Origin: Cladosporium halotolerans
Taxonomy: Eukaryota
DNA length: 64,000 nucleotides
Assembly (NCBI RefSeq): GCF_011745625.1
Contig: NW_027191468.1
Coordinates: forward strand, 248,001 to 312,000
Reading direction: 5' to 3'
Shown: positions 1-64,000 of the stretch, piece after piece
Layout: each line of letters begins with the position of its first letter
Numbering within the stretch: the stretch's first letter is position 1
Translations under genes and position numbers: made by a program
Notes under the pieces: model-generated
Databases searched by the model: none
Told to the model about the DNA's origin: nothing
The model's input: the letters and a program-made list of their open reading frames with translations, nothing else

Positions 1-201
1 GCTCTCGACGAAAGAGTCGCGGGCGAGGGTGCGACTGCGAGTGAGGATAAGGCCAAGGAGAAGGAGGGCGAGAAGGCGGTTGAGAAGATGTTCATGGAGA
101 GCTTGAAGGCGAAGAAAGAGGGCGAGGGCGAGGGCGAGGGAGGCGATCTAAAGGATCAGTTCAAGAAAGGCTTGTCGGAGGCCGGACTTGAGGTTTCGTG
201 A
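1..201 (+). CDS. 3' end of an unidentified CDS entering from the left edge (...EKAVEKMFMESLKAKKEGEGEGEGGDLKDQFKKGLSEAGLEVS*)
   Basis: Frame 1 is open from base 1 to TGA at 199-201. It has the purine/G-rich composition of other gene 3' ends here and is followed by more AT-rich 3'UTR-like sequence. Product not recognised. Confidence 0.6.
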   Translation, partial: ALDERVAGEGATASEDKAKEKEGEKAVEKMFMESLKAKKEGEGEGEGGDLKDQFKKGLSEAGLEVS

Positions 202-486
202 GCGTGATGACAGCCATGTATGATATGTAGCTCCATTGGGTTGGATGTCAGTTACCAATCAGCGATATTGACCGGCTTTATTGGCCGGCTAGAGGAATAC
301 AGATTTGCATGATCAAACAATCGCAATTGCCCTAGCGTATCTCAAACGGTGACACTACAGTAGAGAAGGGCCTCGAAAGGCGGGGAATAAGTAGGCCTGC
401 TACCGTGGCTCGCGATGCTAGGCTAAGGAACGATAGGCCCCTGTCTCAATGGCAGTGTTACCCACAATAGCCGAGCATCGTAGATA

Positions 487-579
487 GCACGTGTCCAGAT
501 CACGGAAGTGAATGTGAGCACTTGCGGCTACCGTTCGCTATACGTAGACTGTATGCACGAGCATCGATCGCACGTGACG
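487..579 (+). promoter_or_regulatory. Candidate unfolded-protein-response elements (ACGT-core bZIP/Hac1 sites) upstream of calnexin
   Basis: CACGTGTCC at 488-496 (reverse GGACACGTG, Hac1/HacA-like), TACGTA near 541 and CACGTGAC near 571, all 340-430 bp upstream of an ER chaperone gene. Confidence 0.45.
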
Positions 580-917
580 GCGGCAATATAAGAGGAACAT
601 GAAGATTATGGAGACCCTAGCCGATTAGTCGAATTGAAGATGTACAGCCGGCCAGGCACATGGGCAGTGAAGAGCGCACGGGCGCGGTCGGCAAGCCAGC
701 GCGCGAAGCTCTCCCCGCCGCCGCCTCTAGCGCTGTCGTAGCTCGCCATTCCCGCCAGCTGTTCTGATTTCACCCGCCGCGCATCACGGTCCCCTGCTAT
801 AAACGAAGGCCGTCCACGCGCCGGGCAAACTGTCCTCTTCACCAAGCACTCCACCACCGACACCTCCCTCCCACAAAGCAGCCCGAGTGTCTCCTCGCTG
901 CACACACACCGCCCACC

Positions 918-2779
918 ATGCGTGCCGCTTCGCTTCTTGCTTTCGGTGCCCTGGCCGCCGTCGGGCAGTCCAAGGATGTCCTGGACGACATTGACGACTC
1001 CGCTGCCGAGGCCTCGAGCTCCGTCGCCTCCGCCGTCGAGTCTGTGACCTCTTCTGCTGTCGAGAAGCCCACCTTCACCGTGAGTCTCGCCGCTGTTGGT
1101 CTAAGTAAAAGCCAATGCTAATGTCTCCCACCAGCCCACAAACCTCAAGGCTCCCTTCCTTGAGCAGTTCACCGACGACTGGGAATCCAGGTGGAAGGTC
1201 TCGCACGCGAAGAAGGAGGGTACTGAGGAGGAGTGGACCTACAATGGCAAGTGGTCCGTCGAGGAGCCCACCGTGCTCCGCGGCATCGAGGGCGACAAGG
1301 GTCTCGTCCTCAAGGACAAGGCGGCCCACCACGCCATTTCCTCCAAGTTCGACAAGCCCATCACCAACAAGGATGACACGCTCGTCGTGCAGTACGAGGT
1401 CAAGCTCCAGGCCGGCCTCGAGTGCGGTGGTGCCTACATGAAGCTCCTCCAGGACAACAAGGCCCTCCACGCCGAGGAGTTCTCCAACGCCTCCCCCTAC
1501 ATCATCATGTTCGGCCCCGACAAGTGCGGCTCCACCAACAAGGTCCACTTCATCTTCCGCCACAAGAACCCCAAGACCGGCGAGTACGAGGAGAAGCACC
1601 TCAAGAACACCCCCATGGCTCGCATCACCAAGCAGTCTTCCCTCTACACCCTCATCATCAAGCCCGACCAGACCTACCAGATCAAGGTCGACGGCGAGCA
1701 GGTCCGCGAGGGCTCTCTCCTCGAGGACTTCCTCCCCGCCGTCAACCCGCCTGAGGAGATCGACGACCCCAAGGACTCCAAGCCCGCCGACTGGGTCGAG
1801 GAGGCCAAGATCGCCGACCCCGACGCGACCAAGCCGGAGGACTGGGACGAGGACGCTCCCTTCGAGATCGTCGACGAGGACGCCGAGAAGCCCGCCGACT
1901 GGCTGGACGACGAGCCTGAGATGATCCCCGACCCCGAGGCCGAGAAGCCTGAGGACTGGGACGACGAGGAGGACGGTGACTGGGATGCGCCTCTCGTCCG
2001 CAACCCCAACTGCGACGAGGCCTCTGGCTGTGGCCCCTGGACCAAGCCCATGAAGCAGAACCCGGCCTTCAAGGGCAAGTGGACTGCCCCGCTCGTCGAC
2101 AATCCTGCCTACAAGGGCGTCTGGGCCCCGCGCAAGATCGCCAACCCGGATTACTTCGAGGACAAGACCCCGGCCAACCTTGAGCCCATGGGCGGTGTAA
2201 GTGAAACCTACGATTTTCCACGATTGACACAACGCTGACATTTCATCCTCACAGATCGGCTTCGAAATCTGGACCATGCAGAACGACATCCTCTTCGACA
2301 ACATCTACATCGGCCACTCCGTCTCCGACGCCGAGGCCCTCGCCCAGTCCACCTTCGAGGTCAAGAAGGCCGTCGAGAAGGAACAGGAGGAGGCCGAGAA
2401 GCCCAAGAAAGACGAGGCCGACAAGCCCAAGTCCCCGCTCGACATGACCTTCATGGACGACCCCGTCGCCTACGCCAAGGAGAAGGTCAACCTGTTCGCC
2501 GCCATCGCCCAGCGCGACCCCATCGAGGCCATCAAGTTCGTCCCCGAGGTCGCCGCCGGCATCGCTGTCGGCGTCGTCACCCTCCTCCTCGTCCTCGTCG
2601 GCCTCTTCAGCGGCGGCGCCGCCGCGGCTCCCTCCAAGGACCAAGTCAAGGCCAACGCTGAGAAGGCCCAGGCCAAGGCCAAGCAGACCAAGGAGCAGGT
2701 CGCCGAGGCCGTCGCGAGCGGCACGGAGAAGACCAAGGAGGAGGCCAACAAGAGGAGCACGAGGAGCTCGGGCCAGTAG
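918..2779 (+). CDS. CNE1: Calnexin (ER lectin chaperone); exons 918-1079, 1135-2196, 2255-2779
   Basis: Signal peptide, [20 protein letters not shown]-domain repeats ([22 protein letters not shown]), IGFEIWTMQ and a C-terminal TM segment. Two GT-AG introns (1080-1134, 2197-2254) join the frames. Confidence 0.97.
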
Positions 2780-3341
2780 ATGCTGCTGCGTCTGAATCGG
2801 AATGTTTTGAAGCTCGGAATTATGAAAAAGCAAAATGCCAAATCTTGCGTGCGCTGTGCGCTCGGAAATGAAAGCGGAAGTGAAAGGCTGTCCGGAGCGG
2901 AAGTGTGAAAGTATTTAAATAGCTGTTTTGCGAGGGGAGCTGGCGGGGGAGAGTTTTCGAGTCGAATGAATGATACCATCTTTTTGTATTTGCACCAATG
3001 GCATTTCTACGATCACGTCGTGCATCACCCTTACCGCTGATGTGTCGGTGAAGCATTATAATGCGCATTCGTCATGGCTCCAGCAACCTCTTTTCCAGAG
3101 TCACGAGCGGGGGAAAGAGACTCGTCGCGCTCCTGGCGAGAACTCCAGCCGTTCGAGGCGGATCGTCTATAACTTGCAAACGGACAGGAAGAACAATGCA
3201 GCGATCGTTTATTTGTACACTCCTACAGCTATACACCGCGAATCGTACACTCACTTCCATTGCCCATCGAAAAATACTGTACACACAGACACGGACACAA
3301 GAAGTACGACAACCCTACCCAACATCCAACACGCGGAAGTC

Positions 3342-6300
3342 CTATTTCTTGCCGCCCTTCTTCTTCGGCGCGACGACCCTGAAGTTGCCGTTGGCGGCGT
3401 CGTCCTTGGGCGTCTCGGGCTTCGCGGGGCCCTTCTTCGCGACCTCGCTCCAGCCGCCGGCGGAGCCGCCGGCCGCGTTGGCGGGGCTGCCGCTCTTGGG
3501 CGGCGTGGAGGTGTCGACGAGGCCCTTGTCGGCGAGCTTCTTGCGGCGGATGAACTCCTCGGCGAAGTGGCGCGAGTCGATCGTGCTGCTGCTGCCGTGG
3601 ACGGCTTCGGTGATGAGCTCGGCTTCGGCGGGGAAGAAGATGAGGTCGGAGACGAATTGCTCGGCTGGTGAGCGTGTTAGCATGTTGCTCGGGATACTTT
3701 GATTTTTCTTTTTGGTGAGAACGTACCTGAGATGCCCGGGTTGAGGTCGGGGCGGAGCTCGTTGATGGCCCACTTCCTGAACTCCTCTTGGGCGTTGACG
3801 GCGCCGGAGCCGGTCATGGTGGCGCTCCTGGAAGGCGCCTTCTTGACAGCCGCGGCAATGCTAGGCTGAGCGGGCGGCATCACGCTGGCACTCGGGGTAC
3901 GGGCGGGCGCAGCAGGAGACGGCGCGGCGGGAGGCTTGGTCTTGCCACCAGCACCGACGGTAGTCCAGGCGCTGCCACCGGGAGCGGTGGGCGGCGGTGC
4001 GGCCGGAGACATGACCTTTCCAGCGAGGTTGGCGTAGCTCTTGCCGCCGGCAGGGCTGGGAACGCTGGCCATAGCAACAGCCTGGGCCTGAGCCGCGGCG
4101 GCAGCGACACGCCTCTTGCGGGCCTCTTCCTCCTTCTGAATCTGAGCCATGCTCTTGGCAGCAGTGGCAGCCGGCTTCGGCTGAGCAGCCTTAGCCCAAG
4201 CGCTGGCGCCAGAGGGAACAGGAGAAGCGCTCGTAGCGGCCCAAGTGGACGATGAGGGAAGGCCAGGAGCCGGCGGGGCGGCGGCGGCAGCACTCTGAGC
4301 CTCCAGCTCCTTCTGAAGCGCGGCGCGACGAGCAGCGGCGGCGAGTTCCTCCTGCTCAGCAGCCTTCTTGGCCTCGGCCTCCTGGATCTCCTTGAGAGAG
4401 GGGCCCTTCGGGGGGCCGGCGGGCTCCTTAGCCCACGGAGCGACAGTTGTCGGAGTCTCCGTGCTCGGAGTCTGAGATCTAGAACGGGACTCAGCGTTCA
4501 GGTGGTCGGCCACAGTCTGCCTGCTGGTCCTCTGAGCGGCGGGCGCCGGGAGAGGAGATTGAGAAGGCGCGGGAGGGAAGGCCTGCGGGATGCCGGTATC
4601 GACCTTAGCCCATGCCTGCTGAGTTGGGGCGGGCGACTGCTTCGCAGAAGCCGCCTTCTGGACTTGCTCGGTCAAGGTGAGGGGCTCCTTGGTCTGCGCC
4701 TGCTCCGCCGGCGCGGCGACTGGAGATCCGATGCTACTCTCAGTGTCAGTAGAATCGGGCTTGGTAGGCTGTTCTTGCGCCTGCGGCTGTTTCTGCTGCT
4801 GCTGTTTGCCGATAGTGCCTTGGAGCTGCTGGAACTCCTCGAGGCGTTCGTTGGAAGCCGCTTGAGCAGGCTGGTCCTTCTCCGTAGCATCCTGTCTGGC
4901 CTGCTCTTCGTTCAACCTGGCACGGTCCTGGAGCATCTGCTGAACCTGCTGAGCATGTGCATCCTGCTGCTGCGCCTGCTGTTGCTGCTGCTGGGAGAAT
5001 GGCTGGCCGGGGGCGCCAAACTGATTCGGCTGTCCAGAGCGGTTGCCCAGGTTGAGCCTGTTCATGATGCTAGGAATCTCCTCCTCGGTGATGTGGCCCA
5101 GAGAGTCCACGCCAGCACCTACCGCGCCCAGACCACCCTGGGGGTTGCGAAAGGAGTTGTCAAAGAAGCCAGTAGGTTGTCCAGAAGCGGGTCCTGTGCT
5201 CAGGCTAGACTGGAATGCGCCAGGGCTTGCAATGGAGCCGAAGCTAGGCTGCGAGTGCAAGCTCTGAGCGCTCGAGTGACGATGCAGCTGACCCTGGGAT
5301 GGTCCGCCGGGAGCAAAGCCCTGGTGAGGGCCCTGCAGGTGTTGCATGCGGTGTGCGATCTGTGCCTGGGCAAGGTGCTCCTTCTGGCGCGCCATTAGAT
5401 ATTGCTCCTCTTGCTTTCTACGCTCGAGGGCATTCTGCTGGTCGGCCGTTAGGGTTGTGCCAAATGAAGGAAAGCTGGACGCGAATGGCGGCTGTGCACC
5501 GCCAGTAGGAGGGGCTGCAGCTGGAGGCGCGCTCGCAGCCCAAGGTCCAGGCGGCGAAGCAGTGGTTTGACCGTGAGGGATTCCGATCTGCGGAACAAGG
5601 AAGGGCTCTCTGGAGTTTCCGATGCGACGGATGAGCTGGGCAAGCGGCTCGTAGTCCGCGTCTTCGGCCTTCTTCACCAAGAGCTCCGGGGAGAAGAAGC
5701 CGGCCTTGTACCAGTCGTGCATCTCAAGACCGGACCATGGGCCCTGAGTCTGACCTTGCGGGTCACGGTAGATCCAGCGCATCCTGTCGGGCATGACCAT
5801 GGTGCGCTGCTGAGGCGGAGGAGGTTGGTTCGAGGCAGAGCTGCCTGGCTGTTGGTGTTGACCTTGACCGCCCAGCTGGTCTTGGAGATCACCTTCGTGG
5901 GCACCAAAGCCTTGTCCTTGGAATGGGTTGTCTCCTTCCATGTTGCCAAGTCCTGCGAAGGGCGTCTGGGCAGACCTATCATCTTGCTGCTCGCCTTGCC
6001 TCATCTGGTCTTGCATGGCCTGGGGAAACATGCTTGCCATCCTGCTCCCGCCAAAGCCGGAGCCAACGTGCGGACTCATAGTGTTACCGCCCAGACCGGC
6101 AAGGCTAGGAGAGTTCAGGTCACCCAGCGCGTTTCCAAGCATGCCACCTCCGAATCCGCCAGAAAGTCCTGCAGTTTGACGGCCAGGGGTTCCGAGGCCT
6201 GGCTGGCTAGTGGGCCATCCACCACCGAACTGTCCGAGACCTCCCAGGCCAGTAAAACCGCGGTTGGGACCAACACTGCTGGTCTGGCTGCGGTCATCAC

Positions 6301-8115
6301 TTCCAGGACCCTGTGATCCGACGTGGCGACCTAGGTTAGGCAGCGCACCGAGACCACCAAGGCCTCCGCCCTGGTGCATCGAGTCCCCGCCAAATCCAAG
6401 CCCAGGGAGTGGTGCGCTTGGAATATCAGGAGTCCCTTGCTCAAGGCCTTCCCGAAGATGCTCGCCACCAAGTTGTTCCGGGGACTTGTAGGGGTTCGTA
6501 TCGGTAGGGCTCTGCGGATCGTGGCCTCCCATTTGTAGGCCGGGGCGTCCAGGTGTCTGTTGGTTTGATTGCAAGAATCCAGAGCCAAATCCGCCAGCGT
6601 TGTCGGAGGTCATGCCAAAGGCGCCGAATCCGAAGTCGTCGCGAGTGTTGGACCGGCTAGGTGTGTCATAGCCGCGCATGGCTTGGCGCGTGCTTGGCGG
6701 AGACATGTCAGAGCCACCGGCCAAAGCTGCGCTTCCAGAAGGGACACCATCGTCCTCGTCTGCTTCCTCTAGAGTGGCAGCTCCAACCTCAGAGCGATCC
6801 AGCGGCCTCCAGGACTCGTTCTCGTTGACCTTGGGCAAGCTGGAGATACTGGCCTTGCTTTCCAGGGTCTTCGCATTCATGTCCTCGGTACTGTCCTTCT
6901 GCAGGAGATTTTTAAACCTGCTTTCCGCCCTTCCACTTCCGAGGCCCGCGCGCTTCTCGCCAGGCGTGCCTTGACCCGAGCTACCCAAGCCGAAGTTACC
7001 AAAAGATCCCATCGGCGAGAATCCAGCACTTTGGGGAGCTTGAGACCAGGGTGAGGTCGGGACGCCGAATCCAGCGCCACCCAGCGGGCCAATAGGATTG
7101 CGCTTCACCGTGCCAGAAGGGGTGGTCGCGCCTTTCTCTTCGCCCGAATCATCGGCCTTGCTGGCATCTTTCAAGTCCGTCCTACGGCGAAGTAGAGATG
7201 GCGGAGGAGACGGAGCACGCTGCTCGTCCCGCGGATTCGGAGAGGTGACAGAGTTCGGGAACGGATACGAGTCGCCTGTCTGACGACGGGAAGGTCCACG
7301 TACGTTGCCCGGGGACTGTAAGTTGAAGCCGCCAGGAGAGTTGACGGACATCTTGCGCCCAAGAACCCCGTTCGTCTGCTGGCTGTCCTTCGTCTGAACC
7401 GGCGGCTTGAGCGGAGTATTAACCGAGGTGGTGAAGAGCTAGTCGAGTGTTAGTCCAACCTCGATATGGTTATCCTGTCGCATAGGAACCCTTTAAACAT
7501 ACCTCTCTTTCTTCGTCATCCATTTCGGTCAAGGACAACGGTTCGAAGCTCCCATCATCGTCCCAACAGACATCAGGCCCGGGCGGCTGCTCCCTGCTTG
7601 CATCGTTCCTGCCCCAGCCTGCACCGTTCGCAGCGTTCGCAGCGTTCGGCTGCCAACCACCAACGTACAAGCTCTGAAGATCATCCTGCACGCCTTCGTC
7701 AACACTTTGCTGTAGTCTGTACAGGTCAAGGAGTTGGTTCTTCGAGTAGCGCGGGTCGGTCACAGTTCCGTTACGGTGTGGCGGGACGTAGCGCGGGGGT
7801 TGTGAAGACGCGGCGGAAGTGGGGTTGGTCTCGATGTTCTGGGGTGCGGCGGCGGGCGTGGTAACAGCGTTCGAGGTTCGGCGGAAGGTCTGGGTCGCAC
7901 CGTTAGGTCTGCGCGCCCTATTCGCGTTGGTGTTAGCTTCCGATGCGTCGAATGTGCACTCGTGCGCCGAGCCGAGATGGAAGTGGCACGGCGCATGAAG
8001 TGAGGCTCGCTAGCCGGGTGGATACCTGGACATACCATTCCGAACCACCGTCTCGTGGTTGGTTGTTTTGGTTATTGCTGCCAGCGGCGGCAGAAGCGAA
8101 AGTCGAAGGTGCCAT
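3342..8115 (-). CDS. GYF-domain protein (Smy2/Syh1/GIGYF-like); exons 8115-8036, 7917-7503, 7438-3727, 3664-3342
   Basis: GYF domain WIYRDPQGQTQGPWSGLEMHDWYKAGFF, N-terminal RYSKNQLLDLY motif, Smy2-like C-terminus (FAEEFIRRK ... WSEVAKK). Three GT-AG introns with CTAAC branch points restore the frame. Confidence 0.88.
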
Positions 8116-9365
8116 TGTAGGAGGTGGGTTGGGTTGTAGCAGTACCGGCTCGGTGTGTTGGAGCGGATGCGGTGCGAAAGGTGCTGTGCGTGGTCGCGAG
8201 TGCTGAAAAGTGCTGAAATTTCAAGAGGTGCTGAATGAGTATGCGTCGTTTGTGAATCGTCAATTGATCGCTGTGATGGCGTAGGGCAAGACGGGCGGAG
8301 GAGGTGGCTTCGATTTTCGAAGACGTTCAAAGTCCGCCAGCCTTCGGCGCTTTGACGCGCTATTCCGCTTCGGGTCGAGCATCTCTCGAGCATCTCACGC
8401 GACCTGGATGTTCCTGCATGACATACACGACATACATGCGCTGCTGAAGGGGGGGGAATTCTTTAATTTTTGCAGGGATAATTATGACAAGCGTCACGCG
8501 TTGTGGATTCCGCACGAAGCTACCATCGAAAATGCAGCATCGTAAATGTCCACGGTGGCCTTCTGCCCTACGGAGCTAGAGCATGCGCCAGCGCGTCGCG
8601 TCGCCAGACAAGCTCCAAGCACTTCCAGCCTCCTGTCGATTTGACCCATCTCACCTCACGTCAACCTCACGTCCATATCACATGATGGCCCTGAATCATC
8701 ACTGGGGCCATCAGATCATCTCCAGCATCCCGTGCGACCGGGGAAAGGGTCCCGTTAAATTGTTGCACGCAGCACATGCCAGGGGCACAGCAAGCAGCCG
8801 TTCGCCGTCTGTAACGGCGTGGCGAATTGTTTGCTAGACCCCTCCTCGAACCGCCACGCCGATGATCCCTTCGAAGGCAAACGTGAACGAACCGGTTCGC
8901 TATGCATGCTTCCGGGCGGATGTTTGCTCAACGTCGACGTCTGTCAGTCGCGCAAACCATCACAAGGTAGGCCTTGCCGGGGACCACGGGAGCAAGCCCA
9001 TTCGAGCGCCCGATGGCAGTAAAGGCAATCCGGTACCACCGGTTCAGTAGGTGTGGGACCCAGGACGAACATATAGAGCTCAAACTTCTCAAGTTATTGA
9101 TGGCTTGCTCTTCATCGCAGAAGCATAGCTACTCAAAGCACTCATCAGCCTTCATTCACCACTTGACGACACTCACATATTCCTCTTGCACTGAGCGGCA
9201 ACGATACTTCCAGCATTCAGAGTATGGATCCGTACGCCCTCGCGCTCACCACGAGTGCCCCTTTCTCCGGTGGTAGTTACGGCCACGGTCTAGGTGTGTC
9301 TCTTATAACCGTCTCAAAATCACCCTCAACCCAGCCACCTTAACAAACCCCTCCCTCTCAACTCA

Positions 9366-9698
9366 ATGTATGGCTCTCCCTACGACCTCCTAGGCATGGG
9401 CATGGGCGGTGGCAGCCTAGGCGTAGATCCCTACAGCTACTTAGGGATGGGCATGAGGCCTCGCAACAGGCTGTCACGCCGCGATCTGCTCGACATGCCG
9501 TACGGCTACGGGTACGGCCGGGGTCGCGGTTCACGCTACCTTGACCCGTACGACATCTTGGACGACGTGTACGATGACGATTATTTCGACGACTACGAAG
9601 ACATCGAGGATCCGCTGCTGTATCAACTGAGATTCGGCGGACGAAGGCGGCCGAGGCGACGATTTGGAGGGAGAGGGTACGGCCGTTGGGGATATTAA
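9366..9698 (+). CDS. Small Tyr/Gly/Asp/Arg-rich low-complexity protein; may start at upstream ATG 9224 via intron 9294-9393
   Basis: 110-codon ORF with repeated (D/S)PY motifs, an acidic Tyr block and a basic RG/YG tail. The upstream exon MDPYALAL...GHGL can be joined in phase by a GT..TAG intron. Confidence 0.6.
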   Translation: MYGSPYDLLGMGMGGGSLGVDPYSYLGMGMRPRNRLSRRDLLDMPYGYGYGRGRGSRYLDPYDILDDVYDDDYFDDYEDIEDPLLYQLRFGGRRRPRRRFGGRGYGRWGY

Positions 9699-10592
9699 GC
9701 TGCTGAGAGCGAGTCTTGGTACGTTTGTTTGGACGTAGGTGATTCAAGGCGGGCCTGGAGTACCACGGAGCTTTTGTTTGCGATGCTCAGCTGGGAATAC
9801 TGCCTCCATCGTCATGACTATGGGGCGATCAATCGTTGTGGGATGTAAATTATCAGCGAGGAACCCGCGTGTTCTTTTGGAGTTGGGTTGGTGCTGGTGT
9901 CGATTGCGAGCTCTCCTCTCATCTCTACGGCCGCTGGCACGGCAGATATGACGAGCAGAAGGGACTGTCGCTACATGTAGATGAGACATGTAAAGCTCTG
10001 CGCGCTTGATCTATCTATGTTTGTCAGTATGCATCGATGAAGCTTGGAATTAGCGGGTTATAAGACCATCAAAGTAGGATATACTGGGGGAGAGCGAAGC
10101 AAGGAGCATAATTTGATAATTGAATATAGATGGATATGATTTGGTAGAATTGGATTGATATTATATCATGTCACAGAACACATCACTCTACTGAAGGGAT
10201 TTAGGCCTGAATCTATGGACCACTGCAACCACATACAGGCTACCGCGGTGAGTAAGAGGTCTTTCCAAAGGATGAATCTCCTTTGCACCAAAATAGGGCT
10301 GCGACAAGGTAGAGAAGGTCGGGCCCAGAGTGTTGGCAAAGTTGGCAAGGAAATTGATGAGGATGGGTAGCTTCCCGGGGATAAGCTGAAGCTGATGAAG
10401 ACATGGGACGGTGAGGAAGAACGGGATGACTGAAAGCTGACTGGCTTGTTACAGCTGTACAGCTAACCAATGACAAGTAGTCCGTCTACTGTTTGAACGC
10501 CGGACTCCTGAAATGCGGGTATCGTGAAATCTTCTCGGGTTGTTACACCTTCGAAACGGCTATTGCATTGGATCTCGTGTGGCGCGTAATAT

Positions 10593-11300
10593 TTACTCCT
10601 GGGGAACTGTGAAATTGTTAGCATGCTGTCTTTCGAGCAGCTGATCCGGCAAAACTCACTCTCAATCTCGCCAGAGTGGATGTCGTCAGAGATGCTCTTG
10701 GGGCTGCGGCCGTCGACCTGGCAGCCGGTGGAGAAAGCAGTGCCGAGGATCTCGAGGACGGTGCCCTCAAGAGTCTTGGCCATGGACTTGTAGCGCATGG
10801 TGCGGGCAATGTCGATGATCTCGTCAAGAGGGATGGACTTGGTGTGCTTGATGTTCTTCTCCTTCTTGCGGTCACGAGGGGGCTCCTTGAGGGCCTTGAT
10901 GACCAGGGAAGAGGCGGAGGGAACGACCGAGACGGCGGCCTGACGGTTCTTGATGGTCAGGCGGACGGTGACGCGGAGACCCTTCTGTGAGGTTGTTAGA
11001 CATCTGGCTGGCTGCGAGCGCGCGGCTTTGCGCATTGGCGGATTGTCAAACGTACCCAGTCACCGGTGGCCTTGGCGATATCTTCACCGACCTTCTTGGG
11101 GGAGAGACCAAGAGGACCGATCTTGGGGGCAAGAGCGGAAGAGGCACCGACCTCACCTCCGGTGGCACGGAGGTGAATGATCTTCTCCTCGTTGGGGTCG
11201 AACTTGGGAGCTTTGCGGTATCAGTATTGACGTGTCGCAAGAGCAGCGAGCTTCAGCCGGAGCTGAGCAGCCATGGATCGAAGAGGTGATACTTACGCAT
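10593..11300 (-). CDS. RPL12: 60S ribosomal protein L12 (uL11); exons 11300-11297, 11210-11056, 10984-10660, 10606-10593
   Basis: The spliced product is 165 aa: MPPKFDPNE...[42 protein letters not shown]...[26 protein letters not shown]...EIPQE*. Confidence 0.97.
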
Positions 11301-11653
11301 GGCTAGGGCGTAAGGTGGTCTACCTTAATCGATTTGTTTGTCGGGAAGTGAGGTGGTGGTGCAAGAACGAAAGTCTGCGCTCGTGAAGCGAGCTTTTTGG
11401 AGCGAGATTTGTGCGGAGCGGGAAGCGGAAGTCCTCCCGCCGCCAAGGCGCGCGCATCGAGGCGAGCGTCGCTGGCCGCAAGCCCGCCGCGGGACCCTTG
11501 ACGTGTTGGCCGCCGGCGTTAAGGCAACGTCGTTCGCTTTGGCGCAGGAGCAGCCGCTGGAACTTTTGGGTGTGATCTGGAAACACCACCCCTTGCGACA
11601 ACACGGGTCCTGTAACCACGTCTACCTGGCCAGACCATCGCACACATCCCGCC

Positions 11654-13012
11654 ATGGCGCAACAACAGCCTCCGCCCGGCGCACAATCCGGCAGACCGTC
11701 ACCACCACCTGGCGCCGGGCCCTTCCCGCCTGGAATGCAGCCGGGGCAGCAGCCCACTCCTGAGCAGATCCGCGCAGTGCAGGCTCGCATCGCCGCCGAG
11801 GCCGAGAAAGCCGGCATGACGGTACCACAGTTCATTGAGCGCCAGAAGGCACTGGCCATGCAGCAACAACAGGGTCAGCAGCCCTCTCCTGAGCAAGTCC
11901 GCCAGATGCAAGCCCAAATCGCCGCCGAGGCCGAGAAAGCTGGTCTCACAGTCCCTCAGTACGTCGAGCGTTTGAAGGCACAGGCCATGCAGCAACAACA
12001 GATGCGTCAGCAGCAGCAACAGGGAGCGCAGCCGGGCAAACAGGTGCCCATCGCGCCGGGCCCGCCCAAGCCTGAGGGCATCGCGGTCGCGAAGTTCCTT
12101 AGGAGTCAGGACCTGAAGCTGCGGACGTGCATTTTCAACGATCAGAGGAAGGACATGTTCAAGGTCAAGCGCGCAATCCGGGCGCTGCATTCGCCAGCAT
12201 ATGAGAAGGCAAGGAAGAAGAACCCGATCCTGCCTGAGGTCAAGGATCGAGTCACAGCCGAGAACACCTTGAAAACGTTACCTCTGAGCATGCTCGCTCT
12301 TCGAGTGTCAAAGGTCGATCCGCACCAGGGCCACAACCACGGAAAGAAGAAGCGCGTGAAGGGCCTCTGGACAGTGAAGGTCGAGCCGCAACAGGAGGCA
12401 CGAGATGATTACTACTACGTCTTCCTCTACGAAGGTCCTCAGTGGAAGAACAAGCTCTATGCTGCGGGAGCTCTCGGTGTGATTCTCGCTGTAGTGTTCT
12501 TCCCGCTTTGGCCATACCACCTCCGCCTCGGTGTCTGGTACCTTTCTATGGGCCTGCTCGGCCTCCTCGGACTCTTCTTCGCCATGGCTATCTTCCGTCT
12601 AATTCTCTTCCTTGTCACTATGTTCGTCACACCACCTGGTTTCTGGCTTTATCCGAACCTTTTCGAGGACGTTGGCTTCTTCGACTCTTTCAAGCCGCTG
12701 TGGGCCTGGCACGAGGATGAGGCTGCCGTCAAACAGCGTAAGAAGGAAGAGCGTCAGAAGAAGAAGGCTAGACGCGAGGCCAAGGCGAACGGGACTTTTG
12801 TGAAGAAGGACAAATCGAAGCAGCCGGCTGCAGCGACGACCGAGAAGCCAGCCGATCCGCCGTCTTCAAGCTCAAGCGCCAGCGAGGAGCCTGAGATCTC
12901 GAAGCCGGTCACCTCGTCTGCGACGGGTGCCGAGCCAATCCCGAAGGATGGCAACGTGCAAGCGCAGCAGCGCAATCTGGCAGCCCGGGTGGAGGAGACT
13001 GAGGATGAATAG
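11654..13012 (+). CDS. SEC62: Translocation protein Sec62, divergent from RPL12
   Basis: AVAKFLR...FKVKRAIRAL, two TM segments around FPLWP...GVWYLS, and GFWLYPNLFEDVGFFDSFKPLWAW signature. Confidence 0.95.
   Translation: MAQQQPPPGAQSGRPSPPPGAGPFPPGMQPGQQPTPEQIRAVQARIAAEAEKAGMTVPQFIERQKALAMQQQQGQQPSPEQVRQMQAQIAAEAEKAGLTVPQYVERLKAQAMQQQQMRQQQQQGAQPGKQVPIAPGPPKPEGIAVAKFLRSQDLKLRTCIFNDQRKDMFKVKRAIRALHSPAYEKARKKNPILPEVKDRVTAENTLKTLPLSMLALRVSKVDPHQGHNHGKKKRVKGLWTVKVEPQQEARDDYYYVFLYEGPQWKNKLYAAGALGVILAVVFFPLWPYHLRLGVWYLSMGLLGLLGLFFAMAIFRLILFLVTMFVTPPGFWLYPNLFEDVGFFDSFKPLWAWHEDEAAVKQRKKEERQKKKARREAKANGTFVKKDKSKQPAAATTEKPADPPSSSSSASEEPEISKPVTSSATGAEPIPKDGNVQAQQRNLAARVEETEDE
11747..12001 (+). repeat. 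Tandem duplication (~129 bp unit, 2 copies) in the SEC62 N-terminus
   Basis: QQPTPEQIRAVQARIAAEAEKAGMTVPQFIERQKALAMQQQ vs QQPSPEQVRQMQAQIAAEAEKAGLTVPQYVERLKAQAMQQQ; units start at 11747 and 11876. Confidence 0.9.
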
Positions 13013-14025
13013 ATGAGGGTGACATGGTTTTGGCGTTATCATTTTGCTGAAAGGATTAGCGAAATTGTCTGTACAACACTCACAGGCTGAGCTGGGTTGT
13101 GGTTGGCAAAGCATGGCGTGCGGGAGTTCCTGAATGAAAGCATTTGAATTAACTCCATATCGAAGTCGAATCTTCCGGGTGCCTGTGTTGTGCAATAATT
13201 CACAGACGACTTCATTCGTAACGTTACCCTCCAATATCATGGTTCGGTGTATCTTGTGCCTTTTCATCAGAAGGGCATATTTGGGGAAGCCGGACACCAC
13301 ATGTATCTGCACTGCCGGGCTCCGAAACCATTGTACGCGAACAACTTTGCGCTCGCAATCTTTCATTGTTCTCGAAAAGTCTAGAAATGACTGTGATTCC
13401 ATGGCCGCTGTCTTTACCATTTGTCATTTACCAAGCGAATTGCCTGTGTTTCAAGAACAGCAGACCATAAGACGCAAGCCCCAAGCACGACAACCCTGAT
13501 AACCCCAACCCTACTTACCCTCGCCCTAAACTTTATCTGGCACTGCCCTGGATCAACGGTAACAGGCTAGGTATGTAGGCCGATGTTCAACACCTCGCCA
13601 AAACTCAGCGATGGAGCCTGGTCTGGGCTAGGCTCCAAAACTGATGCCTCGACAATATTGACCACGTGTCGAGCAGCTGATGGCCCCACGAGGTAGACTA
13701 CACGCCAGTCCTTGTCGCACCCGTGCGCAAAATTGGATTGTGCTCAACTTGGAAGGCCGTAAACTGGATATGTCTGTCAAAGTCCGCGGCTGGATAAACT
13801 GGGCTGATACATCTCGTTTCTTAGCAAGCGAAATTTGCAGTTCTCGAGTAAGATCCCCAAGATGCTTTAGCCTGCGACAGTCCTCAACCCACGAGTGCTG
13901 AGTTGCGAGGGAGGCGACTGCATAAAGCTCTCCAATTCCTCCACTTTTCAACATGTAGCATTCATCCGCTGGCGAAGAGGCTTTCTAGTTCCATCGCCCC
14001 TAGCTTGACATACCTTAGCTCGACC

Positions 14026-15130
14026 ATGAGCGTCGATCAGCGCGAGCTTGAAGCAGCGTGCAAGGCGAACGACGTTGCGCGCGTGCGTCTACTGTTTGCC
14101 ACAAGACCATTGGACGACAAGGACGCGACCAGATGCAGCCTCACCGAATCATCCGACTTGCCACTCATGCGATGTTTGCTTGAGCACGGCGCTGACTACG
14201 AGAGATATCTACGGGTGATACCGCCACCCTCTCTGGATATGGTCAAGCTTCTCATCGAATTCGGCTACGACGTGAAAGCCGAGGGCCATAAGATGCTCCA
14301 GTAAGTACACATCGTCGACGCATTTAACATGGAAGTAGCCGGACTCAGAGTTCTCCAGGGATTTTGCGCATGACCGGGAAGCCCTTGACTGGCTGATGGA
14401 CCACGGTGCGGACCCGAGTCGCACGGATGACACCCGAGACGACAATTATCCCATTCGCCGACTTGGTGACATGCGCGACTACTCGCTAAAGGTCCTCAAC
14501 AATATCGCCGCGGCAGGGGATATAGAGCTGTTCGACCACCTCGTATCCCGCGGCGCGGACCCTCATCGCAGCATGGCCCTCCACCGCGCGGGTAAATGTC
14601 CGGACCCCGAAAAATCCATCGCTATGATCGATCATCTCCTGGATAAGCACCACATGGACATTGAAGCCAATAGCGAAGATTTGCGCCGAACGATCGACTC
14701 CATCGACGCGGGCACCCCTCTCAACTGCGCCATCTACTACCAGAACCTTGCCGCTTTTAAACATTTACTGAAAAGGGGTGCGCATCCGAGAGGTCTTGAC
14801 CAAATCGTAGGGAGGTGGGGCGTCGATCCGTTCTTACCAGCTCTCGGTCCTTTGCTAGATGCTGGTGCTAATCCCGATAGCGCGCTAAAGTTGATAATCC
14901 ATACCGGCGACATTGAAGCTGCGAGGTTATGTGTAGAAGCTGGTGCGGACCCAAGGGCAATTATCTCAAGCCAGGAGGCTCGCGCTGCCAGGCTAGCTGC
15001 CAGACCGGAACTCAATTCGGATGATGAGGAAGAGTATTATGATGATGAATATCCTCCTGAAGATATAATAAACGCGGGTTGGAGTAATGGGATGGAAACT
15101 TTTCTTCGGTTGTTTGATGATACTAAGTAG
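14026..15130 (+). CDS. Ankyrin-repeat protein; exons 14026-14300, 14359-15130
   Basis: Several ankyrin-like units (LLEHGAD, LLIEFGYDV, LVSRGADP, GTPLNCAI...LLKRGAHP, LLDAGANP). GTAAGT...CAG intron 14301-14358 joins two ORF-track ORFs in phase. Confidence 0.8.
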
Positions 15131-15802
15131 CTTATCAATCTAGAGTTTACTGGCCATCTCGCAATGAACGATCCCATAGAAATAGTGTCCCTTCTCCACA
15201 AGACGTTAGTGTTGTTATACTCGGATAGTGGCTTGGGCTCACTACTGTCATTCGTGTAGTAGAAAGCTCTACTATATAGTACATTGAAAGACTGAGCGCT
15301 TACTAAAACTACTTCAGCCTACATCAGCTTTTCTCTTCATTCGTGTCGATATCTTACTTTCACCATCGAAGCTTAGAACATTCTGTAATTCTGTTAAGCA
15401 CGGGGCTTTAAGACAACCGAGCGACCAGGTGACATTGATCGACACATGCGTCTGAACGTCTGCACAACAGCAGTGTCTGAAGCAAAGAAGGGCACAAGTC
15501 CAAAACCACATGCCTACGTTTCAAGACCCGTGATCGACGAACAGCGCAAGGTTGATGCGGCTCTGCGGCCCTGCGACTCGGGACGTCATCGAGATCCTAG
15601 CTCATCTGCAGCGCTGTTCACCCCCACAACCGGCTTCAGCCACAGGATCCGCGTGCGCCGGAAGTCAAGAGCCCGCCAGCCAGCACCAGCCAGCCGGTTG
15701 ACAGGCATCCCTCGCCCGCTCCAACAGCGCCAGTTCTGCGCCGCCACCGCAGCCTCCGCGCCTCCCTCTCCGCTGAACTCCTCTCTCGAGTGCAGCGCAG
15801 CC

Positions 15803-17342
15803 ATGCCGGAGATGGCGCAGCGAGGCGAGTCGCTCACAACAAGCAGCATGAACCGCTCCTCTGCTGTCCCGGCCGCCGAAGACGACGAGGTCGGGCGCGA
15901 CCCGCACATCCCAGGCTCGATCCCTCCGTGGGTGCACATCTCGTCCGACGAGGGCGACACCCTCATCCCACCGCCTGCGCGACCGAACACGCGACACTAT
16001 CGACCGCCACCGTCACACTACAAGCCCGGGCGCAAATGGGACCACATCCGATCCGCCGAGCCTCCTTTGATGAGCGCGCCCATTGCCGACCACCAGACAA
16101 GATGGATACCCTTCATGCAGAGCGGGCCCCATCCGCCCTGGCACGAGCAAGGAGCGAGACTCATGAGCCCTGAGTGGATGGAGGAGAATGTCCCTATTAC
16201 CGTTCGAGGCTGGGAAGAAGAGGACGAGGCATTGGCGGACAAGCAGGAGGAATTGAAGGGGTTCTGGCTCCTGAGCCCTGAAAAGAGAGAACGAACAGTC
16301 CGGCTCTTCTGGGTAAGTCATACTGGCGGCTTTGCCCCAAGCCCTTCCTATTGCCTTGGTCCCAATGCATTGCGACGAGCACGGCGGGTCTGCCGCGACC
16401 GTGCTTTACCGTCGCATCCGCCGGTGAGCGTCGGCGATGCTGCAGCGGAACGATCAGCGCAGAAGTGGAGCGCTTGGCGCACAAGGCACATAATCGTCCG
16501 CCGGCTTCCCACCATCATCGATCTAGCAGCTTTAGCTCACATGGGAGAGCGCCAGACTGAAGTAACACTTCATGTCAAAATAAGCATTCTGTGCGGTATC
16601 TGGAGGTACTGTGTTCGATCCACAGAAGCTGCATCGTTGATCTTTTGCCTTTTTGTTTTCCCTTTTGCTCTGGCACTGTTCTACACGTTGTCATCTGGTC
16701 TCGACTACATTCCTGAACATCACTGACAAGCTTTGCAGAGGTTGTTGCTCAAGAATCCTTTTGTGCCATTGCTCTTCCGAATCGTTGTACTGGCATTTTC
16801 CGGCGCATCTTTAGGTCTTTCAGCGACATTGTACGAAAACATTCGTCGAGTGAACACAGATCGGGATCCAGACAATCAATGTGCAGCTCGTGCTTCAACG
16901 TACATGGCAATCGTCGTTGGCTCTGTTGCGATCCCGTACGTGCTTTACGTGACTTGGGACGAATACATGAGCAGACCGTAAGTTTCATATCGACTTCCCG
17001 ATCGCTTCACTTACAAGTCTAGGCTAACGACTCTGCAGCCTCGGTCTTCGATCTGCTGTGGCTAAGACCTCACTCCTTCTATGTGATCTATATTTCATCG
17101 TCTTCTCTGCCTCGAATTTGTCCCTAGCGTTTGATGCCTTGTTCGATCGACGATGGGCATGCTACGACGAGCGCTACTCTATCGCCGGGTCTGAAACCAT
17201 CCGTATCCCCGCGACATGTCCCGACAACCCGGGCATTTGCTACAAGCAAAAAGCGTTGGGCGGCGTGCTGGTCATCAGTCTCGTGGCCTGGTTGGCGACG
17301 TTCAGCATCTCCGTCATGAGAGTCGTGGAGAAGCTGCGATAG
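15803..17342 (+). CDS. SRF1: Srf1-like regulator of phospholipase D (multi-pass membrane protein); exons 15803-16312, 16739-16977, 17039-17342
   Basis: LLKNPFVPLLFRIVV...VTWDEYMSRPLGLRS...LLCDLYFIVFSASNLSLAF...FSISVMRVVEKL matches the Srf1 family as I recall it. Introns 16313-16738 and 16978-17038 are GT-AG and in phase. Confidence 0.8.
16526..16633 (+). tRNA. tRNA-Phe(GAA) with a 35-nt intron (16563-16597), nested in SRF1 intron 1
   Basis: Full cloverleaf: acceptor GCAGCTT/AAGCTGC+A73, D stem GCTC/GAGC, anticodon stem CCAGA/TCTGG with CT-GAA-G, intron at canonical 37/38 containing CTTCA complementary to the anticodon loop, T arm CTGTG-TTCGATC-CACAG. Closely resembles yeast tRNA-Phe. Confidence 0.95.
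16643..16654 (+). terminator. Pol III oligo-T terminator of tRNA-Phe
   Basis: T4 (16643-16646) and T5 (16650-16654) runs 10-21 nt downstream of the tRNA 3' end. Confidence 0.7.
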
Positions 17343-17793
17343 GATGTCTGCTTCTTTGTACAACTTTGGGGTTTGACGCGCTTCTTATTTCTTTGGGTTA
17401 TCGGATCTTGTCGCATTGGAAAAGGAAAGGGATAGCATTGCGTCGGCGTTTGGGTCTGTCAGCTTTACCGGCGGCAATCAAAATCACTTGGATGATTGCG
17501 TGCATTTGGAATGGGGTTTTCTTTGAATGGCTGGGATGGGACGGGATGATTTAAGTGACGATACCCTGTTTGATACATAGCCTGGGCGCAAAAGCGCGAT
17601 ACTGCCGCCGATTGGACATGTAGCATTGAAAAAACATAACGTATTGACTGTGCTGCCTTGTCACGCTGTTTGCGAAGAACCAGGTCCAGCCGCATCAATC
17701 ATGACCTGACCTCACACCTCGCATGGGCACGCATGCAGCGTGGCGGCCAGCGCGGCGGCTCAGCCCAACCGCGGGCCACCTTCCCTTGCGCAG

Positions 17794-17808
17794 CTTCCCG
17801 AATGTTCG
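17794..17808 (+). promoter_or_regulatory. Heat shock element (nTTCnnGAAnnTTCn)
   Basis: cTTCccGAAtgTTCg is a perfect three-unit HSE ~290 bp upstream of the Hsp110 ATG. Confidence 0.75.
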
Positions 17809-18087
17809 CGGCGGTTCGCCATCCTCAGAAACTTTCAGTGCCTGCACGGCTCGCACAGGGCAGACTTGCGCCAACGCTCGCACACGCCGCTGTGCCGTCA
17901 CTCACACCCCACCACCGCCCCGTCGACCGCAACAAAAGTTTTGACCACCTCATCACCGCCCCATCGCCCACCATACTCCCCCACCCTCCCACCACCACTC
18001 ACCACCACCTTCCACCACTCCGCCGCGCACTGCAAGAGCAGACAATCCCGCGCGAATCCTTGCAAACACTCGAAAGTCGCTCAGAAA

Positions 18088-20483
18088 ATGTCGGTCGTTG
18101 GCCTGGACTTTGGCACACAAAATGCGGTGATCGTAAGCATTCGGAGTCACGCTGTAAAGAGCAAGGAGGACACGCGCTGACGCTGGACAACAGGCTGTCG
18201 CCCGGAACAAGGGTGTCGACGTCGTCACCAACGAGGTTTCCAACCGCGCTACACCGTAAGTTACATCCTGCGCCCATGCAAGTTGTCGATCAGGTACGGA
18301 CCGGATGCTGACAATCCCTCTCACAGTTCCCTTGTTGGCTTCGGCCCCAAGTGCAGATTCCTCGGTGAGGCCGCCAAGTCGCTCGAGGTCTCCAACCTCA
18401 AGAACACCGTCGGCTCGCTCTCCCGCCTCGCCGGCCGCTCATTAAGTGATCCCGATGTCGAGGCCGAGAAGCAGTTCCTCTCCGTGCCTCTGATTGAGAA
18501 GGATGGCCAGATCGGCGCGCGCGTCAAGTTCCAGGGCAAGGACCAGGAGTTCACCGCGACCCAGCTCATTGCCATGTTCCTCGTCAAGGTCAAGCAGACT
18601 GCCTCCGCCGAGCTTAGGCTGCCCGTGAACGACCTTGTCCTCTCTTGCCCCGCCTGGTATACCGATGCGCAGAGGAGGTGCATCCTCGACGCCGCCGAGG
18701 TCGCTGGCGTCAAGGTCCTGCGCCTGATCAACGAGACCACCGCTACCGCCCTTGGCTGGGGTATCACCAAGCTCGACCTCCCCAGCGCCGAGGAGAAGCC
18801 CAGGAGGGTCGCCTTCATCGATGTCGGCCACAGCAACTACACTGCCTCGATCGCCGAGTTCAAGAAGGGCGAGCTTAAGATCGTTGGTACCGCCTCCGAC
18901 AGGCACTTCGGTGGCCGCAACTTCGACAAGGCCATCATGGACCACTTCCGCAAGATCTGGCAGGACAAGCACAAGATCGACATCTACTCCAACGACAAGG
19001 CCCGCGTCCGTGTCGCCGCTGCTGTCGAGAAGCTGAAGAAGGTCCTTTCCGCCAACGCTAGCGCTCCCATCAACGTCGAGATGGTCATGAACGACATTGA
19101 CGTCAACGGATTCCTGAAGAGAGAGGAGCTCGAGGAGCTTGTTGCCCCTCTTCTCACCAAGGCTACCTCCCCCATCGAGGCTGCGCTCGCTGACGCCAAG
19201 CTCAAGCCCGAGGACATCGACTCCGTCGAGCTTGTTGGTGGTGCCTCCCGTGTCCCCGCCCTCAAGAAGGCCATCGGCGACTTCTTCCAGGGCAAGACCC
19301 TCTCCTACACCCTCAACGCCGACGAGGCTATTGCCCGTGGTTGCGCTTTCTGCTGCGCCATCCTCTCGCCCGTCTTCCGTGTCCGTGACTTCAGCATCCA
19401 GGATGTTGTCCACCACCCGATCGAGTTCACCTGGGAGAAGTCCCCTGAGATCCCCGACGAGGACACCTCCCTCACCGTTTTCAACAAGGGCAACGCTCTT
19501 CCCTCCACCAAGATCCTCACTTTCTACCGCAAGCAGCCATTCGACCTTGAGGCTAAGTACGCCAAGCCCGAATCTCTGCCCGGCAAGATGAACCCCTGGA
19601 TCGGCCGTTTCAGCGTCAAAGGCGTCAAGCCCGACGAGAAGGGCGACTTCATGATCTGCAAGCTCAAGGCCCGTCTGAACCTCCACGGTGTGCTCAACAT
19701 CGAGCAGGGCTACTACGTCGAGGACCAGGAGATCGAGGAGCCTATCCCCGAGGAGAAGGACGCCATGGAGACTGACGACAAGGCCAACGGCGAGGCCAAG
19801 GCCCCCAAGACCCGCAAGGTCAAGAAGCAGGTCCGCAAGGGCGACCTCCCCATCTCCGCCGGCACCGCTTCCCTCAGCAGCGAGCTCCGCGAGCAGTACT
19901 TCGAGTTCGAGGGCAGCATGCAGAGCGAGGACAAGCTCGTCGCCGAGACCGAGGACAAGAAGAACGAGCTCGAGGGCGACATCTACGCCATCCGCAACAG
20001 GCTCGACGAGCCCTACGAGTCCAACGGCTACTCCGAGTTCGCCAGCGAGGAGGAGAAGGAGAAAATCAAGGCCAAGTGCGAGTCGCTTGAGGTAAGCACT
20101 TCCCCGTCAGATCACAAGTATAAAGACCATGATGCTAACATCCCACACAGGACTGGCTCTACGAGGACGGCGAGGACGCCACCAAGGCCCAGTACGTCAG
20201 CAAGCACGAGGAGCTCCGCAGCACCGCCGCCTCCGTCATCCAGCGCTTCAACGAGCGCCGCCAGGCAGAGGAGGACGAGCGCCGCGCGAAGGCCGAGGCC
20301 GAGGCGGCCAAGAAGCGCGAGGAAGAGGAGGCCAAGAAGCAGGCCGACGCCGAGGCCCGCGCCGCCGCCGAGGCCGCGAAGAAGCTGGCCGAGCAGCGCG
20401 AGCGCGAGGCCGCCAGCAAGCCCGACGAGGAGATGAAGGACGCCGCCGCCGAGGGCGAGCAGTCGCAGGAGCAGCAGTCTTAA
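18088..20483 (+). CDS. SSE1: Hsp110-family chaperone / Hsp70 nucleotide exchange factor (Hsp88/Sse1); exons 18088-18132, 18194-18255, 18327-20091, 20151-20483
   Basis: MSVVGLDFG...[74 protein letters not shown]. Three in-phase GT-AG introns. Confidence 0.96.
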
Positions 20484-20993
20484 AAAAATGAAGCCAGCTT
20501 GAACGCTGAGACTGCTGGCTTCGACGCGATGGCGGTAATGTCCGGGCTTGTTTGGGGTTTTTTGGTGTGTGTCATGAACATTTTTGAAATGATTGAGAGC
20601 ATAGCGAGACAACCTTTTTGCATGATGAACGACCGAGTCTCTCTGCTGCTTTTTGATTTGCCTTTTTTTTCTCTTTGACCTCGAGAAACGATTGTCTTAC
20701 GAGATGAGGGCAGCGATGGTGGTTTTGATGAGGGAGAGGGAAACCTACGCAGAGATAACGTAAAAAGAATGATAGATCGTATGACCTTTTTGTTGTAATC
20801 CTATCTGGTATTCATTGATGTCTCATCGTCTGAAGTTTATTTTTTGGTTGGAACGACTGCTGCCCTGGCTAGCTATGAGCTTTGTGGCTTTTGGCGACTC
20901 GAGCTGTGACCTGATGTTATCGATCAGGCCACAAGTCACTTCATTCACAGACACAAGGGGCAGGACGGCGAGCTGATTCGGCGTCGGACAGTG

Positions 20994-21185
20994 GGTATCA
21001 GTGGGACTTCGATTTTGGCTACTCGAGTCGAAATGTCGAGTCAGAATGTCGAGTCCCTTCACAGTGCCGAGCCCTTTCAAAAAGTCGAGCCAAAAGGCCG
21101 AGCCAGAATGTCGAGTCCCAGGAAAACCACGAGTCGACATGTCGAGTCAAAATCCCGAGTCCCAATGTCGAGTCCCACGAATACC
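20994..21185. mobile_element. Putative MITE/fold-back-like element with imperfect terminal inverted repeats and internal direct repeats
   Basis: GGTATCAGTGGGACTTCGA (20994-21012) is an imperfect inverse of TCGAGTCCCACGAATACC (21168-21185). There are five internal copies of ATGTCGAGTC plus variants. No clear target-site duplication. Confidence 0.5.
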
Positions 21186-21511
21186 GAAGCAAACGTTAAC
21201 TCACTTACTAAGGTGAAGGGGCGAACTGATTGGACTTTGGGCAACGGGAGCCAATGGGATGTCGATTTCCGGACTCGACATTGCAATTATCCTGTAATGG
21301 TTTTAGATTTGTTCTCCCCAAGAGTTGACAGCTGATGGTCTCTTGTTTACAGACAAGGAAATGGAGATCACTGATTTGATAAGACCTCATTTGGCCGTGC
21401 AGGGTATCAACAATCGTACAATGCGTAAATACAAACAAACAAAGCCAAGCTAAGGTACAAAAAGGGGTATATGCGAAGCAGACCAAAAAACAAACCACCC
21501 CCCTCCCCCGA

Positions 21512-23842
21512 TCAACTAAAGTGATCCCCATCCCCCACACCCACAGCCCCCAACGACTCGCCCCTCCTCATCCTCAACCGCCTCCTGACCTCCTTCGCCC
21601 TCTTCTCCCCCTCCAGCCTCAACTGCTTCTTCCGCTGCCACACAGCCCTGATCGTGCGCTTCGTCTGCTCCGCGCCCTCGTCGAAATTCGCCTTCGCCAG
21701 CGCCACGACCGACTCGATCTCCTCCGGCGTGTAGATGAAATTCCACGTCGACAGGAACTCCGACTTCTGCGGGTCGACGCCGGGCACCTTCTCGTTCGCC
21801 GTCAGCGGGAAGTACACGACGGCGATGCCCGCGTCCGGGTGCGCGACGTGGCTGTCGTCGTCGGGCCCGAGCCGCTTGCGCGGGGCCGGGGGCTCGGCGC
21901 CGCCGTCGCTGGTCGACTCCGTCTTCGACCCGACCCAGACCGTGCAGTGGCCGAGGGTGTGCTCTGGCGCGGCAAGGACGCCGGAGTTCTGCGAGAGGTC
22001 GCGCGCGTGGTCGAATTCTTTGGCGATCTGCTCGCTGCTTTCGTCCTTTGGCGGCCAGCCGGCGCCCATGGGCCAGCCTTTGATTTGACGCTGGCGCGCG
22101 TAGCCTTCGGCGACTTTGATCCAGTTGTCGGAGGCGGCATCGGCGGAGGCGTCGAAGGCGACGATCACGTCGATGTCGCGGCCGGGGCGGAGGAGGGGGT
22201 AGATGGGGAGGTTGTTGGACATGCCGGCGTCCATGAGGCGGAGGTGCGACGCGGAGTGGATGCTTTCGGGGCAGGTTGGGGGAAGGCGGCCGCGGAGGCC
22301 GAGGGCGTAGTTGGGGATGGATGCCGGGTCGAAGGGGTGCACTTTGGTCATGTCCTCGTCTTTCTGCGTCAGGAGTTGATCGAGGCTGCTGCCGAGACCG
22401 CTGCCGATGACGGCGGGTCTGATCTCTTTGTAGTAGTGAGACAAGGTTGCGCAGAATGCGGATCCCCAGATGCCCTGCTTGGCATTAGCTCGAGTTCGAA
22501 GTTATCCGTATATATGAGGACTCACCATCATGAGGGGAACTTTGATCTCAGGCAGGAAGAGCCCATTTTCACGCATTATGTTCTGTCCGCCGTTGAAGGT
22601 TCGACCAACAGCCCAAGTCGGAATGCCGGCAGCCAATTCCTCACAGAAGAACTCATACGGCGTCCATTCGAACCATTGGAAGTAATCGTCTTTCGAAGGG
22701 CGCCGGCGTGCACCAGGTGGCGCCTCTCTAGCCTTTTTGTCTGACTCGGGGATTTCGTGACGGACAGCAGAGTAGATAGGCAGCGGTTGATCGCCCATGT
22801 CGACGAAGTATCGTTGATTGGAGATCTTGAGATCCCAATCGCTGACTCTAAGCTCGCCCTTGGGAACCAGGAGTCGACCAGCGAGCAGGGTGCCGTAAAT
22901 ATCGACGAGCCCAAATTCCGCATCCGGCACTCCCTTCATCTTTTCGACGATGCCGCTGAGGAGAAACCTGTTGGTCGGGGCCTGGCTCAACAAACTCAGC
23001 GCGGCTGGAGGGAATGCGATGTGAACTCCAAGGCGATCTTTGAAATGATCGATGAGGCGGCTATGGCTCGTCTGACCGATGGATGAGTAGTACAGAGTCT
23101 GAAGCCAGCAGCTTCCGCTTACGCCAGCTGTGTAGGTAGCGCAGTCGAACAGGCCAGCCTGCTGCGCCGAGAAGTAAGACGATGTGCCGGCGACCAATGC
23201 TCGGAGGCCTCCGCCTGATCCGCACATTGCGATGACAGGAACATCTTCTGGATGGACCTCGGACTCGGGGACGCCAAGATAGTGTGCTAGGGCGATCGCC
23301 GTCTTGCCTTTGCGTTTCTCTAGGTACTGGCGTTCTTCAGCACAAAGGTCGTTGGAGATCCTAACATTCGCGTCCCAAACAATTTCCGGATTGGCTTCAG
23401 GGTCGTGTGCAAGCTCCCAGATCTCCCAAGACAACGACCACGGAGCCATTGAGAGCTCGTCTTGGAGCTTGTGCATTGCGTCAGGGATAGCGAGGACCCA
23501 TGAAGGGACGACCATCTTGGCAAGGCTTTCTGCCAGACTGTTGTAGTCGAAACGCGAGAAAAGCTCGTATGGTGATGCAGCCCCATGCGGATCTTGAGAA
23601 GATTCGCTGTCGTCGTGTTTGGTCGGTTGCTGGCCATTGTGTCCGTCATTGCCCGACGAGCCGGACTTCCTAGAGATAACAGGCCTGTTGGCCCATTCGG
23701 CAGGGGCACTGCTATCGAGCCGGAGCCTCGCACGCGAACGAGTGGACGTGTATGCTAGGGTGGTGGCACCGCCAATGCCCGCAGCCAAGGCAATGCCCCT
23801 CCATGGCGCAGTGGAAGCAATACGGCGCGATGCTCGATACAT
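21512..23842 (-). CDS. Cytosolic phospholipase A2 / lysophospholipase (PLAc domain); exons 23842-22526, 22474-21512
   Basis: SGGGLRA oxyanion motif, catalytic GVSGSCW, WFEWTPYE, GIWGSAF, LMDAGMSNNLP (catalytic Asp), IVAFDAS. Start codon choice (MYRASRR...) is inferred. Confidence 0.9.
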
Positions 23843-24515
23843 GTCTGGACGACTAGCCAGCGACAAACACGCCAAAGGCTTACGAAGACCGCAATGGCTC
23901 GATGAACAAGCAGTGTGCCAGCTACGTAGGCTGCATCACACAGGAGAAACACGTATGTATACAGAAGTTGGCAGCAGTTGGGAGAGTGGCGGTGCTACTG
24001 AGGTTTAATCGCACGCGCCACGCGGCGATCCTGCGCACGTGTCGTGCCTGACCAGCAAAAACGTCACTGCTGCTTCGTTGAATGCTCTTTAATCGCCCGG
24101 GATGGGGACAGCACAGGTGTAACCAGCGAAAGCAGATATCGTATACAGTCATTGTGCGTCCTCTGTGGCATCAAAAGAACCGAAACCATCTCCATTCGCT
24201 TCGACACAAGCATGATAATAAGCATGAACGTCGCCAGGCACGAGCCAGCCGGTTCGGCCAGACCAGACTGGGATCTTGCACTCGGCCCGGAGCGGACGCC
24301 GGCTGCGGAGATCTCCCAGCGTGCTGTAGCTTCCACATGGGTAGACCCTCACGTCCAATGCCCTGTGCACACATATGACCTCTGTACCACTGCCGGCAGC
24401 GCGTACTAGCGCATACCTATCTACATGATCCTCTACGACCACTCTGGCCCCCTATAATCCATCCACCGAAACACAGTCCACCTACGAATTCGAGCAGCCA
24501 CTACCCACCACCACC

Positions 24516-26411
24516 ATGGCGCCTGCCCGCCATGCCGCCTACGCCGAGGAGTCGGCGGAAGTCGAGGTCCTCTACGCCAATCTCGAAAAGATGAAGTCGC
24601 TATCCAAGAAGATCCAAGGCTCCATGGGCCGGCTGGACGTCAGCGGCAAAGTGGTGCAGGACGCGATCGGACCCATCTACGGGAACACGCAACGGCTGCA
24701 GACGACCAATTCGAATATTGACCGCATCATGGACGCGATCGACAAGGCTCGCCAGCCACTTGACATGCGCAACAGGGAGGAGCAGGTGCTGAGGGAGCGG
24801 CCGGATAGGGTTGGGCTTAGCCAGTACATTGCGAGCATGGATCGGACCAATCGGGCTTTGAAGGATCTCAAGGCGACCAACATGAAGAGTAATCAAAAGG
24901 CGGTTGCAGACCTCAATGGATTACTGGAAGTCGGAACACGAAATCTTGAGCAGGTCTTCAGAGACGTGGTGAGACAAGACTCGCAGCCCATTGAACCGCT
25001 GCAACAGATCATGCGTGGTGCAGAGTTTCCACGCTTCTCTTCGAAGAGCTCGGCAGAGCTGCGGACGATGAACGCCCAGATGTCTTCCTTCCAGAGTCCT
25101 GCCGCAGGCGGAACTCTGTCTCCATCAGCTAAGGTGTATGCTCAAGAGCGAGGGCAGTACATCCAGCTGTCGTTACAGAACTTGTCCGCCGCCTCCCTCT
25201 CAACGGCACGGAAAGTCAACGCCGAAGCAGTGTACAAGCCTGGTAGTAACGGTATCGGTACTTACTGCAGCGGCATCCAGGGGATGTTCATCGCCGAATA
25301 CGCATGCATTTGTGAGATCTTCCAACGAGAAGAATGGAACCCGGTCCTTGCGGCGACATGCCAACCAGCATTAGCAGCATTCGGAAGCACTCTTCGGGAT
25401 TTGGACGGCCATATCCGGACGAACTTGATCACAGACTGCTACCTTGCATACGAAATCGTCGACCTAGTCTCTAACACATCCTTCCAGCTGGAAGAAAAGA
25501 CCGGCGGACTCAAGCAGCAAATTTCCGACGCCCTCAAACCCGTCCGCGAAACCGCGAAAGCCTCCCTATCAATCCTCCTCAACGACACCCGCACCAAAAT
25601 CCAACAGCTCATGGCCCTCCCCAGCGACGGCTCCCCCGTCGGCATAACGACAGACGTAATGCAACGCCTCCAACTCATGACCGCCTTCCTCCCCCCCATC
25701 AGCAGCATCATGCGCAGCCTCGGCGACGGCGGCTGGACCTCCAGCTCCAGCTCCACCGCCGGCGGCTCCACCAGCTCCCTGCCCACCACGAAATCCTTCG
25801 ACGTCGGCGCCGACGGCGCCCAGCTCTTCGCGCACTACAGCGCCGACACGATCGAAACCCTCCTCTCGAACCTCGACACGCGCTCCCGCGCCCTGCTCAA
25901 ATCCAAAGCCGCCCAGGGCGTCTTCCTCGCGAACAACATCTGCGTCGCCGAGCGCGCGATCCGCGCCTCCGACCTCGCCACCCTCATCTCCGCCTCCGCG
26001 CAGCCCAAACTCGACGCCTGGAAGAAGAAGGCCCAGTCGGCCTACACGGACGGCTGGAAGGAGGCCGCTGACCACCTGCTGGACGTGCAGTACATCTCCA
26101 AGGCGCCCCGGCCGCCCTCGACGGGCGGCGTCGACAGCGCGGCGATCGTGAAGGCGCTGTCGTCGGCGGACAAGAAGGGCATCCAGGAGAAGTTCAAGAG
26201 CTTCAACGCGTGCTTTGACGACTCGGTCGCGCGCCACAGGGCGTTTAGGATGGAGGGCGAGGTGCGCAGGGATCTGGGCCGCGCGGTGCAGTTCTTGCTC
26301 GAGAGGCTGTATTCGAGGTTCTGGGACCGGTACCATGAGGTTGATAAGGGGAGGGGGAAGTATGTTAAGTACGATAAGCAGCAGATCAGTGGGATTCTGG
26401 CGGGGTTGTGA
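24516..26411 (+). CDS. EXO70: Exocyst complex subunit Exo70
   Basis: 631-aa ORF with GVFLANN, IQEKFKSFNACFDD and C-terminal LYSRFWDRY...KYVKYDK, typical of fungal Exo70. Confidence 0.93.
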   Translation: MAPARHAAYAEESAEVEVLYANLEKMKSLSKKIQGSMGRLDVSGKVVQDAIGPIYGNTQRLQTTNSNIDRIMDAIDKARQPLDMRNREEQVLRERPDRVGLSQYIASMDRTNRALKDLKATNMKSNQKAVADLNGLLEVGTRNLEQVFRDVVRQDSQPIEPLQQIMRGAEFPRFSSKSSAELRTMNAQMSSFQSPAAGGTLSPSAKVYAQERGQYIQLSLQNLSAASLSTARKVNAEAVYKPGSNGIGTYCSGIQGMFIAEYACICEIFQREEWNPVLAATCQPALAAFGSTLRDLDGHIRTNLITDCYLAYEIVDLVSNTSFQLEEKTGGLKQQISDALKPVRETAKASLSILLNDTRTKIQQLMALPSDGSPVGITTDVMQRLQLMTAFLPPISSIMRSLGDGGWTSSSSSTAGGSTSSLPTTKSFDVGADGAQLFAHYSADTIETLLSNLDTRSRALLKSKAAQGVFLANNICVAERAIRASDLATLISASAQPKLDAWKKKAQSAYTDGWKEAADHLLDVQYISKAPRPPSTGGVDSAAIVKALSSADKKGIQEKFKSFNACFDDSVARHRAFRMEGEVRRDLGRAVQFLLERLYSRFWDRYHEVDKGRGKYVKYDKQQISGILAGL

Positions 26412-27202
26412 GGGGGAAGGGAGGATAGTGGCGTGGTGGTGTAGTTGCGTTTGTGATACCCTGTGTTGCGATCTTTTTTTCGAGTCGATAGGCTTGATAT
26501 TCTAATGTGGTTCTCGGCCATCACCTACAAGCCTTTCAGGATCCGATTAATGCTCAGCAAACGATACAACGATGGGCTTCTGACACCCAGCAGCGGGGAC
26601 AAAGCCACCCTCTGGTCAACTCCCAAGCGTCACAGACGTCAATCGCACACCGAGTTCTTGTATACCGCTTTCGTGATAATACAAACGACGACCTGGGCCT
26701 CAGTCTTCCTGCCCGAGCCGTTTGCCAGCTATCTTGCCGCTCTAAGGAAGATGATGATGATGATGGTAGACCGAACCCCGAACTTCATGGTAGGTATCCA
26801 AGGAAAAAGTACCCAGCAGCTCGCTCATTTCGTTCGTTCGTGATACACAGCCAAAGGAAAATTATCGATGCCGTTGATAACACATCATATCGAATCGCTC
26901 ATCCGTCCTAGCCAATCCAATTCTTGCCAGTTGGATAGAGGCTCGGGGGCGGGGAGTCTAGGCGCGAGGAGAGAAAAGCAAGCTGCTAGGAGGCAGTCTC
27001 TCCGCTTCTGTCGCTTCGCTTCTTCGCTTGCGTTCAGTCGCTGCTCGCCGGGAGCGTCGGCTCGCTCTCTTCGTTCTCAATGACATTCATCGCGCAGACG
27101 CCTTCCGACTCCGGCGCGAGAGATCCTTGCCCCAAGGCCAACCCTCCCTCACCACCCCCTCCCCGCCGAACGCGGCTGCACACGGTGCCGACCACCAGCA
27201 TC

Positions 27203-28504
27203 CTACGCCGAGCCGCCGCCGCCGCCAAACGCATCCCTCATCCGCCCAAACACCCCCGCCGACCCCCCACTCCCACTACCCCCAGTCGCCCCAGGATCCC
27301 CGCCTGCAACCCCCCTCCCCTCCCTAACCCCATTCCTCGCCTCCTCCCCCACCCCCCTCACCCCCTCCCCCTCCCGCGGCATAATCCCCATGCGACAGTG
27401 CGGACACGTATCGTGCTCCGCGAGCCAGGCGCGGATGCACTCGGCGTGGAACCAGTGCTCGCACGGCAGGACCGTCACATTCTCGCCCGCGGGCACGGCT
27501 TCCATGCAGATGCTGCAGTCGCCTGCTTCGGAGGCGGGGAGGGGTCTGGAGGGCAGGGATTTGATGGCGGCTGCGCTCGCGGGCCCGGGCGCGTTGCCGC
27601 TGCTGTGCTGCTCCATTAGCTGCGTTACGATGCGGTCGAGCGCTTCTTGGCTGTAGACTGCGTCGCCGTGGATTCCGCCGGAGGCGGCGGGGATGGTGAG
27701 GGAGTTTAGGAGGTGGAGGAGGGGGTTGGGTTGGGCGTGGGCGTGGGGGTGGCCTTGGTGGCCTTGGTGGTTGTGGGGCAGGGGAGGGAAGGCGCCGATG
27801 TTGCTGAACATTTGCTGCATGAGGTCGTCCATGTCTTGCGGCTGGGCGTTGAAGGGCTGCGGGCTGTTGGCGTTGCGCGGGGAGAGGAGGGCGCTGCTTC
27901 GGGGCCCGCTGCCGCTCGAGGCGGTCATGGTGAAGCTGTAGCCCGGGCCGGTGATGTGGCGGGTGTAGGTGCCTGGGCGGGTTTGCTGGGGGCCGTCGCT
28001 GCCGCGGTCTGGAGAGCCGGGTGGTGAGGATGCTTGGTTTCGCGCGGGGTCTTCGTGGCCGTGTTGCTGTCCCTGATGTTGCTGTTCTCGTTGCTGCTGC
28101 AGCAGCCCGTTGACCATGTTGCCAATCATGCCCATCAACCCGCCCCCCGCCGCTCCTCCGGCACCGCCACCGAGATCCACGCTCCGATTGAACGTCGCCC
28201 GATACCTCTGCGGCCCGCCGCCATCCCAGGGCTCGCGCCTCCACCTCAAGTGCTCGATGTCCTCCTCGTCCGGGTCGGGCGCATTCCACGGGTCGTGGTC
28301 GTGCAGCGGGTGCTGCTGCTGAGCTTCAGCCGCGGCTTCGGCTTCCTGTCGCTGCTGCTGTTGTTGTCTGGGATCGTTGCCGCCCTCGACGATCTCGATG
28401 AACTCCGACTGGCATTCCGGGCATTGCAGGCCGTTCTCGTCGCGGTACCATTCGTTCTCGCACTGGTGGCAGTAGACGATTTCGCGCTGCGGCGGGGCGG
28501 ACAT
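27203..28504 (-). CDS. RING-H2 E3 ubiquitin ligase with N-terminal zinc ribbon (RNF115/RNF126-like)
   Basis: YCHQC...CPECQSEFIE ribbon, GDAVYSQEALDRIVTQLMEQ, RING-H2 CSIC...LPCEHWFHAECIRAWLAEHDTCPHCR. Confidence 0.9.
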   Translation of the reverse strand: MSAPPQREIVYCHQCENEWYRDENGLQCPECQSEFIEIVEGGNDPRQQQQQRQEAEAAAEAQQQHPLHDHDPWNAPDPDEEDIEHLRWRREPWDGGGPQRYRATFNRSVDLGGGAGGAAGGGLMGMIGNMVNGLLQQQREQQHQGQQHGHEDPARNQASSPPGSPDRGSDGPQQTRPGTYTRHITGPGYSFTMTASSGSGPRSSALLSPRNANSPQPFNAQPQDMDDLMQQMFSNIGAFPPLPHNHQGHQGHPHAHAQPNPLLHLLNSLTIPAASGGIHGDAVYSQEALDRIVTQLMEQHSSGNAPGPASAAAIKSLPSRPLPASEAGDCSICMEAVPAGENVTVLPCEHWFHAECIRAWLAEHDTCPHCRMGIMPREGEGVRGVGEEARNGVREGRGVAGGDPGATGGSGSGGSAGVFGRMRDAFGGGGGSA

Positions 28505-29524
28505 GGTGGCTGTGAGTGTGTATGTGCTTGTCTCTTATCTGCGGCTGTGCGTGAGCGCGCGGCCGCGCTGGAGGTGAGTGAGGCTCTGGGCGAGAGCTGA
28601 GGTGGGGTGTAGGTGAACGATCGCCGGTTTGAGGATTCGAGAGGATTTGGCCAGGCCGGTTGAGCTGCGTGTATGAAGTGCTTGGGAGCGAAGGTGATTC
28701 GCTTGATTGCTTGCTCGGCGCAGCAGCTGCTGCTTTGTTCTGATTGCTTGCTGACAGCGCGCGGCTGACTGAGGCAGGAGGATTGCTCGGGTGTGCCGAC
28801 GCCGGTGTCACCAGTCACGCGAGAGCGTAGGACAACTAGGTTGCGGTGTATTATTAATAGTTATTTGGCGAGTGGGGAGTGTTGTTGATGTCGAGGGTTG
28901 TCGGTGGGTGTCCCGTGAACGCGGCACATGTTCTCTGGGAACGGCTTCTGCTTCTCGAAGCAACAAATGACGTGACGTGCAGTGGCGTGAAGACCAGCGA
29001 GATTCAGGATTCAAGCGGCCACGCTAGTTTCAGATCGGCGGTATAGGGCCTTGCTTTTACATCCGGTGAATTGTAGCCTGTGTGTGTAGCTCTACCTATC
29101 ATTTACTGCTGCCTGCCGTGGTAACTATCGATCAGAAGCAACTCACCATGGGCTGTGGTTCACACATGCGAAGCTTCTAGAAGAGCATTCGAAGCATCAG
29201 GCCCAGGCTCTTGCTCGCTCAGCCTCGGCAGTTCGACAAAGATCAAGCGACCACCACTCGAAGCGCTGAAGACAATAAAAGAATACACAGCAACAATGCA
29301 ATCGTCAACGATTAGAGATGTCCGTTTCATTCCGTTAACCATCCGAGGGGGGTATCTTGGGCTTCCCAATGTAAACAAATGACCAGGTCCGGTTCCATGC
29401 AATCCATATGCGATCCTCCAGCTTGTAACAAGAAAAAGCGCACGTGTGCGCCGCCGCCCAAAAACGATGCTTTTCTATGGACAAAATGCAAAAAAGAAGA
29501 TAGCGATAAGCTGGAGTTGTTGCT

Positions 29525-30397
29525 TTATAGCAGAGGCAGGAACACTGCTCGGAACTCCTCCAGCTCTGAGCATGCTGACGGAGTTGTGGGTGTGAGTTGG
29601 CCGTTGTCCCAGCGTGCTTCGCCGCCGCTGCTGCTGCGGCCGGTCAGGTTTAGAGAGAGTGGCTGGGGCTTGAGACATGGCTCTTCGTAGATTTCTTGCG
29701 CCGAGGTAGACACTGCTGTGGGCACACCTCTTCGCTCGAATAGCTGCAAGGCTGCGACGACCGCCACGTCCTCTGAGCAACTGTGGATTCGCCAGTCTAG
29801 CGCCTCCATGATCGCCATGCTCGCCGCGTCGATCTGTTTGGCAGTGGCGGTGCCGAGCGCGACGTTCCGTGACCAGTGAGAAGACGATGGAGGGTGATCG
29901 TTAGTGTAGATTGCTGCAAGGCTGAGAGTTGAAATTACGAGAAGGTCGAGGGATGGAGACTGAAGGGTAGAACCCATGGCCGGTTGCTTGACCAGTTTGG
30001 AGAGAATGTTGAATGCGATCGCCAACACTTCGATCGGCAGACGTGCACGAACGAGCAAGTCTTCGATCAAAAGGATATCGTCCCATGCTTGCGCACCATC
30101 GAGGCCAAGCTCCCGAGCGAAAACAGTCGCAACGTCTAGATCTGTGATAATGTTTTAGCAACATCCTTGTAAGAATCAACAACAAAAAGCCGCACCATCA
30201 ACGCCATCCTCGCTGTCATAGTCGCTCTCCTCGCTCGGCACTTCGAGGTCTTCCTCAATCTCCCTCCTCGAAGGTGGTGTGGGCCAACGCGACAACGCTC
30301 CCTTGGCGTCCAGAAACGCATCCAAGTCGTCGATGCCAGCCAAAGAATCAGAGTCGCTGAACGCCGGTGAGGGCGGGAAAGGTCGCGACGAATCCAT
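29525..30397 (-). CDS. Divergent cyclin-fold protein (Pho80/Pcl/Clg1-like); exons 30397-30196, 30141-29525
   Basis: Intron GTGCGG...GCTAA...CAG (30195-30142) joins two ORFs in phase. LLVRARLPIEVLAIAFNIL, LSLAAIYTND...HWS and IMEALDWRI resemble the Pcl cyclin box. Confidence 0.65.
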
Positions 30398-32055
30398 ACC
30401 TGCCCGTGAAGATCCCAGTGGGGACGAACGAACGAACGGGGCTGCGGGGGGAAGTTGCAGTGATATGCCTTCCGGCAGCAGCGAAGGAACCGCTCCGAGC
30501 TGCCTGGACTCGGGGCGGGTGATGTGCGAGGTGAGTGGGCGTGCACTGCAGGAAAAGGTTATAGCAGCCCGGTGACTACAGGATTCCAGCCGGAATGGCA
30601 GGGACTGCGGTGGTGACTACGTAGCGAGCATGCAGTGGTGCGGGCGGAGTTATTGAATTGATGTGCCTCTCGGCGGCCGCCTTGACTTTTTGGGGCGCGG
30701 GTGGCGCGCGACGAGAACGATCAAGGCGTCTTGGGGCGAGGTGCAAGCAGTCCGGAAGTGGAGACGAGAGCGCCACTCGCGTGACTGCACGCGGTTGTGG
30801 GATGATCTAGCGGACGGGCGCTGCAATGGAGCGGGAAGGTGGTTTTGCCCTTGGGGCCTGGGCGTGGGTGGAGTGCAGGCGTGGGCAGCGTTGGCAGCGG
30901 GCTTCACCGACTGTTGCTGGCGACGCGCAGTGGGTGAAGGCTAATCGGGGCGGGCGGCGTGAAGAGTGCAAAGAATGGTAGAGCTTGCAGAATGAGCGAG
31001 ACGGAGGCTGGAGTGAGTGGTGGGCGACATGGCGAGATATATTAAACCCAGGAGGCTGTGTGTGTGTGGGTGGTGGCAGGCGACGGTTTCTTGCGACAGC
31101 CATCTCCCTCGGGCGGATCGAGTGGCATTGGCAGGGGCAGCTGGGCAGTCGCGGGCTCCGCTGCTGGGATGCGATGCTGGCACGCTGGCACGGCCACGAT
31201 GGGCCCAAAGTCAAACAACAGGATCCGCCCTCCGTCGACGGGCCGCGCCTAGCACTCCAGCCGCCGCCCGCCTGTCCTGTGTTTGTGCAGTGCAGCACAG
31301 CAGCCAAAACATCCAATGCACGCCCGGCACCCACTGTTTCCCACCTCCGGCTCGCATTCGGTACGTGCAGCAGCTCGCATCCATCCCGCAGCCCTGGTAC
31401 AGCGTGCGCAATCCACCGGCAGTATTGTTACTGACTCGCGCGCGGTCAACTCCGTCAGCGTTCACGCATGTTTTCCACCTTGTCTGCTTGCCTTACCTTA
31501 GTGCTAGAGGCTTGAGAACGGTAGAAGGGCCGAGACTCCTGCCACAGCCGGCCACCAACTCCGTCTTCAGCTTTTGCTTTTCGTCACATGTCGCAGGTCT
31601 GACCCGTCCCACGTCTCACGTCGCCCTGCCTCCCATTGTCACCTGTCGCGGCCGTTTCCGTGTTCTGGAATCAATGAGAACCGCGTCGTGCATGCCTGAG
31701 GCGCGATCGGCCATCGGCGGGCTCAGCTCGAAGCTCACAGCTACATAGCTACATACACTGCATTGCTCCTGCTTTCCCCGCCCGACGAGCATCCATACCG
31801 CAAGCAGGCGTACTCCTACCTTCACACCACGGAGCAAGACGCCTGTCAGCTGCCGGCAGGAGCAAGCATGCGACGTAAATATCAAAGGTAGGACGATTGA
31901 TTTCGCTAGCTATTTTTTCATCCCACAAGCTACCAACATCATCACGATCATCATCACGATTAACACCTGAATACCACAACACAACATCAACCACGCAAAC
32001 CTCCATCTACCGCACCAAACAAACCACAACAAACACCACCGCCACAAACCCCGAA

Positions 32056-32496
32056 ATGTACCACCAAACCGACCACCCCGACTCCACCCACAACACCCAC
32101 CCCTCCACCCTCCCTCACCCTCACCACCACCACCACCACCACAACAACAACAACAACAACAACCACCCCGCCGCCCACCGCACCCCCTCCCCACCCAACC
32201 GCCCCCCCACCCTCTCAACCCGCAACCTCATCTCGCAAGACCCAACCCACCACTCCCCCACCTCGCCCAGCGGCCCGACGCCCCCAGCGCACAAACCGCA
32301 CTCGCCACCCCACTCGCCGCCGCACTCGCCCTCGAGCCTCATCAGCTCCGACAGCGTGCAGGAGTTCGCGCCTCCGCAGCGAAGGCAGAGCTGGTGCCAC
32401 GAGGAGCTGAAGCGCGGCGCCATGGAGAGGCTGCTCGAGCAGGGGCGAGCGAAGCGCGAGGAGGGCGGGTATAGTAGTACTGGGGGTGGGGCTTGA
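32056..32496 (+). CDS. Small His/Pro/Asn-rich protein with C-terminal RRQSWxxEELKR motif
   Basis: ATG in good context (GAAATG) after a CA-rich leader. Low-complexity N-terminus and an ordered C-terminal motif resembling small ascomycete hypothetical proteins (from memory). Confidence 0.6.
   Translation: MYHQTDHPDSTHNTHPSTLPHPHHHHHHHNNNNNNNHPAAHRTPSPPNRPPTLSTRNLISQDPTHHSPTSPSGPTPPAHKPHSPPHSPPHSPSSLISSDSVQEFAPPQRRQSWCHEELKRGAMERLLEQGRAKREEGGYSSTGGGA
32122..32163 (+). repeat. Compound trinucleotide microsatellite (CAC)n(AAC)n encoding poly-His/poly-Asn
   Basis: caccaccaccaccaccaccacaacaacaacaacaacaacaac read directly from the sequence. Confidence 0.9.
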
Positions 32497-33509
32497 TGGG
32501 GGGTCTGAGGGGAAGGGGGGGGGGAGGGGGGGAGGGTGTGTTGAGATCAATGTTGTTTTTTTGTTTTGTGTGTTTTGGCGCCCGGTGGCGTTTGGGCTGG
32601 AGAGTGCGGCGACCTTGCCTGCCTATGTGGTTCTGGACTGGACTGGATTGGATTGGCTGGCTGGGTTGGGCGAGCGAGGGAGAACGAGGCGAGGTCTCCT
32701 GCGCGAACGAACCGGCCAGAGAGGAATGGAGTCTACCTAAGCCGCTGGCATTCTCGCCTCTCCCTCTCCAGCACCGGCACTTCACTTCGCTTTCTTCGAA
32801 CCACCCTAGCAACACCGGCGAAAAGTTCTCCTGCTGTACGATACGATCATTGACGAACCTGCGATTTTTCACTCGAGAATGACAGCATGACATTGGAAAG
32901 GGAAGAGATGCATGCATGCGGATCGAAGGGAGAAAAAAGCAGGCACCTGAGAATGGAATGGAAGCAAACATTTACGGAGTTTCAAACTGTTGTTTGTAAA
33001 GCAGTAGTCATAGGGCAGCCTATAGTACCTACTTGAGCGAATTGTGAGAAAGAGCGACTCAGTGGTCAGTTGTACGCTATCAGAATGTTCAAGAAATCGA
33101 TCAATCAATCTTGTTGTTGCTTCCCCCAGCGCGTCGGCCATTACCATCGATCCGCCCGCGTGCTGAGCCATCCCACAATTGACTCCCAGTACGATGGGTT
33201 CTGAAGCCGCGGTCTGGCCCGCAAGCAGCGTAGGCAGTTGGATCATCGATCGGGGGAGGGCGCGCTCGATTGCGGGCGAGTCGATGCGGCGACCGGAGGT
33301 CCGGGCTAGGTAAGAGTCGATCGACTGCATTCGTCTGGCGTGGCCGCGTGATGAGCGCTTGCTTCGCACGGCTGGATTTCATGGCTGGAGGAAGCGGCTT
33401 GCAACTTTGGGAGAGCCGAAGTCGGTCCTCGGATGTTCAGTGTATGGGTGGGTGAATCTTGGGCTTGAAACGGCAGAACTGAGTTGCTGCCATCATGTGC
33501 TCCTGCTTC

Positions 33510-36500
33510 TTAAGTCCTGCAATCGTGCCGAAATCGGTCACCGGTCAGCCTGTCATTCATTGCGAGAAAAAGGAAAAACGCTACACATCGCCCTGCTTCC
33601 TATCGCCAGCATCTGGGCCTTGCTGAACGTCCGCCCGCAGTCCACGGCGAGCACCGTGGCCGCGGCCTTTCTGCACGACGTAGCTGTCCAACGAGATTTG
33701 CGAAGCAGGCTGAGATCTGGGAGCGGAAGCAGAAGCGGGATGGCGGGCGTACCAGTCGATGTCACCGAGCTGCAATTTCCTCGAGCGCTGCTTGCTGCGC
33801 GTGTTGCCTGACTTGTCCATGCGGGCGGGCTGGATGTGCGGGTGGCTTTCGAGGGCTGCTTTTGTTGCGTTGTCAGCATGTTGGTTCGGATGCGCCTGGC
33901 TGGGTGGTTGCGCGAGAGCGGGCAGGAGGGGTGGCGGCGACGAGTAGCCGGAGTCGAGCGACGTGCGTCTCTTGTCGCCGCCGGTGGAGTAGTGTTGAAG
34001 CTGCTGTGCATTGTTCGCCGCTGGGGAGGCGGCCGTGTGTTGACGTTGACCGCCGCGGTTGTTCCTTGTCGGGAGGCTTTGGTTGAGCTTGCCTTTGCCG
34101 ACAAGGCGAACGCGGTTGCTGTTGGGGTTGTGAACGTAATGGAATGAGGGTTCTTCACCATCTTGCTGATCGTCCGTCAAATCGTAATTGAGGACCAGGT
34201 TCTTGATACGCTGTTGTTCCTCGCGTTCGGCTTGCTGTTGGGTGCGCATAGCAACCGCAAACGTAGAGTCCGAAGGAAGATCAATAGAGCGTGTCTGTAA
34301 TAGTGTTAGTCTCAAAAGGCCAAAAGTGTAACGTGCAACAACTCACCTGCTGCTTGGGGCCCTTCTTGCTCAAAAGAGCAAACCTCATCATGCCAGGTCC
34401 GTCAGCCGGAGACTGTGAGCGCGATTCCGCGGCATTGTCCTCAGCAGCGACGTTGGTAGTGGCATCGCGCACAGTCCGGCGCATCGGCAGCGGAACGTCA
34501 AACATGGGCTTGCGGTCAAATTTGCGCGATTCTGCACTCTCTGCCATCAGTTTTGCGAGTTCGCGATCGAACTCGGCGTCAGCTTCTGGATCTCTGTGGT
34601 CTTCCGGGCGGGTCACGACAATGTGCTCCTCCTCATCAGAGTCGGCGGCCTCCTGGCTCTCATCGTTCGGGTCGGCATTGTCTTCTTCGCCAGACTTGTC
34701 TTCAGCGCCATCACCTTCCAGCTCCTCGAGCTCGTTACCGACAGGGCGAGCGTCGTCGGAAGCGTTGCCTTCGCCATCGTCGTCGGCTTCTTCCGGCTCC
34801 GGAGTCTTACCAGCTGCGGTGTCCCGGTAGTTTTGCTTGCAAGCTTCGGCGAAAACCTTGTGAGCTTCAGGCAAGTCGCTCGTGATCAGCTTCCACTGCG
34901 GGCGCAGCAGGCTGTACGTATCATGCACCACGAACTCGATGTCCATGGGCAGCGGATCTTTGACGTTGATGTAATATTGAAGGTAGTTCAGGAAGAAGTC
35001 AAGCTTTTTCTTCGCCGCGCCCTTCTCGAAATAGATACCGCAGGTCTCGAGTAGTGTACAAACGAGGCGGATGCGGAAGTAGTCATCGGGCAGGTCGATG
35101 GGCGAGATTCTGTCAGGCTGGACGTATCCCTCGTGCCCGTAGTTGAGAATCTTGTAGAGCGTGTCGAAGATCAGAGAAGAGTCAACCATGCGGTAGATGT
35201 ATAGCTCGCCCAGGTACTTGACCTCAGCGATCCGACGCTGGTTGTACTTGAAGTCATTGAACTCAAGGCCAGCAACGATACGCTCGAGCACTTCATCCAA
35301 CACGGAGATGGCGAATGCAGTGTGATGGCGGTGAAGAGCACCCAGCATGACTGCAAGGAGATAGATGTTGCTGAACTTGATCTTCCCGGGCTTGATGAAG
35401 ATCTTCCTGAGGTATTCAACAACCTCGTCTTCCTCCCAGTGAAGTTTACGGACTTGCTTGATCACCTTCTCCAGTGACTTCTTGTTCAGGTCGAGGTAGA
35501 CGAGCTTACGAATGTACAGCTCCAAAGTGGGCCGCTCCTTCTGCTGGATAGCAGCACGCTCTGGCGGGTTGACGTAGTAGATCGCGTTTTCCAGTAGCAT
35601 ACGCTCTTGCTGTCCCAAGTGCTGTGCGGCCTTCTTGCGCTGAAGTGTCTCGAGGAACGAAGCCATACGAGGAGAAGTTTCCGGGTTGCGCAGCAGGTAC
35701 CTACCACAGTTCTCGAGAAGACTCGCGATAATTTCAATGTTCATACGTGAGAAGTCGTCAAGACTGACCTTCAGACAGTGGAAGATGACGTGCTCCGGAA
35801 CGACGCCGAACTTGGTCAGCTCAGCAATGTACCTGATGTTGACCATGCGGACTTGTCCCAGGAAGTCCTTTGATTTGCGCCTCTGCAAGCTTCGGAACTC
35901 GTCGTCCAGATAGCCGGTGAGAGCCTGAGGAATGTCCGTCAAGTAGCGTCCAAGGGTTGCTACGAGACGAGCGTAAAGCGGAAGAAGATCTGTTCTCCCC
36001 TTCGGAATCTCTTCAATCGCTTTCACAAGCCTGTTGCGAGAAGCCTTAGAGTTGAGGAATCCAAAATCGTATGCGAACTGATCGACTTGATCTTTGTTCG
36101 TGAGCTCGTGCAGATGGGCAAGCAATGCATCCACCTGTGCGCCAACAGTTTTGTTGGCAATCGCTGTAGAGCTGTCGTGGTTCTCAGGAGCGCCCGCGTC
36201 CTTGGACTCGGCACCATCTTCGGCCTTCTTGCCAACTTGCTCGTCGTTGTCTGTTTTCTTCTTCTTGGCGTCTTCCAAGAGAATCAGAGGGACACGATCT
36301 TTGAGATCCACAAGGTTTTCGTAGAAGCGACGCTCGTCCTCATCTTCCCAGATGCCGGCACCTTCACTTGAAGCACGTAGGTATTCTCCGGTCTTGACGA
36401 GCCCGATGCCACTGTCAACATTGCCACCACTGGAGTCCTTCTCCGCGAGGTCTGGCATCTCGGCTCCGAGCGCTTCTGCAAGTACCTGAGCGTTAGAGAC

Positions 36501-37648
36501 GAGCTTCTCCTGAGCTTTCATGGCCTTCTCATGGTTGGCCTGGCGATCCTCAAAGACCTCGCCAGACTTCACGTAGGCCTCCGCATTGCGTTTGTTCTGA
36601 GCAGAGAGGTGCTTCTGATCGCGGAGAATGTGGGCTTTGACATCCTCGAAGTATCGAGTGAGAATGTTACGGAAGCGTTGCTGGAGGTCTGGCGAGGTCA
36701 ATGGCGCATCCTGCGTCGACACCTCGTCCTCGTCCGTTGAAGCGGGGGTGTCCGTAGTGCCGTTGGCAGCAGTGGTCGCGCCATCTTCACCTACGGCCTG
36801 TCTGCTTTCCTTCTTCGTGCTTGCTGATCCAAGGACGTCCCAGGCAAAAGTCTTGACGAAAAGCACCACAAGCGGTAGGTTCACGTGCTCGCGGTCATGG
36901 CTCAGCATATCCTTGAGAACCTCGAGCGGGAAAGGCTCTGCCTCTGCACCGTCAGGCCGTTGTCCATTGATCTTAGCCTTCGGAGGCGCGATCTCGGTGC
37001 CTTTTGCAGTTTTGCTCGCTTCCTCAGGCTTAACCACATCTTCCAAGCTTTTCAGTACGCCAACTAGCCACAACTCAGTGGCGACTCGGAGCAGAACCCG
37101 CTGCCTTGCTATGCGCTCTTTTTCTTCCCTCTCGCGAACGTCGGGTGCAAGGGCTTTCAGTTGCGACTTGTCCGGAGTACTCAGGCCGCGGCCGATCAAC
37201 CATCCAAGATAGCAAGTGAATTCCTCGGGTCCGAATCGTTGGTGAAGCGCGCTGACCACCTCAACACCGGCGGCGACTTCTCCCGGCAACTTTAATTTGC
37301 AAATCCCCTCGAAACATGCCGAGACGATTTCTGTGAGGTATTTGTGAAGCGACAGTGTGCGGACTTCTTGAAGGAAAGTCGGGACGCCGGCGGCGTTGAT
37401 CGCGGTGCGCGCGCGTTTGATGAAAGCAGTGTTCTTCTTCAGATTGCTGTCCAGTGATCCCTGCGTGGGAAACACATCTTCTCCAGCGTTAGCTACAACC
37501 TTCTGGCACAGAAGGCTCGACCCTCATACCTTGTTCGCCAGCCCAAGCTCTGGCATTCAATTCCTTGAGCTCGCCTTTGCACCGTATTAGCTCTGGATCA
37601 TGCCCGCCTGGCTTCCCGTGTAGCCTCACGCTTCCTTTGCCGTTCCAT
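33510..37648 (-). CDS. UPF2: Nonsense-mediated decay factor Upf2; exons 37648-37630, 37574-37530, 37477-34347, 34294 onward; 3' end either spliced (33752-33517) to ...DWT* at 33510 or unspliced to the stop at 33581
   Basis: LDSNLKKNTAFIKR, three MIF4G domains (IWEDEDERRFYENLVDL, RYIAELTKF, QRRIAEVKYLGELY, DDYFRIRLVCTLLETCG), acidic linker and Upf1-binding region FALLSKKGPKQQTRSIDLP. Confidence 0.95.
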
Positions 37649-40559
37649 GGCAAGTGATTTTCCTCGGCCGCGCGGTTTGGCGCGGTGGAGGGGTCGATGG
37701 AGGGGGATTTGCTCAAGGATTCGGCATTTCAGTAACGTTTTGTTGCAAGCTTGTGGCAGAAGCTTGCATTTGCGCTGAGCGAAGGGAACCGCTCGCAAAT
37801 CTGGTCGCGGAATCTCGTGGGCGGCGTGCGAGAGTCGGGCTCGACCAAATGTTGATTGTCGGTGGCTGCTTCGGCGATGAGCAAGCGCAGCCCGGCGTTA
37901 TCGATCTGAGGGTTACGGTTCGGCCCTGCCCGTTGCGTCATGACAGTTGCCCCTCCGCCGTCTGGTCTCGTCTTGCAGGAACACAGGTTTGTGTGGAAGT
38001 GAAATTGACGCGCGACATGGCGTTGATGTGCCGTCACAGCGGCTGATATTATGAGTCAGGGGATGCTCGTCAAGAACGCAAGTTACACTCGTCGCTCGAA
38101 GCAGTCCAGCTCCTCGATCACGTGCCTGCCTTTTAGATGCCACACAGCAATGAAATGCGATGCGAAGCCATGGTCTCTCTTGATCAAGTTGTCACTGTAC
38201 ACCTGCGGTAGGTAGTAATGAAATGACGCGATCCTTGAAGACACTAGAAGTCTTTGTGACATTCGGGACCTCTGCCGATGATGCTTTAACATTCCTACCT
38301 TGAAGCATCTACACATGCAAGATCCCAAGAACACCCGACAAGCTGCTCACAGTCGCTAAATGCACAGAGAAGCTTTGGGACTCTATTACTTTACAGACGA
38401 TGAAACCGAAACGGGTTGGAAGAGATAGGATTGTTGAACATCACTGCTTGTCAAATCTTTTGTACGAAGACCCAGCTTACTGACAGTCCCTGTTCGAGAT
38501 CGTCTGATCGTTGCTCGAGATCAGGGCTTGAGCATCTTTCCCTTGTTCAGCATCTCTTGTCGAAATACGCAACCATAGCTAAGCTAATAGTAGAAATATC
38601 AAAATCGATGACTAAGAAGGGTATTCTCAAACCAGGTCACGTCTTCTGTGACAGCAATGCCTCGTTTGGTATTCTAGTCTTCACATACGGATCCCCTCAG
38701 CCACACAGCAATCAAATGTTAAGGCTGCAGAATCGACTATCAACTACCAGCGCCTAGGAGTCAACATTTTGTAGCCAAGGAGGTGTACTGTGACCAGTGC
38801 ATGATTTGGTGAAGCACGTGGGCTTGTCACGATTAGATTCAGATTGTGCCAAGACGAGTTGGCCAGTAAGCGCCTGCATCTGCATATGCACGCGTTCTTT
38901 GGGTGAGCTTCTTCATGTTGCCACGCCAGGAATAGCCCTAGCGTGCCGTAGATTTCACGAGACTTGTCCACGCATTCGCAACACCGAGCATCAGTTTCTT
39001 TTCGCCGGATGTTGCACCATTCCCCGGCGATCAAGGCAGCGAAACCGACTTGACGTCAAAGACCTGGAGACGATTTTCGTCTCCGGATTTTCTCTCCAGC
39101 CGCCGCTCAATGGAGGGACCTCGGAGGCCGGAGCCGGTGGAGGAAATCTCCACTGCAAACCGTCTCACGTGCAGGGCCCCGATTGCGCAAAGCGACCAAG
39201 CTCGACGCCGACTCGCGTCCGGCCTGCACTAGGCGGTGGAGCAGAGGGGCAGCCTTGACCACAGCTTGTCTCTACAGTTGCGAACGATCTGGACGGCTTG
39301 GGAGGACGGGCTTGGGGCTTTTATTTGTAGAGACACAAGACGGGAAATAATACGAGTTAGGGGCGCAGCGCTTCCTTGGATGGCGCCCGCCGACTTTCCT
39401 TGGCCGCTGAAAGCGAATGAACGGTCGGCTCCACGCTCATGTGCGAGCGACGCAGGGTCGGGGGTGACGACGCGCATGATTGCGAGCCCTGATAGCTGCG
39501 GTTCCTGAGAGGATTGGAGCTTGGTCGGCAGACGGCGCAGAGTCGAGCTTTGCTTTGCAGGCTTGGTGGAAAGGTGAGGTTCTTGTGTCGGACGGCGTGC
39601 GAGTGCAGCGTCGCGAGTGGGTCCATAGCGATGGGCAGGATAGACTAGACAGGGCATTTAACAGGCATATGCATCACTTCTATAAATTGCCTGCCGTCGC
39701 GTCCTGGTCTGTCGTATGCGTATGTGGCTTGCGGGCGGGAGGGTACCTGGCGAGCCGGCTCCCAACAGGCTACGTGAATCCTTGGACCCCCCCCAGCCGA
39801 GATGTGCAGGGCTTTTGGTGGAGATGAGCACAGCAGCTTTGGCCGGGCTTGCTTGCGCGCGCACACGCACGCAGCGCGAAGTCAGATGTCCTTGTCAGCG
39901 CCCAAGACGGGATAGCAGAGTCCAAGACAGCAGAAGAAAATGCGCGGCAGTGGCGAAGTCGAGAGTTATCGCTTCGCGCGGCTGGCACGCTCAAACGATC
40001 TACAGGCCTTGGCCGGCCCTCGAAGCAGTTAGGCGCCCCAACCACAGGCACCACCACCATCAACGGCGCCGCCGTTCAGAATATCCGTCACGCCCGTATC
40101 TGCGTCGCCTCCCATGCGCCTGCTGCTGCAGCCTCCAGCAGCTTTCGTGCCCGTCCTCCATCCGGCCCACGCACCTCCACCTGATCGACCGGCGCAGTCG
40201 CAGCAGCGCCGCCCGTGACCGTCGTCAGCCAGAGATCTCTTGCCAATAGACTTCCTCCAAGCCCCGATTAGCCTTCCCCGTCCCTCCCACTTCTCCGCCT
40301 CCAGCACGGACGATTGGGCCTTGCGCAGCGCTACCACCCACCCGTGCCAGCCTTACTCTCTCTGCAACGTCCCGACCCACCCGGCCTCTGGTCTCTGTCG
40401 TTCTTACCTCTTGCCATCTACTCGTCCGCACGCCTCTCGCCACTGCCCGCCTTCAGCCAACACCACCCACGCGACACACCTTCGCCCTGTCGCATCCACC
40501 CTCACTCTCGCACTGGTCCATGGGGTTTGCCTGCATCCACGTCTAGTCTCGCCTTCACA

Positions 40560-43148
40560 ATGGCTCCGGTGCGACCCACTGCGTCGCGTGCTTCCTCACG
40601 CAGTTCGTACGTCGATGCGAACGAAGACAGAGCCGCGCAACAGGCCGGTCGCTCCACATCCAACCTCGCTGCCGCCGCATCTGCACAGTCACTCCGTGAA
40701 CAGTCCCGCCCTAACTCACGAGCGCCCTCGAGATCGTCAAGCCAGCCCAACTTGCTGCGGAAGAAGAATAGAGCATCTACAGTTCCCGAGGAGCCGCTAG
40801 CACCACCCACGCAAGCCGCTGGAACCCTCCGAGCACCATCGCCAAATGTACCGGCACGCACCTCGCCACTCGCGGACAGGCATTCGACCAGCTCTAGTGA
40901 GGCCGGCAATAGCAATTCCACCAGCGAGGATGCCAAATCGACACTCCTACCAGTACCGACTGTAGTATCCAATGCCTCGAGTTCTCAGGACCAACGACCA
41001 CGAATGTTCCCTGCAGGCAATGGCTCAAATGTCAGCGTCTCGCAACAGTATCCTCCACGATCACTTCACGATCTTGGATCCGACTACACGCGATATTACA
41101 ACCCTTTCGCGACAAACAACAACTCACAGCAAGATCTGAATTCACCCCTACCTCGTACCAGTTCAGCCACGCACCTGATGGCGGGCCATGGCCTGTCCAC
41201 CGAGGAGTTGAACAAACGGTTATCGAATCCTTTTAGAGACACTAACCGCATGTCAAATCCATTCGCGTCAAACAACAACACCGCGCCCGGCACTCCAATC
41301 ACGAAAGAGAATAGCAGGGAGAAAGACAACGGTGTGATCGTCGGTGCCGCCGCTGGCACCGCTGCCGGCGGTATTGCGGCTAGCGAGATGGTCGAGAAAT
41401 CTGGCACGCCCATCATGATACGGGAAGCCGACCCGGAGAAGGCGGTGTTTTTCCCATACATGGATGACAGGCTCGGTGCGCCTATATCGGAGTTCCCGCT
41501 GTACACCGATGCCGTCGAGGACGACGATGACATGCACATGCCTCAATGGGACGACGACATCAAGCTCAAAGCGAGCTGGAAAGACCACTTCGCTCGTGGA
41601 AACCTCAGCAGTACGTTCGGCATGATTTTCATGACACTTGGTCTCCTCACGGTCTTTGTTATTTTGCCCGTCGTTTCATACACCGGCCCGGGCCTGCTAT
41701 CTTACCAGTACGAAACGCCACTCGATCAAATGCCTGGAGCATGGGACAAGCTTGATAGAAACAGCTGGTACTACGTGAATGACAGGGAGTATCCACTTCT
41801 GAAGAACCTCCGAACGGGACTCATTGATCCCGACACGCCTGCATCCGCCATGACAAGGAAGGACATCAATGGCAACACCATGAACCTCGTCTTCAGTGAC
41901 GAATTCAATGAGCAAAACCGCACGTTTTACCCTGGCGACGACCCTTACTGGTTTGGCCCTGACATTTGGTACGGCGCTACGAAAGATCTGGAGTGGTATG
42001 ACCCAGACGCTATCAACACAGGTAAGCCGAGATTGTTTGATGGAATCGGCGACCGTGATTACTGACAGTTAGCAGGTGATGGTGTTCTGTCGCTCCAGCT
42101 TGACCAATTCCCCAACCACGGCCTGCAGTACCGATCGGGTATGCTCAACTCATGGAACCAGCTCTGCTTCAAGGGCGGCGTCTTCGAGATTTCTGCCTCT
42201 CTCCCTGGACCTGGTGGTGTTCACGGTCTCTGGCCCGGTGCCTGGACAATGGGCAACCTCGGACGCCCAGGGTATTTGGCCACAACTGACGGTATGTGGC
42301 CGTACACTTACAACGACTGCGACGCCGGTATCACACCCAACCAGTCTCAGTCCGACGGCCTGAGCTACCTTCCCGGTCAGCGACTCACCTCCTGCGGCTG
42401 CAAGGGAGAAGACCACCCTACGCCTGGCAAAGGTCGCGGTGCACCCGAAATCGACATCATCGAAGTCAGTGGTGACTGGGCCGGCATGGGCGTCGCAGTC
42501 GCCACTCAATCCTTCCAAGTCGCCCCATTCGACGTCTGGTGGTACCCCAACTACGAATTCATGGAGACGCCCGACTACCGCCTCAGCTTCGTCAACACCT
42601 ACACCGGCGGGCCCTTCCAGCAAGCCGTCTCGACAACCACCATGCTCAACAACTCCTGGTACGACGGCATGCAGTATCAGAAGTACGCCTTCGAGTACGC
42701 GCCCGGCGAGGGCGAGGACGCATACATCCAGTGGTTCGTGGGCGACGACGAGATGATGAAGTTTGACGCGCGCGCGATCGGGCCCAACGGCAACGTCGGC
42801 CAGCGCCTCGTCTCCGAGGAGCCCATGAGCATGGTCATCAACCTAGGTATCTCCGAAAACTGGGTCAACATCGACTACGCCGCCCTCTCCTTCCCCACCA
42901 TCATGCGCATCGACTACGTCCGCTTGTACCAGAAGGAGGGCGAGGAGTCTGTCACCTGCGACCCGCCTGGCTACGAGACCACCGAGTACATCAAGAACCA
43001 CCCGGCCGCGTACAACAACCCCAACTTCACCCACTGGGAGGACGCGGGGTACCCATGGCCGAAGAACACGCTGATGAACGGCTGCGAAGCGGCTTCGAGC
43101 AGCAGCAGTAGCAAGAACAGCAAGAGCAACAACAACAACAACAATTGA
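40560..43148 (+). CDS. KRE6: Beta-1,6-glucan synthesis-associated protein Kre6/Skn1 (GH16 fold, type II membrane); exons 40560-42021, 42076-43148
   Basis: Single TM, LVFSDEFN...RTFYPGDDPYW, YRSGMLNSWNQLCFKGG, WPGAWTMGNLGRPGY, GRGAPEIDIIE and IDYVRLYQ. In-phase intron 42022-42075. Confidence 0.93.
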
Positions 43149-44197
43149 GCGAGTGCTCGGTCGCGGGCGCGGACGAGAGCGCGAGGGGAACGACGACGGA
43201 ATCGAACTGGACGGCGCGCAAATCTCCTCGGTGCTCTTTCTTTCTTTTTTTTTTTTTTCTCACTCTAAATTATACATTCTCGCAAATGACCCGCTTTTAA
43301 TGTAAATACGGCGGCAGACGCACTCTCGCAACTTCTCGATATGAGGCACAGGTCACCCTCCCACGTGGGAATCGACTACGCGAGTCTGACGCCGAATCTG
43401 AAGAATGCTCATCGCAGTGCGCTCTCAGCCTCGCCGCTACGCGCTTCCGTTGGATTTTCGACTACGAGGCGCCGGAAGAAGATATCTACCGAACACTAAT
43501 TCTACGGACATCGCTTCCTTCGCACCCAGTACGAATGGCAGGGCGGAAGACGAGTCGGGCGCGAGGACTCGAGTCGATGGGCAATGCTCGCTTCATATAC
43601 TTAGACGTTTGCGCATGGACAGATGACGATTGGGGTGGGGCTTACGGCGCAGCTGGTTGGAAGGAAGGCTCTTATGATTGTATATATGGATTTCGGGGGC
43701 TGGCTGGCTGACTCGCTGGCTGGCTGAAGCTGGAGGGGAGCTCACGTATGATACTTAATACTTTTCCCATGCGCGAAGTACCTTCAAGGGGTCTCACATC
43801 CTCATGGCGTGACAGCGGATGGTAGTTGTCGGTGATGGCTCCTGGCCTTCATGGCCTGTACTTGCCGGTGACTAAACCACTTGCAGCCATTCTCTTGCGG
43901 CGGCATGTGTGCCTGAAGAAGTAGGCCTGTTCGCCTGTCTATACTGCAACCACGACCGTGTAGTGACACCACGAGATATGGCCCTGTTGATCCCTCCTTT
44001 TGAGTCATCGCATGTTTCGAATGTTGGCGGAATACACGGCCCCTCCTCGCTGTCTGAGATCCACACTGAGTCAGATGCCCCCTCCCTGGATCGGCGTGCC
44101 CGGTGGAAATAGACATGGCGTGCATCGAACCCATGCGATGCAGTATCCTGTCCGAGACCCGCGGCTGTCATTTCGATGCAGTTCATACAACACCCAT

Positions 44198-46367
44198 TCA
44201 TTTGATAGCCCCATCAGCAGCATAAGCGCCCGCAAAATCCATCTGCGAAAGCTGGCCCTGTATCTGATCGATCTCGCGACTCAAATCCTCCACATTGCCC
44301 GAGAGAGCAGACACCTCGTCGAATTTCCGCCGCTTGTTCGCGTCCGCGATCATCTCCGAGACGAAGAACTTCTGCTCCTCCAAGACGATCAAGCGCTCGC
44401 GCAGCTCTTTCTCCTCAGCCTCCAAAGCCGTGACCGCAGCAGAGCTGCTGCTGCTCGCTCTGCTGCTGCTAGGTCTTGAGCCGCCGTTTGACGCTTCGTT
44501 GTATTTGATGGAAGCCAGCGCGCCTTGCGGTTTGCCGTTTGCGCCTCGAGGGCTTGGCTTGCCGCCGGGTGTGGCGTGCTTCATGATCTTGGGGATGCTC
44601 TTGAGGGGTAGCATGTGGATGTGGAGGAAATGGGTAGCTTGCTGGTGCACGGCTCTCTGTAGCCGTGATTGGGTCGGACTCTGGGTGGGCATGTCTCGTA
44701 TTCTGCGAGAGGCAAAATCGTACTGTGTGAAGGCGTCCGTGAGACGCTTGCGGACTTTCGAAGCTTCGGCTAGTTGTGCTGGAGAGGGCGGGTTTTCCGG
44801 ATCTTGGAGCGTAAGGAGCAGGCGCTGAAAGCGTGGCAGCAAGAGCCGAATGCCGTGCTCGAATTGGAGTAGGTTTTGGAATGCGCGTTGGTCGGGTGGT
44901 GGTGTGGCGAGTTCTCTCGAGAAGTCCGCTTTGCTGAATATAGTCCTGGAGCAGTCCTTGCACATTCGAACGTCGATCGCGACTTTGCCGGCGGGTTTCT
45001 CTGAGGCAGGGTCAGCCGCTACCTCTGATTAGCTCAATCTGGACAACAACTCAATAGGCAACTTACCAGTGGCAACATCAAGCCCAATCTCCGTTGAGCA
45101 ACTTGTTGCCGGGTCACCACAGACTACCCGCCCGCAGACTCGACAATGATGTCGTCGGAATGTGTATTGTGTGAATGACTGCTGGCAAAACGGGCATTCC
45201 ACTACAGAGGCATCATCTTCCCAAGACACGATAGACTGTTCCAATGCTCGAAGTTGAGGTTTGGCACCAGATATGGATGACCAGAGATAATTGCCGGCGC
45301 TTTGGGTTGGCTCGGGTGGTGGGTTTGCAAGAAGTTGGGTCAATCTTGTCAAACGAGTCTCCAGTCTGCTGACCTCCAAGTTTTTCTTGTCGACAGTTTT
45401 TCGTCTCGTCGCATTGAAGAAGTCGAAATGATTTCTTTCGAGGCCAGTGTGATCATTGTAGCCGTCTCGGCTCTTGTAGCATGCTTCGCAAACCCGACAC
45501 CAAAGACCGCGTACAGGTTCGTGCGCTGCCGATCTCGATAGCTTCATCTGATACATTGTGTGCTCCTCACAAAACAACTTTCCACAATGTCTGCAATTCA
45601 CCTGTCCTGTTGATCCACCTAGCCTCTTCCCGCACATCGGATCTGAGCATGAATCGAACCCGGTCGCTCGTTGCCAGTGGGTTCGTGTAACGACTTCATC
45701 CGGATCAACGGGAGTTTCCGGAGGATGTGTGACGATCGTGGGTTGTGTCGATGCTATGCCGCTACCTTGTCGCGAATGTGACGCTACCGTTGGAGGCGGT
45801 CGATCATCGTTGGCTTCGAAGACTTCGAGACCTCTGAGCTTCTGGTTCAGCACAGCAAGCGGCTGAAACTTCTTCGCTCTTGTCATTTGTTGCTTGAACC
45901 ATGTCTTGACCTCGTCTTGTTCAACCTCTTCCAAGTCTGTATGATTATCGTCGATATGTCTGCGTAACGGTCAGGTAATGGCGGAAAGGAGACGACGGGC
46001 CTAGCTAGTGCGTACCTACCTATTAAGCTGAAGCAGGGTCATCTGCTTCGGTCAGCGATTGTTCAGGTATGTCTTCAATCCTTGAACTACGCACCATCTC
46101 GTCATTACATATTGGGCAGACCATCCTCGAGCTAGCCGCGGCTGCCGCCTGGGCAGTGCCATGCTCGTCGAGCGCGACTCTTGCAGTTATGTCCTCATTT
46201 TCGACCGATAAGGGTGTACTCGAAGTCTGTGAGCTGAGCGATATAGAGCTTTCCGAGGGAGAGAGGCCGCCTGAAGGTCGCAGTTGTGGCTTGTGGGCTA
46301 CTGGAGGCGCGAGGTTCTTGCCGCTCCCAAGTACCCTTCCTCCTCCCAAGCTTCTTCTTGTAGCCAT
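44198..46367 (-). CDS. PEP7: Vacuolar segregation protein Pep7/Vac1/Vps19 (C2H2 + two FYVE-type domains); exons 46367-46095, 46042-46020, 45959-45067, 45000-44198
   Basis: CPICNDEMMTLLQLNRHIDDNH zinc finger assembled across two introns, FYVE RRHHCRVCGRVVC and C-terminal coiled coil RKFDEVSAL. Confidence 0.9.
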
Positions 46368-46691
46368 GATCCTCAGTCCGCCATGGATCCAAGCATCCCG
46401 TAAGACAAGCTCCTAAGACAACCGTGGAGTCTGCGCAGCGACCTTTCAGAGGCTGCCGTCCCTGGTGTCGTAGATCGGGAGCAGGCGGGGTGATCCAGGC
46501 CATGTGGTGGCTCTGAAGCTCGCTTAAGGTTTAGGCTCGCTCGGGAAGCGGCCGGGGCGCGATGACGGCATGGAACCGCGCCTCATGATAAGCAGCGCGA
46601 TATCAAAGTCCCTGGGATTCGTCGAACCGACACCGGCGAGAACGTTCACGGTTGCGCAAACCAGCAAACATCGCATCCGTCACCCATCAAA

Positions 46692-47586
46692 ATGGCACAC
46701 GACTACCCCGAGGTGGAAGGTGGCGGATCTCTGATCTTGGCCTGGCAGGTCAGGAACAAGAAAGTCCTTGTCATCGGCGGCGGCGAGGTAGGTTCTATGC
46801 CATGTCAAAGACACTTCACTTTGTGCCTCCAGAAAGACGTTGACATTGACCTTCAAGGTGCTTAGGTAGCAGCAGGCCGCATCCTTAACCTCCTCAATGC
46901 CGATGCGAAAGTCACCCTGATCAGTCCTCGCGATGGACTCAACGACGAAGTCGCATACCGAGTGGAACAAAAGCAAGTCGAGTACATGGACAAAAAGTTT
47001 GAGCCGACAGATCTTGATGACCCGGCAATTACAATGGTCCTGACGGCTATCGACGATCCCGAGGCTTCAACCACCATTTGGAAGCTGTGCAAAGAGAAGC
47101 GCATCGCTGCAAACATTGCGGACGTGCCGCCAGAGTGCGACTTCTACTTTGGAAGTGTTTACAGGGATGGACCATTGCAGATTATGGTGAGCACGAATGG
47201 AAATGGGCCGAAGATGGCCAACATTGTGCGACGAAGGATAGAGAGCACACTGCCGCCCACAATGGGCGATGCGATTAAGAAAGTTGGTGCACTCAGGAAG
47301 AGATTGCGGCAAGTCGCGCCTGGCAACGAAGAAGGGCCGAAGAGAATGAAGTGGTATGTGTTTTTGTAACGGCAGAGTCGCGGTATGTCTAACGTATTAC
47401 AGGATGTCGAAGGTGTGTGTTCAATGGAGTCTAGAAGATCTGTGCGAGATGCAACCAGAAGACATGGATACTCTGCTAGAGTCATACGAGCCAGACGAGG
47501 TTCCCACATTCACCAAGGTACGGTCAGGGAAGGACGATTGGGAGTGGCAATTTGATGGCTCTTTTGGTTGGGCTTGCGTTGTATGA
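46692..47586 (+). CDS. MET8: Siroheme biosynthesis precorrin-2 dehydrogenase/ferrochelatase Met8; exons 46692-46787, 46866-47353, 47403-47586
   Basis: GGSLILAWQVRNKKVLVIGGGEVAAGR, ANIADVPPECDFYFGS, LQIMVSTNGNGP and RMKWMSKVC. Two in-phase introns. Confidence 0.93.
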
Positions 47587-48231
47587 TAAGGTACTGCCCC
47601 TGGGGCGTTAGACATCATCGGAGCCATACACACACTTCTTACGTACGGCGGCCAATATCTTCCGCTGTCTTTTGCACCTCAAAAAGTCAGAAAGACGCAG
47701 TATGGAATCTTAACACAGTGGCCCAGATTGTGCTCTCGTTGAAATCAATGACAACGCACAGCAAGCTCTGAACAGTGGCTGGACCAACAGCATCACACCA
47801 GCCCAGGAAGGATTTTCCCATCAAAGGTACTGTGATGGCTTTGCGCCTTCACAATCCCTTGAGCGAAGACCTTACAAGAGTACATATCAAAGCATCTTGA
47901 TGTCGGAGAACGGTCCAGAAAGAAAAACACGTCCAGGAGTAGCCTCCGCGTTTTGACAGCACTTCTCGTCTGATTGGCACAAGTGGCAACTGTAGGCGCC
48001 GCAACTGGAGTCTTCCAAAGCTTTCGGAGGCAAGCAATGATTTTTCGGGCACGTGATGATATTACACAATCCTTCGATGTGCATTGACGTCCAACTTATA
48101 TCTCACTTCACTTCGCACTGAACTTTTGAGCTGATTCATCTGTGCGAAACACATGATGAAGTGGGAGCCTTTCTAGCGGTCACACGGACGTCAGATACTA
48201 ACAAGAATCGAATAATCTGCATAATTATACT

Positions 48232-49794
48232 CTAATCTTCAACTACAGGCGCAAATTTGCTCATCTTCCGCAATCTCAACCCATACCTCATGAACAAGAA
48301 CGGCACCGGTAATGCAAGACAAGCTACACCACCAAGGATGCTCATCGCTGGACCAACGCCGAGAGTGTGGAACATAGGTCGTGCGGCCATTGGCAGGCCT
48401 GCCGCGAGAATAGAACGCAGAAAAGTGTTGGCGGACACTGCGCTCGCAGCGTACAGCCCGTAAGTGTCGACAAGGAAATTGAGGCATTGCTGGAAAATGA
48501 TGTTGAAGCCAGCTCCAATAAAAGCGGTAGCCACCACGGGAGCCGGCCAAGGAATGCTAGGAGCAGCCGTCCAACCGAACCAGAAGAGACCGATCGCAAA
48601 AAGGAACCCGCCGACGACCATTGGCGCTAGTCGGCCTTCCGGTACTGCCCTGCCCTTGTTGAGGTCGACGATGCGGGCATAGCGGGGCTGAAAACCAAGA
48701 TTCACGCCGAGCGCAGCTAGAACGCCCACAAACAAGCCCAGGAATGGCAGTGTCGAAACAACCAGAGGCCATTCCCGGTCTTCAGAGAACACAATCGGAA
48801 ATACTTGAAGCGACAGATAGAGCAAACCATACACAAATGAAGCATAGAATGCTATGCAGGTGACCATGGGCTCAGTCGTCAACATCAACAGTGGTCGGCT
48901 CAAGTGCTTCGTGACGATGCTGTTGAAATCGAGCTTGTTCTCCTCGTGGGGATGCCAGTAGCGCGTGTCTCCGGTTGACTTTCGAAGGCGCTGTGCCTTC
49001 CGTTTGAGAAGCACAGGGGCATACAGTTCTGGCATGCAGAACAAGGCCAAGGTGGTGACAGCGGAGACCCATATGGCGCTGATGTATTCGACCCATCTCC
49101 AGCTTAATGCAGGATTCGTAACAATGCCAGCGCCAATGACCGGTGAAAGGGTGGGACCACCAACGACCGCAACCGCATAGAGAGACATTGCTATGCCTCT
49201 AGCTTTAGGTGCATACAGATCTCCAAGAGCCGCGGAGACGTTGCTCACCGGCGCACTTCCAAAGCAGCCGCCGAAGAAGCGAGTGATGAACATGGCAGCA
49301 GGTGTTTGGCTTGTTGCTGTGCCGATGCTGAACAGCGCGAGGACATACATTGCGGGCAATATGCTCCATTTACGGCCAAAAAGTTCACTAACCGGGGCCC
49401 AGAGTAGTGGTCCCACTGCGAATCCAATAATGAAGAGCGATACGTTCAGAACAGTGACCTCCTGGCTGATGTTGAACCTGGCAGATATTCTGTCGCTGGC
49501 CGAAGAGATAATGGCCGATGCAGCGGACGCGGCGAGAGCGAGCATGCCTAGCTGAAAGGTGATCCAATTCTTGTACCAGAAAGGAAAGTTTTTCGGATTC
49601 GATGGGTCGTCCTTTTCCCAGTCAACTATATGCTCCTCGCTTCGTTTCGTTTCATGATCGAGCGATGCTCCTGTTGCTTGGGTTGCACTCTGATCCGCTG
49701 GAAACTGCTGGCTTGTGCCTGGTGGCGTGTCATTTTGATCTTCGGCGTTCTTTTCAGCATCTATGTCTTCAAGTGAGGACGGATTTGAAACCAT
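48232..49794 (-). CDS. MFS transporter, DHA1 (drug:H+ antiporter) family, intronless
   Basis: VDWEKDDPSNPKNF, GPLLWAPVSELFGRK, WRWVEY, PELYAPVLL, PEGRL, YAASAVSANTFLRS and about 12 hydrophobic segments. Confidence 0.92.
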   Translation of the reverse strand: MVSNPSSLEDIDAEKNAEDQNDTPPGTSQQFPADQSATQATGASLDHETKRSEEHIVDWEKDDPSNPKNFPFWYKNWITFQLGMLALAASAASAIISSASDRISARFNISQEVTVLNVSLFIIGFAVGPLLWAPVSELFGRKWSILPAMYVLALFSIGTATSQTPAAMFITRFFGGCFGSAPVSNVSAALGDLYAPKARGIAMSLYAVAVVGGPTLSPVIGAGIVTNPALSWRWVEYISAIWVSAVTTLALFCMPELYAPVLLKRKAQRLRKSTGDTRYWHPHEENKLDFNSIVTKHLSRPLLMLTTEPMVTCIAFYASFVYGLLYLSLQVFPIVFSEDREWPLVVSTLPFLGLFVGVLAALGVNLGFQPRYARIVDLNKGRAVPEGRLAPMVVGGFLFAIGLFWFGWTAAPSIPWPAPVVATAFIGAGFNIIFQQCLNFLVDTYGLYAASAVSANTFLRSILAAGLPMAARPMFHTLGVGPAMSILGGVACLALPVPFLFMRYGLRLRKMSKFAPVVED

Positions 49795-50682
49795 ATTTAT
49801 ACAAAGTAAAAGTAATGATACTGCTGCGTTGAGAATAAAAGGCCTGACATGTTCAGAAATGTGCTCACTATCTCATGTGGAAGAAATCTACTCCGGCGCG
49901 GTCTTGATTGGCGATCAGCGGCTAAAACGGCACCTACTTCGACTAACAACAGACCTGGCGGCGGATTCGCCATCTCGGCAGCATTCTGCCGATCGCGTCA
50001 GTCAAACTTCAGTCCTTGAGCTTCGAGCGGTCCTTCTTCCGAATTGCCCTGAAGGCGTCAGAACCCGTCATGACTGCCGTTGAGCCCGATAGCGGGCCCA
50101 TCCGACAACGGCTTCTAACCGACACCGGTCTCGATTCGAGAAGAGGAAGTGAAGTGCCGAAATATGCCGGCTTCCCAGACGCCTCCCCGCGATCAGGCAC
50201 CCCTGCATGCCTGTCGCGCGAAGTCGCGTCGACGCGTCGCGGCTCCTAAAAGACGGTGATGTCTGGTACATGTAGACAAGCCCGCAAGCCTCGCGACGCC
50301 TTCAATGGCCATTTGACACCCATAGCGCCACATGATCTGGGCCTACTGCTGATCGACCGTTGCGGTGGCCCCATTTTTCCTCGTTCGAACCTGGGCGCCC
50401 ACAACGACAGAGACACGACGTCCATATTGTATCGTCATATCGATAGACATTTAGGGGCTTACACTGGCGCAGTCTAATCAGATCAAGTCCGCATGTGCCA
50501 GCATGATCAGTGAATCAGGGAACCAATCCATGCTCAGAAACGAGCCATCCCCTTCCGTGTTCTTTACTTGCCCCAGTGGACGAGAATAGCGCGAGCTCGT
50601 ACAACCAAAACGCTGAATATTTTTCATTACAGATAAACAGTATCTACCGCGATCTATCAATCCGCGCATTAGTAGCAGCCAA

Positions 50683-53001
50683 TCACCAGCTCCAAATCCC
50701 ATGCAAATACACCACGATGCCGCAACCTGCCACGATGCCCAGGCTTTTAACAAACTCGTCAAACGCAACTCTCGCCCTGTTTGACCCTCGCCGCTTTCTC
50801 TTCCACTTGGCTTGACTGTCCGTTTTGTCGTCATCGAAGTCGCCGATGTGGGACTCCTCGTCGTCGGAATCGTCCGACGCGTGGGGGTAGAGACTCCCTT
50901 TGTCAAACATAGGAACGTTCGGTAGGCCACCTGGCGGTAAGGGATAATTGTATCCAGGGGCTGGACTGACACTCCTCGTACGTGCGTTATACGATCGCTG
51001 GACGCCGAGGTTCTGGTTGTCAGTCATGGGCTTCAGGCCGGTGGAAGAGGCGCGCTGGCGGCCTTTGACCTCGCCTTTGTCCGGTGTTGAGTAACCATTA
51101 GCGCTACCATTGGGAGTGCCTTGGTTGCGGAAACGAGGAAGCGAGAGCTCAGAAAGAGTATCGGATTCCTCACCTGACTCGTACATGGCATCGCCACGGA
51201 GGGAGATCATTATAGCTCTTACAAGCAACACAATGACGGTGAAACCTGCGAGCTTGCCGTAATTGATTAAAATGCCGATTTGATCTGGCAGCAGGCACAA
51301 ATGGGTCTGTGCTGTAGCCGCAGATCCACCTATTGATCCTCCATTGGCATCGACAGGGTTCCAGAGACTGAGCAACTGAAACCCTGGCCTGCGGACGCCC
51401 ATAGCCCAGCTAAAGCTCTTGACGGTGGTCTCTGGAACGTTCGAGAGTTTGGGCGAGCGTTTCTCACCCATGCTGCCAACATTGTAGCGGTGCAACACGT
51501 CGCAGTAATCGTGATCATCGCCAGAGAAAATGTGAGCAATATCTCCGGCATTGCTTACTTTCTGGGCTACGGTGTTTGAAAGCCCACGTGTGAGCACATT
51601 TTGGTATTGGTACCCGCCGGATATGGAGATCGCACGTCCACGCTCGCGCAATGGGCCACAGTCTGTCCCAGGATCCCTGTACAATGGGACGTGACTCAAA
51701 AGCACGACGGGGAGCTTGAATCGACTCTTCTCCAACGACCGCTTGCTCATTGAGCTCTCCGTGTCCGTGACTTCTAAAGACGGTTTCCTGCCAAAGTCGT
51801 AGTTGCGATCGGGAAAGTAGTCCGCCATGGTATCGGCTACAGACTTCGCCGCAAAGTATTGTACGTCGTCGAGGAAATCCATGGCTGGTTTCCAAATGTG
51901 CTTGCGACTTTCGGCCAATTGCGGAGGGGTCTCACCGCTGATCTCAAATTGAGAATAAGCAGCAAGAGAGGGTGCATCGATGCTGACAATAGAGTGGTTG
52001 CCCAGCACATCTACGCGATTGCTCTCCCCAAAGTGCACATTGAAGCGATTGCGGACCGACAGCTGCACACCAGCACCAAAGCCAACGTCGTGATTTCCTG
52101 GTAAGGACGTGAGTAGACGTCTGGCTTTGCCTCCAATGACGGCATGCTCTTCGCGAGTGACGTCCATGGCGCCATTCTCGACGTTGAGAGGGTGCGCATC
52201 TACGTCCCACGCGGGTATCGTCCTTCGCTGTGTATTCGGGTACAGCTGCTCCGGTGCGAAGAACATCCTCCCGAAGCGATCGTACTCCTTCATCCACTGT
52301 TTCATGCCCCAGCTCTTCCATCTTCCATTCTCACCTGCCACAAACTCTTTCGGGTCAACCTCGCGCGCTTGGATGCTCCGACGCGCTATGTGAGCAGTTT
52401 CCTGTGTCTGCCCAATCGCATCATCCAATGCCACGCTTCTCTTCTGCTGCCCTTGTTCCGCACCCGCGTTCGTGTTTCCTCCGTCTTCTGATTGCTTCTG
52501 GGATTCTGCAGCTTGTTGCTTTTCTTTTTCATTTTTCGCCTTTATTCTTTCCAGCTTCCTCCTCTGACTAGGCGATAACGCCCGCGGCGTGTGAGTCGTC
52601 CACTCTCTACCGCCATCGAACAGATCTCCAAGGAAAACAAGCGAATCCGGGTCCAGCTTTTCATTGATTAATTGGTAATTCCTCCTCATGTACCGATCGG
52701 TATACCGCTCCGTGAGACTTGAAAGAGGCCACGGTCGTCCAGGGTATGTGTGAGGGTCCACGATCTGCGGGTCGGCGATGAAGACCAGTCGGTGTGGAGT
52801 GGCATCTGCGGGCCAGTCTTCCCACGAAGACCATGCGCATGCGTCGATGTGCTCTTTGAATGTGCGTCGCTCTCCTTTTCGTATGGCGTATATCCAGGCG
52901 AAGACGAGAAGGGGTATGGCGAGAAGGGAAAAGTAACGGAGAAGGGAAGACCGTCGGGTCAGACTGCGGAGTAGGCGTGCCGCGACATGGTGCGGATGCA
53001 T
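50683..53001 (-). CDS. CDC1: Cdc1/Ted1-like Mn-dependent metallophosphoesterase (GPI remodelling), membrane anchored
   Basis: IADPQIVDPHTYPGRP, FLGDLFDGGR, LPGNHDVG, LLSHVPLYR, GYQYQN, IFSGDDHDYC, TVKSFSWAMG and CLLPDQ, plus N- and C-terminal TM segments. Confidence 0.88.
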   Translation of the reverse strand: MHPHHVAARLLRSLTRRSSLLRYFSLLAIPLLVFAWIYAIRKGERRTFKEHIDACAWSSWEDWPADATPHRLVFIADPQIVDPHTYPGRPWPLSSLTERYTDRYMRRNYQLINEKLDPDSLVFLGDLFDGGREWTTHTPRALSPSQRRKLERIKAKNEKEKQQAAESQKQSEDGGNTNAGAEQGQQKRSVALDDAIGQTQETAHIARRSIQAREVDPKEFVAGENGRWKSWGMKQWMKEYDRFGRMFFAPEQLYPNTQRRTIPAWDVDAHPLNVENGAMDVTREEHAVIGGKARRLLTSLPGNHDVGFGAGVQLSVRNRFNVHFGESNRVDVLGNHSIVSIDAPSLAAYSQFEISGETPPQLAESRKHIWKPAMDFLDDVQYFAAKSVADTMADYFPDRNYDFGRKPSLEVTDTESSMSKRSLEKSRFKLPVVLLSHVPLYRDPGTDCGPLRERGRAISISGGYQYQNVLTRGLSNTVAQKVSNAGDIAHIFSGDDHDYCDVLHRYNVGSMGEKRSPKLSNVPETTVKSFSWAMGVRRPGFQLLSLWNPVDANGGSIGGSAATAQTHLCLLPDQIGILINYGKLAGFTVIVLLVRAIMISLRGDAMYESGEESDTLSELSLPRFRNQGTPNGSANGYSTPDKGEVKGRQRASSTGLKPMTDNQNLGVQRSYNARTRSVSPAPGYNYPLPPGGLPNVPMFDKGSLYPHASDDSDDEESHIGDFDDDKTDSQAKWKRKRRGSNRARVAFDEFVKSLGIVAGCGIVVYLHGIWSW

Positions 53002-53523
53002 TACGGGAAGCGAAGAGAATGATGCCGTGAAGCCGTACCGCGCATTATCGCGTCAGGTGTATCCTGCTCCTGGTGCACAGTAAAGGTGGTACGAGCGATT
53101 ATGGACTACCAAGAGCAACACGCGGACTAGGAGATGCAGGGTCATTGGCGTGGGGCCGGATCTGGGGAAGCAGCCGCGGCTGGGAGGTGCCGTTGTTGTT
53201 TGACGCTGGCCGATCCTGCTTGGCTTTTTCTATTGCGGTAACTTGCCTTGCTCTAAAAATATTAAATGTGCTGAATTGTTGGTACGATGGACACATCGCA
53301 CGAATTTGGCATTTTCAACAATGTCTCGTGAAACAGTCAACATGTTGGAGTCCCTCTCCTTCTCCATGAAGCATTGCTTTCTAACTGCCGAGGACGGCTG
53401 ACAAACGTCATTGGTAACAGAATATGATTAATGACTTGTGCTGCGTGATAACTGACTTGACTGCATTCACTTGACATACTTTTTCTATCTAATCAACAAT
53501 CTGCAACTCGATTTCCAATCATC

Positions 53524-54453
53524 ATGCTGGTTATCGAAGGTGCCTCCGGCAAGCTAGGCTTCGCCACTCTCACAGCTCTTCTAGAGCACAATCTCCTTCC
53601 ACCTTCTGAAATCACAGTAACATCGTCGTCAGACTCAGGCGCCGCAAAGCTCCAGCCAGCCATCTCGAAGGGAGTCAAACTCGTTTCAGCCAACTGGGAA
53701 GATCCCTCGTCCTGGGAAACCGCTTTCAAGGGTTCCGACAAGCTGTTCCTTATCTCGTCTGCTCGCATCGACAAGGACTTTGGCGACGCTCCACCCGGTC
53801 AAGGGAGAGAAGCAGACCACTTTGTTGCTTTGGAGGCTGCGAAGAAGGTCGGGATCCAGCATGTCTACTACACCAGTCTGGCTTTTGCGAATCCGAGCAA
53901 AAGCCGGGTTATGAAGGCGCACGAGCGGACGGAGGAGTACTTGCAGAAGGAATGGCCTGGCAAATTCACAATCATTCGGGAGGGACTCTACAATGAGAGC
54001 TGGCCACTATACTTCGGGCACTACGACGTGCCCAATGATCCCAGAGACGAGATCATTACTGGGGGCGATAGTCCGATCAGCTGGACAAGCATCCCCGATC
54101 TCGGCCTGGCCAACGCCCTAATCTTGTCCGCACCTGCTAAGGACTGGGCGGACAAGACTTTCTATCTCAGTCAGCGGAAAGCACACACCCTGGATGAGGT
54201 TGCCGCCATGGTTTCCCAGGCGAAAGGAAGGGAGGTGAAGTTCAAGGTCGTCCCTAGAGAGGAGCATGAGGAGTTTTATGTGCAAGAAAAGGGAATGCCG
54301 GCACCGATGATCACATGGTGGAGCAAGTCTTACGATGCACTCAACGACGTCGAATGCAAGATTGACGACCCTACTTTCGAGCATCTTCTTGCGAGCAAAA
54401 ATGTCAAGCCCAAGCCCATGGAGGAGACCGTGGCCGAGATGTTGAAGGCTTAG
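53524..54453 (+). CDS. NmrA-like / atypical SDR NAD(P)-binding oxidoreductase
   Basis: GASGKLG Rossmann motif, HVYYTSLAF, HERTEEYL and IIREGLYNESWPLY. Confidence 0.85.
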   Translation: MLVIEGASGKLGFATLTALLEHNLLPPSEITVTSSSDSGAAKLQPAISKGVKLVSANWEDPSSWETAFKGSDKLFLISSARIDKDFGDAPPGQGREADHFVALEAAKKVGIQHVYYTSLAFANPSKSRVMKAHERTEEYLQKEWPGKFTIIREGLYNESWPLYFGHYDVPNDPRDEIITGGDSPISWTSIPDLGLANALILSAPAKDWADKTFYLSQRKAHTLDEVAAMVSQAKGREVKFKVVPREEHEEFYVQEKGMPAPMITWWSKSYDALNDVECKIDDPTFEHLLASKNVKPKPMEETVAEMLKA

Positions 54454-54544
54454 ATGCATCAGGAGAATGAAAAAAAATGATCTCGTAGTGAAAATTCATT
54501 CCTCATATACACACTACTGTCCCGTTTACTGTACGAGCCTGTGA

Positions 54545-55375
54545 TCAAGACACCCATTTCAGGCCCAGCTTGTGCATCTCAACCGCCAACTGGAACAGGT
54601 AGTCCAGACTCTCTGCCTGCGTCTTCGCCTGTGTGACATTCTTTCCCCAAACGTAGACACCGTGCCTCTTGACCAACACCGCGCAAGTTTCCGGCCACTT
54701 CACAATCGCCTCTTCCAGGCTCTCCCTCAAATCCTCCTCGTGCGCGGTATTCTCGATGATGGGGATCTGCATTGTGTCGAAGTAGCCCAGGTTACCTAGC
54801 TTGCGGCCGCCCTCTGCGACTTCCATGCTACCCGCACCGCCGCGCGAGATGCCCTTGATCTGCTCGATCTTGTTCATGGCGAAGACGCCCGGATCCGGGC
54901 CCTGCTGGCCGGTTTCGCACAGCAGGGTGACAAGCACCGCCCACTGCGAGTGCGTGTGGATGCAGGCGCGCGCGTCGCGCTGAGTGAAAGCGGCGAGGAA
55001 GAGGGGAGTGCATGCAGAGGGTTTGAGAGCCTACCTTGCGCCGTCAGCCGACGGTGTCTTTTTCTCTACTATGACTGTTGCAGATGCGACTGCTTCTTCA
55101 GGTGCGCTGTGTCAACCTACCAGCGGCCGGCGGATATATTCCTTACTCGCCCAATCCATGACGAAGATGTTCTCCGGCTGCATCAACTCTTTTTCAACGC
55201 CCGAGGGCGCCAGGAAGACGTGATCCTCATGCCTGATCGAGATGCCGCCGCCAGTACCCGTCACCCAGCCAAAGGTATAGAATTGGCGGCAGAGAGAGCA
55301 TATCAGGTTTGCCGGGTGCTTGGGGTCTTCCGACTTGATCAGCGCTTCTGCGCTAGCATTTTGAGTGTCTGCCAT
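54545..55375 (-). CDS. MDE1: Methylthioribulose-1-phosphate dehydratase (methionine salvage); exons 55375-55121, 55030-54545
   Basis: [63 protein letters not shown] and [13 protein letters not shown]. Confidence 0.95.
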
Positions 55376-55857
55376 GGTGTTTTGGTGTCTTGGGGGGAAG
55401 GGGATGAAGTTGAAACAATCATCGTTGAATGTTTGCGACCAAAGTTTGAGCGAATGCTTGCCCCGCACCAAGCTTTGGTGATTGCGCAACCCCTCCTCCA
55501 GCACTAGAAAAATCCTTCAATAGTATCGACCTGATCTTGAATGAGATGCCTAGATCGAGAAAGTGACGACTGACGAATTGTGGTAGAAGCCTGAGTTTTG
55601 TCATGGTCTGCGTCATATCCTGAGGTTTACAAATGCTGGAGAAGGCGGTTCAATTTCAAAACCAACGTTGAATGATACAGCAAGAGCGGCCATGATATCT
55701 CGGGTCATTAATTTCGTCTTTGTATATAGCTATGGTCGCTGCAACCTCTGTCCAGCATGTCGTTGTTTCGAATCATCATCCAAACGCCTGTCGCTATGCA
55801 TGCAGTAGTGTTATGATGAGCATGTGTCTGCTGTTTCAACTGATTTCAGGAGACAGC

Positions 55858-57250
55858 TCACGAAAAGCTGACGTTGTATCTGAAGGAGATCGGGTATGCT
55901 GGATCAGATACCGCGAGCTGCTCCCCGTTGCTCAACAAGTCCTTCATCTTGCGTTTCAGATTAGGTCGGGTCTGTTCCTCTAGACTGGGAGGATACGGGA
56001 AGTAGAGTGACTTCCCCTCTGTCTTCAGTGTGGGTTTCTTAAGCTGAGACTCGGGGCGGGCGGCGAAGCTCTCGATCAGCTCCTCCAGCGTTTGTTCGGG
56101 ATCAACTGTCAAATCCTTGGGCAGATTGCCACAGACAGGGCAGTCGTCTTTCTTTTGGTGCTCGAAGGTGAAAGTATAAACGCCGGCATCACCTGTATAC
56201 TGCATGTAGTTGTTGGTTCCAGGCATTCCGAGCGAGGGCGCCGAAGAGCTTATCAGCTTGAAGGCTTCGTTGCAGCAGCTTGCGGCGATGATAGCATTCG
56301 TAGAGGCGATTGCGGGGATGATGTTCTTGACCACGCCTTGTGTCATGCTGTACGTAACACCCTGAATTCCAAACTCTTCCGCGCGGCTCAAAGCCTTCTG
56401 ATAGAGCCACGTAATGTGCTCCGGTTCATCTGTATCTAGCTGAATATCCTTCCGCTCCTCTTCCCACTTGATGATATGTGCCCACTCAATGCAATGCTGT
56501 GGTTGACGAGGAATTGTGGCAAGTGTGCAAAGGGGGACGGCGGCTCTGGGAGCATGCATATCGAGTTGGCACTCGATACAAGAGGTCATGGTAGGAAGGA
56601 TGACTCGAGACTGTCCCTTGAAGCCCTCGGTACCGCCGTCAATCAGTGGCTTGAGTGAATCTGGGTCCTCATCATCAACCATGTCAATCAAGGTCGCGTT
56701 GATCCAGCGACGAGCTTCGATACTATCCAGTCCACAGATTACCAAGTTGAATTGTTTGTAGTACGCCTCATCCTGCGACATGATCAGTACCCTAAGTTGG
56801 CGGATCGATCATTGAACGCTTTTGTCCCCTTACTTTGTCCTGGATCTTGCCAACAAACGGTGTAATGTTACATCCTGGGACTCTTTTCATGACAAACTCG
56901 GCTGCAACGCTCGCTTTGGGCTTTCCAACGTCTTTTGCGCGGAAAAGGAACTGGCGGTTGAGATTCGAAACGTCGATCGTGTCCATGTCGATAACGTGGA
57001 TGTTGCGAAAGCCGGAGAGTGCGAGGTTCTTCAAGATCTCACAACCGAGACCACCAGCGCCAATGACAAGTATCTGCGCACTTTCACTAATGCTCTTCAC
57101 TGGGATCTCTCCCGGAACGAACATCTCGGGGTCGGAGTATGCGCCAGGTCGTGAGAGGAAGCTGTCCAGGTATGCCCATTTGGCTCTGCTGAAGTCGCTT
57201 TCGCCGTTCATTGAAGGCCGCACGGCTTCCGGTTGCATCGTAGCTGCCAT
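55858..57250 (-). CDS. UBA3: NEDD8-activating enzyme E1 catalytic subunit Uba3; exons 57250-56834, 56772-55858
   Basis: GAGGLGCEILKNLALSGF, DMDTIDVSNLNRQFLFR, GLDSIEARRWIN, catalytic PLCTLATIPRQPQHCIEWA and VVKNIIPAIASTNA. Start ATG could be 57250 or 57238. Confidence 0.95.
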
Positions 57251-57391
57251 GACGGGTTCGCAATCGTTGTTTTTGTCTGTGGACTGGGTTCCAAGGATTA
57301 GCGAAAGGAGCAAACGCGCTTCGAGCTCCGAATGAAGCTCCATTCCGCAGGGTGACGCGCTGCTTTCGGTGACGTCTGGCGGGGTTCGTGG

Positions 57392-57409
57392 ACCCTAACC
57401 CTAACCCTA
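57392..57409. repeat. Telomere-type repeat (ACCCTA)3 in the UBA3/TEL2 divergent promoter
   Basis: ACCCTAACCCTAACCCTA, i.e. TTAGGG-type repeats on the minus strand, between two ATGs 293 bp apart. Confidence 0.85.
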
Positions 57410-57543
57410 CGTGCATCAAGCATCTGCGAGCCTTACAATTCACCCAAGCATCAAGCCACCCACGGCCAGCGAGCCTCTAGCGGACAGGGATTCTTTCACA
57501 TCAACCGCCCGCTCGTTTCGAGTATGTTCGCTCGAACAATATC

Positions 57544-60500
57544 ATGAGCAATATTTGGAAGGTCGTCAGCCATGTCGACGACAAGCAGAAAGATGATCGG
57601 TCCGTTGCACAGTTAAGCGCTGTGCAAACCAGAAATGAGCGAGCTGCAACCCACTCCGACATCACGAATGGCGCTGTTCAAACTGGCGTTACCAAAAGCG
57701 TTACTAAAGTGGATGTTGACTGCATCAAGACTCCTGAAGATGCACTCCGGCTTCTTAAATCAGAACCTGCCACAGACGATCTGATTTTTACATTGCGGCG
57801 ACTCACCGCCGCTGACGGGTTCGATCAAGGGTTCGATTTGCGATCGCCAGGTCCGCTCTCTGCGCAGATAATCAACGCCATTGTCTCGTCTGTTGTACCG
57901 AACTTCTGGCCGAGCTTCAACCGGGAAGAGAGATTCCTTATCACGGAGTGCTTGGCCAGTGTAGCCGGACTGAACAGCATTGTTGCAAGGATCCAGCTAC
58001 TTTTGAAGCAAAGCAGGGCAGCTAAGGCTGATGACCAGGTTGAGGTTCTCAAGACCCTCTTTGGAGTCGCAAACGAGATTTGCACTGGGAACGACCGGAT
58101 CTTGCGCATATGGACGGGTCTCCAGGCCAGCACACGAGATAGGATCAAGCGTGATTTGGCGTGGAAGGAGCTTGCCAACCTGCTTGGATCTGGTAAAATC
58201 TCAAATGTACTGGCAGAAGCCGAGGACGTCCTGCAATCTACTGGTGGGAAAGACAAAAGATCAATCATCGCGAACAGTAATGGTTACGCAGCCTGGCTCG
58301 GTAGAAACATTGCGCACTGCTTAAGCTCGATTACTGGTGAAGGCTCAAACGAGGTGTATCCCGCTCTGAGCGTACTACTTGCTCGAGCACTCAGTCTCGG
58401 CCACCCTATTTCTTTGGTCAAGAGCTTGCATTTGCACACACTTCAAGACTCGGTCACTGTGACTGACGACTCTCTCAACGGCTTGAAAACTCTTATTAGG
58501 AACCTGCAGGCTTTTACGAAACGGCGATACCTCGACCACACCTTGAGGTGGCTGTCGAGCATAGACTCGATCACATCTGGAGTTGACAAAAAGGAGCATG
58601 GAGCTTCAAGCAATGCAACAGCTATTGCAGCTTTGTTACATGCTGTGACCAATGACGACAACGCATTACACCAGCACCTCATCGCCACCCTTTCTGACGC
58701 AGCATTAGTCTCAGCAATGTCGCTTGATGCCAGAAATGCTAGTATTGCTGTTCTGGCTGCTGATGTGTCAGACGAGCTTGACGGTATCATTGAAAAGGGA
58801 CTCAAAAGCTTTGGGGACCAGCTCTTTATCAGACACAGTCCTATACTCCAACAGGAATCGCTTGCTCAAGTCTTGCTGGTGGCATCTGGCTATGTGCACC
58901 GCCGAGAACCTATGGCTCTTCTGATGACCATACGCTCGTCTGGCCACATGCAGGGTGTGAGCAACAGGTTGGACGTGGCAAATCCTCGCGCCCGATGGCT
59001 CGGAATGGTTGTTGGGATGGCCCTGTCAAGCCTCGTTGACAAGCCAGGCTCGAAGCTAAATTTTGGCACTGAGGACATGAAAAGCGAGGAAGCGAAGTGG
59101 TATTTAAGTCTCGTCAATACTGGAGACCGGCCTGGTACGCTGCAAGAACTTCTAGACCTCGTAAAATCTTCAGAAGGACGACCGAAACGATGGAAGACCG
59201 CGCAGCCCCAGACTATGCCAAAGATAAATGGAAAGCCCACCTTTGGTCCCTTGAGGCCACCCGAGAAAAGGCAAACAGAGGTCGAGGGAGCCAGAATAGC
59301 AGAGGTGACGGGTACAGATTCAGAGGATGACGGACTGAAACCCTACGCAAAGCCGGATAGCGACGCCGAGGATAGCGAAGAAGATGCTACCCTCGTGAAC
59401 CGCCACAAGCCTCGCCCACCTGTCTACATACGAGACCTCATGGCAATGTTGAGAGACACGGAGAAGCACGACAGATTCCAGATAGGCATCAGACACGCAG
59501 CGACCCTGATTAGAAGAAAATCGAACTTTGGGAAGGAAGTCACTGATCATGCAGAAGAACTGGGTCGCATCCTCTGTGGGCTTCAAGATTCTTTCGATAC
59601 CGAAACCTTCGATGAACTTCGCTTGCAAGCTCTCATAGCTGTCGTACTCAGCGACCCGTCATCCATCGCACCCTGGCTCGGCCGCCAGGCTTTCGGAGGT
59701 GACTTTTCGATCGCGCAACGCTGCGTGATGCTCACCGCAATTGGACTCAGCGGTCGTGAGCTTGCTGGTCTCAGGGAACAGGATGGCCTCAATCCAGATT
59801 TGCCTGACGCATCCTTCCCAAGCAAGCAATTGCCCTCCCACCTCCACGCAGTGTACAGCTCAAACTCCTCCAACACCCCAACGCCCAGCAACCGCCTCGA
59901 ATCAGCCCACCGGACCCTCGAACATTCTCTCCTCCAGCCAATGGCCCTCTCAGCAGCCGACAAAAGCACCGCCCAGCTCGACGCAGTCAAAGTCCGCACT
60001 TTCTCCAGCCGCATGGAAGTCGAGCGCACAAAACGCAAACCAGCTCCCAACAAGCTGGCGCAAATCTTCGCAGAAGGCTACTTTTACCCCTTGCTGAACC
60101 GATACCAGCAGGAAATAACGTCCTATGGCAGCGGCAGCGTCTGGTCGACGACGCCCTTCCTGCTTGTCACCCTGATTAAAACGCTCGCTCTCCTCTTCCA
60201 TGCATCTGGTCCGGCGACGCTCAATCTCGCCCAGCTTAGCGCCGATTTCTGGGACTTGCTGCTCTCGCTACGCATTCGTGCGGTGGGAGACGTGACTGTT
60301 CTCGAAGCTCTGCTCTTCGCACTCTTGACGGTGTTGGAGGTGAATGAGGACAAGGGCCAGGTAGCCCAGGAGCATGCGAAGCGGCTCATTGAGACGCAGC
60401 AATGGGCGGACCTGGTATTCGAGCGTACGGGCGAGGGGAGGCTAGTGCAGCAGGAGGGCAAAGGAGAGGAGGCGAAGGTCCGCACGCTGTCTGCGGCGGT

Positions 60501-60570
60501 GTTGGTGAAGACGGGCGAGGTGATTGAAGCGCATAGGAAGATGCTCATGGGCGACATGACCGATTTCTAG
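57544..60570 (+). CDS. TEL2: Telomere length regulation / PIKK co-chaperone Tel2
   Basis: 1008-aa HEAT-like ORF with GVSNRL...RARWLGMVVG, acidic DSDAEDSEEDAT followed by PPVYIRDL...L, and FDELRLQALIA, characteristic of Tel2. Confidence 0.88.
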   Translation: MSNIWKVVSHVDDKQKDDRSVAQLSAVQTRNERAATHSDITNGAVQTGVTKSVTKVDVDCIKTPEDALRLLKSEPATDDLIFTLRRLTAADGFDQGFDLRSPGPLSAQIINAIVSSVVPNFWPSFNREERFLITECLASVAGLNSIVARIQLLLKQSRAAKADDQVEVLKTLFGVANEICTGNDRILRIWTGLQASTRDRIKRDLAWKELANLLGSGKISNVLAEAEDVLQSTGGKDKRSIIANSNGYAAWLGRNIAHCLSSITGEGSNEVYPALSVLLARALSLGHPISLVKSLHLHTLQDSVTVTDDSLNGLKTLIRNLQAFTKRRYLDHTLRWLSSIDSITSGVDKKEHGASSNATAIAALLHAVTNDDNALHQHLIATLSDAALVSAMSLDARNASIAVLAADVSDELDGIIEKGLKSFGDQLFIRHSPILQQESLAQVLLVASGYVHRREPMALLMTIRSSGHMQGVSNRLDVANPRARWLGMVVGMALSSLVDKPGSKLNFGTEDMKSEEAKWYLSLVNTGDRPGTLQELLDLVKSSEGRPKRWKTAQPQTMPKINGKPTFGPLRPPEKRQTEVEGARIAEVTGTDSEDDGLKPYAKPDSDAEDSEEDATLVNRHKPRPPVYIRDLMAMLRDTEKHDRFQIGIRHAATLIRRKSNFGKEVTDHAEELGRILCGLQDSFDTETFDELRLQALIAVVLSDPSSIAPWLGRQAFGGDFSIAQRCVMLTAIGLSGRELAGLREQDGLNPDLPDASFPSKQLPSHLHAVYSSNSSNTPTPSNRLESAHRTLEHSLLQPMALSAADKSTAQLDAVKVRTFSSRMEVERTKRKPAPNKLAQIFAEGYFYPLLNRYQQEITSYGSGSVWSTTPFLLVTLIKTLALLFHASGPATLNLAQLSADFWDLLLSLRIRAVGDVTVLEALLFALLTVLEVNEDKGQVAQEHAKRLIETQQWADLVFERTGEGRLVQQEGKGEEAKVRTLSAAVLVKTGEVIEAHRKMLMGDMTDF

Positions 60571-60862
60571 AGCGTGCTCGTATGAATGTGTGCAAAGCAA
60601 CTGAGATTAAGATTAAACACCATTCTCCAATGTCTTTCATTTGTTCCAAGTCTCGCCTGACGAGGAGAGCGTAAGTATTTCACAAAGGCATCGTGGCACG
60701 CTGCACTGCCTTCGCCGACTCATGAGTATAGTCAGTTCTACGCGATACAGGACCACCGGAAAATACCAATTTTCAACCCCCCAACACCGCGCTAAAAATC
60801 AATCAATCATCCCATTTCCCCTCTTCGTCATCTTCCATGTGTCCAAATCAGCCGAAGATCTG

Positions 60863-63800
60863 TCACTCTGGACTGCCCGCCCCACTTGATTTTCTGCTGC
60901 CCAGTTTCAACATGAGCTTCTTCCTCGGTGCCTGCAAGCCCGCACCACCGGGCGCTGTGGTTGTTGGGGAAGGCGCAGCACTCGAGGCAGCACTCTGGCT
61001 GATCTTTGATACACCGTTGTCGGCGGTGCTTATCTTCGTCTCGGTTTCAGGCTCGCGTTTGATGGTAGCCGCCGGTTCAGTCGGACCGAATGACCTGAAG
61101 CCGCCCAGATTAAGAGCCTGCGCTTGGCTCGGCGACGCTGAATAGCTTGTTGGACTGAGCACCGAGTTGCCTGTGACGTTCTCTGTCGGCGTCTGGCGTT
61201 GCTCCTTGGAACTCGCAACGTCTTGACGGCTAGTTGAGAAATGACCGTCTTTTCCAATACTGGGCAGACGTCCTGAGGTCGCATGCTTTGGCTTTGGAGG
61301 CCTTGAGAGGATGCTGGCAGCTTTGGCGCCAGCCATCTTGCCGAACTTCAATCTCACGATAGAACTTTGGTTCCGTTTCAGCACAGGCGCTGCGGAGGAT
61401 GGTGTAGACCCTCTGCGAGCCTTCGGCGCAGTACTTGGGCTCTGGCGTGGCGCAGGACTTCCGGCGAAACCGCTTGGTGTCTGTTGACGAGCCAACTTCT
61501 GCGCCTTCGGGCTGCCTTCGCGCGGTGTTTGAGAGGTGCTGGACTTTCTCTTGTGGCTCTGACCGAAGTTGAGCTTGAGAGGTGCCTTCTCGGAATTAGA
61601 CATCGGAAGAGTAGTGGGAGGAGGCATAGCAGCCTGCTGGCTCTGCGCCGCTGCTCGTGCAGCCTCAATAGCCGCCATCTTCTCAGTCTGCTCAATCTTG
61701 AGCCTCAAAGCTGCCATCTCCACTTCTGCTTTGCGCTTTTTCACCACTTCTTCGTCCAGAGGGCCACTGTATTTTAGGCCAAGCTTCTGAAGGTACTGCC
61801 AGTCTTCTATTGGCAACGCCTTTTCGGGCGCAAATCTGAACGCGCCATGCGGTACAAAGCGAACCTTGCCACGGCCCTCGTTGACCACACGCCAATGACG
61901 CGGATATTTTAGGGTGACCGCGAGTGTGACCCTAGCATCAAAGACAAGAGCGGCAATGTCGGTCAAAGCCCCAACTTCGTCGAGCGTTAGCATAGGTGAA
62001 GTCGCTGCGTACCAAAGTGCTTCCTTAAAGACAGATTCGCCTTGCAGGATGTTCTTCAAAGCTGCCAACGCTCCTTCAGGAGTCGTCTTCCTGATTGCCT
62101 CCAAGTGCCTGACTTCGTGGTTCACCTCTTGCTCAAGCACGAGCCCGGAATCGTTAACAGCCGGGGCTGGTGCTTGCTCAGCATCACCATCACCAAGAGC
62201 AATATGCCCCAGCGCTTCACCGAAGCATGCGAGAAGTTCTTGCCGGAACACGGGAGAGCGGTCATCCGCAAGCGAATGAAGGAGGTACCTCATCATCGAC
62301 ATTTTGCGCGTGATGCCAGTCTCTGTGAGACACCGGAAAGCAACCAGCCTGACATTGATTGCATTCTCCACACGAGTGTACTCGAGGAGCTCCCTAGTTT
62401 TGTCCTTGACGATGCCGGACCTGGTGAGCTTCTCCAAGCATTGAATGGCTGTCATGGAGTACACATTATGATATGTAGATATCCATTCGTCAATGCGTCG
62501 ATAGCGTTCGATCTCGCTGATGGCCTCTTTCTCAAAGTCAGCGTCAGGATTGGTGTCATCCTCCATAGGTTCGTCTTCGCCGAATTCGAAGGTGTAAGAA
62601 GCCTGCGGCTCGCGATGCGACACCACGAGGGAGTCCGCCAGACATGACATCAGAGTTGAGATGTAGTGAGCATCCGAGAACTCGTTCGTCGAGTTGTCAT
62701 TGAATTTCAGCTTGTCGACGAAGAATCGTCTGACTCCGAGGGGCACCTTGCCGTCTGCGTCCCTCAGGCTGGCCATGGATTGAGGGAGAGCGCATTGAAG
62801 GATATAGTGAATCCGGCTTGACCAATCGTTGGGCCTGGGCATGTGTGTGTTTTCAACACAGAACATTTCCGAGAACGCTTTCTCGAGTTGATATTGACCA
62901 ACCTCCTGCAGGCTGTTCTTCGCGATGACGGCAATGGCGTCCGCTGCTATCGTCCTAATGCCGTGGAAATACCGGGAGTCCATCAAAGTACGAACGAGCA
63001 CGCTCAGACTCGTTTGATGAGTGCCACAGCTCTGAATGTACTTCACACTCTCGTATTGGGCCACGAGGTCCCTATCCTGCTGCAGCTGACTGACGTACAT
63101 GTACAGTGGCAGCTGCAGATGAATTTTGCCAATCCATTCAAAGTCGGCGTCCATGCGGATCCACTCATAGCTTTCTTGACCCATCATGTTCTCTTCTTCG
63201 GGTGTCCAGTCTTTGAGCTTCCAGTCTTCTACTTCCTGGGGGGTGTCGAGGATGTCACCCAGGCAGTAGAGCAAAGAATCGTCGCCGCCGGTACCGCCAT
63301 CTTCGCCACCTGCTGTAGCCATGGCACGCTCTTTTTGCCGTCTTGACCGCTTCAGTCGCTTGTACTTCGTATTGTACGGAATATCCAGTCTTGTGACTTG
63401 CTCTTTGATATCGATGATGTGCTCGTACGGCGTGCCATCTGCTTCGTGAATGCGGACGGTCATCGGACCAGTGAATACCGGCTGGACCTCCGGCGCCCAG
63501 ACTTCTCCGACATGTTCCTTGATTTCGCGCATAAAATTACCGGGCTCGAACTCAGGTTTTGTCATGCGCTCGACTTGGCGCTGTGTGATTGTCATCTCGA
63601 CAACGAGTTTTTTCTTGTTGAACCGCTGACGAACGTCGAAGATTGGACATCCTGCGTGGTAGACCCACTGCTTGAAGAAGGATTCAAGCTTGTTATGGCC
63701 CAATTTCTCGCAAGTCCGCATGAAGTCGTTGGTCGAAAGCTCACCGTTGCTCAGTTTTCCAGTCTTCACATCGAGAAAAATCCTATTAATAATACGTGTG

Positions 63801-64000
63801 ATGCCGGAAGAGCTGCTCGCTTTGATAAGTCGTCGGTCGAGGATGGCAAGGACTAGTGCTGATTTGAGGTCGACAAACTCGCGTATGGTCGGGTCGAGGT
63901 GGAGTAGAGAGCCGAGCTGTTGAAGCGATGGTCTTTCCACATCGAGCTCGTACACCTTGTCTGCAGCTTGCTTCTGACTCCAGCGATACTCGTTGTTACC
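60863..64000 (-). CDS. TAF2: TFIID subunit Taf2 (aminopeptidase-like), 5'-truncated at the window edge
   Basis: FFKQWVYHAGCP, FTGPMTVRIHEADGTPYEH, YEWIRMDADFEWI, QQDRDLVAQYE and LKFNDNSTNEFSD. The frame stays open to base 64000. Confidence 0.95.
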   Translation of the reverse strand, partial: GNNEYRWSQKQAADKVYELDVERPSLQQLGSLLHLDPTIREFVDLKSALVLAILDRRLIKASSSSGITRIINRIFLDVKTGKLSNGELSTNDFMRTCEKLGHNKLESFFKQWVYHAGCPIFDVRQRFNKKKLVVEMTITQRQVERMTKPEFEPGNFMREIKEHVGEVWAPEVQPVFTGPMTVRIHEADGTPYEHIIDIKEQVTRLDIPYNTKYKRLKRSRRQKERAMATAGGEDGGTGGDDSLLYCLGDILDTPQEVEDWKLKDWTPEEENMMGQESYEWIRMDADFEWIGKIHLQLPLYMYVSQLQQDRDLVAQYESVKYIQSCGTHQTSLSVLVRTLMDSRYFHGIRTIAADAIAVIAKNSLQEVGQYQLEKAFSEMFCVENTHMPRPNDWSSRIHYILQCALPQSMASLRDADGKVPLGVRRFFVDKLKFNDNSTNEFSDAHYISTLMSCLADSLVVSHREPQASYTFEFGEDEPMEDDTNPDADFEKEAISEIERYRRIDEWISTYHNVYSMTAIQCLEKLTRSGIVKDKTRELLEYTRVENAINVRLVAFRCLTETGITRKMSMMRYLLHSLADDRSPVFRQELLACFGEALGHIALGDGDAEQAPAPAVNDSGLVLEQEVNHEVRHLEAIRKTTPEGALAALKNILQGESVFKEALWYAATSPMLTLDEVGALTDIAALVFDARVTLAVTLKYPRHWRVVNEGRGKVRFVPHGAFRFAPEKALPIEDWQYLQKLGLKYSGPLDEEVVKKRKAEVEMAALRLKIEQTEKMAAIEAARAAAQSQQAAMPPPTTLPMSNSEKAPLKLNFGQSHKRKSSTSQTPREGSPKAQKLARQQTPSGFAGSPAPRQSPSTAPKARRGSTPSSAAPVLKRNQSSIVRLKFGKMAGAKAASILSRPPKPKHATSGRLPSIGKDGHFSTSRQDVASSKEQRQTPTENVTGNSVLSPTSYSASPSQAQALNLGGFRSFGPTEPAATIKREPETETKISTADNGVSKISQSAASSAAPSPTTTAPGGAGLQAPRKKLMLKLGSRKSSGAGSPE

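Follow-up and report, generated by a model that had tools for sequence, protein, structure and literature searches.

How is a tRNA made when its gene lies, on the same strand, inside a spliceosomal intron within a gene that encodes a protein, and what does this mean for the host? Nested tRNA genes are routine in animals. We address the question for a tRNA-Phe gene of the filamentous fungus Cladosporium halotolerans, in a stretch of 64 kb (64,000 nucleotides; the window). An earlier note on this DNA had placed a tRNA with its own intron in the first intron of an SRF1-like gene, and had suggested that tRNA processing could compete with splicing or, alternatively, that the tRNA could be made partly from the excised intron.

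A tRNA-Phe gene in an intron of an SRF1-like gene

The host is probably an SRF1-like membrane-protein gene, the name being solely that which the sources attach to homologues in Fulvia fulva, Septoria linicola and others; no Pfam family was matched by the pieces of the host gene or by its full-length homologues. The protein encoded by exon 1 shares 88% identity with one from Cladosporium sp. NU13, and the junction of exons 1 and 2 (...RTVRLFW / RLLLKNPF...) is uninterrupted in six full-length homologues (alignment A1), where the exceptions are the read-through predictions P0004 and P0006. Residues W170, R171 and L174-N176, which span this junction, are invariant in the 18 full-length homologues of a second alignment (A2). 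Coding read-through of intron 1 was considered and rejected: the frame is open over 137 intron codons, to a TGA inside the branch site, and we regard this as chance because the first in-frame stop falls at codon 5-95 in the other tRNA-bearing introns examined. The coordinates of all features are given in Table 1.

Table 1. Features of the SRF1-like gene and of the tRNA-Phe gene in its first intron, in window coordinates.
Feature	Position	Strand	Description and basis
SRF1-like exon 1	15803..16312	+	170 codons, C-end ...RTVRLFW; translation, covered by X2/X4 contigs
SRF1-like intron 1, spliceosomal, tRNA host	16313..16738	+	426 nt, GTAAGT...CACTGAC...CAG; homologue continuity, X2/X4 joints
Conserved upstream block, -63 to -41 of tRNA	16463..16485	+	Alignment of 7 Cladosporium-like introns
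TATA-like ATAAT, -36..-32 of tRNA	16490..16494	+	Putative role
tRNA-Phe 5' exon, nt 1-37	16526..16562	+	Box A ~16533-16544; anticodon GAA 16559-16561; aragorn, Rfam
tRNA intron, canonical 37/38 position	16563..16597	+	35 nt; holds CTTCA, complementary to anticodon region
tRNA-Phe 3' exon, nt 38-73	16598..16633	+	Box B GTTCGATCC 16613-16621; discriminator A 16633
Four T-runs (T4, T5, T4, T4), Pol III terminator-like	16643..16666	+	16643-46, 16650-54, 16656-59, 16663-66
Intron 1 branch site CACTGAC and 3' splice site CAG	16721..16738	+	CACTGAC at 16721-27
SRF1-like exon 2	16739..16977	+	Starts RLLLKNPF...; translation, homologues, contigs
SRF1-like intron 2	16978..17038	+	61 nt, GTAAGT...GCTAAC...CAG; X2/X4 joint, GT..AG ends
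SRF1-like exon 3, to stop codon	17039..17342	+	Translation, homologues, contigs

Intron 1 is removed by the spliceosome. In contigs assembled from two public runs of two studies, X2 and X4 (one contig each), position 16312 is joined exactly to 16739, skipping 426 nt with GT..AG ends, and the sides of these joints are 29 and 110 nt. Intron 2 is likewise skipped in both runs (joint 16977/17039), and neither intron is skipped in the genomic-looking runs X1 and X15. None of these runs is on record as RNA, any 'RNA?' mark on them being a guess, and we take X2 and X4 to be RNA-derived for the sole reason that both introns are missing exactly from their contigs. Spliced and unspliced contigs stand side by side in X2. 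Contigs of X2 (16283-16611) and X4 (16476-16696) also carry host sequence into or across the tRNA and beyond the first T-runs, reflecting either Pol II read-through or DNA present in the runs. X4 is without cover at 16337-16470, and depth varies between contigs; we count neither as evidence. The whole tRNA thus lies in sequence that splicing takes out of the host mRNA, on the strand and between the splice sites that the earlier note had given, and the junction that it proposed to look for is present in both runs.

When introns are allowed, one tRNA alone is called by aragorn across the 64 kb: tRNA-Phe(gaa), a cloverleaf with a 35-nt intron, at 16526-16633 of the forward strand, and the Rfam tRNA covariance model (RF00005) scores the same segment at 48.7 bits (gathering score 29, E 7e-10), as the earlier note had led one to expect. 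Default scans of the window gave no genes with ARAGORN and no matches at the Rfam gathering threshold, misses that we attribute to the tRNA intron. The anticodon GAA sits in a 7-nt loop and the intron lies one base 3' of it; aragorn sets the intron one base later (38/39), although the canonical 37/38 position fits the letters equally. Box A (TAGCTCACATGG) and box B (GTTCGATCC) are both in place, and the T-runs, which together with the branch site are found where the earlier note had seen them, lie about 10-40 nt downstream of the tRNA. Both boxes conform to the general Pol III consensus, and the TATA-like element upstream would have a putative promoter role. The tRNA also appears to be a member of a multi-copy family, since contigs of run X15 break within it and leave loose ends with other flanks at 16524-16526 and 16634, and a 103-nt variant of the tRNA in that run has a depth of 147 against 34 for the flanks; the exons of the nested gene match this family, whereas its 35-nt tRNA intron departs by about 5 nt from that of the other copies. 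The gene looks functional and autonomous, and its conservation, described below, is what suggests that the window copy is expressed.

Conservation of the tRNA and of its pairing with the host

Among seven Cladosporium-like lineages both tRNA exons have a mean pairwise identity of 0.98, against 0.52 for the 5' part of the host intron, 0.55 for the trailer and 0.32 for the 3' part. The 35-nt tRNA intron is 76% conserved, and the segment from -63 to -1 is 75% identical as compared with 52% further upstream. The branch core ACT[GA]AC and the terminal AG of the host intron are kept in all seven aligned lineages. Two acceptor-stem pairs have changed in a compensatory manner: at 3:70 the window has A-T where six of the loci (L018, L019, L021, L030, L032 and L035) have C-G, and pair 6:67 is C-G in L032 and T-A in the others.

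The earlier note had also proposed a search for the tRNA in the orthologous intron of related fungi, and it is there. An exact 21-nt core of the 5' exon occurs in 15 of 55 related metagenome loci, on the host strand in all 15 and on the opposite strand in none. The tRNA stands in or after SRF1 intron 1 in all of them, and in each locus that includes exon 1 it is located between exons 1 and 2. Each of the 12 loci (of the 55) with an exact 3'-exon core has a run of at least four T, whose first base is 8-14 nt along a downstream segment that begins near the tRNA end. An A/T-rich, TATA-like element is present at -36..-30 in 11/11 tabulated sequences. The tRNA-bearing lineages form two sister clades in the protein tree (support 88/92, each clade 99-100). 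We place the origin of the pairing of tRNA and host intron no later than the ancestor shared by the Cladosporium-like clade and its sister.

Host introns with a tRNA are 349-803 nt long, and those without one are 59 nt (L020) and ~61 nt (L052). The contrast that the earlier note drew between intron 1 and other introns of about 50-120 nt is borne out in part, by these two and by the 61 nt of intron 2, the introns compared.

Two further observations concern these loci. A separate tRNA-Cys-like gene lies on the sense strand in the same SRF1 intron in L013-L015; the L013 tRNA scores 39.0 bits and was seen only in a narrow Rfam search, and Rfam over the whole loci L013, L018, L042 and L045, with E up to 1, reported the L018 tRNA alone. 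Locus L004 begins inside the tRNA T-arm, retains the 3' 206 nt of intron 1 and is without intron 2.

An intron-like insert in the D-loop of sister-clade copies

In four sister-clade loci (L042, L045, L046 and L048) the D-loop of the nested tRNA-Phe holds a 56-nt insert that splits box A. The L042 and L045 tRNAs were detected solely by blastn with the window tRNA, being missed by Rfam and aragorn. The insert starts with GTAAGA and holds GATTAAC or GCTAAC followed by 10 nt ending in CAG, a layout shared by intron 2 of the window (GCTAAC plus 10 nt). It thus shows what is expected of a spliceosomal intron, namely a GT start, a YTRAC branch site within 8-25 nt of its 3' end, a closing YAG and a length typical for the organism, and only 12 of the 421,258 56-mers in the loci match such a pattern. 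All 73 exon bases of the insert-bearing tRNA-Phe are identical to those of the window's tRNA. Between L042 and L045 the tRNA exons agree at 73/73 positions and the adjoining sequences at 45/57, 25/32, 57/102 and 66/111, and the exon-only tRNA folds with RNAfold into a cloverleaf at -25.4 kcal/mol.

We considered whether the insert could be a tRNA intron of the bulge-helix-bulge type and rejected this, since its GUAA start is unable to pair with the GGGA of the 3' exon by the D-stem; no such motif appears in the minimum-energy folds of the insert-bearing tRNA. A blastn search of the insert against the 55 loci and the window, a set far too small to exclude an introner family, returned only its own copies and chance matches of 12-19 nt. 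To judge from its letters, the insert resembles an intron of the spliceosomal type that has come to lie in a tRNA gene. A literature search, with most subscription journals outside its reach, returned no published case of a tRNA gene with such an intron.

How the nested tRNA is likely to be made, and what it resembles

The reading that we consider probable is that intron 1 of the SRF1-like gene holds, in sense, a functional nuclear tRNA-Phe(GAA) that is most likely its own Pol III unit. Transcription would be driven by the A and B boxes and the TATA-like element near -36 and would end at the T-run terminators, after which RNase P, RNase Z and the tRNA splicing endonuclease would process the transcript as they do for other tRNA-Phe copies. 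Conservation of the TATA-like element and of the T-runs in every lineage speaks for Pol III as the chief source of the tRNA. The promoterless RNAs that derive from introns (snoRNAs, mirtrons and insect RNase P RNA) likewise lie on the strand of their host, but the tRNA differs from that class in having promoter and terminator signals. We propose that the pairing has been kept because this tRNA copy is under selection and the intron is a tolerated site. Cross-talk with SRF1 expression may occur, for example by interference between Pol II and Pol III, by cutting of pre-mRNA that is still unspliced, or by the competition with splicing that the earlier note had suggested.

For the sister clade, however, a split box A with perfect exons does not sit easily with transcription by Pol III in the conventional way alone. 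That the making of the nested tRNA-Phe involves the spliceosome, the sister-clade insert being a true mRNA-type intron and the window copy being partly fed by the host, is a serious possibility to which we give somewhat less than an even chance. In that event the tRNA would mature from the SRF1 pre-mRNA or its intron, as a tRNA made by Pol II, or from a Pol III transcript that is spliced like fission-yeast U6. No spliceosomal intron would have been reported from a tRNA gene before this insert, and the supply of tRNA-Phe would be coupled to SRF1 expression through the window copy.

We think it unlikely that RNase P and RNase Z cut the tRNA, partly or mainly, from the SRF1 pre-mRNA or the excised intron, the manner of release from a host transcript for which intronic snoRNAs and insect RNase P RNA serve as models. 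The amount of tRNA would then depend on SRF1 transcription, and any SRF1 pre-mRNA cut ahead of splicing would be lost. The orientation agrees with such a route, being sense in all 15 loci with the tRNA-Phe core as well as for the tRNA-Cys-like gene, although two independent insertions would both fall in sense with a chance of 1 in 4 if orientation were random. So do the contigs that pass from host sequence into or over the tRNA, and the L004 sequence, which runs from the T-arm through the end of intron 1 and lacks intron 2. The sister-clade insert counts toward the same route, since a gene with GT..AG sequence splitting its box A and all exon bases unchanged needs the spliceosome, whose usual substrates are Pol II transcripts. 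It is no proof of Pol II origin, because fungal transcripts of Pol III (U6; PMC5855946) and Pol I (rDNA; PMC8527467) are also spliced, according to the parts of those articles used here. Release from the host transcript is raised as possible, and left unstudied, in the sections of Sagi et al. (PMC4999229) on which we draw. Against it, no lineage has lost the T-runs or the TATA-like element at -36. This holds also for the lineages with the D-loop insert, in which these signals are separated from the host 3' splice site by more than 250 nt and the TATA-like element is even stronger (TATAAA, TATATTT). The earlier note's alternative, a tRNA made partly from the host intron, thus gains from the insert, indirectly, and loses from the conserved Pol III signals.

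It is most improbable that the nested copy is not used as a tRNA, whether as a passenger pseudogene or as an RNA or TFIIIC-binding DNA element that modulates SRF1 splicing or transcription. Human nimtRNAs, look-alikes of mitochondrial origin in introns of nuclear genes, are described as boosting splicing through their cloverleaf without tRNA processing (PMC7722341, in part), help of this kind could matter to host introns so much longer than their tRNA-free counterparts, and the conserved block at -63..-41 is specific to the locus. Yet every base of the mature tRNA is conserved, beyond what the fold would need; the anticodon loop, the pairing of the tRNA intron with the anticodon and the discriminator are kept, the acceptor stem has changed by compensation, and the exons equal those of the multi-copy family. 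A structural or DNA-binding role would not require all of this. Finally, the reading that the earlier note had named as fatal to its own, an intergenic tRNA between two genes (15803-16312 and 16739-17342), is refuted by the contigs of two runs that join both parts exactly at GT..AG and by the homologues that continue across the junction, and nothing was found in its support, the read-through protein P0004 having come from an intron-blind gene caller.

The nesting itself is a further case of the known intronic tRNA genes, such as those of C. elegans. In Caenorhabditis, 44-47% of the tRNA genes are intronic, no more than expected by chance, and the part of that study used here describes, as in the present loci, tRNAs in introns of protein genes and specific tRNA-host pairings conserved between species (PMC4999229). 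It also reports that the host promoter affects the intronic tRNA and that same-strand intronic tRNAs have lower Pol III occupancy. The present case differs in that the host is a filamentous fungus with introns of ~60 nt, in that this tRNA is the only one in the 64 kb, and in that it bears an intron itself. For Pezizomycotina, a literature search covering few subscription journals returned no work on tRNA genes in nuclear introns, and a study of Zymoseptoria introns states, in the portion cited, that introns with tRNA or ncRNA predictions were filtered out (PMC5647799).

The closest likeness to the D-loop insert is found in the mRNA-type introns that interrupt U6 snRNA genes in several yeasts, fission yeast among them (Tani and Ohshima 1989, 1991; cited from part of PMC5855946) and the spliceosomal introns in ascomycete rDNA (part of PMC8527467), where GT..AG sequence with a branch site likewise interrupts a structural RNA gene and requires the spliceosome. 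Here, by contrast, the interrupted gene is a tRNA gene, which retains its ordinary tRNA intron and is itself located in an intron of a Pol II gene, and the splicing of the insert is predicted. A second intron away from 37/38 in a nuclear tRNA gene is also described in Cyanidioschyzon merolae, although, in the passages of that report considered here, such ectopic introns are cut by the tRNA endonuclease at a bulge-helix-bulge (PMC3728597), whereas the D-loop insert has spliceosomal signals. The RNase P RNA of insects and crustaceans is embedded in a Pol II intron and, as far as the portions cited go, has lost its Pol III signals (PMC4287351, PMC6797745), whereas in the window tRNA both internal boxes, A and B, are retained along with the upstream TATA-like element and the T-runs. 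Human nimtRNAs (PMC7722341) and Arabidopsis GUT15 (PMC6152437) are similar in that a Pol II intron holds an RNA of tRNA shape which acts on splicing or is set free from the intron, but as presented in the parts of those papers used here they are look-alikes without Pol III autonomy or decoding, unlike this standard tRNA-Phe with exons identical to those of other copies.

Nested tRNA genes have hardly been described in filamentous fungi, with their introns of ~60 nt, and at least one intron survey filtered them out. Because the arrangement is clean and long conserved, with the same host, intron and strand throughout, it is well suited to the study of how Pol II and Pol III manage on the same piece of DNA, and of whether tRNA excision competes with splicing. 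The sister-clade copies weigh more. If the 56-nt insert is spliced, a tRNA depends on the spliceosome, the question whether a Pol II intron can give rise to a tRNA becomes directly testable in a natural construct, and location within a Pol II transcript would be seen to expose a Pol III gene to intron gain.

Anatomy and splicing of the host intron

A three-exon gene lies on the + strand at 15803-17342, and its first intron contains a tRNA-Phe(GAA) gene. When introns were allowed, ARAGORN called a single gene in the 64 kb, a tRNA-Phe(gaa) on the + strand at 16526-16633 with a 35-nt intron, and a narrow search with the Rfam tRNA model scored the same interval at 48.7 bits (E 7e-10; gathering score 29). 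ARAGORN in its default mode without introns found no genes in the whole 64-kb window, and Rfam at its gathering threshold gave no matches over the same length; default scans will under-call intron-containing tRNAs in eukaryotic windows. The tRNA contains box A-like and box B-like sequences. An ATAAT element lies at -36..-32, and four T-runs are found 10-33 nt 3' of the tRNA.

Features of the nested tRNA loci. The division of the window's tRNA into exons and intron assumes an intron at the canonical 37/38 position. Identity is the mean pairwise value per segment in an alignment of seven introns (window, L018, L019, L021, L030, L032 and L035; L numbers are metagenome loci holding host-gene homologues).
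Feature	Location	Strand	Details	Identity
Host exon 1	15803-16312	+	170 codons	
Host intron 1	16313-16738	+	426 nt, GTAAGT...CACTGAC...CAG	
Host intron, 5' part				0.52
Upstream of tRNA	-63..-1			0.75
tRNA 5' exon	16526-16562	+		0.98
tRNA intron	16563-16597	+		0.76
tRNA 3' exon	16598-16633	+		0.98
Trailer				0.55
Host intron, 3' part				0.32
Host exon 2	16739-16977	+		
Host intron 2	16978-17038	+	61 nt	
Host exon 3	17039-17342	+		
tRNA + insert	L042:1108-1268; L045:839-994		L046, L048 likewise	
tRNA-Cys(GCA)-like gene	L013:2016-2100	+	same in L014, L015	

With exon 1 as query we obtained 41 matches at E <= 0.001 among 1027 candidates (longer proteins), the top named match being a 350-aa protein of Cladosporium sp. 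NU13 with 88% identity. Several homologues bear the source-given name 'regulator of phospholipase D SRF1'; Pfam gave no family match for the gene's pieces or for two full-length homologues, so the label 'SRF1' is borrowed. The exon 1/exon 2 junction (...RTVRLFW RLLLKNPF...) is unbroken in the aligned full-length homologues; two rows of that alignment, P0004 and P0006, are read-through predictions from intron-blind gene callers, and P0004, a public gene call, continues the exon 1 frame into intron 1. This frame is open over 15446-16726, including 137 codons of intron 1, and runs through the tRNA until the branch-site TGA. The other tRNA-bearing introns examined meet their first in-frame stop at codon 5 to 95, so the open frame in the window looks like chance.

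Contigs of four public sequencing runs (X1, X2, X4 and X15), none on record as RNA, were mapped on 15600-17600; the RNA evidence consists of assembled contigs only, and the RNA nature of their source runs is a guess. One contig each in X2 and X4, from two studies, joins 16312 to 16739, skipping 426 nt with GT..AG ends and with sides of 29 and 110 nt, and one contig each in the same runs skips intron 2 (sides of 240 and 96 nt). No intron-skipping joints were seen over 15600-17600 in the genomic-looking X1 and X15. Unspliced contigs are found as well, at 16283-16611 in X2 and at 16476-16696 in X4, the latter spanning the tRNA and T-runs. An earlier note had placed the tRNA inside an SRF1 intron, a claim that would fall if the flanking exon groups belonged to separate transcripts; contigs of X2 and X4 join the two, and the placement stands. 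The tRNA thus lies within a spliced intron of the host gene.

Distribution and conservation of the nested tRNA

We scanned metagenome contigs with A2, an alignment of 18 host-protein homologues, and sorted the resulting 55 loci (213,709 bases) by tblastn and ARAGORN tables. Of the 55, 16 have a long intron (349-803 nt) where intron 1 lies in the window, at residue 170/171, and within 12 of these ARAGORN called a + strand tRNA: Phe in L018 and L021, tRNA-Cys(gca)-like in L013, L014 and L015, Ile in L019, and Ala in L030, L032, L033, L035, L036 and L037. The Ile and Ala identities were rejected, since all these loci carry the exact 21-nt anticodon-arm core of the window with GAA; the calls are artefacts of ARAGORN misplacing the tRNA intron. 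No tRNA was called by ARAGORN in the other four long introns (L042, L045, L046 and L048). Short introns without a tRNA occupy the site in L020 and L052 (59 and ~61 nt), and seven loci (L010, L016, L024, L027, L053, L054 and L055) have an intron elsewhere and none at 170/171. Eighteen loci are intronless throughout the match and could be DNA or cDNA, and 12 stop short of exon 1, two of which (L023 and L031) start in intron 1 with the tRNA-Phe visible. Among the 55 loci there was no tRNA outside intron 1 and none on the opposite strand. Locus L004 (1-746), another of the 12 that stop short of exon 1, starts within the T-arm of the tRNA, retains the final 206 nt of intron 1 and has no intron 2; it is either a part-spliced transcript running through the tRNA and T-runs, or a lineage without intron 2.

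The few exon differences that the seven aligned Cladosporium-like introns show in the acceptor stem are compensatory: the 3:70 pair, A-T in the window, is C-G in the six others, and only L032 has C-G at 6:67. All 12 loci with the exact 3'-exon core have a T-run of at least four, which starts 8-14 nt into a downstream segment taken from near the end of the tRNA, and in all 11 tabulated sequences an A/T-rich element occupies -36..-30. The ACT[GA]AC branch site and terminal AG of the host intron are kept as well. By sequence comparison, this is the pattern of a functional tRNA gene that carries putative Pol III signals of its own in an otherwise free-drifting intron. Cladosporium-like lineages also share a conserved block, AAGTGGAGC.CTTGGC..ACAAG at 16463-16485, which lies ~40-63 nt 5' of the tRNA and is missing from the upstream flanks of the other tRNA-Phe copies seen as loose ends.

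In X15 the long contigs (73.8 and 15.9 kb) end inside the tRNA. Loose ends at 16524-16526 and 16634 represent further flanks, and a 103-nt variant with a ~5-nt shorter tRNA intron has a depth of 147 versus 34 for the flanks. There are therefore several copies of tRNA-Phe, and the shorter intron of the variant makes that of the window copy distinguishable from the others. Over 16604-16634, X2 has contigs of 1713 and 1490 nt (depth 152 and 262) that adjoin the last 30 nt of other copies; such copies may lie in or beside strongly expressed transcripts.

Loci L013-L015, whose host protein is 94% identical to an Extremus antarcticus protein, belong to a different major clade of the protein tree from the window. 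Their 349-nt intron at the same SRF1 site contains not tRNA-Phe but a tRNA-Cys(GCA)-like gene, which has U73, C rather than the usual U at position 33, a 10-nt intron and, 8 nt downstream, a T6 run; it scores 39.0 bits with the Rfam tRNA model. No similarity between this intron and the Cladosporium-type intron was detectable by blastn, and the gene is either a separate insertion or a replacement.

The D-loop insert of the sister clade

The four loci lacking an ARAGORN call form a sister clade with host introns of 743 nt (L042) and 803 nt (L045, L046 and L048). The window tRNA matches them by blastn in three pieces (nt 1-16, 17-37 and 64-108), each 100% identical, and a 56-nt insert separates nt 16 from nt 17, in the D-loop and within box A. 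The insert begins GTAAGA and contains GATTAAC (L042) or GCTAAC (the other three) followed by 10 nt to a CAG end, a branch-to-CAG layout that is also that of the window's intron 2; its removal exactly restores the tRNA. The pattern GTRAG...YTRAC...YAG occurs in 12 of 421,258 56-mers of the loci, real introns among those loci, and no bulge-helix-bulge motif could be drawn at the insert ends. Judged by these motifs, the insert appears to be a spliceosomal intron within a tRNA gene, of which we found no report in the literature searched, most subscription journals lying outside it.

The four contigs come from three assemblies, and two bases of the insert distinguish L048 from L045, so the insert is no artefact of assembly. 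L042 and L045 share all 73 exon bases (16/16, 21/21 and 36/36), the same 73 as in the window, whereas identity is 45/57 aligned columns in the insert, 25/32 in the tRNA intron, 57/102 over the 100 nt upstream and 66/111 over the 100 nt downstream. With exons intact and surroundings diverged, purifying selection has therefore acted on the interrupted gene ever since the common ancestor of the L042 and L045 lineages gained the insert. In the protein tree L042 groups with L045/L048 (support 99/98), and together they are sister (88/92) to the Cladosporium-like clade (100/100) that includes the window; blastx puts the sister clade at 75-77% identity to the Cladosporium protein. The sister-clade copies keep the T-runs and the normal 37/38 intron, and their TATA is stronger (TATAAA, TATATTT; -36..-30).

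Expression of the nested gene and known systems

The tRNA-Phe of the window is probably a conventional nested Pol III gene. TFIIIC would bind its boxes A and B and TFIIIB the -36 element, Pol III transcription would stop in the T-runs, and the tRNA would be finished by RNase P, RNase Z, tRNA endonuclease and ligase. The same DNA is crossed by Pol II for the SRF1 pre-mRNA, from which the 426-nt intron is spliced out. It is plausible in principle that Pol II and Pol III interfere with each other, or that unspliced pre-mRNA is cut at the tRNA.

The main rival, that part or most of the nested tRNA derives from the host transcript, appears unlikely to us, yet the sister clade makes it a serious one: its tRNA gene, with what is putatively an mRNA-type intron, would need the spliceosome. 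The retention of T-runs and TATA, however, favours Pol III, and spliceosomal introns also leave transcripts of other polymerases: fission yeast splices them out of Pol III U6 transcripts (references cited in PMC5855946), and lichen fungi, as well as yeast given a lichen intron, remove them from Pol I rRNA (PMC8527467).

In C. elegans 44-47% of tRNA genes are intronic, with conserved host pairings and an influence of the host promoter, and release of tRNA from introns is considered possible and 'fascinating to study' by the authors (PMC4999229). Human intronic tRNA look-alikes promote splicing (PMC7722341), and RNase P RNA has been relocated to a Pol II intron in insects (PMC4287351, PMC6797745). 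The ectopic tRNA introns of a red alga are of the bulge-helix-bulge type (PMC3728597), in contrast to the sister-clade insert. A Zymoseptoria study left introns with tRNA or ncRNA predictions out of its verified intron set (PMC5647799), and we found no description of nuclear intronic tRNA genes in Pezizomycotina in the literature searched. Intronic tRNA genes are already known, and the present case adds to them a group for which we had found none described.
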